Of a stretch of DNA of 64,000 nucleotides, positions 1 to 64,000 are shown one piece after another. Numbering within the stretch: position 1 is the first letter of the stretch; each line of letters opens with the position of its first letter. The notes below the pieces were generated by a model, which searched no databases, had not been told where the DNA came from, and was given only the letters and a program-made list of their open reading frames with translations. The translations under genes and the position numbers were made by a program. This stretch comes from Trichosphaerium sp. ATCC 40318 (taxonomy: Eukaryota > Protista > Tubulinea): positions 1 to 64,000 of the forward strand of contig JALMLS010000271.1 in assembly GCA_038496445.1 (NCBI GenBank), read 5' to 3'.

Positions 1-909
1 TATCTCCCACGAGCTATATTGACAGTGTGTACATTGCAAAGATGTTTAAGCCATGAGTCTTTTGGGCAAGCAAGCCCAATCACATGAACGTCTTTGAGTG
101 CTTTGATTCCTTCAACTGTAATATTATCACAACTCTTTATGTCAATTGTGTGTACACCAACAAAACTTTGGAGTGCTTTATCTGACACAAATGTGTGACA
201 AAGGTTAATAGTATGAACACCTTTGAGTGCTTTGACTCCTTCATCTGTCACTGCTGTGCGACAAAGGTTAATAGTGTGAACACCCTTGAGTGCTTTGACT
301 CCTTCATCTGTCACTGATGTGCCATAAAGGAGAATAGTATGAACACCAGCGAGTGCTTTGACTCCTTTATCTGTCACTGATGTGCAAGAAAGATCAATAG
401 TATGAACACCCTTGAGTGCTTTGGCTCCTTCATCTGTCACTGATGTGCGACAAAGGTTAATAGTATGAACACCTTTGAGTGCTTTGACTCCTTCATCTGT
501 CACTGATGTGCCATAAAGATCAATAGTATGAACTCCAGCAAATTTTTCTAGAATCTTTTCAGAAGGAAACCCACATTCATCTGATACTAAATCGATTCTT
601 GTGCGTTTCATGATTCCACAATGCTTTACAACTTGTTTTGCTTGTTTTTCTGTTTTTATACGTATACTATGGTATCCAATAATGTTGTGAATGATAGAAG
701 AAAGGATACGACATGTTTGACAAGCTGCAAATCGAGATTTGGTTGTGTGACTTAGAATAATCGCTAGAATCTCAGTGGGCATGTCCAGTAATGTTTTTTG
801 AGTGCTACAAATTATTTTAGAACAATACAATCAACAAAAACGTTTACCTTTGATTTAATGTATCAGACGCCAAATCACACGGGTTTTTATTACTTTTTGT
901 GCGATCCAT
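1..909 (-). CDS. F-box + leucine-rich-repeat protein (3' end runs off window); exon1 848-909, intron 805-847, exon2 804-<1
   Basis: Manual translation MDRTKSNKNPCDLASDTLNQ|STQKTLLDMPTEILAIILSHTTKSRFAACQTCRILS (F-box-like LLDMPxEIL), then 21-aa repeats xGVHTIxLxxTSVTDEGVKAL (63-bp unit). Near-identical N-terminus to 47878-48983. Absent from the ORF track because there is no stop in the window. Confidence 0.85.
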
Positions 910-1156
910 AGCGCCACGTGTACTTAGTGCGGAATAGCTGTTGACTCACTCAAACAATCAACCACTTTTTTTTGTTGAAACGAAACTGGACTACATTGTT
1001 ATTTTTGGAAAGAAATCACGTGCTTGGAGCTTTGTACTTTTTTTTCATAATAACAAGACGAAAGCAGTATTTTAAGTAAGTAACGCTCTGTACTTAACAA
1101 CGTTACTTATAATAAATAGCTAGTTTCCATGTATCCAGCGTTCGTACCCTTACAAA

Positions 1157-1210
1157 GTGCGCTTGTAAATACTACACTCACCAACGAAGCGCCCAAAGGA
1201 GGCGAACTAA
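1157..1210. repeat. Short dispersed repeat ending in a GC hairpin; copies at ~32640-32680 (+) and ~44824-44880 (-)
   Basis: GTGCGCTT(T)GTAAATACTAC...CCAAAGG...CGARCTA is shared by three loci. Confidence 0.65.
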
Positions 1211-1533
1211 CCAAAAAGGTACAAATTTCTCGTCATTCGTTGGTTAACGGGGCAGCACAGTTTTTGTGTAATTTGTACAATTTGTACAATTTTCCGAATT
1301 TCTACAATTTCAAAAACTGTGCTGGCCCAACATACTACGCTGCCACCTGCTAGTGCTGACAATCATAGTGTCAATAGGCGTATCAAAGGGAAAAACCGTA
1401 AAGATTAATTCCAAAATCGCTCATAGTATCTCTCTCGTGAGCATTGTACCAGTAAGAGGAGTATAAAAACGAAATAACGGTATTGAAAATTCCAAAATAA
1501 GGTATCTCTGGATGCGATACTGTGGTACAAACC

Positions 1534-2181
1534 CGTGGTTTGATAATGTCACTGCTGTATCTATAGTTAGAAGATTGGATGGTTCTCAAGTTTCCTTGGA
1601 TTATGGTACTGTGGGTTCAGAGGAGTGGCTCTTTAAGCGTAGACAGCGCAATACTCCTGCATTTGCTATTGGTCATGGTATAGATGGTTTCAACAGAGAT
1701 GGTACCGTTATTCTATCCAAGCATTTGGCTCCTTCACTCAAAAAGCGTAAATCAAAACAAATTAAACGAATTGGATTTATTGAGTGGGAAGACGATTACA
1801 ATTAATTAATATACATGACGCTGGCACGTGGCCCTCCAAAATTTGTGAGAACAAATTTCGGAGCCTGATTGGGCAAGCTGGGATGAGTCTAGTTATTGGT
1901 TCTTTTCTCTTTTCTTTTTATTTTATGCTTTAATTTTACAAAAATTTATTTGTTCTTTTAATGGCACTATATTCCTCTTATTTTCTTATTATTCAATCAT
2001 TTATTGTACTACGCTGGCACGTGGCCCTCCAAAATTTGTGAGAACAAATTTCGGAGCCTGATCGGGCAAGCTGGGACGGTGATTTTTTTCGATGTAATTA
2101 TCTTGTAATTATTATTATGAATAAAGTGAGGGCTACGGCGCTCGCCTCTTGTTTGAAAAAAAAAAAAAAAAAAAAAAAAAA
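1534..2181 (+). mobile_element. 5'-truncated retroposed insertion (non-LTR element 3' end or retrocopied RNA)
   Basis: Exact 17-bp direct repeat ATACTGTGGTACAAACC at 1517-1533 and 2182-2198. Poly(A) run 2156-2182. AATAAA at ~2120. The insert carries the end of an ORF (stop at 1805) and a 3' UTR. Confidence 0.9.
1818..2076 (+). repeat. Two 66-nt direct repeats (1818-1883, 2011-2076) with hairpin potential inside the retroposed 3' UTR
   Basis: The copies differ by one base (GATT/GATC, in a loop). They contain AAATTTGT-GAGA-ACAAATTT closed by CTCC/GGAG, and GCCT-GATY-GGGC. Confidence 0.9.
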
Positions 2182-2898
2182 ATACTGTGGTACAAACCGG
2201 TATATTTTTTATTACAATACCTGTTCGTCTTGGCTATGTGTACCATATCACAAAAGAAAAACCTGACCAACAAAGGGTGTCTTGGTCATCAATCGCTAGT
2301 ATAAGAAAAAGTAGCTGAACTCTTTGGCGTTTTTGTATTCTGTGTATAGTGCTGTCTATATTACAGATGCTTCTCCGACAAATGAAGGTGATCTTGTTTA
2401 CGACACGCCTTTAGCCTCCAAACTTGGCAAAATACAACAAGATCTTCCTGTAAAGATGTAGTTGTTCTTTGCCAACAAGCAAGCCTCTACTTTCTACTAC
2501 GGAGTCAAGAAGGCGTGTGCTATACACTCTAGTTTTTCCTGTTCTGTTACAGATTAAATAATTACTGGTACAAACAATCTCGCTTTTAGCACGTGCCTTC
2601 AAAGAATGCTAGATGGAGTCATAATTGTAATTTGCGACATTAAAACTGATGTGCCTTTGAAGTATGGTTGTGTTAAAGTTATAATAATAGATGTCATTAC
2701 ACTCAACAGTATGTGTTCACTATGGTTTCCAAAGTAGTTCAGAATTCGCAGCAAGGCAATTCAAATAATTATTAGTTGTTCTTTATCGTTTTATTTACAA
2801 GTGTTTTTGTTTATGTACATTTCTCTTCTGGTGTGGCATGTTGCAAAAATTGAAGAGCTTCGAAGTCCCTAATCCGAAAGGAGCATATGGCTTTGAAT

Positions 2899-4122
2899 TT
2901 AGTACATGTATACATCATCATCAGCAGGTGTAACCCACATTAATTGGTCGCAGTAATAATCATTGTACAGAGAAGGAAGCTCTTGAGTATTGTCAAGATA
3001 TAGCTGTTTCTTTCTTAGTTGTTCGTTTTCATATTGAAGCTGTAGGTTCCTCTCTTCCAAAGACTGTAAACAACACACATTATTGAAGACATCGCCTTTT
3101 GAAACACGTGTTAATTGAATTGTTATGAAAATGTTTGTGACCAAAAAAAAAAGAAACACAAGATAAGAAAAAAAAGTGTACCTCTATGATCCTGTGTAAG
3201 TCCGTTTTCGTTTGGAGTGAACGCTGTACAATACACTTCATCGTTTATGATGTTATGCTGGGTGTGGTTTGGAGGTGAGTTGTAGTAAAAGTCCATATCT
3301 TCAGTATCAGGTGAAGAAGAAAGAGAAGAAGTATCAGAATAGTTGCCATTAAGTTGAGGATCAAAATAGACTCCGCCGAAGATGTTAGAGTTGCTGATAT
3401 TAGCAATGTGGTACAAGTCTTCATTTCTAACAGATTCAACAACATGTGAGAAACCTAGACACAAACAGCGTGAGCACAGAACGCCAGTAAAAACAATTCC
3501 AACTGGACTTTTTCTGTCATACCTGATACTTTGTGATGGCATGTGTTTGCGTAATCTGATGCATGATACGATCTGCTCATATCAGGTCCTCGCGGATGGA
3601 ATATAACCAACTCGTTTAGCTTTCTCATACCAATCATACACTCTTTGAACTTATTCCTTCGTCTCTAAACAGAAAAACAATTAGTTTCATGACTTTATTG
3701 TTGATATTACTCAAACTAGAAGCCTTCGAAAGACATCTAATATTATACGTACATGTAGTGTAGAGCGTATACAGAAGTCATAGGCGTTTCTAATTGTTGT
3801 TGCGGTAGATTTTCCATGTGATAGAAAAAGTTCTGTACTTTCTTTGCTGAGGTACACAAGCCATCCTTTCATTGGTGTATTATCCATAAAGTGAACCTAA
3901 ACAATCTCTTTTAGTCCAAGAAATACTTTAAAAGTAACCCATAAATGAAGCCAGCGACAAAAGAAATAGGAAAGGACTGATTGCCGGTAATATCTGGAGT
4001 TTTTTGGGGAAAGAAAAAAGTCGAAAAAGATTTACGTTACTTACGACACAAGGCTTTGAATATTGAATATTAGGTAACGCTATTGTTAAAAAGTGTTGTA
4101 GTAAAGTGGTGCGTCTCGACAT
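2899..4122 (-). CDS. Hypothetical protein, 277 aa, 5 exons (4045-4122, 3753-3896, 3523-3664, 3182-3454, 2899-3095), family copy A
   Basis: All four introns are GT-AG and phase-compatible (834 nt total). Exons are conserved with paralogs at 5459 and 7646 while introns diverge. Confidence 0.8.
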
Positions 4123-5458
4123 TTGATGTTAACTGTGTGAAGTTTGTATTTTTTGACAGCTTACTTTTTTTGTTTTGTGACTTTGTTCACATTCTCTATT
4201 GGTCGTAACATAACAACGAACTAACGTGCAGTAAATAGAGGGATATAAGTGCATAAATAATACCAGTATGTCAATGACGGAATGTATCTTGTAGAAAGGG
4301 AGCTACGCCAAAAAATATCTGAAACAAAATTCTCAACACGTGTTCAGAGAACGAGTTCTCAGAACGCGACAAACATAAAATACGCTCTTTAACATACGAA
4401 CGGGTTTGATTCATGTTATTTTCTCAATATGAGTAAGATATGGATTTAATATGTGTTTTTAAGCGAAATTGAGAGCACAACTTTTTTGGTTTGGGGCGTT
4501 TTGTTGTCGTCATAAGTGAATATCCTGGATTACACTGTAGCTCGATCTGCATCAACTATAGATTATATAACAGGTATTGACATAAGTGTGGACAATCTAT
4601 ATTCATCATGGGAGTATAACGTCTTTACATGAATGAACATTGAGTATGTTTTTGTTGTATAGAAATGTTTTACATCTCCACTAGTGTACTGCCATTTGTT
4701 AGTGTATTAGCGATGTTTGAAGCCTTATAAAGCGAATTGCTTTAAGATACACACGTGATTAGAGGTTATGTACTCAATCCTTGTTCAAAGAAGTATGTCT
4801 TGTTCTCCGTTTAACTCTAATAGTATATCTTAGAATGAAAAAGTAAAAACAAGACTGTATGAAGTTTTAAAAGTGTTGCTGTAATTCGCAGAAATCTAAT
4901 TTTTTTCAAACAACGACAGAGAAGCAGCCTAATCACACTATTGTACTCATTTGCCATTAATCTTTTTAAATCTCAACAGCGTCAACGCACTCAAAAAAAC
5001 GCTTAAAAAAGTCGAGGTGTTTACAGACATTGGTCAACTTGAACAACTAGATGTCATGAATATACACTAGCGTGCACTTACGCCCAATGCCCATTATATA
5101 ATCTACAGAGAATTCAGATTGAGCTACAGTGTAATCCGGGATAATCACTTATGACGACAACAAAACGCCCCAAACCAAAAAAGTTGTACTCTCAATTTCG
5201 CTTAAAAACCCATTCGTATCTTGAGAACTCAACTTTTGATTTTACTCATTCGCATGTTAAGAGAGCGTGTTTTTAGTTGCCATATTCTGAGTGCTCGTTC
5301 TCTGAACACGTGTTGAGAATTTTACTTCAGATATTTTTTGGTGTAGCTCCCTTTCTACAAGGTACAGTCCGCCATTGCCATACTGTATTAGTTATGTGTT
5401 GAGATAAACAAAAAAATTAGACTGTCAAAAAATACAAACTTCACACAGTTAACATCAA

Positions 5459-6219
5459 ATGTCGAGACGCACCACTTTACTACAGCACTTTCTAACAATA
5501 GCGTTACCAAATATTCAATATTCAAAGCCTTGTGTCGTAAGTATTACGTAAATCTTCACTCTCTATTTCGACTCGTTTAATTCGCCAAAAACCATCTAAA
5601 TATACCCAGCAACCCTCCTTTCCTATTTCCAATTGTAGCTGGCTTCATTTGTGGGTTACATTTAATATATTCCTTCGACTAATAGAGATTGTTTAGGTTC
5701 ACTTTATGGATAATACACCAATGAAAGGATGGCTTGTGTACCTCAGCAAAGAAAGTACAGAACTTTTTCTATCACATGGAAAATCTACCGCAACAACAAT
5801 TAGAAACGCCTATGACTTCTGTATACGCTCTACACTACATGTACGTATAATATTATATGCCTTTCAAAAGTGTTGAGGCTTCTAGTTTGATTAATATCAA
5901 ACAATATAGTCATGAAACTAATTGTTTTTCTGTTTAGCGACGAAGGAATAAGTTCAAAGAGTGTATAATTGGTATGAGAAAACTAAACGAGTTGGTTATA
6001 TTCCATCCGCGAGGACCTGATATGAGCAGATCGTATCATGCATCAGATTACGCAAACACATGCCATCACAAAGTATCAGGTGCGTCAGAAAAAGTGTTCG
6101 TCTTTTGGATTTTTTTACGCACTTTTCGATGGCTTTGTACTTACATTGTTTTGGTTCTAGGGTTCTCACGTGTTGTTGAATCTGTTAGAAATGAAGACTT
6201 GTACCATGTTGTTCTGTAA
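5459..6219 (+). pseudogene. Truncated copy B of the 277-aa family
   Basis: Exons 1-3 are nearly identical to copy A. Homology ends after ...VESVRNEDLYHV, so most of exon 4 and all of exon 5 are missing. Confidence 0.7.
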
Positions 6220-7645
6220 ACAAATCACTTGTAGTTGCCAACGCAGACCCATTTTAATCTTTGTAAACAATTACTGATGAGCGTGATTACATCTAGTTAT
6301 GATATTATTTTTAAACACAATCAACTGCGAATTTCAAATGCGTTTTACGTCACCACACTTGTGCTACAATCTCAACAGTAACGAATATTTAGCTATGTTG
6401 ATGCGCTAGGACATCTAGTACATTCTTTGTCACAGGCATACTAATAGTGTCTTCACGTTTGTGGTAGAACCAGTAGGCTTCTTGCCAAACCATCTAAATC
6501 TATGGAAAAAGAGCGTAGTAGACGAGATCCGCTCGCTTGTTCGAGAAGGATCTGCAGTACAGGCAGTGCTATACTTAGAATATGCGAAAATACCAAAGGA
6601 GTTACTTTCTGTATATTGCTACGTTGATTACCAAGATTACGTGTACCTAATACACCCTTTGTTGGTCAGGGTGTTCTTTTGTGATATGGTACACAATGCC
6701 CAACACTGACAGGTAATAATAATAACTGTAGCGATTATAGATACGGTACACATAACAACACAGAAACTAGTAATTCTACTATCCTCTATGTACAAACAAC
6801 CAACAAAAAACAAAGTGTACCAGTTGTTATTATAACTGTTATCCTTTTTTTATTAATAGTACCATGAGAGTTAAATAGATTGAAACTGTGTACAAGGTGG
6901 CATGCCGTCCGGTGGTATTTTTTACGGCAACAGTTTCTTTGCCAAAACAACAATGTGAGAGAATACACTCACATATGGAAAAAAATAATCTTTCTTAGGT
7001 GAAGTATTGGATTTGTAAAAACCGAGACTTGTTCTCGCAAATACATAAAGGGTATGATGTATAAAACGTCATCTTACGTACCATATTGAAGCTTTTTGTG
7101 TACATACGTTGAAGTGTAACCAGTTTTTTGGCATTTTTTTTTGGGTTTTTTTTGCGCTAGTGTTATCAACCCTACAAATGAAGATATTAAGATCGTGATC
7201 CGAGACTCAACGGGCTCCGTGAGATTCCGACATGTAACGCTCTTGCCTCCAATAATTTGTGTATATTTAATAGATAACTTACATACCAATCCTCTTGTCC
7301 TCTACGTTACAACCCAAAACAACACTTGTGTACTCTCTTCTGAACTTTCTTGTTGGAAAGTCAAAAAAAAAATCACGTGACGTTTACTTTGTGCTAAAAA
7401 AAACCAAAAAAGGCGTACAGTTTCCGGAAATTTGTATGAAAATATAGAGCAGATACACATCTAAAAAGTCCGTTCTCCCAAATATAGCTTCACAGTTCTA
7501 AACTGTAGATTAGTGCTCCGAGAACGTCTGGCACCTACTTTGCTGGCTATTGATTTTCAGTGTAATGTTCTTGGTCTCCCAAATAAATAATATGTGAATC
7601 GTTTAGCAGATGGAGTGTTCTAAGTCTCAATACCTTAAGAACAAA

Positions 7646-8885
7646 ATGTCAAGACGCATCACTCTATTACAACACTTCTTAACTATTTGTGTACCACATA
7701 TAGGTCATTCAAAGCCATGTATTGTACGTCCTAACTTCTGGTTTTGTATCTTTTTTTTTCAATGACAAATTAATTTGAAACAATAAAGATTGGCGTGACT
7801 TTTCTTGTTCCTTGTCAATCTCCCATATCGCCCTTCTATACTAAACGCTATTATCTTGTTATCTCCGACTAAATAAAACGGATTAGGTACACTTTAAAAA
7901 CGATACGTCAATGAAAGGATGGCTTGTTTACCTCACCAAAAAAAGTACAGATGACTTTTTACAACATGGTAAATCAACATCATCAACGATTCGAAATGCC
8001 TATGACTTCTGTATACGCTCTACATTACCAGTACGTGCCTTATAATTCATGTGTTAAATACCTTTTCTGGGCGATCCATACGCTACAGTTCGTGATTTGT
8101 TAGAAAATACAAAAAATAGTTAACACAAAACTCATCTTGGTTTTTTTTTGTAGAGGCGAAGGAATAGATTTAAGGAGTGCTTCATTGGAATGGAAACAAT
8201 GAACGAACTCGTAATATTTCATCCGCTAGGACCTGATATGAGTAAACCATATTTTCCTTCAGAATACGCGTCCACGTGTCACCACAAAGTATCTGGTACG
8301 AAATTAAGGCAGAATAAGCCAATAACGCTTTAATGATCGTTTCATCTTGCTCACTTTGGGCGTCTAGGGTTTTCACATGTTGTCGAGCAATTTAGAAATG
8401 AAGAGGTATTTCACGTGGACAATATGAACTTGAATAATTTGGGCGGAGTGTGGTTTAACCCTGAACTAAACGAGACCCAATTCAACTCTCTATCATCGTC
8501 ATCTGGCTCCTTGTCAGAAGAACTTGACTTCCCAATTCATACATCATCGATTTCTTCTACAAACACAAGCGCCTATGAAAGCCAATTAAATGGTCCTTTC
8601 TGTACAGTATTTGTTGCGAATGAAAACGGTATTTCACAAGAACACGGAGGTATGTAACGATTATTTTCCACTTTATGAAAACCTTTCATCTAATATCAGC
8701 TTTGTGAAGGTGATGTCTTTGGTGAGGATAATCATATTTTGCATATAGAGCAACGTAACCATCAGGTAGCAATAGAGAATGAAGAATTAAAGAATTGTAT
8801 TGTACCGTACACTCACGAGTACTACGAGCATGAACTTTGGAATTATTACGAGGGATGTGACTATGAATATGGTGCTATGTACTAG
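7646..8885 (+). CDS. Hypothetical protein, diverged intact copy C of the 277-aa family (5 exons)
   Basis: MSRRITLLQHFLTICVPHIGHSKPCI|VHFKNDTSMKGWLVYL...IRNAYDFCIRSTLP|RRRNRFKECFIG...CHHKVS|GFSHVV...|GDVF...YGAMY*. Same intron positions as copy A. Confidence 0.8.
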
Positions 8886-10329
8886 CTTCACCACAACACA
8901 GATAGACGCGGGCTACAGTTGAATCTTCGTAATTTCAACAATTTTTACAATGCTTCATTGTCTAGAAGGACGTTTATACCTCACACAGCGCCTAACACAT
9001 ATACAAACTTGTAACAAATAATAAAAAAAATTGTAAAAAACAACATTACAATCATTCTGCCGCTTTCCTCGACCTCCAATCGCGTGTATGCACGCATACA
9101 TATTCTTTGGTATTGTTGTAACTATACATTGCTGTTTAGGAGCGTTGTGAGGATAAGAAATCAAACAAGTAAACCCTGTGTTTAGGACAGCGGTCAGACT
9201 AAAGAAGCATCTCCTTGGTTACAATTTTTGTAATCACAACTATTTAAAAAGATCACGTCACACACCCTTCCATTCTTTCTTGCCCTGGCAAGTGTTATAA
9301 GAACAACAGATACAATCAAGATAGTTATACACTCAGTTATTATAACAGGACGTAAAAATCACTATTTTGTAATTCTCCGCTAGTTATTGTTTTGATCATA
9401 TTTTTGTCCCTATTGGGCCTGTTTTAGTACATGTCGTATTCAAGATACCACGCAACATTTTCTTGAAAATGGGAAAAAATCATTATTTGTTGTGGGGCGC
9501 GTAATGGTACAAAATAATGGTTCTGTGAAATATTACTTGACTTTGTAAGAAAAATGGGAAGTCAGAAAGTCCCTCCGCGGAGTCTATGACAATAAATACA
9601 CTCTTCGCACTACCGTGAATGTTGAGATATCATAGGTATAGGTAATAGGGTTATAGGTTTTGATAACCAAGACATATACGAGGAACATGAATTTCCCTTT
9701 CACACCGAGAACAAAAAGTTCTAGTTAATCCGAAAGTACGAAAATTTGGTCTTTTATCTCTCCACAATATCAGCAACTGATAACGTTTCACTCTTTTGTA
9801 TAACATTTGGGGCGTTTGTAGGTGGTTTCCGGCATCCGCCGCCATTACCATTCTACAGAATTGGCAAAATACAGTCTGCTAGCTTTTGTGAGCACCAACA
9901 AGCGGATAATGACCCGAAATGGGTTTTGATGAAGCGTCAGTCTAGTAGAAGGCGGTGCAAGAGTAAATGCTGTTCGAGACGCTTTCTTTGAGTAATAAGG
10001 ATAGGTTTAGTCAAGTCTTATGAGCGCTCGTTTGTGAAAGTCCTCATTGTAGATTGGGCAAAACTACTTTTTATTGTTTCTGGTTTGGCCTTTTTTTCTG
10101 AATTCTAGTTTGACGAAGCTACCATAACGATTATTCTTGGTTTACGGTTTTTCTCAAACCTTTTACTCTTGGGTTTCACGTAATGTACATTCGGATGAAA
10201 AACCCGCTGTACAAATGCTCAAGCATCCTCCGAAGAGACTATTTACAAAAGAAATACCAAGAAAACAATACTGTTTCAATAAAATCAGTTTTATTCTACA
10301 TGTACTTTGTGCCATAACACCATTACATA

Positions 10330-10755
10330 TCACCAATACTCGCATCGCTCATTTTGTCTCCTTCGGGATAAAGGACGGCGACGCATGATATGACAATGTT
10401 TCTTACTGCAAAATAAAAGAGAGTATGTATCATGTTTTTGAACATAGTCATTTACACGCCTAATTTGAATTGTAGCGTACTGTCTACCCTTATACAATAT
10501 CTTATAAGTTGTTACTCTATCTGATGTGGACGTATCTACTATCCACGTGTTTGTATAGTAGTATATCCCGAAGTTGTGTATAATGAATCCTTTTTTCCTC
10601 ATTTCAGAACCAAGACTTGTGCTCTCCATAAAGCAGTAGTAGTAGTTAGGGTATAGGAATAAGCTTTTGATATCGTTTCTAGTATCAGTCTTTTTTATAA
10701 ATCCTTTTTGTTTTAGTTTATTCGTAATTGTCTTTCCGGCATTGTTGAAGTTCAT
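10330..10755 (-). CDS. Hypothetical protein (3' structure uncertain, possibly spliced)
   Basis: 141-aa ORF whose ATG follows an A/C-rich leader like other genes here. No recognisable domain. Confidence 0.35.
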   Translation of the reverse strand: MNFNNAGKTITNKLKQKGFIKKTDTRNDIKSLFLYPNYYYCFMESTSLGSEMRKKGFIIHNFGIYYYTNTWIVDTSTSDRVTTYKILYKGRQYATIQIRRVNDYVQKHDTYSLLFCSKKHCHIMRRRPLSRRRQNERCEYW

Positions 10756-11027
10756 TTACGTTGGTGTTTGTTGTTTAGGTGTTAATAGTGCTTTTAAGCT
10801 TACTCAGTCAACTTAATTTCATTACCACATTTAGTGCCAATGACGTTTAGAAATATAAATTTCTAGCTATTCGCTTGATACTAAGGAATGTAATTTCTAA
10901 AAACCACGTGTTTACAATATGTTAAGTGAAAATATAAACATGAGAAAAAAAAAGTACTATTTGCCAAAAATACTGGTGTTTCTCCATACTCTATTTATTC
11001 GATGACCTATTGACATACAATGAGTAT

Positions 11028-12380
11028 CTACAAAAAACCGTTCCTTAAATTGGCAAGCAATGATCTATATGTAAGCTGTCCTTTACTATCCCAAGTACGG
11101 CGAGCTTTAGTTGCTACACCATTTTCCATAAAAGTATGTGAAGAAATATCTCCATTCTTAAAAAAAGTCTTACACTCGCCATGTTTACGACCATTCTTCA
11201 TCATAGCTACCTTACTCAGAACCCCATTAGAGTACCATGACCTATCAAACCCTTGTTTTACTCCATTAACAACGGTGTACTCACACTGGAGTTGACCTGT
11301 TGAATAGTACAGTCTGTACATACCTTCACATTTTCCATCTTTTTTAAAACAATGACAACACATATGTCCGTTTCTATGCCAACGCTTATACTCTCCATCA
11401 TATTTTCCGTCATTGAAAGAACTCTCTTCACGCTTATTGCCGTTCTCATACCACTCTTTATAGAGACCATGTCTCTTAGAGTTAACATAAGTCGCTTCAA
11501 TTTTAAGTTTACCATCACTTAACCATTCCTTATATTTTCCGTCCCTAAACCCATTCTTCATAAAACAATGATGCCTAATCTGACCAGTCTTAAACCACTC
11601 CTTAGACTCACCTTCGTTTTTACCATTAATATTACCATACTCACGATACTTAGAGCCATCGCTGAACCATTGTCTGACCATGCCATGTTTTTTATCTTCT
11701 TTATACATGATTTCTCTACACTTTACTTCACCGCTATACTCTAACCGTAAACCATCGTGCTTGCCATCCTTCATATAACCTCGTGCACGTAATTTACCAC
11801 TATGTGTAAACTCCTCATACAATCCATTTTTCATTCCATTCTTCATCGTACACTTATACCTTATCCCTCCTTTTGTATCTTTCGTTGTTTTTTCTTGTTC
11901 TTTTTCTTTTAATTCAACTGACGGTCTAGACCGTCTCCTTATATAACGTATATAATACTCTTTTAATACACCATCCTGTAAACCATCCTTCATATCAACC
12001 TCCAAGGCAAGCCTTCCACTTTCTCTGAATAACTTGAAAATACCGTTTGATTTACCGTTTCGTTGGGAATGTTCGAATTGTAAGTTCCCATTCTTATACC
12101 AGCGCTTACAAGCACCGTTTCTACGCCAGTGTTGCTTTATTTCACCTGTAGAGTACCAAGAAATCCATAAACCGACCTTCTCAAGAGCGTTATTGAAATG
12201 AGTTCTAATCGCCGCTTGCTTGGATAGAAGGTGGTATTTAATAAATATTTCAGAGTCTAGAGCACATATAAGCCTCTGTACATCGCTTGGTAACGCTGTT
12301 ATGATGATTGCGGGCTGTTTAACAGAACTTATATTTTCCGTTTCAGATTGAAGTTTTGACGCCATGACTGTTCTCTCCAT
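11028..12380 (-). CDS. F-box-like + MORN-variant (YwqK-like) repeat protein, 450 aa
   Basis: IITALPSDVQRLICALDSEIFIKYHLLSKQAA N-terminal motif, then many ~24-aa repeats (xxKNGxxxGxYKEWYxNG). Confidence 0.85.
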   Translation of the reverse strand: MERTVMASKLQSETENISSVKQPAIIITALPSDVQRLICALDSEIFIKYHLLSKQAAIRTHFNNALEKVGLWISWYSTGEIKQHWRRNGACKRWYKNGNLQFEHSQRNGKSNGIFKLFRESGRLALEVDMKDGLQDGVLKEYYIRYIRRRSRPSVELKEKEQEKTTKDTKGGIRYKCTMKNGMKNGLYEEFTHSGKLRARGYMKDGKHDGLRLEYSGEVKCREIMYKEDKKHGMVRQWFSDGSKYREYGNINGKNEGESKEWFKTGQIRHHCFMKNGFRDGKYKEWLSDGKLKIEATYVNSKRHGLYKEWYENGNKREESSFNDGKYDGEYKRWHRNGHMCCHCFKKDGKCEGMYRLYYSTGQLQCEYTVVNGVKQGFDRSWYSNGVLSKVAMMKNGRKHGECKTFFKNGDISSHTFMENGVATKARRTWDSKGQLTYRSLLANLRNGFL

Positions 12381-13056
12381 TTAATAATAAGCGAGATGCG
12401 AAAGTTATGAGCCAGTTATATTTGCTGGAAGCGAATTTGCCCTAACTAACATAAATAAACGTGTTAACTCGCGACAGCTATGTACCTATAGAAATAAAAG
12501 ATTCAAAATAATCAGTTAAATGCTGCTGTGGTCACCGAAACAAAAGAAAACAAAAACACAAAAAAGTCACTCCTTTACAATGTTCATGACAATTTCAAAA
12601 ACAAAAAATGTCGTAATGCAAGGCGCATAAGTTGTCAGTACAATGGGTAGATGAGCCTCTGCGAAATGGTTCGCCATCAATAGTTAGAAGCCTCGCAATA
12701 CATTAATTCTTTTCCTGGAGCTTTTGTGTTGGCACTAAGCCTGATTTTTCGTGATGGTTTGTGAACATATGCAGCCTTGTCCAACTTTTACAAGCTATCT
12801 ATTAATGTATCCTTATGGATTACTGTACACGAGCAATAGAGCAGAAAGTCACGTGCTCGCTACAAATCGGGAGTGGCCTTTTAAACGTAGGCTTAGCGCT
12901 ACATTAAATAGCATTATTTCAGTTCAAATCCACCCCATAATGGTTACATCCTAATTGCTAATGACGTCATTTGCATTGCTAAACTTTACTTCTGCTACAA
13001 CATGGAGAACAACAGAACAGCAGATTGTTTTAACGAATAAAGGTTTTTATTTTGGT

Positions 13057-13988
13057 TTAAAATGGTGTCTTTGGTCTTTTCTCTCTGTAATCCTTGAAAG
13101 TGGCATCAAGAGCTTCACGAGCTTTTTGAATGTTAGGTAGTGTTTTAGTCACTTTAGCATCAGTATCAAAATCGTCTGTGAAGCGCGCCAATATGACATC
13201 AGCGTAAGAGATTTTATCACCGAGCAAGTAAGGTCCCTGTAAAAAAAGTATAAGTACAATAACTAAAAAAAAAAAAGAACTTTGTGATCACACCAGTACG
13301 TTTGGAAGAAGTTTAACTATGTCATGGAGGAAGTATAGTAAAATGCCTATTGCGCAATTGGAAGTATTTTTTGGAGAGCACAAAATAGGTTGGTTTTCAA
13401 GCAAAACAAAAAAATTCAGGAAAAGAAAAAGAAAAGAAAAAAATCACGTGCGTTATCAACAGCGAAAAACTTTTCCAGCAAGGCGAATTTGGCAGGTACT
13501 GTTTTCTCTGCAAACTCCTTTAACAAAGGCCCTTGCTTATCCTCTGGTACACCACCATACTTGATCTTGGTAAAAGCAGCAAATAAATCACCAAAAATCC
13601 CAGCTTTCTCAGAAGTTAGCGAATAGCTCGCGTGAATTAACTTCAAAACGTACCGACTTGATCAATCTTGAGTTGATCGATATTACAAGAGCCGTAAAAG
13701 CCGAACTCACGAGCAAGGAAGCGCTCAATAGCTCCAGATTGGCCATAGATAGTATCTAAAGCAAATACCACGTCAATCTACGCCATTTTAGGTCGTTTAC
13801 TTACCTTTTCCGTCTACAGTGATAGTAAGGGCTGGAACTTGTCCTGAAGGTATTGTTGGTTTAACTTTAGGCCAATCAGCTTGCTCAACACGCTCGTCAG
13901 TAAACTCTTTCTTGGCAAGAGCGAAAAGATAACGGGAAATCTCTCCACGTCCACGTCCGTTAAAGTAAGTAAGCTTGTATGTTGCCAT
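13057..13988 (-). CDS. Glutathione S-transferase, sigma-like (4 exons)
   Basis: MATYKLTYFNGRGRGEISRYLF...WPKVKPTIPSGQVPAL...GQSGAIERFLAREFGFYG...YLLGDKISYADV...RPKTPF*. The last intron needs a GC donor. Confidence 0.92.
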
Positions 13989-14402
13989 TGTTGTATGAGT
14001 TAGTTTGTTTGTTGTTGACAGACTTTGGTGAATGAAAATTTTTTTATCAAATTTATCTTCCGCAAATATGTCCGCATTTACCCTATCGCGCATTTAATTA
14101 TCCCCATTAAACTAATACCCTTCTTTTTGTTAACTTACCTACAATAACGAATACGTGGCTGTGGACTAAAAGAGTCAAAATGTGTTAAACAATTTGACTT
14201 TACACGCGATCCTTGGTTCTTACTTTTCAAAATGAACTAGCGCTCTAATAAGCTAAGAGCACTCAGATTACTCCCAATTTTACGACCACACAGCAAAGGA
14301 CAATTTCTAAGGAAACCCAAAAAAGCTTGGCAAGCGCAAACTTCATCTGAACATGTTTCAGTGAAATGATGGTTTCCACGTTTACTCAAACACAAGTGTA
14401 GC

Positions 14403-15867
14403 ATGGCAGCGCAAAGTATACTATTACGCCTCCCCGTAGAGCTACAGCTTGATATTATAGACTTGAGCCGCGAACTATATGTAAAGTACCCGCTATTGTC
14501 TAAGCAAGCGGCTATGATCACCAGATATGATAACGAGCTAAATAAACACGGAAAGTGGTTTGCGTTTGGTAAGAATAAGCAAAAAGCGTACCAAGACTCC
14601 TGGTCGCGCGGTAAACGACACGGAGAGCATAAAATATGGCACGAAAATGGCCAATTACACTCAATAAGGTTTTTCGCCAACGGAGAAGACGCTTGTGATG
14701 AAACATGCTGGTATGACAACAAAGTGATGTCTAAAAGAAGAAACAAGGAAGGTACCTTCAAATGGTGGCGTGACGGTAAGGAACTTTCTCAACAAACAAG
14801 AGTTCTTGGTTCAGATGAAGGAGAACACTACTACAAGCATAACTATCAGCATGGTTACACTACAGGCTATTACTTTCTAAAGAACGGTGACCGTCATGGA
14901 GAGTATAAGAGGTTCCACAAGGACAAGTTGGTTGAACATTGTTATTATGTTAAAGGTAAGAAAGATGGAGAGTACAAGGAATGGCATATAGATGGTAGTT
15001 TAGCTGAACATTGTTTTTACAAGAACGGTGAGAAGGATGGAGAGTACAAGAAATGGCATATAGACGGTATTTTAGCTGAGCATGTGTTTTATAAAAATGG
15101 AAAGAAAGAAGGTTTGTACATTGAAAACAGTAAGTTGTATTATCGCCAGCAGAACCCAATAACAAAGTGTCACTATGTCCAAGATGTCTTACATGGTGAG
15201 TATAAACAGTATACTGGTAATGATGTACTTGTACATGAAGCTTTTTATGTTGATGGCTATCTTGAAGGGAAGGTATCAAAATGGCGTTCAAATGGATCTA
15301 AAGAATCTGTGTGCCATTACGTCAAAGGTAAAAAATTTGGTGATTGTATTGAATGGCATGAAAATGGTGCTTTGAAACTTAAGTATAGGTACACTGATAA
15401 TGAGCTTTATGATGGTGTATAAGGAACTTAGTACTGATAATGGTGTTTGTTCTTTTCAATGCTTTTATGTCAGAGGAAAGAAGGACGGTCGTTATACAAA
15501 GAGATACAAGAACAGTGAGCTTGCTGAAGTTTGTTTTTATAAAAAAGATAGAAGAGAAGGTGAATATAAACAGTGGTACTCCAATGGAATAATGAAGGTA
15601 CATTCATACTACAAGGATGGCAAACTTGAAGGAGATTATAAAAGATGGTTTGAGAATGGCGTTTTAAGAGTTTCGTGTAGTTATACTATTGGCAAAAAGA
15701 TTGGTGAGTATAGGGAGTGGTATGATAATGGCCAATTGTCAAAATATGGTTACTATATTTTCAATAAGCTCCATTGCACGGAATGGAATCCTATTGGTCC
15801 ACAGGTTGTTGAAACTGAGAGTTGGAATCGGAATGGTGAGAAAGGTTCAGCCTGGTATTGGCTTTAA
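14403..15867 (+). pseudogene. F-box-like + MORN-variant repeat gene with a frameshift at ~15418
   Basis: ORFs 14403-15422 and 15400-15867 form one repeat array. GGTGTATAAGGAA lacks 2 nt relative to the repeat pattern DGVYKE. Could be an assembly error. Confidence 0.75.
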
Positions 15868-16148
15868 CTAAATTGTAATCACTTAATTAAACCTACTTTA
15901 TATTCCTCTTGTCTGCATTTTTCTTTGTGCTAAAGAAAGTGATGCACAGTGCCAATGTCACTCTACAAGTGTGAAAGTAAAGATAGGAGATAGAATAAAG
16001 AATACCGAGGGTGATGCATTCATTGTGTGTTTGTTTACAGGAGAGTTGTGGTGCAAAAATATCTTGTCAACTCGAATCTCAACATCACGTGATTGTTATT
16101 TCAACTAACTATAAGTTATTTACAATGAAATCTCGTAAAGCAGGTGGT

Positions 16149-16503
16149 TAGTACTATTAACAGTCCGACTCAACTCAACTCGACTTTTTTTGAGAAAAAA
16201 CGGTCCCGAGTCGACTCAAAAAAAAAATCATCTGAAGGTATCAACATCATTTTTTTTCTGGAGTTTCACTGTCACAAGCATCCATGTGTGGCCACACATC
16301 TGATTTGGTGGAATACACCCTTTTAGTCATCAATCAGACACTATGTGTGATTGCAACAATATGAGAAAAAGAACTTTGACAATTTTAAAACCAGGTTTTT
16401 ACAATTTAGATGTGTTTTTTTTTAAGTCGACTCAACTCAGTCCGACTCGACTTTTTGTAAAATCAGTCCAACTCGACTTAAGACTGAGTCATTAACAGTA
16501 CTA
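16149..16503. mobile_element. hAT-type MITE, 355 bp
   Basis: 8-bp TSD CAGGTGGT (16141-16148, 16504-16511). TIR TAGTACT(A/G)TTAA. Many subterminal GACTC/AACTC repeats. No ORF. Confidence 0.88.
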
Positions 16504-17474
16504 CAGGTGGTTTTTTTTTGAAAAACATGCCAGTATTTCAAAACGTGATATTCGAGCAACACAACTATTACATGACCAGAACTGATGGAAGCAACTCCTT
16601 CCTAATTATGTAGGCAGCTATATCTGGACTTTACTGGGACTAATCAGATATTACACGTTGGTATGAACGTGCTCTAAGTTAAAAGAAATGATTGTTATTA
16701 ATTCCAAACATCCGTAAAAAATCACGTGGACTGTAATGTACCGAAGGCAGTCTACAAACGGCCTTGTCGTTTATGCTGGAGTTTGGTTGTCAATGATAAT
16801 GACTTAAGTGATGTAAAAACTCTCAAGAGTTTGTTTTAGTTCCTACTGAAAGGGCAACATAACCTCTCCAGTGTACATAGAAGTTCTGGTGTACACAACA
16901 ACCTCTGTTAATTAAACCAACATCTACTATTCCGAAATAGTTAACAGTACGTACAAAGGGGTGTTACTTTAATACAACAATATAATTTCGAGCTTCTTTT
17001 TCAAATAAGTTTTTAAACCGTTGAGTTCCTATCATTCAAAACGTTTAACTACTATTTTTTCAACAAGTTCGCGCAATAGGCACACGTTGTACAGTTCTCT
17101 TCACTAAAATCCTACTTTGTTTTCTTAGCCCACCAAAACCCATCTTGTGGTCTTATTCCGCGAAAAAACCAGTATTTTCAATGTGGGCAAAAACCTGAGT
17201 CTCAAGAATTTGAGTGACTTTGGAACTGTAGTTTTTTTTTCTCTTTTTTTTTCCCGCGAATGTTTGATTGACTGTGACACCTACATTGTCACAAAAGGTA
17301 CCTACTAAAACTGAAATAGTGGCACATAATGATGGAGTAGATTTGCAACACTTGAATGAAAAGCAAGAACACACTGATTTGATCAAAATCAGTATACATG
17401 CACGTGCTGGTTTCATTTATTGTTCATTTTTTTTGAAGATTGTCTAAGAACTTGTATTTGCTAATGCAACATAG

Positions 17475-18184
17475 GAAAAAACGTTAGAATCAAGCCATTG
17501 TCATCTACTGAAGCTTCCAGTTGAGATAATGCTTGATATAGCTGGTATAGATATTGAAGTGTATACCTTAAAATGCCACTTTTATCAAAACAGACAGCAA
17601 TTGCTACTAGGTTCAATAGTGATTTGATGAAACATGGTAAGTGGTTACAAGTAGATTATTTCAGAAAACGGTTTCAGATCCAATGTTACTATGTCAATGG
17701 TATTCTAGAAAGAGAATACAGACAATGGTACAATGGATGGTGTATTGAACTTGTTGCACATTGTTACTTTACAAATGGTAAACTAGATGGAGAGTTTTGG
17801 TACAACAGCAAACACAAGAGGTATTTACTATTCAATGGTGAACTGTACAGGAATTTCAGGGGTGAGAAAATACATTGTTACTACACAAATGGAAAACTTG
17901 ATGGAGAGTACAAAACGTGGTACAAGGATGGTACATTGTGTGAGCATTGTTACTACACAAATGGAAACCTTGATGGAGAATACAAAAGATGGTTCAAGAA
18001 TGGTGATTTGAGAATACATTGCTTCTACACAAATGGAAAACTTGATGGAGAGTACAAAACGTTGTCAAAGACTCGTAAAACAAGAACACTTTGTTACTAT
18101 AATAACGGAAAATACAATGGAGAGTACAAAGAGTGGGACAGTAGTGGTAAACTAAAAAAGCAGTTTATTGAAATGATTAACTAG
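17475..18184 (+). pseudogene. F-box-like + MORN-variant repeat gene, frameshifted at ~17562, with a degenerate 3' end
   Basis: LLKLPVEIMLDIAGIDIEVY is out of frame with MPLLSKQTAIATRF (extra TA in GTGTATACC). HCYYTNGKLDGEYK repeats follow. Confidence 0.7.
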
Positions 18185-18539
18185 ATGGAGAGTTTTACAA
18201 GTGTAGTAAAAACATTAAGTAGGTACTATACCACCAAAAGCACCAGTATTTTTTGATTATGTCTCTACAAACGTTGTTTTGCTCAATTTCCATATTGGCA
18301 AGTGCGAGTACGAGTTAAAAGTTAAGTCTGCTTTATTAATCTAAGTCTATTATTGTGACACAAATGACAATTCATGGCTGTTCTGCCGAACAAGCTGAAG
18401 AATATACTTGTCTGACGTTTAAATAGACAAGAAGATGCACTTAATAAACTACTGTACAACAATTTTTGTCTTTAGTATGATGTTTAAGTCAACTGTGTAT
18501 CTGGAGCTCTTTATGTTTATTACAATGGGTTTTTTTTAT

Positions 18540-21500
18540 TTAAGTTTTAGTTACTTTTTTTGTTGTGCGCTCTCCGTTCACCTCTTCTGAAAGCTCTGGT
18601 GGAAATGCTACAGCCTTACTAGGGTATGGTACTAAACTACCATTCTCTGATGCAGATCCCACCTTGTAATCATCGCCAAGGTGCCCAGCAATAAAGTCTA
18701 AAAGTCTGATTACCATAGCTCTTGAGCTAGCTGAAAAAGCCTAAAAAAATATATTACTTCTCTGCCTTTTGAATCAATTACGTACCACCCCAAACACCTT
18801 ACAAACCCATAATGGGTTTATATGGTATTAAGGGTAGTATAGTATGTATTGTAGGGTACCTTGAGCTTATCAGGGACAAAGAGACCGTGAGATTCGATTT
18901 TTTCGCAAACAACTCTGTTGACATGACGATCAAATAAAGGTATGCCATAGCTTACTTCAAAAGGTAACCACTTGAATGTTTGTGTTGATTCGTCGTCTAT
19001 TAATATCATTTTAACGAAACCGCAAGCATTTTTAAGGTTGAGATTGTCCACTAGTGGCCTGAGAGAAGGATGTGTATGAAGATTATCCTTTGAGTATTCT
19101 CCTATAAAAAAACCATTAACAAATTTTATTTTGGACTTAATGATGCGACAACGCAAAAAGAGGCCAAACTCTATCAACCTAGCCTTTAAATACTGATTTT
19201 AAATGTATAAAATGTAGATATTAACGCCTGATCAACAGCATACTGATAGTACCAATTACCAAAACAGCAAGAAAAAAAAACGTTTTCAATGAAAATATTG
19301 TAAATCGTACTTTCTGTTCCACAGTACTCCACAATTGTCTCTTCAAGAGGGAATGGTACCTTAAATATGGAATAAGTTCAGTTATTACTTGATTACTCTA
19401 AGGGAAAAATACATTGGTAGAAACAACGTACACATAGAGATTTTGGCTCTTCATCATCAGAGTAGCTGTAAGCTTGTACAAGCGCAGGAGATGACATTAA
19501 AATCTCATTGAGGGTTGGTAGTAGGTAAGAAACACGCATTATCTGTCCTTCATGCTCCCAAGTCTTTACAAAAACTGTTTCACAGTTCTACAAATAGTAT
19601 GTGAGCCTATGATTCGCTTTTATGATGGAAAATATGCAGTTTTGTAAAGTTAATTGAAAGACAAATGAAGTCACAACGTACACGAAGTGGAGATGGTAAC
19701 TTTGTTACACGTGAACCTTTAGGATATAAAATAGACGCAGGTCCGTAACCAGATGTATAGTATGTAAACAGTTTGAACCAAGGCGAATTCAACTATAACA
19801 AAAAGAGTAAGCATCATTGAATGTAATAGTAAAGAATAAAATAAAACTTCCGGTTATTTACCTCAGGTATAAGAGGTCCAAAGTGTTTAGGACTCGCATT
19901 AGTTATAGAGAGAGTATTTGAGGTCAAAGGAGCCATAGAAATAAGAACAGCATAACTTCTGTCCAACAACTAGAAACAAAGTTAGCGTTTGTGAATATGT
20001 TACAACGAACAACCCACACATTTACAGGTTAACAGTGTATGATACATTGGCCAGAAACAAAGAAATAATGTAGAGAAACAGAAAAATAAAGAATGAAGAA
20101 TGAAGCAGTAAGTGCGATAGAAGTTGTTTTCTGTTGACCTTTTCTTTGGTTTGTTTTCGTACCTTTATTTGTGCTGAATGATCAAGACTGTTTAACCGCT
20201 CAACACGAAGTAAGTCAATGCCACCTTCGCAACCTGCTATAGAAAAGCTTGCATTATGTCTTAGGAAACGTATAGTATTCCTTAAAGTAATTGCATGCTC
20301 GAAATAACGTTGTGCTTCTCCTTCCGATTTATGACCTTCAACCTTTTTTGTTTTAATTAGTTTTTGTGTTTCACATGTTTTATTTGAACTAAAAAATATG
20401 AAACATTGGCGTCAATACTCATGCCTGAGTAATGAAACAGCAGAAAAAGCATTGGCACAAACGGTTGTAACAGAATCAAAACAAAATTTACTTGAGAAAA
20501 AAATAGGAAAACAAACAAAATAAGAACTTCTTGAGTCCACAAGCATTTGGGGTGTTGAACAATATTGAAATATTTGAATCCGTTATTAGTAAACAGGACA
20601 TAGATAATAAATTTGATTGGATGGTTGGTACGTACTGAGTCCAAATCGCGTAGAAAATCATCCATTGTTTCATCTGATTTTTTTCCAACTTCAAACATTG
20701 TAACGGCATGTGTCTTAAGTAATCCATTACCAACATTACCCATCATCAGAAAAGCTGTAAGGCTACTATAAAAAATAGTCAGAAACAACAATAAAAACAA
20801 CACAAGGAGCCACAGAGGGCTAAAAAACAAAGTTTGTTTCGAAAAAGGAAAAAATTGAAAAAAATAATAACTTGCCTGTCAAACAGGAACCCTAGACGTT
20901 TATGACCTGTCTCTGTATTTCGTTTATCTTTACCAGCATCTACAATCCTTTAGATAAATAGAATAATCGTTTGGCTTTGTATAAAATCGAAATCAAAAAA
21001 GTCAAAAATCGAACCTTGTTTTCCTTCCGTCCTTGGTTTCATTTGTATCCTATTGGGAGTCTTCACTTGCATGCCCAATGTTTCTGCAGGTGGGTTTTTC
21101 TTTTTACTTCATTAATGTTAATACAAAGAAGCTTGTACGGGTGGGTTTTTCTTTCATTTGAAGAAAGAAAGTTAACAGGCTTAACTTACTTTTCTTGTGC
21201 GTCTTGAATCCAAGTATTATGCCATTTTGGTGCTGCATTATCAAGAATTTGGTCTCCAGTCTCTTCTGGCTGTAAAGTCAAATTAGTCCAATCCAAATTG
21301 AGTACACAGAAACGTGGTAATTAGGATAATAAAAAAAATTGACGTACTGGAAGTAATTGCTCACAGTTTCGTTTGTAAGCCATACCAAGCCTCATAAATA
21401 AAGACATAGCTTGCTAATAAACTCAATTAGTAACACTAATCATGAGGGCACCAAACGACTTTTTTGAAACAGAAAAAGAGCAACACATTGGTTTTTTTGT

Positions 21501-23145
21501 TATCACAAAAAGTACCTTTACTAATTCGATATCAAGGTTGAGCATCTTGGCCAAATTTTCAACTGTAGTTCTCTCATCAATAGCAACGAATATTTTATAC
21601 ATAAGATTTTCGATAAAATCACCGGCAACTCGATTCATAACGAAATCTGTGAGCCTCACTTAAGAAAAAAAATTAGATAAGCCACTTGTAATTGGATAGA
21701 CTTCTTGAACTTCACGTGATGTTGATACTAACAAGTATGCTCAACTAGGAATTGTACATATTCCAAATGTGGTATTTATGTAGTAATTAAAGCGCAAGAA
21801 AAGGACCGTAGCGTCCATTGAAAACAAAGAAGCAAATAAAAATGTAAAAATCTGGTATCCGTACCAACAATAATGTCAGAGTTCGATACAGGTAGATCAA
21901 AATACAATAATCCTCCAGCATAAAGACTCTGTAGTGCATATTTTGGTAGTTCTCCTGTAAGCTTAGGTCCTTCATCTATAATTATATCTATTATAGCATG
22001 TTCAACACGATTACAATTCTAAAAAAAAGACTTAGTATGCAACACAAAAAAAAAGTAAGTAATAAAAAACTTGAACAAGACGAGCGTTTACTATAGAGTA
22101 AAGACCTCTAATGTAATTAAAAGTAATATAAATGATAAGAATTATACTGATTCAAACATTTAAAGGTCTTAGAACGACACACGTTTCAGACAGCACTCAG
22201 AAAAAACAGAGCCAAAAAAAATTTCTGAAAAAAAGTCGCAACGAAAAGTGTTTGATTTATGGCTTGACGCTCAAAGAAACGCAACTGTACCTGTATGTCA
22301 TCTTCGTTGACAAATCCAACATTAGCTACCCACCAATGTTCCATCGTTTTAAGTTCTTTAGGCTCCTTTGGCATGAATTCTTTGATGATGTTTTTCTTTT
22401 TCTTCCAAAGCCAGTTCTTAGCTTTGAATTTATTCATAATATCTATAAACTGATTTCTACCAATCCCAAGAAGCCGTACACAGTCTGCAGCCGAGAAATT
22501 CGGAATACAATCGTAAGACTTTTCTAAAAACGAACATGAGCGTCTGACAGGTTCTGTATGACACGTAATAGTAAGATAATAAAACGTTGTATAGACCATA
22601 CAAGTATACGTTCATTCCGTTCAGAGTTAAGTTCAAAAAACGCAAAAAGAAATGTCGTTTGCTTTGTTTTTCGTTTGTTTGCTCTAACAGCTTACCACTC
22701 ATCATCACCTCGTACATCATATCAAGATAATAACGAAAAGGCGTTATTCTAAGGCCTTTCACCAAAACATCTGACAAGTGGTACGGATATAACTGTAAAA
22801 GTGAGTATATTAGTATTTTTTAGCGACGTACCATGTATTGCACTTGACTGAAACGCAAAATCTCAAGATAATATGTACCTACATACGTTAAGCGTTACTT
22901 TAATATTATATATACCGTACGCTCATCTGGGACGTATTTACGAACTAAATTTTTTTTCCAGCGTAATTGGTGGCGTATACTGTAACGTTTAACGATTTGA
23001 CGCCATGTTTCGGGCGAATTACCAATAGGAGAGTCAGTATAAACGAAATTGGTACAAGTTTAATACCCATAGACTTTCGCACGTCAGGAGGCAGCTGTTC
23101 CCATGTGTATTGTTGCAAAATATAACGTTCGTGCTCTTCTGCCAT
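18540..23145 (-). CDS. FAM91A1: FAM91A1 homolog (multi-exon)
   Basis: Exon translations [120 protein letters not shown] match FAM91 N- and C-terminal motifs as I recall them. Confidence 0.9.
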
Positions 23146-23415
23146 GCTGCAATAGGCCTGGGGGAGCGGAATATTCGCTTTTTGTCAAAAAAAGTCTCGC
23201 TTTTTTGATTAAAACGAGCTTTGTCGTAGCGTTACTACTACGCTGTCTGTAGATTAATTTTGTAACGAGAAACCAAACGTTGTTCTAATTTACAAAATAA
23301 ACCGCTGTTTGCCTGTTATCGTTTACAGCGACGCGACAAAAGGTATTTCATACGTAAGTACTGTTTTTACTAACCAACTCGGCTTTTCAGTACTAAAGCG
23401 CCAACTCAATTGTGA

Positions 23416-26400
23416 ATGTCAGAAAACGCTGAAAACAGCAGTGGCACTCCTAGTGGCGAAAAGGAACAAAAAGATGAGCTACAGGAATTTATGGTAGCGG
23501 CAGAAGAGCAACGCGCTCAGGATGAGATATTCAAGCAAGCTGAGACATTATGGGACAATAACGAGCATAAAGCAGCTTTACGTGCTTATCAAAAGATAGC
23601 AAAGGTTCACGCAGGCGCACAATACAAAATAGGTGTACGTCCTACACAAAAATACGACTAACATCGCTAAAACTGTCTTTTTTTGACACATCTCAAAGAG
23701 AAAAGCTCTTACAATAGTGAATACGCAACATTCAATGTACTAACTGGTTTTGGAAAGGTAATGTACAGAAATGGTGTCAGTTTGCGTGGCGATCCTTTAC
23801 AAGCAGCCAGCTGGTTCTACCTAGCTGCTAAATCTAATTACGCACCAGTACGTTCTTAAACAAGCAACAGAACAATCAAAAAACGAAAGGCTTTTTTTTT
23901 GAAATACAAGCCATGTTTAACGTCCAATCATTGTTTCTTTTCTATTTCAATACGTATAGCGCAAAATGCGGCCCTCCGCTAGCTCTTTCTTTTTTCCGTT
24001 AATTTCCCGAATTTTATTGAAATCCTGACATAACTCTTCTTTTTAAGGCGCAAGCTGCTCTAGGTATGATGTACTATAAAGGAGATGGCGTATTACAGAA
24101 TAAAAAAGAAGGATTACGTTTATTGCAAGTTGCTAGAGAAAACGGCGCTACAGAAGCGCAATCAATGCTCGATGAATGCTCGGACTATGGTACGTCGTTT
24201 AAATCGGTTAATATAAGGATTTTAAGTTTTTTGCGTTTTCTTCATTTCTTAGACGCTAATTCCATGTTACATCATTAAAATCGCATATTCCGCTATCTTA
24301 ACGTTGTTTAAGATGAAGAAGCAGCTAAAGCTGTAAAAGAGAATAACGACACTTCTACGTTGTACCCAAAGCCTCTTGTGCGACCAGCGAAGCCTGCGCC
24401 TGTTAAAACACATCCAAAGAGACCACCAGCAACTCCAAAAAAGAGATATCCTGGTGCAGGTGTTAAAGTATCATCATCTATTGCAAAGAAAAAAGTACCT
24501 TATTTTTCAGGTAAGAAAAAAAACGGACTTAAAAGGAGTCATCCTGGAAAGAAGAAGCATCTCGGAAAAGGGGCAAAGAAAGTACCTATGCGTGCGTTAC
24601 CTAAGAGACAACCTAAGAGATCAGTTGTTGATGCTGTTATACCAAAAAGAGGATTAAAAGGACCTAGAGGAGGTAGAAAAGCTTTTTCTGTCCAGAAAGG
24701 ACCTTCAAGGCTTCCTCTTTATAAGTCACCTTTAAAAACTATGAAAGGTTCTACTGCGAAGGCATCTTCTTATTCTACTTCTTCTCCTAAGCAACGTGCA
24801 CCTGGATCTTTTAATAGTCCAAGATCAAAGAGAAAAGAAGTCATAAAAGCACCAGGTTCTTTAGGATCACTTGCTACTGGAAACTCTTCAACTACTAGAC
24901 ATGAGAAGGCTAACTCAAGGACAAGAGTTGGTTTGAAACGAAATGTTAGTAATATATCTAATGTTGGAGCAAATGGAAAACCTAGAGCTGTTGTAGCGTA
25001 TGCACGTGCGAAGCACTCTTTTAGTGGTAAGTCTTTTTTTTTTTTTTTGGTTCATTGAAAATCACTGGTGAGACTTGCTTTGTGACACTTTTGTGTTTAG
25101 GACAATCACCAACGGATTTGCCTTTTAAGAAAGGTGTTATACTTGAGATTATAGAAAAAAAGTTTGATGGTTGGTGGTTAGCTCGTCATAAGAATAAGCA
25201 AGGTTGGGTTCCTAGCAATTATGTTCGATTATTTAAACAAGGATTTGTTGATGTTGCTGCTGAGGAACCAAAAAGTACACCAATAGATCAATTAACTTAT
25301 AAAGATTGGAACACATCTGAGGTACGTACTTGGGTAGTAGTTGTTATTTGTTTGTCCAAGCAGTTGAAGCAGCTTGGTTTGTTTTGAATTCTTCGAAAGA
25401 AATTTTTGTTTTTGTTGTTGACTTTTTTTTTGTTTTAGGTTCAACGTTGGTTGATACAAGAAAGATTTGGTCCTGAAGTGCTAACAGCATTTCAAAAAGT
25501 TAATACAACTGGAAGAGATTTATTAATTTTAACAGATAGAGCGCTAGTTCTTGAGTATGGTTTAAAGTCTGTACCAACTAGAAATGCTATTTTACAGGTA
25601 TGTATAATACAAACCAAAAAAAATTGCTTTGTTTCGAACTTCTTGGTTTATGAGCACCTTTTTTGTGTCTCTAAAATCCACTGATATCTAGTACACTGTG
25701 TTGTCTTGTTTCTACTAGAAAGGCATCCAGGTACATCAACACAAACATGATTTTTGAAAGTTTTTTTTCGTTTTTTTGCTCTAAGTTTGTACTAATGCTG
25801 TTGCACTCTAGGCTCTTACTTCACTTCGTAAGGCGTCTAAAGGCACCAATGTAACAAACAAACATAAATTTGTGAAAGCAATACCGAAGATTTCTGTTAG
25901 TAAGCCTAAAGAGAGTCCTATACCACGTGCAACAGGTGGAGGTGTTTCAGCTTTTAATAAACAAACAACAGAAGATAATGGAGGAGAAAAACTTCAAGAA
26001 GCCATATCAGATATCTCAAGCCTTATGGCTGATTTTACGGAAGCTAAGAGTAAGACAAAGGATATGGAGAAGCTTGTTTCAAGCCTTGCTCGTCAGCTGA
26101 AGCAGACAAAGGCAGAAATAAGTCAGCTTACTTATTATAAACAATTATCTGAACGAATGGCTATTAAAGTTGACGATCAAGAGGAACAGATTGATCTGTT
26201 ATCTAGACGATTGGCTAGCCATCAGTTTAGTGGTGGTGGACAGGCAACTAGGGAAGAGGAAGAAGCTAATAAGAAGCGTATTGCTCTTCATGAGAAGTTA
26301 CTTGATACAGAACTAAAATTACAAAGAAATCAAGCTGAGAATAGGACTTTTAGACAGACTATTAAGAGGTTACGTAAGGAGAATGAAGAAAAAGCTTTGC

Positions 26401-26956
26401 TTGTTGTTGATCAGAATTTATTAATACAACAACAAAATGAACGATTAATGGAGCTTTCAGAGCTTGTACAGGCTGTACGTGTCTTTTTTACCATCCAAAC
26501 AATTTTTAAGAATATTATGAGAATTTTTTGGTTTTGTAATTTTCACGCTCTTCCTCTTGTATTTACAACTTTCTTGAAATATTTTACGATATATTTTGAT
26601 TAAAGAGTTTAATGTGAAATTTGTCACTTGACGTCTTCTTTTTTTTTGGGGGGCTTGGGAGATGTTTTTTTTTTGGATTTTGGCGTTTTTGTCCCTTTTG
26701 ATGTTTTGTTGTTTACTCTTGATTATAGCCTTCATTGATGATTCCTGATAATCAACACACTACTGCTACATCAGAAGCAGAACCTAGATTGGAGTATGAT
26801 GACCCAGAAGATGAGTCTTCTCGTGTTTCTTCAAGACCAAACTTACCTCCAAGAAATGCTCCTCCTTCTCCTGAAGATTTTAAAGATCTACAAAATAGAA
26901 AGTCTCCTGATATATTATCACCTAGAGGTATTATAAAAAATACTAGAGATATATAA
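23416..26956 (+). CDS. Sel1-repeat / basic linker / SH3 / SAM / coiled-coil protein (multi-exon)
   Basis: AQAALGMMYYKGDGVLQNKKEGLRLLQVARENG (Sel1). DLPFKKGVILEIIEKKFDGWWLARHKNKQGWVPSNYV (SH3). WNTSEV|QRWL...FQKVNTTGRDLLILTD...YGLKSVPTRNAILQ (SAM). Heptad-rich 25872-26480. Confidence 0.85.
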
Positions 26957-27348
26957 GGGGGTGTTATGTAATTGATGCCTTTGGAAATAAGCTAAAAAGA
27001 AAACTGTACAATAAAAAATAATGAGGAAAAAATAAAAACAAAGCAATGAGCAATTGAGCGATTAAGTTTTTGGTTTATATACTGGCAACATGTTTTGAAT
27101 ATGCCATTCAACGTTTATTGTAATGTACTGTGATCACATAGTTATACTGATTAGTTTTCGACTATCCTTTTGTAACCTTAGCGCTGCTTCTTGTTCAACA
27201 AAAACCAAGAAACAACTTTATCTACTTTCCATTGAAAACCAAACTTTTGTTTTGTTTGTTCAGTCAAGTCATAACATGAATGATAAATGTTGCGCACAGC
27301 TATCACAGGTTGGTATTAAAACTAACTTTATTAAAGATTTGGTGTCTT

Positions 27349-29026
27349 CTACACCATAATCAAAACAACAGCGACAATTGCGCTTACAGAGACTGCTATA
27401 ATATTTGCGCTGCTGGTTTGAATAGTAGCACTTGGTGTGCCTGTTGGGTTAGTTCCAGAAGGAGCTGTAGAACCAGACACGCCAGTTGGTGAAGTTACCA
27501 TAGGCGCTGTCGAACTGGAGCTAGTTGGAGCTGTGCCAGAAGGTGTTGTTAACGTTGGCATTCCAGTAGTTGGAGGTGTACCAGAAGGCGTTGTTGACGT
27601 TGGCATTGCTGTAGGCGGTGAAGTAGTGGTAGATACACTGACAACACCAAGGCTAGCGTCATTGTTATTCAAGCTTCTTACAACGACATCAATAGTGTTT
27701 TGTTCTTCATTTTGAAGTCCAATGTCAATATGTGCTGTGTTTTGTCTTTTTTTACATCCAACGGTTTCTCCAATAATCACGGGATTTGATGTCAGCTGAG
27801 AAACGAAATCGTATATTTGAGCTCTTTTTGTACAATCGTTAAGAAGTACTCTCACATTTTCAGAAACTCTACTACCGCCATTTCCATCGGAATCATCATC
27901 ATCACGATGAGCACTTACAGGTTCACAGTAACCAATGCAACTTTGGCAAGAATCAAGGCAGAATCCAGGAGTACACTGCTCGCCTTAAAAATGTAAATAT
28001 CAGACTGATAGGGCTTTGACTTACTGTTGCTGCATCCAGTAATTGTAGAATTTTGTTGAACAACACACGTGTTGTTAACTGCTCCGCGAGGTACAGTACA
28101 TGCTTGACAAGGACACATGCCGTGACATTGTCTTCTGATGTAACCAGGTTCGTCGTCATCAAGCCTGTTGAGACAGTTTGCTTTCTTTCTGAAACAGCTA
28201 AAGAAAGGGATTAGAAAAACAAGGTATTTGTTTTTAGCGTACTCATTCTTGTAACTTGTTCCGTCTGATCCGCACACGTATGCTTCATGTGTTTCGTTAC
28301 ACATTATTTGAGTACAGTTCATTCCCACATCGTTATCGTCATCATCGTCATCATCGTCGTCATCGTCATCACGTGCACAGTAGCCCATAGCAACAGTGGA
28401 GCAAGGCACATCCTCTCCTTCAAATTCCTATAAAGATCAGAAAAAACAATCTATTGTGTTCCTGTACTAACCTCACACTCGTATCCAGCACTACAGTTTG
28501 TAAGAGTAATATTGGAATCAATCTCTTGTCCTTCGCATGGCTCAATAAATGTACATACAGTAACATTTACATCACATGGGCAGGTGCCATTACAAGCAAC
28601 TGTTACGTTTTCGTTTTCATCATCTTCCAGGCAGTTTTCTCTTCTCAAAAAACACCTTAAACAATAGTCAAAATCTACACCAGAGCTGGATTTACGTACT
28701 CGTTTCTATACGTATCATCATCAGTACCACATACTGGACTTCTTTCATGACTACAAACACCACACATCTCTTCTTTTCTTCTTTGTTCCTCAAGCTCTTT
28801 TTTCAAATCATCCAAGTCATCGTCACATTGAACTACAACCTAATAGTGGTTACATATCATTCTATTGCATTGTTGTAAATCTAATATCAGGGATGCCATA
28901 GCTTGATTAGTAGTAAAAATCGTAGACCGTGTAAATAGAGCAAAGCAAAAACACTGACAAAATCCGTACTGCTAAAGAAAACATAATGGCTAGAGAAACT
29001 ACAATAATAAATCTCGATGATATCAT
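27349..29026 (-). CDS. Secreted, probably GPI-anchored Kazal-domain surface protein
   Basis: Signal-peptide exon MISSRFIIVVSLAIMFSLA. Two Kazal-like motifs (PVCGTDDDTYRNEC, YVCGSDGTSYKNEC). Poly-Asp tract, S/T/P stalk, hydrophobic C-terminus. Confidence 0.8.
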
Positions 29027-29740
29027 TTCAAGTTGTTTTGTTGTTATCGGGTGATGGTTTTTGATACTATGAAACCTTGTGGGGATAATGGGAGGGAGAA
29101 AATTGTAGTAAATTAAAACTCCGAGAGATCAATCACACTTTGTAGTTTTTCAGTTCGTAACACATGGTTCAAGGCTAATCACCTTGTTGTAAAAGTGGGA
29201 GTATGTTGTATACACACCTAATGTCTCCACTGTCATCGAGAAGTTTCGTGAATTTTTAGCACGTGCTGACACTATTATCGTGTATTTGTACATCTAGAGG
29301 CACTAGCTTTGTAGTGCTGTGATTTATCAAATGATGATTCACGTGACGCCCTGTGATAAACTACATATCGAGAAAAACGGGAAAGCAAAAAAAACTACAA
29401 CAATTCTGGTACATTCATTGCATACTCATAATTGAAGTAATATACTACGTGAAGTCCTCCAGGTGTGCTACCGGGAGGGACGAGTATGTGCCATGGGAAA
29501 CACTTTGTATACAAAGACTGTATTGCGCTTGTAATGACACAAACCTATTGATACAAATCAACAAACATGAAAAAACAACAATGTGTCATGTTCTCCGAGC
29601 AATATTCATTGCGTTTTGGATGGCCCACGCTACCCAGGTAGAAATCATACCCCTTATCAAGGACAAGACCGTTAGTTCTTTGAAATGAAATGACTTTCTT
29701 TGACATTCTGTAGCTGTATAAAACACATTATACATCAACA

Positions 29741-30773
29741 ATGTCCGTTACGATCAATGAAGAGAAACGTGATAGTGTACGAAGGATAATTTTGTATTTG
29801 AAGCTAATATTTTTCTAACGTTAGAAAACGGTTCAACAATGTCCAGAATCATTACTAAAACGCCTACCAGTCGAGATTCAATTAATACTCCTTGATTTAT
29901 CACCAGACGTTTACATCAAGTGGCCTTTGCTATCAAAAGAAGCTGCTTTAGATACACGATTCGACAGTACCTTTGACAAACATGGTGCTTGGTTTAGTTA
30001 TTACAAGCATAGACGTAAAATGATCAAACTTTCTCACACTCTTTGGAAGCATGGTAAACAACATGGTAAGACTTTAGAGTGGTACTCTAACGGGGTGGTG
30101 GCACGTGAGTTATATTTTAAGAACGGTGAGCTCCATGGTATCCAGCAGACATGGTACTCTAACGGTCAGATGAAGAGTGTCAGTTCATATGTTAATGATG
30201 AAAAAGATGGAAAGCTCACGTGTTATCATAAGAATGGTCGAATCTCAAGTGAAGGTATTTACGAGAACGGAAAGGAGTTTATGTACAAAGAGTATCTTGT
30301 TATCGGTCTGATGATCAAAGAGCATATTCTTAATGAGAAAGGAAACGGCGAGAGAAAAGAGTGGCACGAAAATGGTGTTTTGAAATCACAGAGTTTATTC
30401 AAAAACTGGAAGTGATGGACAACTTACACAATGGCATAACAATGGGCAAGTTTGTATAATTGTTTACTTTGTAGATGGCAAGAAGGAAGGTAAATGCGAG
30501 AGTTGGTATGAGGATGGTTCAAAGAAGCAAGTTTGTTTTTTCAAAAATGGTAAACAAGATGGTGTTATTAAGAAGTGGTATCCTAATGGAAAGTTGAGTG
30601 CTAAGTACACCTGCAAGGATGGTAATATTGAAGGTAAGTATATGGAGTACTATTCAGATGGTAAAAAGGCTCGTCGAGGATATTTCAAGAATGGTACACA
30701 AAAAGGAGATTGGAAAGAGTGGCCGGAACATTTCGATATTTACTATGGGATTGGAAACAATCAAGATGTTTAG
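29741..30773 (+). pseudogene. F-box-like + MORN-variant repeat gene with one short 5' intron and a frameshift at ~30407
   Basis: MSVTINEEKRDS|KTVQQCPESLLKRLPVEIQLILLDLSPDVYIKWPLLSK. The repeat array continues in another frame after FKN, to TAG 30771-30773. Confidence 0.75.
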
Positions 30774-31130
30774 GTTACTCATACATGATATCAAGCATAG
30801 ACTTAGTTTCTTTATCTACAACAAAATATTACATTAGGGTTACTACAATAAATGACACGTGCGCAATAAAAGGTTAAATGTTGATGACTTTTTCTGTTAA
30901 AACCTTATTTTCATTTTCGGGCAATGCTGTAACTTGATACGTGTTTACTTAGGTCACGTTTTCGTTGTCTAATTTGAATGACTTTTCGTTTGATCTTATT
31001 TTACGGATTATTACTACAAATCAAGCAAAACTCGTTCTATGCGCTTTTTAGATAGCGTTAGTATTCTTGTCCGAATTTGGGTTGTAGCTGTTCACATTTT
31101 AATTATTCTGTATTTCTTAGCAAAGTGATG

Positions 31131-32440
31131 ATGGCAACACATCAAGTTATCGTTCTCGTATTTCTATTTAACCTTTCTATCATGACAAAAAGCAGTTTGG
31201 CATCATGTGATATTTATGTCTCGCCAAATGGCAGTAGAAACAATGTACGTACCAAGCTTTGCCAAAAAAACCAAAATAATGTCTTTGATTTTATAACAGT
31301 GAGAGTCAACGTTGCTTTTTGTGACAACTCAAAGTTAACAGCAATGTGACAGAAGTCTAACTAGTATCAGGTGTATTGCTTGCACAAAAAACTCTTTGTT
31401 AATCCACAACAAGTTGAAGAGCAAAAAGAACGATCATAGGCTGGTATGCCTAATCAAGGTTTATATAGAGCTTTTCCCTAACGGCAGAACTCACCTCTAT
31501 ATCGGACCTTATAATTTTCTTGGCCCAGACCGAGTTCCTAAGTTAATTACGTGCTACTTACGAGGACATGCTGGCTAATGTAACGATTCAAGCTTTCACA
31601 CTACGTCGGATTAAGATGGAACTTTTAACAGCTCCACCTCGCAATGCATACACCCACTAAGCTAGACGGAGGACTCCCTTAAATTATTTTCGACCAAATG
31701 GCTAGGAAGCCCCACGCGTGGTGCACACACTGCAACTACTACAATTTATCAACTATTTTCGTTTCATTTTATACCCATAAAAACGTGTGAGAAATAAATT
31801 GTGGGATACAGAGCGTACTTCACTGAAAATTCTATTCCAATTACTCAAATATGGATAATGCACATTTCAAAACGCTCTTAAAGGCTTGTGATAGGTATTT
31901 ACACATGTGGGAACCGAAACAGCGAAGTTTTGGTTTGAAAAACGTGCTACTAAACGATAACTTCTGTTTTCTGGTTGTTATCGATACATTTCACTGAAAT
32001 AACTGTTGTAATTACTCAAATACGGATAATGCACATGTACAATAGCCGTAAACCCTTGTGATAGCTATTTACACGCGTATATAACCTTAACGACAATGTT
32101 TTGGTTCGCAAAACATGCAACTAAACAATAACTTCTTTTTGCTAGTTGTTAAAATGTACATGTTTATTTGTAATGATGGTAGCGTTTACAAGCTATTGCT
32201 AACAATATAATAAGAATAGAGTGATGGTATAGCCAGTGGAAGTATTGATCAGGCTTGATAAAACCGATGTTCTCATACTTCTTGTACAATATTCGTAACA
32301 GTACGGGTACTTCTCCTGAAAAGGATAACAGGTTGATAAAAGGTGGTTCTACAAAGATACCCAACAGAGAACACAGTCATTGTCGAAAGGGCCCTTGTAA
32401 GGTATGCTTGTTCTCGGAAGTCCACCAAATCTGTTCAACC
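31131..32440 (+). pseudogene. 5' fragment of a paralog of the 42214-44171 surface protein, with a ~900-bp insertion in intron 1
   Basis: Exon 1 MATHQVIVLVFLFNLSIMTKSSLASCDIYVSPNGSRNN is nearly identical to the 44171 gene. The exon 2 remnant (32215-32300) is disrupted. Confidence 0.65.
31819..32152. repeat. Two diverged ~170-bp tandem repeats (mirrored at ~45345-45680)
   Basis: TTCACTGAAA..AATTACTCAAATAYGGATAATGCACAT..CTTGTGATAG..TATTTACAC..CTAAAC.ATAACTTC occurs twice. Confidence 0.8.
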
Positions 32441-33019
32441 TGGCAAAACAAGCGTAATGTGAAAACATCACATTCCACAACACGCTTTGCTTGCCGTGCT
32501 TATGTACCGAAAGGCGAGAAAAAAAAGCTAAGGTAAGTCGTAGATATAGGTTAAAAGAACTGTTTACGTAGTCAAGGTACATCACAAAAATACAAAGTCA
32601 AAGCACATCTAACAAGACCATTGCAGTATTTTACTTATGGTGCGCTTTGTAAATACTACGCTCCAAAGGAGCCGAACTATGCTGTGAATGTCACCACCAG
32701 CGTGTGGCAAGCAGTACGTTAGCAAATAAAGCGTAATTCATACCCTTTTCGTCTCAAGAGGAGCATCAATGAAAAAACCTTGTTGATAAAGGTTAACTAG
32801 AAAATCACTCAAAGTATCTCTAGAGGCGATATTGTGCAGTTTGATCAATAGTAATACCGTCTCATAGTCCTCCAGTTCATTTACTTTCTCTTTGGACAAA
32901 CACCTTTCAACAGTATCAACACGCCCAAGTAGCACACATTCTTTGTCTTTGAGACAATCATTTAGAAACGCAAAACGAATCAAGCGGTGTTGGTAAAGTT
33001 AGCTTTATTGAATTTTGCA

Positions 33020-33918
33020 TTACTGGTTAGAAAATTGAATTTTCAGTGCCTCAACAGCCTCTTTAGTGACTGCACAACGCTTTGAGGTTATGTGTTTTAA
33101 AGATTTTAAGTACATCAAACAACCATTTGTAATCTTTGGACACATTTCCACAGTGAGCTGTTCAACATTTACCAATGTCTTAAAACACAAGTCTGTTATT
33201 GTAGTACAATAGTAAAGATGAAGGTGTTTGACATTGGTCAATGCTGCGATTCCATAATCTGTTATATGTCTTGCAAACCTAATAGAAACAGTGTGTACAT
33301 TGCTAAGATGTTTAAACCATGAGTCTCTTGGATGAGCAATGCTGATCTCATGTACATCCTTGAATGCTTTGATTCCTTTTACAGTTATCTTACTGCAGTG
33401 ATATAGGTTAATAGTGTGTACACCAACAAGACTTTGGAGTGCTTTATCCGTTACTGAGGTAAAAGAAAGGTTGATGGTATGAACACCTGCAAGTGCTTTC
33501 ACGCTTTCATCTGTAATTTGTCTACAATGACTCAAGTCAATTGTATGTACTCCTGCAAAGCGTTCCACACGAGGAAAGCCTAAATCTGTGCTATTGGCTA
33601 CCTTGATTTTGGTGTGTTTCATGATTCCTTTGTGCTTTACAACTTCTTTTGCTTGTTTATCTGTTGTTATACATATACTATGGTACCCAACAATGTCGTG
33701 AACAATAGAAGAAAGGATACGGCATGTTTGACAAGCTGCAAACCGATCTTCTGTTGTATGCGCAACAATAATCGCTAGAATCTCTGTAGGCATGTCCAGT
33801 AAAGTTGTTTCAGCACTACAACAACTATTTTAGATGATATCAAAAGACCCGTTTACCTTTGCTTTAGTGTACCAGACGCCAATTCAAATGTTTTTTTATT
33901 ACTATCTGTGGTATCCAT
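33020..33918 (-). CDS. F-box + LRR protein (short exon 1 plus one intron)
   Basis: MDTTDSNKKTFELASGTLKQ|SAETTLLDMPTEILAIIV. Same intron position as paralogs, fewer GVHTIxL repeats. Confidence 0.85.
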
Positions 33919-34696
33919 GGTGACACGTGGACTTATCGTGGAAAGCTATTGACTATTTGCGCGGGCTTATAATATCCGTCAGCTCGACAGGAACACTCCA
34001 GTATGTTTGCGGTTGGTCACAAGATTAGTCTTATATCCTTGCCACACTGCTGAAAGAAAGGTTGCTATATTCTAGTCCGTACAAGAATCTGATCTGTACG
34101 GCTTAGATTGTATGGAGTAGTGCTACTAGTCAACGCTTTGGTAAAGTCCTCAATAAAAAACCCCGATTATCACATTTACTTTTCTTATTTTCAGGTTTTT
34201 TTTCTCGTGTGACGAAGCTCTAGTTGTATAATTACGCCAAAACTAAACACCAGAAAACTATTCCCTTACCTCTCTTTGCACGTGACTTTGCCGAAAAAAA
34301 GAATACAGTCTTGCTACTTCGTTGCCTTTATTTCAAACGATGGCTCAGGTATAAGTTGTAGCAAAATTGTCAAGTCTGTAAGAACTAGCGAGATTTGTCA
34401 GATATGCCTAACCTAAACTCGAAAACCAAAGGACAAAAAGCAAAAAGTTGCAAAGTTTAGCAAACTTGAATGCTACGGACAATAACAACACTCTAAACAA
34501 CAATGCAAACAACTTGTGTTAGTTTCACGTGCTTATTACCTATTGGAGGTACCTGTTGAACAGTTGCATAATGTTACAGGCAGAGCTTCTTCACATGATT
34601 AGCATAGCCACAAGGTAAAAAACTTGCCGGAGTTTCTTTATTTTTCGTACATACAACAAGCGGTAGTGTCAAAAAAGTTTTGGTTTTGTTTATTCT

Positions 34697-35059
34697 CTAC
34701 CATCTACGGGTATTTTTTTTAAACCATCTATCGCTTTGTTCAAGCATATCTCTTGCTTTTTGGTTTAGTTCACGCAATTGGTCATTCTTTTTTTGAGTAT
34801 ACTCAGTTCTACACTCCAACATACATCCTTCTCCTTCTTCGCTACAGCCATCAATAACACGGTTTTGATACCATTCGGTAAGTCTTCTGTTTAGTCTAAA
34901 GAAACGAGGTATATCATTAGCGTCGTCCATGCACAAGTTTTCTTCCGTAATGCAAGCTCTAGAGCATGTATTGAATTCTCTTTCGGCTGTTAATGAAATT
35001 GAAAGCACTTGCGTAATACACAAGCATACAATAATAAGAAGTGCGGTAATAGAGCTCAT
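34697..35059 (-). CDS. Small secreted six-cysteine protein, 120 aa
   Basis: Hydrophobic signal peptide. CX3CX6C...CX6CX3C. Paralog at 35599. Confidence 0.75.
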   Translation of the reverse strand: MSSITALLIIVCLCITQVLSISLTAEREFNTCSRACITEENLCMDDANDIPRFFRLNRRLTEWYQNRVIDGCSEEGEGCMLECRTEYTQKKNDQLRELNQKARDMLEQSDRWFKKNTRRW

Positions 35060-35598
35060 GTTGCGTTACTCGGAAAACAGTTTTGTTGTTTCTAATTTAG
35101 TGGATATTTTTCCAGATTAAGAATGATACCTTACTTAATCTTTCTCGCAGCTACATGCTGTTAAAAACAACATAAAACACCTAGTAGCTCATATTTGTGT
35201 TGAGTTTAAACGTGTTACGAGCTTTTTAGTGCGAACTAACCTCAATGGGTGTAACATTCGTCAAAACATCGCAACACTTACGGAATACAATATGCAAGCG
35301 TCCTGAACATTGTTCAGCGAAGAAAAATTCAGTTCAGGAGAATAGCGCAAATTATAGTTGCGGTAGTGTTAACGCACTTGCTGACCTTACTAATAGTCAT
35401 GTGGATCCTGTAGTTGTTTGAAAAGCGCGTCAGGAACAGAAATCAAAAATGCAAAAAAAAAAGCCAACAGAATTCTAAACTGCTTGCACCCTACTTGCTA
35501 CCATAGTATTCTACACGCGTAGGAAATAGTTTATTAAGCCTTATTTAATAGTTTATTGATGCAAATTTAAATTACGTCTACTTTTCTTGCAACTCTCG

Positions 35599-35940
35599 TT
35601 AATTCCTATTCTGTTCTCTTAGGGCCTCTTTTACATTGCTAAATATTTTTTTAACTGCTCTGTCTACAACTTCTTTTTGCAATTCAAATGTTTCCTCACA
35701 CTCTAGGATACATTCATCATAGTCTTCGTTGCATATTCTGTTACTACGACGTCTATACCATCTATCCGCGCGAACCCAACGATATTGAATGGGAATATAG
35801 TTGGACCTTCGTATACACGTTAGCTTGTCAACGCGACAGTCTATAGCACAGTCATCATAGAGTTTCTTCAAATTTGAATACTTTTGGGCGTAAATACCGC
35901 AAAACAGAACTACGATAAGTGTTATTTCTAATACACGCAT
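35599..35940 (-). CDS. Small secreted six-cysteine protein, 113 aa
   Basis: Signal peptide, same Cys spacing and IP...WY motif. Upstream sequence GTGGATATTTT..C..ATTAAGAA is shared with the 34697 gene. Confidence 0.75.
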   Translation of the reverse strand: MRVLEITLIVVLFCGIYAQKYSNLKKLYDDCAIDCRVDKLTCIRRSNYIPIQYRWVRADRWYRRRSNRICNEDYDECILECEETFELQKEVVDRAVKKIFSNVKEALREQNRN

Positions 35941-36158
35941 TTTATTCGTGCTTATTCGTTGTTGTTCGCTATTTTGTGGATATTTTTTCCTAATTAAGAA
36001 ATTGCTATCCTTAACAGGCGTAGGAACTTTCTACTTCATACACTTGATAAAACTATTACTCTACCTTGTACTTGGTGGTGTTTATGGGTTTGGAAAACTT
36101 AAGTGATACGCACGTGGAGTAAATTCGTTTTTTCATTTTTCGAACATTTTTGTTTTTT

Positions 36159-37804
36159 TTACATGTGCGACATTTCGCTCTGCCTTTCCGGTATTGACCC
36201 ATATTCTCCATCTACACCTCTTATTTTATTTATTATAAACATGATACCATCCTAGTCAAGAAATAGATAAGTGTTGATAAGAAAGGTTGGCTCAAAAACA
36301 GAAATTTTGCTTCTATTTGAGTTTGCGAAGAGCTCGTACCAACGTTAACCCTGGTACTTGTTTCCAAAAGTTGAAATTAGGTAACAACTCGATATTATCA
36401 CTCCAAGGTTTCTTTCTAGGCGTTGGTAAGTGGAGTGCGTTTGAGAACAATCTCAGTAGATACAAGCTTAACTACGTACTCTTTAAGTTTATTCCACGCT
36501 ACCCCACCAATGATATAAAGTATAACACCAACGAAAAAGACAATCAATAATATTGAACCGACACTTAGGCCACCAACTCCGCTGGAAGGGATAGAGCATG
36601 CTTCTTTTGTACGCACTGTAATCTATGCAAAAAAATACATAAAAAATATTTGAATGTGACTTGTCAAATTACGTGTAAGTACATTCACGTGATTCTGAAA
36701 TAATTTTCTGCTTTTGAAAATATGAGAGATATGTTTTCGCGGTTGATACAGTCAACAGACTAATGTTATTGTACCTTAACGTGATAAGACGATTGATTAT
36801 CAATTTCAACATTTGAGAATCCTAAAGAAAGCAATTTAGCTCATGACCATACACGAAACTTGGAAATTAGTTTGATTATTTTAAGTACCTTCATATCCAG
36901 GATCACAGATAAGGATCAAATCAGTCTTTGATGAACCATCTCCGTCTAATAATGTTAGTTGAAAAAAAAGGTAAAAAACCCAAAAATAGTCTTTGGCTCC
37001 TATTCAGTTGAGTCGGGCACTTTTTCTTTACAGTATTATACCATAACACACCAATTTTGATACAGTTTTAAATGTGTTTAAATACAATGAGCGACTTTTA
37101 TTCACGGCGAAAGAATTAAAAAACTCAAAAAAATTTTATGTTATCAAACATAGACGTACTCGATAATAATAGCTCAATACCATCTGGTACTGCTTCTCTA
37201 AACTTAAAAGAGTCCTCAACGTATAGGCCATGACATGATTGCATATATAGATCATTCCAATTTCCTTCCCAAGCCGAGCAAACACCACAAGTGTCAGGCC
37301 CTTTTTGTACTCGTTAGTACACTTTTTTTTCTTTGTTTTATCACTCTTTTTGTACGTTTTGCAACATGACGTACCCGTATTGGTACCACACGTAAATCCT
37401 TTAGGTCCACAAATAAAAAACCGATAGTCGTAGAAAGATACACCAGCAGGTTTTGCAGTAATAAGACCTTGAGCCTACAAGATAATAAAACAACAACAAG
37501 TATCGTTTTTTTTGTTAGAGTTTCAAATTCTTTCGTCAGTATCTGGTAAATTACGCTCGCTTGTAGCAAGATAGGGATAAAATAAACGTAGGAGTCGGTT
37601 TTAGGAAAACTCTCTAAATTTAAACCATGCACGTGCCTGTAAACCCGACAAGTCGTATTTTTTGCCTCCATCTACGAAGTCACGTGTTAGATACGAAAAT
37701 ACGTAGGAAACTATCTTACAAACAATGTTACTACAGTCTGGAGGGAACGCTGTTACAAATACAACATATAATATCAAAATAAGAATAGTACGCGTAAAAA
37801 ACAT
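36159..37804 (-). CDS. ATG27 / cation-dependent mannose-6-phosphate receptor-like type I membrane protein
   Basis: Signal peptide, KYDLSGL, lumenal Cys pattern, TKEAC, GGLSVGSILLIVFFVGVILYIIGGVAWN transmembrane segment, LLPNFNFWKQVPGLTL|DGIMF tail. Confidence 0.85.
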
Positions 37805-38396
37805 TCGAAAGCCCGTTTGTTAGTTGAACTTTTTTTGCTTTTAGTTACTTAATTAAGGTGCAATGAAAGTTTACTAACTTAATAGCATCATGTCATTACA
37901 TTAACACCACGTGTATGTAGCATGTTCACGCATTCCTCAGTGACATAGATACCGTGATAAAAGTACACCAACAAGTGTTCTGAAACCTTACTATAGCTAT
38001 TCAACAAGAACTTACTGCCAGACAGCATTTTGGATTGATATTTAATTCTGATTTCATATCCGCCTGTGATATCTCGTAAAAAATTGGCAAGCTAAGGTTG
38101 AAAGAAGCGTAAGTGAGCAATGCTTAAAGATATGAACAATTATCTCTATTGGAAGCGCAAACATCAAACGCATGCCTGGCATTATTTGCTTATGAAGTTT
38201 GAGTTGTACATTGTCTCAAAACCCAAACTGTCTTGCCTGAACTGAAAACAGAAGATATTGGTCTTTTGTTTTCACGTGGGTTGGTTCAACTTTTGTTTAG
38301 CTGTGGTTCCAACGTCATGATTTTCAATGTCATGCTCAAGGTCATTTACTCAGTTATTAAACATATCAAGGTTAAAGCGAGTTTATTAAGAAACAA

Positions 38397-40330
38397 CTAC
38401 AATAAGAAGTTTACCACAACAGAAAAAAGGAACAGATATTCTACTATGAGTTTATTGGCGTCGCTTGATGGTGCTAGTGTTGTTGGTGGGGGAGTATTAG
38501 GGGCAATAGTAGGAGCTAGCGTTGTTGGTGGAGTAGTAGTAGGGGCTAACGTTGGTGGAGCAGTAGTAGGTGTTCCTACAATAAAAAATGGTATTCCATC
38601 TCCTTCTACACCCTGTGATGATACACTAAGCATAGTGACGGTTCCAAACACTTCAGAAGGTACTACGCAAATCTAGGAAGTATGTTAGTGCGATAAAAAG
38701 GAGTGTAAGCCATTGTACCAGTCGTGAGTTATCATGACTTGAGATAGCATCAAAAGACTGACCATTATCGAGAACACACTTGAGATTATCATCGTAGAAG
38801 AATTGTCCGTCTATTGTCAATGTTGATCCTATTGCTGGGTCTGTTGCATTTGCAAGTCCAGGAGATGTCATATTTATAAAAAACACCAACGGTCTTGGTT
38901 TTACTAAACAAGAGTGAGCACGTCTCTGTAGTAATTAAGTTTATGACAGTTCGTACAGTTCATGCGATAACCGAGAGCTGCAAAGCCCTGTAGATCATAC
39001 ATTGTGACGCCTGTAAGCTCACCAAGTGACAGAGTTGGGTCCATTTGACCTAAAAGAAAATGAAAAAAAACCCTGTTCGAAAGTAGGAAAGAATTGTTGA
39101 AAGTACCATAGCCTCTATCATCTTCCCAGTGGCTTGCTTGATGACCATCCTCCTCTGCATCTCGCCCACGTGCAAAATAAGCACCGACCTTTCCATCACT
39201 TGTCATCACTGTAGCATTGACACCTTGTTGAAATACATCAATTTCAAATATTTGTTTCGCCTTCCGTACCTGGTTCCATAGAACGTTGACCTGACTCAAA
39301 GTCATTTGCGCCTGGAGGAAATCTACAAAAATCTAAAATACTTGGTATGGCAGTAGTTTCTGTATTATTCGGCATGCTCATGAAGTAATCAACTACAAAG
39401 AGTATCAGTCAACTGGGAAAAAAAAAGAATTGAGATGTGTACTATCATCCACGCTTGAAATAAAACCAAAGATATGACCAAACTCGTGCCACAATAAGCT
39501 GAAGAGTGACATTTTTTCGGGATCCAATCCGTCTGTGAGGTCGAGATCATAAGGAAACTCTGTATTTATTACAATAAGACCATCAGAATAACCATGTTCC
39601 AAATCAATTTCGATGCTTTCAACAGCAACCTAATTTGTGTTAGTTGTTTTTTTTTTATCCTCTCAATTGTCACATGTACTTGCCTTTGCATTCGATTTGG
39701 ATATATACACTGCATCGCTGACATTCCAGTTTACAGGTACTTTATAGTCTATAGGACGAGATATGGTGTTGTTTTCCAAACCAACAGCCTTTTCATAGTA
39801 AAATCTTCACAAATAGTTAGCGTGTAAACCTAAAGCTACTTGTTTCGTACAAGGCATCATCTTCAGGAACCATGAGAAACTCAGGACTAGCGTATCCTAG
39901 AGTTCTATTGCCTGCTTCCTCCGTGTCAATAGTGATGGTTGAGTTGATACTTGTGAGGACTAAACTCTCCTTTAAAAAAAAAGTGAGCGATCAAACACAG
40001 AATGGGTACTAACGTACCCAAACTTTAGCTACTTCTTTAATAATAGTACGAAAAGATTCTGGGACATTTGATGTGAAGTTTAAGTTTATCACAAGGCCGT
40101 CATCAGCTCCGAGATTTCTACAAAGTTTAGGCAAACTTCATTGCCAGAATACAAAACGGCGAACCTTTTTGAGTTCATTTTATGCATAAGTGCTGATCCG
40201 TCATGGATTCTCGCTGTTTTATCGAGACAATGAAACGTATCTAGCGTTACACGTTAGAAACTGGTAAACACCAACGCAAGAGCCCAAAAGTAGAAACTAG
40301 TTTTAACAATACCTGAATGATGCCCGCCAT
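38397..40330 (-). CDS. Secreted, probably GPI-anchored zinc metalloprotease resembling the bacterial NF038122 family
   Basis: LWHEFGHIFGFISSVDD (HExxH), DGHQASHWEDD, QMDPTL, DLQGFAALGY. Followed by an IPT-like beta region, P/T stalk and hydrophobic tail. 5' exons less certain. Confidence 0.75.
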
Positions 40331-40961
40331 GCGATGATACTCTAACTAAACCACGTGATTAGTATCAAGCCCAAGATATATGCGAAAACGATTCGTACCA
40401 CTCCAAAGTGTAACAATAACTAAAAAAAATAGGAACAAGTGATTCATACTGCTTGTGGTAAGTGCAGTTTTGTGTATTTGACTGAGCAGGAATGTATACA
40501 AACAAAAAATGCGAAAATAAAAAGATTGTGGCTAACAATTAACAAATCTGGATATATACTGAGTTACCATCATCACATAGGTATCTTTCTAGAGCAGAGT
40601 GGAACTCAAAGACAAAATCACGTGTCATTAATGGATTCACAAACGACAATATATGGCGAATTCTACTTGGTAAATGGTTGGCCAATACAGCGTTCATCTT
40701 TGGAAGGAGTATTGCATCCAAGTACACAACCTACAATTATAGCAGTCCACAATAGTGATACTTACAACAAATAAGCGTTAGGCGACAACCTGGTTGTCAG
40801 GTTAGAACCAACAAAGGATAGAGTAAGCAACAAGACAGGTTTGGAGGAAGACTAACGTCAAACGCAACATGAGTAAGGATTTATATCTTGTACACGTGCG
40901 TGGTATTTATGCAAAAATCCACAAATTCAATAATTGAATTGAAGCGTAATAAGAAGTTTGT

Positions 40962-41957
40962 TTATTGCAATAAAGGCTTGCTGACACCCTTTATATTTAT
41001 CTTATAGCTTATAGTATGAACGCAATCATTGCTTTTTTGTATACCAGTTCCTGTAGTATTCAACGTCCACGACATTTTCTGTTTCGAAATACATAACTTT
41101 CCTGATCGTTTCAGCTCTTTTTTAAGGTTTTCTATCTTTTCTTCTAATGTATCATCTCCTTCTACATCTTGCATTTCGGCAAAAGCAGTAAAGTACTTGT
41201 CAAACAATTTCTCCCCTTGTTCGATTACAGAAGCACGTGATAGATATACGTTTTTGACAGAGTGATTCTTTGTCTTATTGAACTCTTCTCTTATTGCTGC
41301 CATTTCATCTTCAGCCTCATCGCGATTACAATCCATGAAAGCGTCATCATCAAAATGTAAAACTTCAGTCTTAAAACTTGCTTCAATTAAAAAGCAACGT
41401 TCTGGTATGGCACGTGATATTTTCCTTTTTTTAGGTGATCTATCTTGTACTGTACTCAAAACTCTTTCTAGTCTTCCTAGAAGAATGCTTTTGCGTCCCT
41501 AACAAGACAATAAAACATCGGCGAATCCAAAAACAATAAAAAAAATAAAAAGTTGAACGAACAGTTGTTGCTCTTCCTCTCTTCGCTAACTCTTTGCGTA
41601 ATTGAACTACTGTAAGTTTGCTTGGTACAACCTCCTTATTGCTAAGCTATTTAACGCGTTATTAAATACAATTGAAACCAGAAAATGCGTGTACGTATTT
41701 AATGAACGCTACGTTCGCTTCCAAGTTCTCTGCTGGCTCCCTGGTAAACTTTTGTGAGAAAACAGCCTTTAACGTATAAAAAGGATTTAAAACCATGTAG
41801 TTTCAGTGTAGCCATCCCAAGATACTTCATACTCTGTTCTATTCTAAAATACAAGCGAAAAACGTTAGAAAAACCGTAAGTCGTTTTTAACACTCTAAAC
41901 ACTTACACGCTTTCTCCTTTCGCCAAGTATTGCCTCTACTCTGTACTCTTTGGACAT
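40962..41957 (-). CDS. Chromodomain + SAP domain nuclear protein (5 exons)
   Basis: Spliced translation MSKEYRVEAILGERRKR|NRTEYEVSWDGYTETTW|EPAENLEANVAFIKY|LSNKEVVPSKLTVVQLRKELAKRGRATT|GRKSILLGRLERVL...SPKKRK. Introns are GT-AG and in phase. Confidence 0.82.
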
Positions 41958-42213
41958 TTTAATGTGAGTGAACGAAGATAATAAAAGAACTGTCGGTCAA
42001 TACTTTTCAAAATCCGGATTAGCAGGATTTTGTTCCGGAACAAAAGTTACAAGTATAAATTCATCCTAAAACTTCGGTCGGAGGAAATTTCGTCACCGTT
42101 GTACAAGCTAAAATCATTGGTAAAACAAGGCATGATGCCTTTGGTTTAGCACCTTTTGTTGTTCATAAAAGTACAAAAAGTTAGCAATGGGATGCTCAGG
42201 AAATAGGTTTATT

Positions 42214-44171
42214 TCAATTTACTATGTCATATGTCATCTCCTGTTTTTGTCGTCTTTTCCTTATGCAATTTATGATTAACAGTGCCACGATAACAACTTT
42301 AGATATAAGTTAGTGGATTTTAGATGTACGTTTATTGACGAACTTACCAAGAAGAAGAACCATAATACCAGGAATTATGTAAATAAGGTATGAGCTACAA
42401 TTAGTGTTTCCAACTGCGTTCATTGACTTTGAAACTTTGCTTAGCATTGGACATATCTCACAAGTCGTTACATCTAACTCATTTGCGTAATTACGTCCAT
42501 CACAAGTCAAACAACCAGAAGCCGTCCTTTAAAAAAGCTTAGCACAAGGTACAATTCTTGTTTTTTTTCTTTTTTGGTACCAAATCTGCCCTAGTTTGCA
42601 GTCACCACACATAGACTTATTGAGAGGATTCTGGTGTTCAAAAGGAAGGCATACATGGCACGTGAGATTGTTATAAAAGTATTTTGTACTTGGACATTGC
42701 ACTAAGTTCAGAGTAAGTTTCGCTCCGATATTGCTTTCAAAAAGTAAGTAAGTAACTTATGAAGCGTACATTCACAAGCGAAGGTATTGTTTTCAATTGT
42801 CACATTTTCCGTTGATATAGAATACTCGACAACATTGTTTAGGCTTGTCTAAAGGATATTACAATTACTACACAGCCAATGCGTAAAAGATGACAAAAAA
42901 AGAAACATACCAGTGATTTAGATGTGCAATCAAAGTAATTGTTTGATATTGACATAGAACTTTTTGACCTAAATGCCACTAATAGTATGTGCGCAAATGT
43001 GTGATTGCCATAGAAACTATTGGAATCTACTGTGATACTTGTAAACTTTATGCCAGGACCTCCAGCTACGAGTTGTACACAACCAGTAGGCTGTTTCTCC
43101 TCAATGCATCCGAACAGGTTGTTATTACTGAACTGTATTGATGAATCGGCATCAATAAATGGGTTACTCTTATGCGCATCAAAGGTGCAATTCTTGACAA
43201 TGATATCTTTTGCTATTGGGTGGTATAAGCTAAGTACAGAGAGAAAAAGAAAAAAACTTCACTGAGAATTTTACTAAAAGTTCTTGCTTCGTAAAAAGTA
43301 GTACCTATGAATATTTGACCTGCGTTCGAGAAGGTTGACTTCTGTATGGTAATTGTAGCCAACTTAATTGGCACATCAGAGTACATTAAGAGCGTCTTTT
43401 CAATTGTGCAGTCAATGACATTTAGCGTGACAGTAAAATGAGTAAATCTTTGGATATTAACATCTATTAGAAAGCGGGTAAGAACAACCATGTGAAAACG
43501 AAAACAGGAACTGTGAAAAACAAAAAAAAAACAAGTTAAAAACTCACGGCTCTCAGTGCCAGTAACTGTGCAGTTAGATATAGTAAGGTCAAGGGTACAA
43601 CTTGTATCGTTATTAAAATTTATCGCATCAAATTCAATGTCGCTAAAACCATGTATTTTTATTGATGTGTCGCTGTATGTAAACTACAAATTGGTAAATT
43701 GTAAATCACGTGATAAAAAAAACGTCGAATTCGCAAGAACAAACCTTGAAATAGGCTACATTTAAAGCTGGAAGACCAGAACCACTCCAATCGAGGTATT
43801 GAATCGTCAAAGGACCGTTCGAGGCTGAAGACCAGAGCGTGTACTTTGTTGGCTTTGTAACTTTGTATGTACCACCTTTTATAAACTGTTAGCTGTGGTA
43901 AGGATAAATACGCGTACCTGTTACGCATATTGTACAAGAAGTATGAGAACATCTGTTGGTTTTATCAAGAGCCTGATCTATACTTCCAACTGGAGATGCC
44001 ATTGATCCATTCTTATTTATGTTGTTAGCACGGTTGTAGCATGATTCTATTCAGTACGTTGTTTCTACTCCCGTTTGGCGAGACATAGATATCACATGAT
44101 GCCAAACTGCTTTTTATTACGATAGAAAGGGTAAATAGAAATACGAGAATGATAACTTGACGTGTTGCCAT
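42214..44171 (-). CDS. Type I membrane surface protein (beta-helix/pectin-lyase-like repeats, Cys-rich region, TM)
   Basis: Signal peptide, IYVSPNGS...GSMASPVGSIDQAL...GGTY N-cap, ISNCT/IDCT/VKNCTF repeats, CxxC-rich segment, TM YLIYIIPGIMVLLL, basic tail. Internal exons partly inferred. Confidence 0.7.
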
Positions 44172-44823
44172 CACTTTGTTACGAACTACAAATTACATAA
44201 AAAAAATGTGAACAAGCTGAATACCCCAAATTCGGACAAGAATACTAACGCTATCTAAATCGTACAAAATAAGCTTTGATTGATATGTATCCGCAATACC
44301 GGAAAAATAAATGTAACGAAAACTCATTCAAATTAGACTACCAAAACTGCAAGCACTAACACTTTACAAGATTGAAATTAAGCTTTGATTGTATTGTCAG
44401 AACGACACAGGAAACCAGATTTTAACTATCTGGGTTTTTGAGTTATCCCAAGAATTCGTAAAAAGATCACCAGCACAATTTTAAGTTCGTGATATCCTGA
44501 AAGTATACCTACTAGCTCAATGTAGCGCAGATGTAACTGTCAAAGAATGACAATTTTGCTATAACTAGCAGCCGGCTTGCTGGGCGGAGAAATTAGTGGA
44601 CCACGTGATTTTAAAAACCCAAGCCATTTTTTGTTTTATTTTACATTTTTAGTACGGTTGCAAGGCGTCTGTACACAATATCGCATCCAGAGGTACCTTG
44701 AGTGGTTTTGGAATTGTCAATACGGTTTTTTCGTTAATACTCCTCTTGACGCTGTGATTGTACCAGCACTAGCGTGTGGCAAGCAGTATGTTAACAAATA
44801 ACAAGTAATTCATTCCCTTTTCG

Positions 44824-47816
44824 TCTAGCTCGGCCCTTTGGGGCGCTTCTTTGGTGAGTGTAGTATTTACAAAGCGCACCATACGTAAAATACTGCAATG
44901 GTATTGTTAGATGTGCTTGACTTTGTATTTTTGTACCTTGACTACGTAAACAGTTCTTTTAACCTAGATATATCTACGACTTACGTTACCGTTTTTTTAT
45001 TGTCTTTCGGTACATAAGCATGGCAAGCAAGGCGTGTTGTGGAATGTGATGCTTTCACATTACGCTTGTTTTGCCAGGTTGAACAGATTTGGGGCATTGT
45101 GAGAACTAGCAGAACTTACAAGGGACCTTTCGACACTGACTTTGTTGGGTACCACCTTTTATCAACCTGTTAGCCTTTTCAGGAGAAGTACCCGTACCTG
45201 TTACGAATATTGTACAAGAAGTATGAGAACATTGGTTTTATCTGATCAATACTTCCACTGGCGATACCATCACTCCATTTTTATTATATTGTTAGCAATA
45301 GCTTGTAAACGCTACCATCATTACAAATAAACATGTACGTTTTAACAACAACTAGCAAAAAGAAGTTATTGTTTAGTTGCATGTTATGCGAACCAAAACA
45401 TTGTCGCTAAGGCTATCTACGTGTGTAAATAGCTATCGCAAGGGTTTACGGCTATTGTACATGTGCATTATCCGTATTTGAGTAATTACAACAGTTATTT
45501 CAGTGAAATGTATCGATAACAACCAGAAAACAGAAGTTATCGTTTAGTAGCACGTTTTTCGAACCAAAACTTCGCTGTTTCGGTTCCCACATGTGTAAAT
45601 ACCTATCACAAGCCTTTAAGAGCGTTTTGAAATGTGCATTATCCATATTTGAGTAATTGCAATAGAATTTTCAGTGAAGTACGCTCTGTATCCCACAATT
45701 TATTTCTCACACGTTTTTATGGGTATAAAATGAAACGAAAATAGTTGATAAATTGTAGTAGTTGCAGTGTGTGCACCACGCGTGGGGCTTCCTAGCCATT
45801 TGGTCGAAAATAATTTAAGGGAGTCCTCCGTCTAGCTTAGTGGGTGTATGCATTGCGAGGTGGAATTGTTAAAAGTTCCATCTTAATCCGACGTAGTGTG
45901 AAAGCTTGAATCGTTACATTAGCCAGCATGTCCTCGTAAGTAGCACGTAATTAACTTAGGAACTCGGTCTGGGCCAAGAAAATTATAAGGTCCGATACAG
46001 AGGTGAGTTCTGCCGTTAGGGAAAAGCTCTATATAAACCTTAATTAGGCATACCAGCCTATGATCGTTCTTTTGCTCTTCAACATGTTGTGGATTAAGAA
46101 GGAGTTTTTTTGTGGAAGAAATACGCCGCTGATACTACCAAAAACGTTGAGTTATCACATAACCTTAAATCTCACTGTTTTAAAATCAAAGACTTTTCGG
46201 GTTTGGCAATTCCAACAAAAATTATAACGCTGGAATATGACTTTGGTGCTACGCTTGGAAAACAACATAGTTTGCAAATTGTTCCATCTACTTCATCTGT
46301 GTAGTTCTTGTCCTCACAAGTGAAGCAACCAGAAGATGTCCTTTAAAAAATGAGTATTATTGAAAGAAACTAAACATCAATGTTCTGCACTCTTTCCAAT
46401 CTCCTTTTTGTGTACCACTCTTGAAATACCCTCGACGAGCCTTTTTACCATCTGAATAGTACTCCATATACTTACCTTCAATATTACCATCCTTGCAGGT
46501 GTACTTAGCACTCAACTTTCCATTAGGATACCACTGTGATTTCAAAACACCATTTTCGTGCCACTCTTTTCTCTCGCCGTTTCCTTTCTCATCAAGAATA
46601 TGCTCTTTGATCATCAGACCGATAACAAGATACTCTTTGTACATAAACTCCTTTCCGTTCTCGTAAATACCTTCACTTGAGATTCGACCATTCTTATGAT
46701 AACACGTGAGCTTTCCATCTTTTTCATCATTAACATATGAACTGACACTCTTCATCTGACCGTTAGAGTACCATGTCTGCTGGTTACCATGGAGCTCACC
46801 GTTCTTAAAATATAACTCACGTACCACCGTCCCATTAGAGTACCACTCTAACGTCTTACCATGTTGTTTACCATGCTTCCAAAGAGTGTGAGAAAGTTTG
46901 ATCATTTTACGTCTATGCTTGTAATATCTAAACCAAGCACCATGTTTGTCAAAGGTACTGTCGAATCGTGTATCTAAAGCCGCTTCTTTTGATAGCAAAG
47001 GCCACTTGATGTAAACGTCTGGTGATAAATCAAGGAGTATTAATTGAATCTCGACTGGTAGGCGTTTTAGTAATGATTCTGGACATTATTGAACCGTTTT
47101 CTAAGATTAGAACAATATTAGCTTCAAATACAAACTTATCCTTTGTACACCATCACGTTTCTCTTCATACATCGTAACGGACATTAATTGATGTATTATG
47201 TGTCTCTACAGTTACAGAATGTCAAAGAAAGTCAAAGACCTAACGTTCTTGTCCTTGACAAGGGGTATGATTTCTATTTCATTTCAAAGAACTAACGCCG
47301 GGGTTGCGTGGACCATCCAAAACGCAATGAACATTGCTCGGAGAACATGACCTTATATTGTTTTTTCAAGTTTGTTGATTTGCATTAATAGGTTTGCCAT
47401 TACAGGCGCAACACAGTCTGTTGTATACAAGCATAATTGGCCCTCCCGTAGCACACTTGGCGGACTTTTGCTACAAAGTTTCCAAGTTTGGATTGTTCGT
47501 CTCTTAAACACCACTGGTGGTACTTCAATGCTATGTCAGATGTTAATGATGAATACTTTAAAGCGTTTAGCACATGTTGCGCTAATCATGAAGAGTTAAT
47601 TGAGCCTCAAGCACTTTGAAGGTAACAATTATGAGTATGCAATGAATATACTAGAATTGTTGTAGTTTTTTTGCTTTCCTGATATGTAGTTTATCACAGG
47701 TCATCACGTGAATCGTATAAATCACAACACTACAAAACTATTTCCTCTAGATGTACAAATACACGACAATAGTGTCAGCACATGCTAAAAATTCTCGAAA
47801 CTTCTCAATGACAGTG
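44824..47816 (-). repeat. Inverted segmental duplication of ~29228-30720 and ~31275-32680
   Basis: Long near-identical reverse-complement matches, e.g. 45760-46080 vs 31430-31750 and 46390-47180 vs 29741-30720. Confidence 0.9.
46357..47184 (-). pseudogene. Duplicate of the 29741 MORN gene with a nonsense codon, internal deletion and truncated end
   Basis: CAA>TAA early in exon 2. About 180-bp deletion joining LKSQ to WYPNG. Homology stops after GDWKE. Confidence 0.75.
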
Positions 47817-47877
47817 TTACAATGGCTTATAAATATTGCCTATTTATTATCTAATTACAAATAAATTGAACTAGTTA

Positions 47878-48983
47878 CTAGATGTATCTACAATATTGAA
47901 TACCCATTGACTCAACAGCTTCTATTGTAAGTTTGGTAGTTTTCAATCCTGCAACCTGTTTTAAAGATGGTAAGTGCTTCAAGCAACCATTTGTAATCTG
48001 TGGACAGTTCTCCAGGGCTAAGCGCTCAATGTTGACCAATGTCTTAAAACCCAAGTCTGTTATCTTAGGGGAACCATGCAAATCAAGGTATTTGACATTG
48101 GTCAATGATTTGATTCCATCATCTGTTATACTAAATCCTTTACAGACACAGACAGTGTGTACATCACCAAGTTGTTTGAGCCATGAGTCTCTTGGGAAAG
48201 AAAGACTAATCTCATGAACGCCTTTGAGTGCTTTGATTCCTTCAACTGTAATCTTACTGCATTCATATAGGTTAATAGTGTGTACACCAACAAGACTTTG
48301 GAGTGCTTTATCCGTTACTGAGGTAAAAGAAAGGTTGATGGTATGAACACCTGCAAGAGGTATAACACCTTCGTCTGTAATCTCGCAATGGCTCAAGTCA
48401 AGTGTATGAACTCCAACAAGTGCTTTGACTCCTTCATCTGTCACTGGTGTACAACAAAGGTTAATAGTATGAACACCTGCAAGAGGTATAACACCTTCGT
48501 CTGTAATCTTGCAATGGCTCAAGTCAAGTGTATGAACTCCAACAAGTGCTTTGACTCCTTCATCTGTCACTGAAACCCGAGAAAGGTCAATTGTATGAAC
48601 TCCTGCAAATTGTTCCACAATCTTGTCAGAAGGAAAAAATTGGAAAACCCAATTTTTTCCAAAATAGATTCTTGTGTGTTTCATGATTCCACAATGCTTT
48701 ACAACTTGTTTAACTTGTTCTTCTGTTTTTATACGTATACTATGGTATCCAATAATGTCGTGAATGATAGAAGAAAGGATACGACATGCTTGACAAGCCG
48801 CAAATCGAGATTTGGTTGTGTGACTTAGAATAATCGCTAGAATCTCAGTAGGCATGTCCAGTAATGTTTTTTGAGTGCTACAAATTATTTTAGAACAATA
48901 CAATCAACAAAAAACGTTTACCTTTGATTTAATGTATCAGACGCCAAATCACACGGTTTTTTATTACCTTTTGTGCGATCCAT
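47878..48983 (-). CDS. F-box + LRR protein
   Basis: Exon 1 MDRTKGNKKPCDLASDTLNQ, then an intron, then the ORF-track frame. Contains a near-exact 126-bp (2-repeat) internal duplication. Confidence 0.88.
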
Positions 48984-49460
48984 AGCGCCACGTGTACTTA
49001 TAATAATAATTGATTTGTTTTGACTAACGAAAAATACTTGGGTTTGCACTACTTTTCGCACGACGACACATTTTCCACATGGAATAAAATCCACTCGGAT
49101 TATTTGTACTCCCAGTTTTGGTTTAGCACTTTAGGATGGGACAGCGAATGCAAGTAATACAGAGCACCTGTTCGCTTTCGGTCGAGCCCGTCGCTTTGCT
49201 CTGGACAAGAACCCGACCTTCACGCCGCTTGTTATTTCCCTCCGTTACATTATCACATGCGGAATTAAGCTGAATTCCAATCTTTTTTTTGTAGAAATTA
49301 GTTGAAGTGTGCTTCTATTATTGGCACGTGACATGACACAAATACAAAAAATCATCCCGCTAATAACACGCACAGTTTTAAATAACTGTCAGGTATTAAC
49401 TATGTACTTATCAAAGACTCCTTTGTTCACAGTTTTTTCATTTTTTGAAGGGAATACTAA

Positions 49461-50015
<555 letters not shown>

Positions 50016-50065
50016 GCACCAACTTGTACATTGTAAATAAAAGATAACAGATCTTTACTCAAAGA

Positions 50066-50610
50066 ATGTCCTGTGTCTTTGTTATCTGCGTGACTAGTAC
50101 AGTTTGACAGATGTGCTCGCTTTATATTTTACATATCCACAAGTACAACATTGTGCGTTTGCATCTAACTAGAGGTGTAAAAGACACTGATGGTTGTAAA
50201 ATATACAGGGATGGAATAACTTGGGCTGTATGTATGAAAAAGATACGCTAGTACACCAGCATAGTGTGGTATGTGAGAATATGTATGAAAGTGGATGCCG
50301 TTCGTTACTAGGTATTATTGCCCTTTGAAAATGTGTACAAGTGACTGCTAAATTGGCTCCAAATCTATAGAAACAGAACCAACTACCCTAGCGCCAGTTG
50401 TTAGTGGCTCTTTGAAACCAACAAATCCAATATCAATACCACCAATTTCTCCCACTGAAGCGTCAAGCGTGCAGACAAATAACCAAAAAAGTACAACATT
50501 ACATTAAGTAAAGACTTAACAAATATAGGTAGCTTACCGGTTTGGACATGTTATAATAGCTGTTTTTGTTGTAGCTGCTATACGGTTTTATAGGCGCCAG
50601 ATTTTATAGA
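50066..50610 (+). pseudogene. Degenerate membrane/surface protein remnant
   Basis: P/T stalk (TEPTTLAPVVSGSLKPTNP) and a hydrophobic segment, interrupted by stops and frameshifts. Confidence 0.35.
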
Positions 50611-50795
50611 ATGTACGTTAAAGCTTTGAAAAAGAACAAAAATGTTCCTGTTCACTTAGTGGCACGTGTACAGAAACAAGATAAAATTAACATTAAATAA
50701 AGTAACAACATGTTGTTATTAAAATTATCGCTTTCTTGAGCTCAAGTCATATCCATATTTTAAGAACAACAAAGTTTATTGAAAAGGCTCCAGGT

Positions 50796-51788
50796 TTAAA
50801 ATACTTGTACACCTGCACTTTTGAGTGCTTTTCGAGTTTCATAATTTACTGTACAGTGTTTTATTTTCAATATCTTGACACTTGAATATGGAAGAAGTGA
50901 ATCAAGCCAGATACATGTTGTGCTTGTAAACGATACATCAATAAAGTGAGCAGTAACAAGACTTTTCAAACACGATCCAGTGATACCTTTACAATAACGC
51001 AGATGAATTGTATGTACACCAACCAATGCTGAAACACCTTTATCAGTAACTTCTGTACTACTTAACTTGATTTCATGTACTCCAGCCAATGCTGAAACGC
51101 CTTTGTCTGTGATAACTTCACATCCACCTAAATTTATGGTATGAACTCCAGCCAATACATACAATACATCATCTGTTACTTTAGAATATGCTAGCCCTAT
51201 TTTAGGTATTCCTTTGAGTGCTTTCATTCCTATCTCTGTCACTCCTGTATTGACCATTCTAATGGATTTGAGGTGTTTCACAAGTGGTATGATACCTGAG
51301 TCTGTGATACAATAACCACTTACAGATAAATGACGTACACCACAAATAGACTTCATTCCTACATCTGTGATACCCATGCAATCCCATAAGTTTAAGTTAT
51401 GTACACCAGATATAGACTGTAATCCTTTATCAGTTATGTTCTTGTTATGGAAAATCACAAGATCTTTAACACCAGAAAGAAGAGCGATATCTGTATCTGT
51501 TGCTTTTTCAAAATATAGTGACATTCTTGTGCTTTTTAGAAGAGGGCTTCCTGAAATAAATGAACAATCCTCACTTGATTCAATACTGATTATGTCATAT
51601 CCAATGTGATGCCTGATAATATCTGATAATCGCATACAACTTAGAGAAACAGGGAATCTTTCACTTTTTTTCAGATATTGAAGCAATTGAGCGAGTATCT
51701 CTGTTGGAATGTCTAACAGTGAGGTATCGCTTGTTGATTCATTATAAAGATCTTGATTTGAAGTATTAGACATTGTTTTTAGCTCCAT
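50796..51788 (-). CDS. F-box + LRR protein (divergent, intronless), 330 aa
   Basis: LLDIPTEILAQLLQYLKKSERFPVSLSCMRL F-box. AGVHTINLGGCEVITDKGVSAL-type repeats. Confidence 0.88.
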   Translation of the reverse strand: MELKTMSNTSNQDLYNESTSDTSLLDIPTEILAQLLQYLKKSERFPVSLSCMRLSDIIRHHIGYDIISIESSEDCSFISGSPLLKSTRMSLYFEKATDTDIALLSGVKDLVIFHNKNITDKGLQSISGVHNLNLWDCMGITDVGMKSICGVRHLSVSGYCITDSGIIPLVKHLKSIRMVNTGVTEIGMKALKGIPKIGLAYSKVTDDVLYVLAGVHTINLGGCEVITDKGVSALAGVHEIKLSSTEVTDKGVSALVGVHTIHLRYCKGITGSCLKSLVTAHFIDVSFTSTTCIWLDSLLPYSSVKILKIKHCTVNYETRKALKSAGVQVF

Positions 51789-52256
51789 TTTATTGCCCTT
51801 AAGGTACCAAAGGTGGTAAGTTTCTAAAACGTTGTAGTATTTTTTGGCAAAGTCACGTGGAATTAGGTTAAAAAACTATTGATATTTTGTTGTCGTTGCT
51901 AACGTATGTTGTAGTGTTAGGCATGGCTTATTTAATGAACCTACCAGTAAAACTGTACGACACCACGTTATTGCCGTTGAGTAATTATCCAAACTGTAGT
52001 TAACTATGGCCACCGTGCGGGGTTATTGGTTAATAGTTATGACGCTATTTGACTTTTTAGTCAACGAGAATAGGCTGGGTGAAAGTTTTTTCTCCGACCA
52101 TCAACAAATTGAGTTCAGTCGCCGGACGGAAAAGCTCTTAGAGCTTACATAACATAAAAAGGCTTTTATACAAACTGTACACAACCAAGCTACTTGACTA
52201 ACATATAAATCCCCACAGTTGTAAATGACATTAAATATCGGTCGCAAATCTGACAT

Positions 52257-53661
52257 CTACCAAGAAGACAAGCCAAGTAATTTCTCACCCAATGAAGATA
52301 CTTTGAAATCTTTTGGTATGATCTCCTTCACTAATTCAGTACGTTTAATCCAATCATTACTATCAGTATGTTGTGGTAACATCTTGATGTACTGAACAAG
52401 ACGAAATGTGTTACTATCATTTGCTTGATTGCAATGAGGTAGTTCTGAGTTCCATATGATAATACTACCAGGACGTGCAGTAATCTTTTGTCCTTTTTTA
52501 ATGATTGGAGAGTTATTTGGAACATATGTGATTGTTGTAAGTTCAGAACTTTGCTTTGCATATTCAGTATCTTTTGTTTTTTCGCAGAAATCTATTTGTG
52601 GAATACGTTTTAGTCTATTACTATGTGTTGACTGTAAAAAAACTGTCTAGACTTACCTTTAATATGTTTATGGAACCCAGGAACAGCCCAAAACCCACCA
52701 GCTCCATGTTTTGAGTCACCAAGGTTAATAAGTCCTTGAACCTTAACATGACCATATTGCTTATTCCCATTATTTTCTGACATGAAATTTTTGAACTTGT
52801 ATGGATCCAATGGCTTTCCAGAGCCACTCCATCGCCAAGGATTTAAGTCCCAGTGAACCCAGTCGCCTTTTAAATGTTAAAACTCAGTAAACAAAGAAGT
52901 ACGCACCAGCTGAAGTCGATGCCCATTCCGGTTTATCAACGGACTTGACATTTTTTATTGGATCAACTCTTGATCTAACAGGGTCCTCTGGAAGCTTTCC
53001 TTGGGGTATCTGCCGTGTTGGCCTCATTATACCATACCTGAGAATAACAGTCAATATAACAAAAACACCAAGTACATGATAAGGAGGTCAATGTTAAGTC
53101 AAGATACCTATCAAGTGAAACCCACAAGTCTTTTTGTTGAAGTAAAGTTGAAAAAACGTTGTAAACCGATTCTCTTTGTCTGTTCTCAAAAGCAAGAGGT
53201 GTTACTGCTAGGTCGCCAAAAAACCCAACTTCAAGACCAGTTGGCCACGATCTAGAGTTGTTTTTAAGCGCATTGGACTAAAAACAGCGCAAAGTAACGT
53301 ACTTGTCGTCCCACGTTGATGGGTCGTTCCTATCTATATTGGGGACGTTGTAGCCCCATTTATTGGACTCTAGCTGATGCCAGATTTCTTTAATTGTATC
53401 GTTTCTTTCGTTTTCTGATAGCACATCGTTGATAACAACGAATCCGTATGTATCAAAGAACTGTTTGTACGTTTCTGCCTGATTTGTAGAAAACGAAGTT
53501 GTATAGCCTTCAATATCTTTTTTAACCTCAGGAACGTCATAATTGAGCGTGGAAAAGATCAAATCGGGCCCTTTGGGTTGATTTATGTCTCTTTTGTTTG
53601 TATCGCCTTGTTTTAGTGTTTGCTGGTTAAAACCCTTCAATTGATCAAGAAGAGATGCCAT
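52257..53661 (-). CDS. PhyH-like Fe(II)/2-oxoglutarate dioxygenase (multi-exon)
   Basis: FFDTYGFVVINDVL, WVHWDLNPW (HxD), VQGLINL...GGFWAVPGFH, PGSIIIWNSELPHCN...FRLVQY (distal His and Arg). Confidence 0.85.
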
Positions 53662-54009
53662 TCAGAACGGTTAGATGGCTTTAGGAGTTTGTTGCCTGAC
53701 CTCAAATCAACATTCTTAGTCGAATTTCTAGAGAAGAGTTTGTTGAAATAGATGAATATTGCGAAAACACACATTCTATAACTATCTAATTAGCTAACTG
53801 TCGTATAAGGTTCCACCATACTCCAGAGTGAGTGTGTTAATACGTTTTGTATAGCGTAGTGGTTAGTACGCGACATAACCAAAAGTACCGTTTAATATCA
53901 TTGTAGGAGTTTAAAGAGTTTTCTAGAGTGTCAGAAGGAAGCTTCACGTGGGTAGATTCATTTTGGTAGATGCAAAGCAGTTGAGTTTCGCGTTCTTTTT
54001 GTGGATGTA

Positions 54010-54182
54010 GACTCAAAAGTACTTGGCACTTGACAAGACAAAGACAATCGTTGAAGTAGGTGCAAGAACAGGCGTTTTCACGTGTTTACTTGGTAATTAG
54101 CCTTACAAACGCCCACGTACCATAATTGATGTTTATTTAGTTCCAACGAACGCTAAAATTATCGCTGTTGAGCCTGTTGAAG
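54010..54182 (+). pseudogene. Class I SAM-dependent methyltransferase fragment
   Basis: KTIVEVGARTGVFTCLL|VPTNAKIIAVEPVE resembles motif I/II with G>R. Upstream stop, no continuation. Confidence 0.45.
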
Positions 54183-54465
54183 GTACGAGTATCTAGTGAG
54201 GTGGTTTAAACCAACATCTATGTACCTATGTTTTTATGTCGCTTTGATATCCTCTAACGCTATTAAACATTGAAGTACATAATGTAAAAAGGGTGTTGAA
54301 GCGATTCGATTGGTTTTAGAATTCTAAGAGTATCAACGCTACCCCTCTTATTGTAATGTAGTAACTCATCTGCGGCAGGTTTAAAACCTACCATAAGAAA
54401 TGGCGTCAAGCTTAGTAGTTCAAAAGCCAACGAATATTGAGCACGTCACGTAACCTAACGTTTTA

Positions 54466-56489
54466 ATGGCAGAGCCGCAATCTTCGTCGGGTGATTTACA
54501 ATATGCTAACCGTTTGGCCACTGGTTACGCACATTCAATGGTAATCGCAGACGATGGCTTTGTTTACACGTGGGGACAAAACGATCACCACCAATTGGGT
54601 AACACAGACGAAAGAAAGAGTTCTATCGCAAGACCAATAAAATCAGTCATAAATATCGTCTGTATTGCTGCTGGATTCTTTCACAGCCTTGCAGTTGATT
54701 CAAACGGTATTGTGTATGCATGGGGCCGTAATTCAAATGGTGAATTGGGTCTGGGTGACTTTGCGTCACCTGTTTCATCACCAACACGTGTTCCAAATCT
54801 CAACAATATCACGAAAGTCTCTGCCTTTTTTGTGAGTATGGCATTATCAAAATCAGGTCATGTCTACTCTTGGGGAGACAACGAAAATCAAGGATTGGGT
54901 CATTCATTTGACAATTCAAAAGTTTCATCACCAGCGGTTATTCCAAATCTTCAAAATGTTCAAAAAATTCAAACTAATCGGTATGTAAGTGGAGCAATGA
55001 CATCAACAGGTCATGTCTTTCTTTGGGGAAAAACAGATAATAAAGCAAAAGATAAATCATTATTCTTGAAACCAAAGACAATTTCACGTGTTCCAAGTAT
55101 TGATGATGCCACTGATATTGCCATTGGTAATGAGTATGTACTTGTTCTCCTCAAGTCAGGACACGTATTTTCTTTTGGAGACAACTGGTATGGGTGTCTT
55201 GGGTTGGGTATTGATCACAAGTATGGCCAGGGTATCATCAAAGGACTCAATAACATCAAATCTGTACATGCTGGTATATATACATCATTTGTGATTGATG
55301 ATGAAGGTTGTTTGTTTGGTTGGGGTAAAGGGAAATGGATTGTTTGGTTCAAATCATACAAACCATTAAAATTACCTGGAAAATATCTTGAGTTTTCCAA
55401 TAAACGATTTCATTACTTGGCAACATCTCATGACTTTCAGTTGGTCACAGGTGGAGATAATGATTATGGTGAATCAACACCACAAAAGTTAACATTCAAC
55501 AATCACCAAAAGGTACTTTGTAATCTCATTCATCTTTTTGTCTATTTGACAAGTCATTAGCAAACAAACAAAGATACAATCGACACTCAACAATTGGATG
55601 AACAGCCAATCAACAAGTCATCGATCAAAGTACATCCATCCGAAGAGATGTTCACGTCAAAAAAGGCCGTTCAAGATGTACCTCAGAAATTTGGACAAAC
55701 AGAACAAGATCTTCAGATTCTCGAAAATGCTCATCATCTCATTCAATCCAAACAGCAAAGTAAGTGCTCATTCCACTATTCTTATGTTTTGTAACTCTTT
55801 TATACTTTAAGGACAAGAAGACTCTATTGATTCAATCAACTATAACCCACCCACCAATGAATCAAATCAACATCCACCTTTAATCGATGCTGATGATCTT
55901 GTATCAAGACAATCATGGGTTCAAGATAAGTTTGCAACAATCAACCTTGGCAACGTACAACCAAGATATTTCATTTAACACATATTTATTTACGTCAATG
56001 TTAAGGATGCTTCGTCTAATTCACTTCGAGCCAAATCAACCTCTTCGCACTTCAATGGCGACTCATCCATAAAGAACCCTTCTCAACCCTCCGTTGATGT
56101 AGATGACCTTGTTTTGCAACAGTACTGGAAGAACAAGATTGAATCTATTAATATTGATAAGAGAGATGTATCAATACCAGTTGTACCTGAAACAGTAGAC
56201 ATTGGCAAAGTACGACTCTTTCTCTCAGGAGCGATACATCACCTAACTTTTATTGCAGCCTTCACCATCAGCTCCAGTTCTACCAGAACAACCGTTGAGA
56301 GGGAAAGTTGAATGGGTGAATATCTTGTTATTGGCAGAGATTGAGAGATCAAGAGCTCAAACACTTGGATCAATGTTGGATGAAGCATGTATTGAGATAC
56401 AAGAGTTAAAAGGAGAAATAATGAAAGTGTTTGATTTTACAGCAATTGAGCGTGCAAAAGTTATCAAGTATAAAAAAGACCATTGTTAA
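54466..56489 (+). CDS. RCC1/BLIP-II repeat protein with low-complexity and helical C-terminal exons
   Basis: Repeats such as IAAGFFHSLAVDSNGIVYAWGRNSNGELGLGD. The intron 55513-55560 continues in frame into downstream exons. Confidence 0.85.
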
Positions 56490-57283
56490 ATCAATAATAA
56501 ATAGTAGTTTACAAAAAAAACGTCTGTTTATTCTCATTTCTGATTCACTGCATGTCGACCACATCTCAACAAGTTCCACTTATGTACACTATGTATTTGT
56601 GCTTATTAAGTAGTGAAGGGGTGTTGGAGGCAACTATGGCTATTCTTGAAGGTTTTTTTTAATTATCTTTCAACTGGAAATCATTCACAAGTCGCTACAT
56701 TTAAGCTCACAAGTGGAATGCAAAATGTAACTTCTTTATCAGCTCAAGCGATTTCGTCCTTTTTGGCACATGATGACTTTTGTTTTAATTACTATTGGAT
56801 GTATTCTTGGCGTTATATTGTTGATTGGCCTAATCTGTATGTCACGTTTTTTGTTTTGCCTTTTTGTTTCTGAAAACGACACGGTCGTCAGAACAGGGGT
56901 GACTCAAATTAGACAGGTTTGGGCTTGAAAAGATACAAAGTCCAAGACGCTATGCCACGTGTTTTAATAGTTATTTTCGCACGTAAATCTAAACATAAAC
57001 AGTACACTACCAAGCAAAGAGGAGAAACTTTTAAATTAATTGGTTCTACAACTAATAAATGTGACTTTTTTTTTTTTGGTGTGATATTGTGCTTTCTACC
57101 TAAGTTTGTCCGTGACATACTCAAAATCCAGGTACCCTTTCAGTAACAAGTGAACATCTATTTGAAGATCCTGGACATGTCGCTTCAATGTAACACTTCC
57201 ACAAGCCTGACTGCCTAATGAATTTGTTTAGATGAGTTTTTTTCTTTTTTCTTGTGGTTTGAATTAACCTTACCTCAACAATT

Positions 57284-57650
57284 CTACAGTTCCCTTCCTG
57301 AAAACAGAGCTTGAATTAGGGTAACTTGTTTTATCTCTGAATTTAAATAACAGAAGACCAGCATTGCTATCCCAATGCCAAGCAAGAGAATCAGGAGAAG
57401 ACCAAACCTGCAAACACAAAATTGTTCAGTTTTCACAAACGCTAGTTTTTGTTGTTTAACTGGTACCTGACTTGCAGAGTTTACCCTACGTCCATTGAAT
57501 CGTGCTGTGTTACCATTATCTTTACAATAAACAGTAAAACTTGATGATCTCGGATAATGAAATCCAGTAACAAGACCTTCTTCATTAGAACGATACCAAA
57601 TACGACGACAATTTCTACCTCTAGATTTCAATATAGGTACACTTTACGAA
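57284..57650 (-). pseudogene. Possible degenerate membrane-protein remnant
   Basis: Hydrophobic FGLLLILLLGIGIAMLVFCYL after an intron-like segment. Flanking frames are broken. Confidence 0.3.
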
Positions 57651-58211
57651 CTTAGCACTCTCGCTTGCCTCCAATAATCCATGTTAGAACCAGCAATATC
57701 GCTGTGCCAATGAATGCGGTTGGCTTTTGGATGCTAGCCAACTAATCATGCATCACACATTGCTGTTGCTAAGATGCCAAAATCAGTTGCCGTCTTACAC
57801 AGTTATGTGGATGGTTGTTTGTTGCATGTTACGTTTTAAAGGGTATCGCACTGCGCAATACAACTGTTTGGTAAGCTGCTTTTCAAAACAATTGTGCTTT
57901 TGTACACGCACCAAACCCGAAATACCCGCAATCTTCACAACTTAACACTTGCTACTTTGATGTACTAACACATGTTTTTTATTGACGATTGAACAAAAAG
58001 CCAAGGTGGTAAGTCATAGTACTATGCTTAATTTGTACTGAATACCCATTGACTCAATAGACTCTTTTGTACCCAGGACAACCAAATTTTGAAGCACAGT
58101 TTTAGAGCTTTTAAAGTCTCAAACAAGTGTGTTATACAAAAGAATTTATTTTGGTTTTTTTTTTTGGTTCGGAGAAAAGTTTTTCTATTTCACATGCTAG
58201 GTTACTTGTTA

Positions 58212-61200
58212 TTAAGTTCCTGAAGTATGTATATCCCCTCCTTTCCTATTCGTTTTGACTTCAACTATGTACTTTAGAAACACGTGCTCATCTAAGCAAT
58301 AATGAGTTAAGTAACCAAAAATGTTACGTAAAATAAAATAAGAAAAAATTAAGAACACTGCAATGATTTGTGCTTGCAGCACTGCGAACAGGATGTGGTA
58401 TTTTTGTAGTTATTTGATGATAATTACAACTATACAACTATCTTTAAAGTTTTATATTGCGTGTTATAGAACAGAGCTCTAACACTAATTTTTGTTCAAG
58501 TAAACAACTAACTAAACATACCTCTCGGAACAACAAGTTCATCAAAAAGTTCACCGTCTTTCTTTGCTGCAAAAATATCTTCTATAGGTTTACCTTGTCT
58601 ATCAACTATAAAACAAGGGGTTAGTTTACAACATTCAAATGAAGGCATTGAACTCACCTAATACATAATGACTTTGATAACCTTCTTTTATATCTTTCAA
58701 TAAAAGAGACTTTGAATCCGCATAAGGATCTTCTACTACAGGATATGTATTACCCATTATCACGTATGTTATTGCTACAAACATTGTAGCAGCTGGTTCA
58801 AATAAAGCAGCATATGTTAACGACGTCTAAGCACAAGTTAGTTGTGAGAAAAAAAAAGGAAACGAAAAAAGAAAGAGTTTATGAACGTTTGCTTCAAAAA
58901 GTATGAAACAAGTAATGTTTTCTACACACGCTCAATCATCGCGATATAAATCGAATTTTATGGACATACCGTAAAATAAATACCTGTCCCATACCAAGCA
59001 CCATCTATAAAAAAATGAGAAAAAAAAATCGTTGCTAATGCTTTCTAATCTAACACAAAGTAAAAAAGTTCTTGTTGAACTTCAAGTATTCAATATCATT
59101 AATTAAAGCGTATTAAAGAAAATAAAAATAACGATTGTTTTGACAAAGTCTTGTAATTGGTAGAAAAGCGCACTGAAGCGAGAAGTAGAAAAAACGAAGC
59201 ACTTCGACTCTTCTTGGTATAAAATAACTGTTCATTACTTACCTTGGTGTTCTATAGGTCTGAAACCACGTGCACAAGTTGTTATTATATCAGCTTTATC
59301 AATAACATGAGCAGCAACCATAACTTTTACAGAATTCTGTGAATTCCACTCAAGAATACCAAACTTCGCATCTGCATGTGCCATGACAGCAATACGCTTT
59401 GAAGATCTTGTCTTAACCCATGCGTTTTGCATATAAGTCTCTGGATCTGATTCATGACAATCCACAAGATCATGAAGAGTATCTGAAAATCTCTTATACA
59501 TTTTCGAATTATCTATCGCCCATGCGTTTACAATCACGTGATTACTTCCATCCATTGAATTTAATAAATCTTGTAACCTTTTTTGAAAAAAAAATCATGT
59601 GACTATCACGTGGGAAATAAGTCGAAAAGAAATAAGTACCTATTGAGTTCTTTTAATGCTGTAAAATCATTTTTCAATGCAGGTCCATTTAAGTGTAGTT
59701 GAGTGTAACTATTAGTCTTGTCTTTTATTACCATCCATTCTTGTACTTGATAAAGCTCTGGTGAAAAATGAAATAATTGCTGTTGCATAGACATCGCTTT
59801 ACCAAAATCAACGACTAGTACACTCGAAGTTAACAAAAAAAAAATAAATCATTTATGTCAAAAAAAAATTGGAGACAAGATTACCAGATGACGCACTGTT
59901 GCTTACTGTGGACCTTCCCCTATCTCTTAAGAGGAAAAATATTAATAAAAATAAACCACCAAGACCTAACACTAAAGCTAGAACGATAATAATAACCAGA
60001 TAAGTCGTATTAAACCCTCCACCATCGTCACTAGGACCAACAGCAGATGCAGTAGGAACTACAGCTGTAACATTTGAAGGTGCTTCAGTAGGCGCCTCTG
60101 TAAGTGCTTCAGTCGGTGCTGATACAGGTTGTTCCGTAGGTTCTTCAGTTGGCGGTGTGGTCGTCGGTGCGAGTGTGGTTGGAGGAGGGCTCACTTCGAT
60201 TAACGAAGGTGTTGATTCTTCACAAAAACTGGGCGTTCCAAATCTGGATTATTTAGTTAAATAAGCGGCAATGGAAAATATAATTTTGTGGTCATTTGGT
60301 GTACCTGTTCACGCCTTCGTTTGAGTACGAAAATGTAAACGCTCTTCTATCTTCTGCAATACCCCATAACGTAAAATTGCCAGGCTCTTCCCAGCACACT
60401 AAAAACAACATTACGAATACTTTAACTTTAGTTATAAGACAAACACTGTTGTATCACGTGGTATCAATACGTAAATCACTAGCAAGCGTGTCTTGATATT
60501 CATGGGTGTAAAAAAGAACACAACTACAAAATTCTGTTTGATGGTACCTTCCCAGGAACAAGTCAAAACGCTGTCAGTAGGTAACATAGCATTACCAACT
60601 ACTACAGCATAGGCATCTCTAATGATCATGACATCCTATTTAAGTAGATAACACCATAAATATACAGCCTTATAAACGCTTATACTTACTTCTATATTGC
60701 ACGTGACTGAGCCATCTGTTACAAAACCAGTTGGAGTTGGAAAAGTAAATCCTAAAGGAATTTCTTTTTCTGGCACTCTTGGAGGATTCATGGCATTGTA
60801 GGTTATCGTTGAACAGTCTCCTATTAACTCGTATTAAATTTAAAATAATTAAATATAATTTTACCAACTGTTAGCGATGTTCTTGGTTCTATCACGTGCC
60901 ATGCAACGACGTTTGACGAACAACAAAATTGTGAAATTGTAGCACTTTCATCCACTGTTAATTTAATCCTATCTACGCTTTGAAATACTCCCTGGTTGTC
61001 TGGTTCTAGGCATATATTGCTACAATACAGTGAATCAAAATTACATAAAATAGAAGCTGTGGAAGGAGTACTTTGTACCAGAATTTGCTTCGATTCCAAA
61101 AGACGACGTTGCCTTTAAGCCATCTGAATCCCATGCTTCGATTTGTATGTTATTAACATTACCGCCATTGTTATCTATTATAACGTCCCAACATGCTATA

Positions 61201-61666
61201 ATTATTTAAGTAAATACTAAAAAGTTCTACAATAATTATCGTGGGTACACGTGGTTAACGGACGCGACGCGAAAAGCGTCAACGTTCAAGTTTTTTCGAA
61301 AAAAGTTTGTTTTTTCTATTTTTTTGTAGTACCACAGCCGTTCGCATCAAGATTCTCGCCTCCTATATCAGTATACTCCCAAATACACTGACCACTATCT
61401 GGTGGAAACGACAAACACGTCAATCCATCCACGTGCGCACTAGAAGTCACGTTTTCTCCGGCGGGATCCATTGTACAACCCAAAACCCGAGATCCAATAA
61501 AATCTCCTTGTACAGCTTCTAAAGTAGTATTGGGACTTGCTCCTGTGCACAGTGCTGGCTCCTGAGCATTTGTAAATAAGTCCACAGCATAGGGAAGCGT
61601 CTGTCCCCGTATTGATTGTATACACAACCAAGCTACCAGAATAACAAAGGAAGCTTGGCCATTCAT
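58212..61666 (-). CDS. Single-pass receptor-like protein with a cytoplasmic PARP-like (ARTD) domain, 13 exons
   Basis: Signal peptide, Cys-containing ectodomain, P/T/E stalk, TM YLVIIIVLALVLGLGGLFLLIFFLL + RDRGR. Cytoplasmic VAAHVIDK...CARGF...DGAWYGTGIYFT|TSLTYA...VIMGNTYPVVE...GYQSHYV...FDELVV...VFLKYIVEV. All introns can be joined in frame. Confidence 0.85.
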
Positions 61667-62049
61667 TGTGTTTAGCTGAAGGTAAAGGCGCAGCCGGCGG
61701 AAAAACCAAAGTCTACGATATTCTCAAAGACGCCTATCACGTGCGCACCTAAATATATTAGAAGAAGGTTATCACGCAGGATATAGAAAGAGTGAATAAG
61801 ATCTTGATGTAAGACATTAATCTTGGATTAGAAGTCGCTTTAGAGCTTTGATAATACAAGAGCTATTCACTTACGTATAAATAGACGCTAATTAAAGCGT
61901 CTAAGGTCACTCAAACGCATTTCGAAAGAGGACACCGGAGTTTTCGTAACTTGAAGAAATACGACTTTTTTTTTGGTGAAGTTGGCTTTTTTTTCACTTC
62001 AAAAAAGGCAATATTTTGTACAAGCATCACTGGGTAACGTACAAGCACT

Positions 62050-63137
62050 ATGGCTATCACATGGCAGACAGTTATGAATTTTGTAAAGCTCCTTGAGATT
62101 ACAAAGGGCAGAGATAAGTTCTCAAAGCTCCTACAGTACACTGCATGGGCTATACGCTGGTACCTGGTAAAATACCAACCAACCAGCAAAGAACTCGCAC
62201 AACGATTTCAAAACTTTAGAATGGGCGCTGGTGGTGCGCGTAAACTCTTCAGATTGGGTCGCTCATTGGTTAACGTGCAAAAAATTCGATTGACCATAAT
62301 GGCCGCTTCCCATAAGCAATTCGAGGTCAGCGACGCACTGACTGTATTAAGCAACACTGGTTTGGCTGCTTTCTTTTTCTTCGACCATGGTGTTATGCTT
62401 AGCACCATGAAAGCCTTTGATTGGGATAAACAAGCATTGGTACGCCATTAAAGACGATTATTACGCACTTTTCTCAATTCAAAAATCTGTCAAAAACGCA
62501 GCTGATATCGTAGCTTGTCTGCGATTAATACCCCAAACACCCATATACATTCGTTAACACTATTAAACGATAATTTGTGCAATCCACTCACTTTATTCGT
62601 TAGAAGCAATTATCAGCACGTGGATGGTTTTGGGGACTCTTCTTTGGTTTATGTGGTATGCTATAGGCGTTTTGAATAATAATTAGGCACTTTTGCGTAT
62701 TTTGTGACAACTTTCTTGTCAAATCTTCACTACGCGAAACGCGTAGTTGGTTTTTTTTAATATTCATGTATCTTACGCGCGTAGCCGATATCACTGGATA
62801 CCAAAAAATTGCAGAACAGGACAGAGCAGCAAAATTACAAAAAAATTGGCTTCGTGTGAAGGAATTAAGTGCAAGAAGAGCCAAAATGCAGAGGCAGATT
62901 GTTGCGAGATTATGTGATCTTGTGGCTGCTTCAAGGGCTTCAGAAACTATCACCTTTTGGAGCGAGGTACGCTTTAACATTGATACGAAAAAAATTTGGG
63001 CAAAAAGCAGATTTCTCCTTTTAACCTCCATATCACTCATTCTTACTTTTGAAAAGGGTTTTGTCGCTGGGTGTGGTATACTCAGCGCCAGTATTGGCAT
63101 GTATGAACTCTGGCCAAAGAAAAAAGAGGCGCTTTAA
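62050..63137 (+). CDS. PEX11: Peroxisomal membrane protein PEX11 (4 exons)
   Basis: LLEITKGRDKFSKLLQY, ARKLFRLGR, FFFFDH, RLCDLVAA, GCGILSASIGMYELW. Confidence 0.9.
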
Positions 63138-63645
63138 AATTTTTCTCGTTGTACGCGAAATAGACGCTGTTTTGTTAGTATATACGCCTGTTATATAAGA
63201 TAAGCAATTCCATGACCTTTTTGGTCATTGGGCTTGGTTTTTTTTTTGATGTAACGTGCACGCGGGTTTTGTGTACCCGTAGGGAACATACGGTTTCGTG
63301 GTAGCCAAATAAAAGCATGAAACCTAAATGAGGAATGTTTTGGGAGAATAAATGTAGCTGAAGGCTGTTTTAGTACAAAAATAGACTGACTTTGACCTTA
63401 ACTACTTCTAAAGGCGGCAGCGCGCGTTCGACTAGTTGTATTACCTGCTCAAAGGCATTACAGTACTTGGTAATTCTACATTATTGAGATATCTCCCAGA
63501 CGTCCAAATGAACACGAATGCATCGACAGGTACGTTTTATACGCGTTTTATCACGAGTTATTGACATTAGACGCAGTGTGAAAGATCTAGAAGTTTGCCT
63601 TTAAATAAGCGCAAACTATTAACGCATGGCCCTTTGGACATAACA

Positions 63646-63711
63646 GAAGTGCTCCTAATGGTATTCGCACATATTCTCCCGAAGGATAGAAAAAGTTGTC
63701 AGGCTGTTTGC
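63646..63711 (+). other. F-box-like exon fragment
   Basis: AG|..EVLLMVFAHILPKDRKSCQAVC|GTACGT. I could not join it into an intact gene within the window. Confidence 0.4.
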
Positions 63712-64000
63712 GTACGTCTAGTTATACTTACAAACCGCCCAAACAAACAAAAGCTATGTTGGTGGTAACCCTTTGTTGGATGTAACGCCAAAATCCTTTT
63801 TTAGCATTGCCCCCTTTAGAGGCCATAACGTTACTCCGTAAACACTATCTAGCATTTCCTCATAAATAATTTTATTCTGGTGTCGTCCAAAAATTCATTG
63901 AGAAAAAAAAAAGTTTCTTTTACAAAAAAAGTACCGCTGTACCAAAGTGATTCGAACATGTGAGTCGCTTTTCGGCACATAACGTTTTTTTTTTAATCTT

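Follow-up and report, generated by a model that had tools for sequence, protein, structure and literature searches.

The minus strand of the 64,000-nt stretch of DNA analyzed here (the window), from the marine amoeba Trichosphaerium sp. ATCC 40318, carries a 13-exon gene whose predicted product places an ectodomain and a PARP-type ADP-ribosyltransferase domain on either side of one predicted transmembrane (TM) helix. The gene and the features of its product map as follows:

58212..61666, minus strand: coding sequence of the putative receptor-type PARP gene; junctions from spliced contigs, frame and phase verified
61666-61333, 61195-61072, 61019-60865, 60820-60690, 60635-60548, 60398-60305, 60243-59885, minus strand: exons 1-7
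59814-59640, 59577-59243, 59004-58970, 58826-58658, 58605-58522, 58291-58212, minus strand: exons 8-13
61604..61666, minus strand: predicted signal peptide, residues 1-21, from sequence inspection and hydropathy only
60210..61603 (introns included), minus strand: predicted ectodomain, residues 22-320, exons 1-7, with 14 Cys and three N-glycosylation sequons
60003..60209, minus strand: Pro/Thr/Ser/Glu/Ala-rich stalk, residues 321-389, bearing two sequons and weakly matching the Pfam PT repeat
59928..60002, minus strand: single predicted TM helix, residues 390-414, followed by RDRGR, from hydropathy
59765..59927 (intron 7 included), minus strand: juxtamembrane linker, residues 415-445, of low model confidence
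58248..59764 (introns included), minus strand: PARP-type ADP-ribosyltransferase domain, residues ~446-709, exons 8-13, from Pfam, profile and predicted fold
59304..59309, minus strand: codons of His577 (first triad residue) and Val578; residue 577 is aligned to the HGT histidine of PARP10 and PARP12
58976..58978, minus strand: codon of Tyr608 (GxGxYF), in the 35-nt exon 10, aligned to GKGxYF of PARP10, PARP12 and PARP13
58538..58540, minus strand: codon of Glu689 (D-E-L-V-V), third triad residue, directly preceding the columns aligned to FVIF of PARP10 and PARP12

From the ATG at 61666 to the stop at 58212, the 13 exons form a single uninterrupted frame, as the original prediction had proposed from the DNA, and each junction is GT-AG. 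The predicted product of 720 aa is identical to P0001, a Trichosphaerium sp. ATCC 40318 transcriptome protein. All 12 introns were seen spliced in transcript contigs (runs X1, X5, X6 and X4, from three studies), which place intron 2 at 61071-61020, between the end of exon 2 at 61072 and the start of exon 3 at 61019, and the beginning of the last exon at 58291. The gene ends given in the prediction were correct, as were the coordinates of the 35-nt exon 10 (58970-59004), which encodes GAWYGTGIYFT and draws the missing base of its first codon from the end of exon 9. An alternative exon model, with exon 3 from 61005 and the last exon from 58381, also reads open (743 aa) and is contradicted by the transcripts. 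Use of an alternative donor at 59897 removes four residues in frame and yields the 716-aa isoform P0004. A frameshifting alternative donor at 61079 appeared in one run, and one low-depth unspliced contig covers intron 12.

Transcripts assigning the ectodomain and the PARP part to separate genes would have contradicted the original prediction. Given that a single X5 contig of 2,156 nt covers the whole gene from ATG through stop, both parts lie on one mRNA, together with the TM segment. A tblastn search of the 64 kb window with P0001 found no paralogue. Strain differences in the coding sequence were mostly silent, with 15 of 16 synonymous and one non-synonymous, indicating purifying selection; those in the cytoplasmic part were all synonymous, but numbered only four.

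The succession of signal peptide, ectodomain, TM segment and cytoplasmic module that had been proposed recurs in the product as a hydrophobic leader, one strong TM segment and basic residues C-terminal of it. The leader has a hydrophobic core, FVILVAWLCI (residues 7-16), and a putative cleavage site between SIRG and Q with a small residue at -1, both identified by inspection only. Hydropathy alone underlies the signal peptide and TM calls: residues 390-414 form the only segment of the protein with a 19-residue Kyte-Doolittle value above 2, peaking at 3.19. The 15 residues after this segment include three basic residues versus none in the 15 before it, and its N-terminal side carries 14 Cys and five sequons versus two Cys on its C-terminal side. 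This distribution points to a topology with the N-terminus out, the C-terminus in and one TM helix. A single exon, exon 7 (60243-59885), runs from the last part of the ectodomain through the stalk and the TM segment to the start of the cytoplasmic part. In the stalk, 71% of residues 321-386 are Pro, Thr, Ser, Glu or Ala. Neither relatives nor a Pfam family were detected for the ectodomain; a word-based homologue search with residues 20-335 returned only the protein itself, an atlas feature search gave an uninformative score of 0.77, and self-BLAST found no internal repeats. Since the ectodomain thus comes without relatives, family or model, a ligand-binding role for it is a guess.

The cytoplasmic part belongs to the PARP family, as the original prediction had suggested, on the evidence of Pfam, of profile comparison with solved structures and of the predicted fold. 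Residues 425-720 of P0001 matched Pfam PF00644 at 27.0 bits (cut-off 26.7; E 3.7e-6; profile positions 59-198 of 199). The full-length protein scored 23.5 bits, under the cut-off of 26.7, so the Pfam support is borderline. Pfam searches of single exons gave no PARP match because each exon carries too little of the domain. With the cytoplasmic part alone, phmmer against PDB sequences returned only noise, and a word-based homologue search with residues 425-720 returned only the protein itself. P0003, the third match of the exhaustive search, was spurious, consisting of 30 residues that match a tandem repeat. A family profile searched against the PDB matched PARP13 (E 1.9e-6), PARP12 (1.2e-5) and PARP10 (2.2e-5), and also PARP4.

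The predicted structure likewise supports assignment to the PARP family, and an ART fold, on which the original prediction depended, was recovered by both AlphaFold and Foldseek. The AlphaFold model of the cytoplasmic domain has a pLDDT of 77.6 and a pTM of 0.79; a single-sequence model with a pLDDT of 32 was set aside. When the model was searched with Foldseek, all 50 matches listed were PARP1 or PARP3 catalytic domains, with E values of ~3e-9. VIA-align gave the highest scores to PARP13 (Z 16.8; 167/171 residues, rmsd 2.8), PARP15 (16.4) and PARP10 (16.2), with Z about 15-17 across PARP13, 15, 10, tankyrase, 4, 1 and 3. The pseudo-PARPs TASOR and RCD1 scored Z 15.0 and Z 14.3, respectively, while non-PARP ARTs scored Z <6 and no cholera-toxin-class ART exceeded Z 5. 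In a viral fold search, the matches were confined to remote PARP-like proteins from giant viruses and iridoviruses, at 11-16% identity. These are no closer than cellular PARPs, and a viral origin is therefore without support.

The motifs on which the original prediction relied, AAHV, SLTYA and FDELVV, were found at residues 575, 612 and 687, and His, Tyr and Glu occupy the positions of the proposed H-Y-E triad, giving a putative triad of H577-Y608-E689. The Tyr608 and Glu689 columns are invariant in 45/45 relatives, and the triad His is present in 33/45. PARP10, PARP12 and PARP15 have Ile or Leu at the third triad position. In active PARPs, the backbone of the Gly directly after the catalytic His holds nicotinamide; in PARP1, this Gly makes the contact via backbone atoms, which are common to any residue. 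The Trichosphaerium protein has Val578 at this nicotinamide anchor, confirming the H-V in place of H-G that had been read from the sequence. Among the 45 relatives this position is Gly in 38 and Ala in five, with Val found only in the Trichosphaerium protein, and the profile alignment puts Ala there in the inactive PARP13. The substitution bears on activity and not on homology.

Additional evidence for a membrane-linked PARP family came from the relatives, most of which contain PF00644. In 15 of the 27 metagenomic relatives that could be assessed, one TM segment adjoins or precedes the PARP module, as called by a hydropathy threshold on conceptual frames from uncultured organisms. The receptor-type PARPs therefore make up a family. 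N-terminal of the TM segment, the relatives carry Pfam FG-GAP, EGF_CA, cEGF or LRR domains, in ectodomains that reach >1,200 residues, and the TM-PARP architecture occurs as single open frames in unrelated metagenomic contigs. In five relatives (L006, L011, L013, L024 and L041), the open frame encodes scarcely any ectodomain or none, and a TM anchor is all that precedes the module. On a tree built by a quick search, whose backbone is weak (support 85), the TM-linked modules group together, with 3 label changes versus 8.2 in shuffles. The subfamily is marked by an invariant GYQSHY motif and a ~60-residue helical insert before the His strand. The Trichosphaerium module has the second-longest terminal branch (1.83 versus a median of 0.31), and may therefore have changed function. 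Judged by their sequences, the TM-PARP proteins look like an undescribed class of receptors with putative activity.

The closest parallel in anchoring is PARP16 (ARTD15), which likewise uses one TM helix to keep a PARP catalytic domain at the cytosolic side of a membrane (PMC12377720, PMC4245714). The luminal tail of PARP16 is required for stimulated cytosolic activity (PMC12377720), and this requirement implies signalling across the membrane. There are also clear differences: PARP16 has a C-terminal TM helix and a luminal tail of 23 residues, whereas the Trichosphaerium protein has its TM segment N-terminal of the domain, a predicted signal peptide and ~370 residues on the extracytoplasmic side. 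The PARP16 triad is H-Y-Y rather than H-Y-E. Its structural match to the Trichosphaerium domain is also weaker, at Z 10.3 compared with Z 16-17 for PARP13, 15 and 10. A tail-anchored PARP of the PARP16 type was rejected, as the sole TM segment precedes the domain and only 11 residues follow the fold.

The best profile and fold matches to the Trichosphaerium domain are the clade 3 proteins PARP13/ZAP, PARP12, PARP10 and PARP15, together with tankyrase. PARP12 and PARP13 share with it the spacing between the tyrosine of GxGxYF and a second tyrosine, and clade 3 PARPs and tankyrase share the C-terminal strand pattern (E/I)-hydrophobic-V-V-F...Q..P. They occur as soluble proteins in which the catalytic domain is paired with zinc-finger, WWE, macro or ankyrin/SAM modules, whereas the Trichosphaerium protein is membrane-linked, and they are set apart from its subfamily by the GYQSHY motif and the ~60-residue insert. 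The original prediction held that known PARPs are either soluble or tail-anchored. This was nearly right; the exceptions are TM PARPs in the 2014 survey of Perina et al., which mentions a PARP12-like protein from a sponge, with a TM segment at its N-terminus, and clade-3 PARPs from Rhizaria that combine the PARP domain with H_lectin and TM domains (PMC4245714). The survey gives these proteins single-clause mentions without topology, a receptor reading or family analysis, and they may have the same kind of architecture as the Trichosphaerium protein, with which they were compared by description only (PMC4245714).

Two further groups of membrane proteins invite comparison. Receptor kinases, guanylyl cyclases, tyrosine phosphatases and LRR receptor kinases have the same order of signal peptide, modular ectodomain, one TM helix and cytoplasmic enzyme, and the TM-PARP relatives resemble these single-pass enzyme-linked receptors in shuffling ectodomains (EGF, LRR and integrin-like repeats) on a conserved chassis. 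The output of such receptors is a kinase, cyclase or phosphatase, whereas that of the Trichosphaerium protein would be an NAD+-using PARP-type domain, with putative ligand activation. The ecto-ADP-ribosyltransferases (ARTC1-5, cholera-toxin-like) are also membrane-associated, but in these enzymes a catalytic domain of the R-S-E type lies outside the cell, either secreted or attached by a GPI anchor, whereas the Trichosphaerium domain has the H-Y-E pattern and a predicted cytoplasmic position. This position, the H-Y-E pattern and the low scores of cholera-toxin-class ARTs led to rejection of an ecto-ART identity.

We propose that the gene encodes a type I membrane protein with a cytosolic PARP domain, a divergent member of an uncharacterized TM-PARP family that carries a signal across the membrane; we consider the case for this reading, taken as a whole, to be evenly balanced. 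The signal peptide would send the Cys-rich, glycosylated ectodomain and the mucin-like stalk outside or into a lumen, and one helix would cross the membrane, leaving a His-Tyr-Glu PARP-family domain to face the cytosol, where NAD+ is available. In the family, the TM-PARP module would sit behind interchangeable ectodomains (FG-GAP plus EGF, EGF alone, LRR or an orphan domain). Binding or clustering of the ectodomains could bring the cytoplasmic domains together or alter their exposure, upon which the PARP domains would mono-ADP-ribosylate themselves or membrane-proximal proteins. ADP-ribosylation would then serve as the transmembrane signal, comparable to phosphate in receptor kinases. The original prediction likewise envisaged ligand-activated signalling or defence.

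To our knowledge, every well-studied eukaryotic PARP is soluble except the ER tail-anchored PARP16. Known enzyme-linked receptors act through a kinase, a phosphatase or a cyclase. A receptor with ADP-ribosylation as its cytoplasmic output would add a new route of transmembrane signalling. The pattern extends beyond one odd gene, in that several uncultured organisms have the TM-PARP chassis linked to EGF/FG-GAP or LRR ectodomains. Its recurrence with invariant catalytic Tyr and Glu argues for a working enzyme family, and the Trichosphaerium gene offers a concrete, expressed and testable case. That receptor ADP-ribosyltransferases form a real and widespread class in microbial eukaryotes, with ectodomains of several kinds (integrin-like FG-GAP plus EGF, LRR or orphan Cys-rich) that sense ligands, prey or pathogens and switch on a PARP that writes ADP-ribose on membrane-proximal targets or burns NAD+, is a broader proposition, possible but on present evidence somewhat unlikely. 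ADP-ribosylation would in that case stand beside receptor phosphorylation as a currency for signals crossing the plasma membrane.

Three other explanations were weighed. The architecture could be an artefact, in which a chimeric model or assembly error fused the gene of a secreted or membrane glycoprotein with that of a soluble PARP. No support for this was found, the only hints being the unspliced intron 12 contig and the 61079 donor. It is barely credible given that the end of the ectodomain through the first cytoplasmic residues lies in a single exon (60243-59885), contigs from independent studies connect exon 7 to exons 8-13, P0001 and P0004 from the transcriptome are exact matches, and unrelated metagenomic contigs repeat the architecture. 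A more serious alternative is a pseudo-enzyme receptor of the same architecture that has lost transferase activity, its domain acting as a scaffold or as a module binding NAD+, ADP-ribose or protein, as in PARP13, TASOR and the plant RCD1/SRO proteins. The uniqueness of Val578 at a position otherwise Gly or Ala, a best sequence and structure match to the inactive PARP13 with Ala there, scores for TASOR and RCD1 that are nearly as high, and the very long terminal branch are all consistent with loss of activity. Despite that branch, the His, both Tyr and the Glu are kept; the backbone nature of the Gly contact in PARP1 and the silent strain differences in the cytoplasmic part, albeit only four, also weigh against a pseudo-enzyme, which we regard as rather unlikely.

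The protein could instead be a constitutive membrane-anchored enzyme, whose N-terminal part would serve for sorting or as a cell-coat glycoprotein with a structural or adhesive role, and whose PARP domain would modify nearby trafficking or cytoskeletal proteins independently of any ligand. The orphan ectodomain with its mucin-like stalk fits this explanation, as do the five relatives with scant or no ectodomain before the TM anchor, and PARP16 is an anchored precedent that acts on ER and ER-exit-site proteins (PMC12377720). Interpretation along these lines is challenged by other relatives, which bear modules of the kinds that typically bind ligands or matrix (FG-GAP, EGF_CA and LRR), and by the swapping of ectodomains while the TM-PARP chassis is conserved, as seen in receptor families. 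Moreover, PARP16 itself requires its luminal tail for stimulation (PMC12377720). We therefore consider constitutive activity unlikely.

A short motif lies upstream of the gene:

61736..61743, plus strand: ATCACGTG motif, ~70 nt upstream of the ATG, between the receptor-type PARP gene and the divergent PEX11 gene, which share this intergenic region

The motif may be a regulatory element, and its assignment to the receptor-type PARP gene is uncertain; it occurs in 24 copies in the window versus 1.39 expected.

The original prediction joined 13 exons into one frame, and the genomic and transcript sequences agree with that structure. On the minus strand, from the ATG at 61666 to the stop at 58212 there is one continuous open frame with GT-AG at all junctions, in a host genome with about 37% GC and short introns. 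Transcript contigs from four public runs in three studies were compared over 58150-61750; all 12 introns are absent from them, and the skipped stretches each end CT..AC on the plus strand. One 2,156-nt contig from run X5 spans 61667 to about 58208, indicating a single spliced RNA from ATG through stop. The transcripts set the end of exon 2 at 61072 and the start of exon 3 at 61019. They also place the start of the last exon at 58291, ruling out a start at 58381, and the resulting C-terminus (...FDELVVPR-D-EHVFLKYIVEVK...) matches the final strands of a PARP domain better than the 58381 reading. The transcript-based CDS of 2,163 nt encodes 720 aa and contains each motif that had been claimed: AAHV at residue 575, GTGIYF at 604 (encoded in a 35-nt exon, 58970-59004), SLTYA at 612 and FDELVV at 687. 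The following minor variants were seen in transcript contigs.

Variant processing of the transcript
59897 (region 59885-59897), minus strand: alternative donor; in-frame loss of 4 residues, giving the 716-aa protein P0004
61079 (region 61072-61079), minus strand: alternative donor in one run; frame shift with a stop at codon 155
58292-58521, minus strand: retention of intron 12 in a low-depth unspliced contig; the protein would end ...VVPRGMFS, before the last PARP strand

Three proteins were found in an exhaustive HMMER search with exon 9 as query. Among them, P0001 (720 aa) and the transcript-based gene model are identical over the full length, and P0004 is the product of the 59897-donor isoform; these two belong to the MMETSP0405 transcriptome of the marine amoebozoan Trichosphaerium sp. 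ATCC 40318. The mean intron (75 bp) and mean exon (154 bp) of the draft genome fit the structure of the gene, and the draft-genome paper makes no mention of PARP or ADP-ribosylation (PMC10521059). Transcript contigs reveal 16 strain or allele differences in the CDS, 15 of them synonymous and the other T180A; the gene is under purifying selection, with the cytoplasmic part holding only 4 of these differences.

The 720-residue product divides as follows.

Predicted segments of the protein
Residues 1-21: hydrophobic leader, with core FVILVAWLCI and an SIRG/Q junction (sequence inspection)
Residues 22-320: ectodomain, with 14 Cys and three N-x-S/T sequons
Residues 321-389: stalk, with two further sequons; 321-386 is 71% Pro/Thr/Ser/Glu/Ala
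Residues 390-414: transmembrane (TM) segment, the sole strong hydrophobic stretch (19-residue Kyte-Doolittle peak 3.19)

RDRGR directly follows the TM segment, and the 15 positions after the segment contain three basic residues, the 15 before it none. From hydropathy, charge, and Cys and sequon features, together with the ectodomain modules of relatives described below, we infer that the N-terminus faces out and that the PARP domain is cytosolic. A single exon encodes the last part of the ectodomain together with the stalk, the TM segment and the beginning of the cytoplasmic part, and transcripts join it to the PARP exons, which excludes chimerism; with the contig running from ATG to stop, this confirms that ectodomain and PARP part belong to one gene. 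The ectodomain matched no Pfam family, and a search of proteins 396-1,260 residues long gave no relative; an atlas search gave no informative match, and internal repeats were not found.

When each exon was searched separately, Pfam gave no match to PARP or any other family in the cytoplasmic part. Residues 425-720 of P0001 match the Pfam PARP catalytic model at 27.0 bits (cut-off 26.7, E 3.7e-6); the whole protein scores only 23.5 bits. The metagenomic protein P0002 (434 aa, with ankyrin repeats) is 34% identical to the module across 269 residues. A two-sequence profile matched the solved structures of PARP13/ZAP (E 4.7e-5), PARP10, PARP12 and PARP4, aligning the module His with the His of PARP10 HGT and its tyrosine with that of GKGVYF. 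This profile recovered 16 relatives, most annotated PF00644. Invariant across the 17 aligned sequences are the GxGxYF tyrosine, a second tyrosine, the D-E of DELVV and GYQSHY, a motif specific to the module's family. The 17-sequence profile strengthens the PDB matches (PARP13 1.9e-6, PARP12 1.2e-5, PARP10 2.2e-5) and matches the residues following the Glu to FVIF of PARP12/PARP10, placing Glu689 at the third triad position.

Fold comparison rests on an alignment-based AlphaFold model of the cytoplasmic domain (pLDDT 77.6, pTM 0.79), the single-sequence model having a pLDDT of 32. Among the Foldseek matches listed, 50/50 are PARP1 or PARP3 catalytic domains (E about 3e-9). An independent structure aligner gave PARP13 a Z of 16.8 (167/171 residues, rmsd 2.8), followed by PARP15 (16.4), PARP10 (16.2) and tankyrase 2 (16.1), with PARP4, PARP1 and PARP3 at about 15, PARP16 at 10.3 and diphtheria-toxin-type ARTs below 6; in atlas and viral structure libraries, PARP clusters were the only matches. 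The Pfam, profile and predicted-fold matches thus identify the predicted cytoplasmic domain as a PARP-family ART with the triad H577-Y608-E689, in line with the PARP-like intracellular module that had been proposed. Among the nearest predicted structures in the ESM Atlas are a PARP cluster with no name (722 residues, 83 members) and a cluster that combines DUF285 with PARP (899 residues, 55 members). Because DUF285 is a typical domain of surface proteins, these clusters may be further surface-linked PARPs.

The original prediction also read H-V in place of H-G at the catalytic site, and this substitution is real. In a comparison of 45 sequences that cover the catalytic core, Tyr608 and Glu689 never vary; 33 have His at the first triad position and 9 have Gln. 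At the following residue, 38 carry Gly and 5 carry Ala, and Val occurs solely in the Trichosphaerium gene (Val578). Inactive PARP13 has Ala at this position in the two-sequence profile alignment. A quick maximum-likelihood tree joins the Trichosphaerium module and P0002 as a pair (support 99); the terminal branch of the Trichosphaerium module, at 1.83, is the second-longest on the tree (median 0.31). The unique Val, the Ala of inactive PARP13 and the long branch suggest that this member may possibly have changed or lost catalytic activity.

Evidence for a wider family came from metagenome contigs scanned with the family alignment, which yielded 80 loci in samples of 32-60% GC. An open frame was extended around each match; the frames are conceptual and TM segments were called by hydropathy. 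A strong hydrophobic segment adjoins the module in 15 of the 27 loci with sufficient upstream frame, the other 12 being soluble fusions. The stretch before the TM segment has Pfam matches to FG-GAP repeats with calcium-binding EGF and cEGF in L002, L003 and L005, to EGF domains in L016, and to leucine-rich repeats in L021 and L022; the L002 stretch comprises no fewer than 1,282 residues and 93 Cys. PF00644 lies C-terminal of the segment in L002, L005, L016 and L022, and the PARP module of L003 and L021 is shown by tblastn match only. These ectodomain modules independently support the proposed topology. Tyr and Glu are present in 15/15 TM-linked members and His in 13, 11 of them H-G. On the family tree, a quick search with a weak backbone, 14/16 TM-linked modules fall in one half, and TM linkage requires 3 label changes versus 8.2 in shuffles (0/500 as low). 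As read from these frames, the data show ectodomain-TM-PARP to be a recurrent predicted architecture with exchanged ectodomains.

Several loci differ in form. In L025, L033, L034, L035, L039, L049, L051 and L063, the module ends long frames with 400-750 upstream residues and no TM segment; a poly(A) run terminates L049, so some soluble-fusion contigs are cDNA. Two long overlapping frames in L005 (1-1854 and 1748-4894, plus strand) precede and contain the FG-GAP/EGF-TM-PARP protein, where a frameshift or intron probably hides an even larger ectodomain. From sample Ga0154020, L006, L010, L013, L024 and L041 are short, nearly identical and closely grouped, with hardly more than a TM anchor before the module, plus an N-terminal hydrophobic leader in L010 and L013. 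The group resembles a multi-copy family in one organism whose members are minimal membrane-anchored PARPs.

A 2025 review describes PARP16 as the only mono-ART among mammalian PARPs that is transmembrane, its stimulated activity requiring a 23-residue luminal tail (PMC12377720). A 2014 survey reports an N-terminal TM segment in a sponge PARP and, in one clause, H_lectin and transmembrane domains in rhizarian clade-3 PARPs (PMC4245714). A literature search, in whose limited coverage absence is not proof, found no matches to transmembrane PARP or cytoplasmic-PARP-domain phrases. Transcripts, TM and leader hydropathy and PARP-domain evidence agree that the receptor-type architecture was correctly read, and the Trichosphaerium gene belongs to an uncharacterised receptor-like PARP family, within which it is divergent. 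Judged from sequence, the putative mode of action is most likely membrane-tethered ADP-ribosylation, which the ectodomain would control.

A divergent neighbour begins about 380 nt upstream of the ATG. The octamer ATCACGTG (CACGTG core) has 24 copies in the 64-kb window versus 1.39 expected from shuffles, often forming the palindrome ATCACGTGAT; both introns and exons contain copies, and one copy precedes the ATG by about 70 nt. It may be a candidate regulatory E-box/G-box-like site or a piece of a small repeat.

Features in and near the gene
62050-62448, plus strand: PEX11 peroxisome-biogenesis domain at the start of the divergent neighbour (Pfam E 1e-21)
59533-59542, 59605-59612, 60453-60460, 60891-60898 and 61736-61743: copies of ATCACGTG
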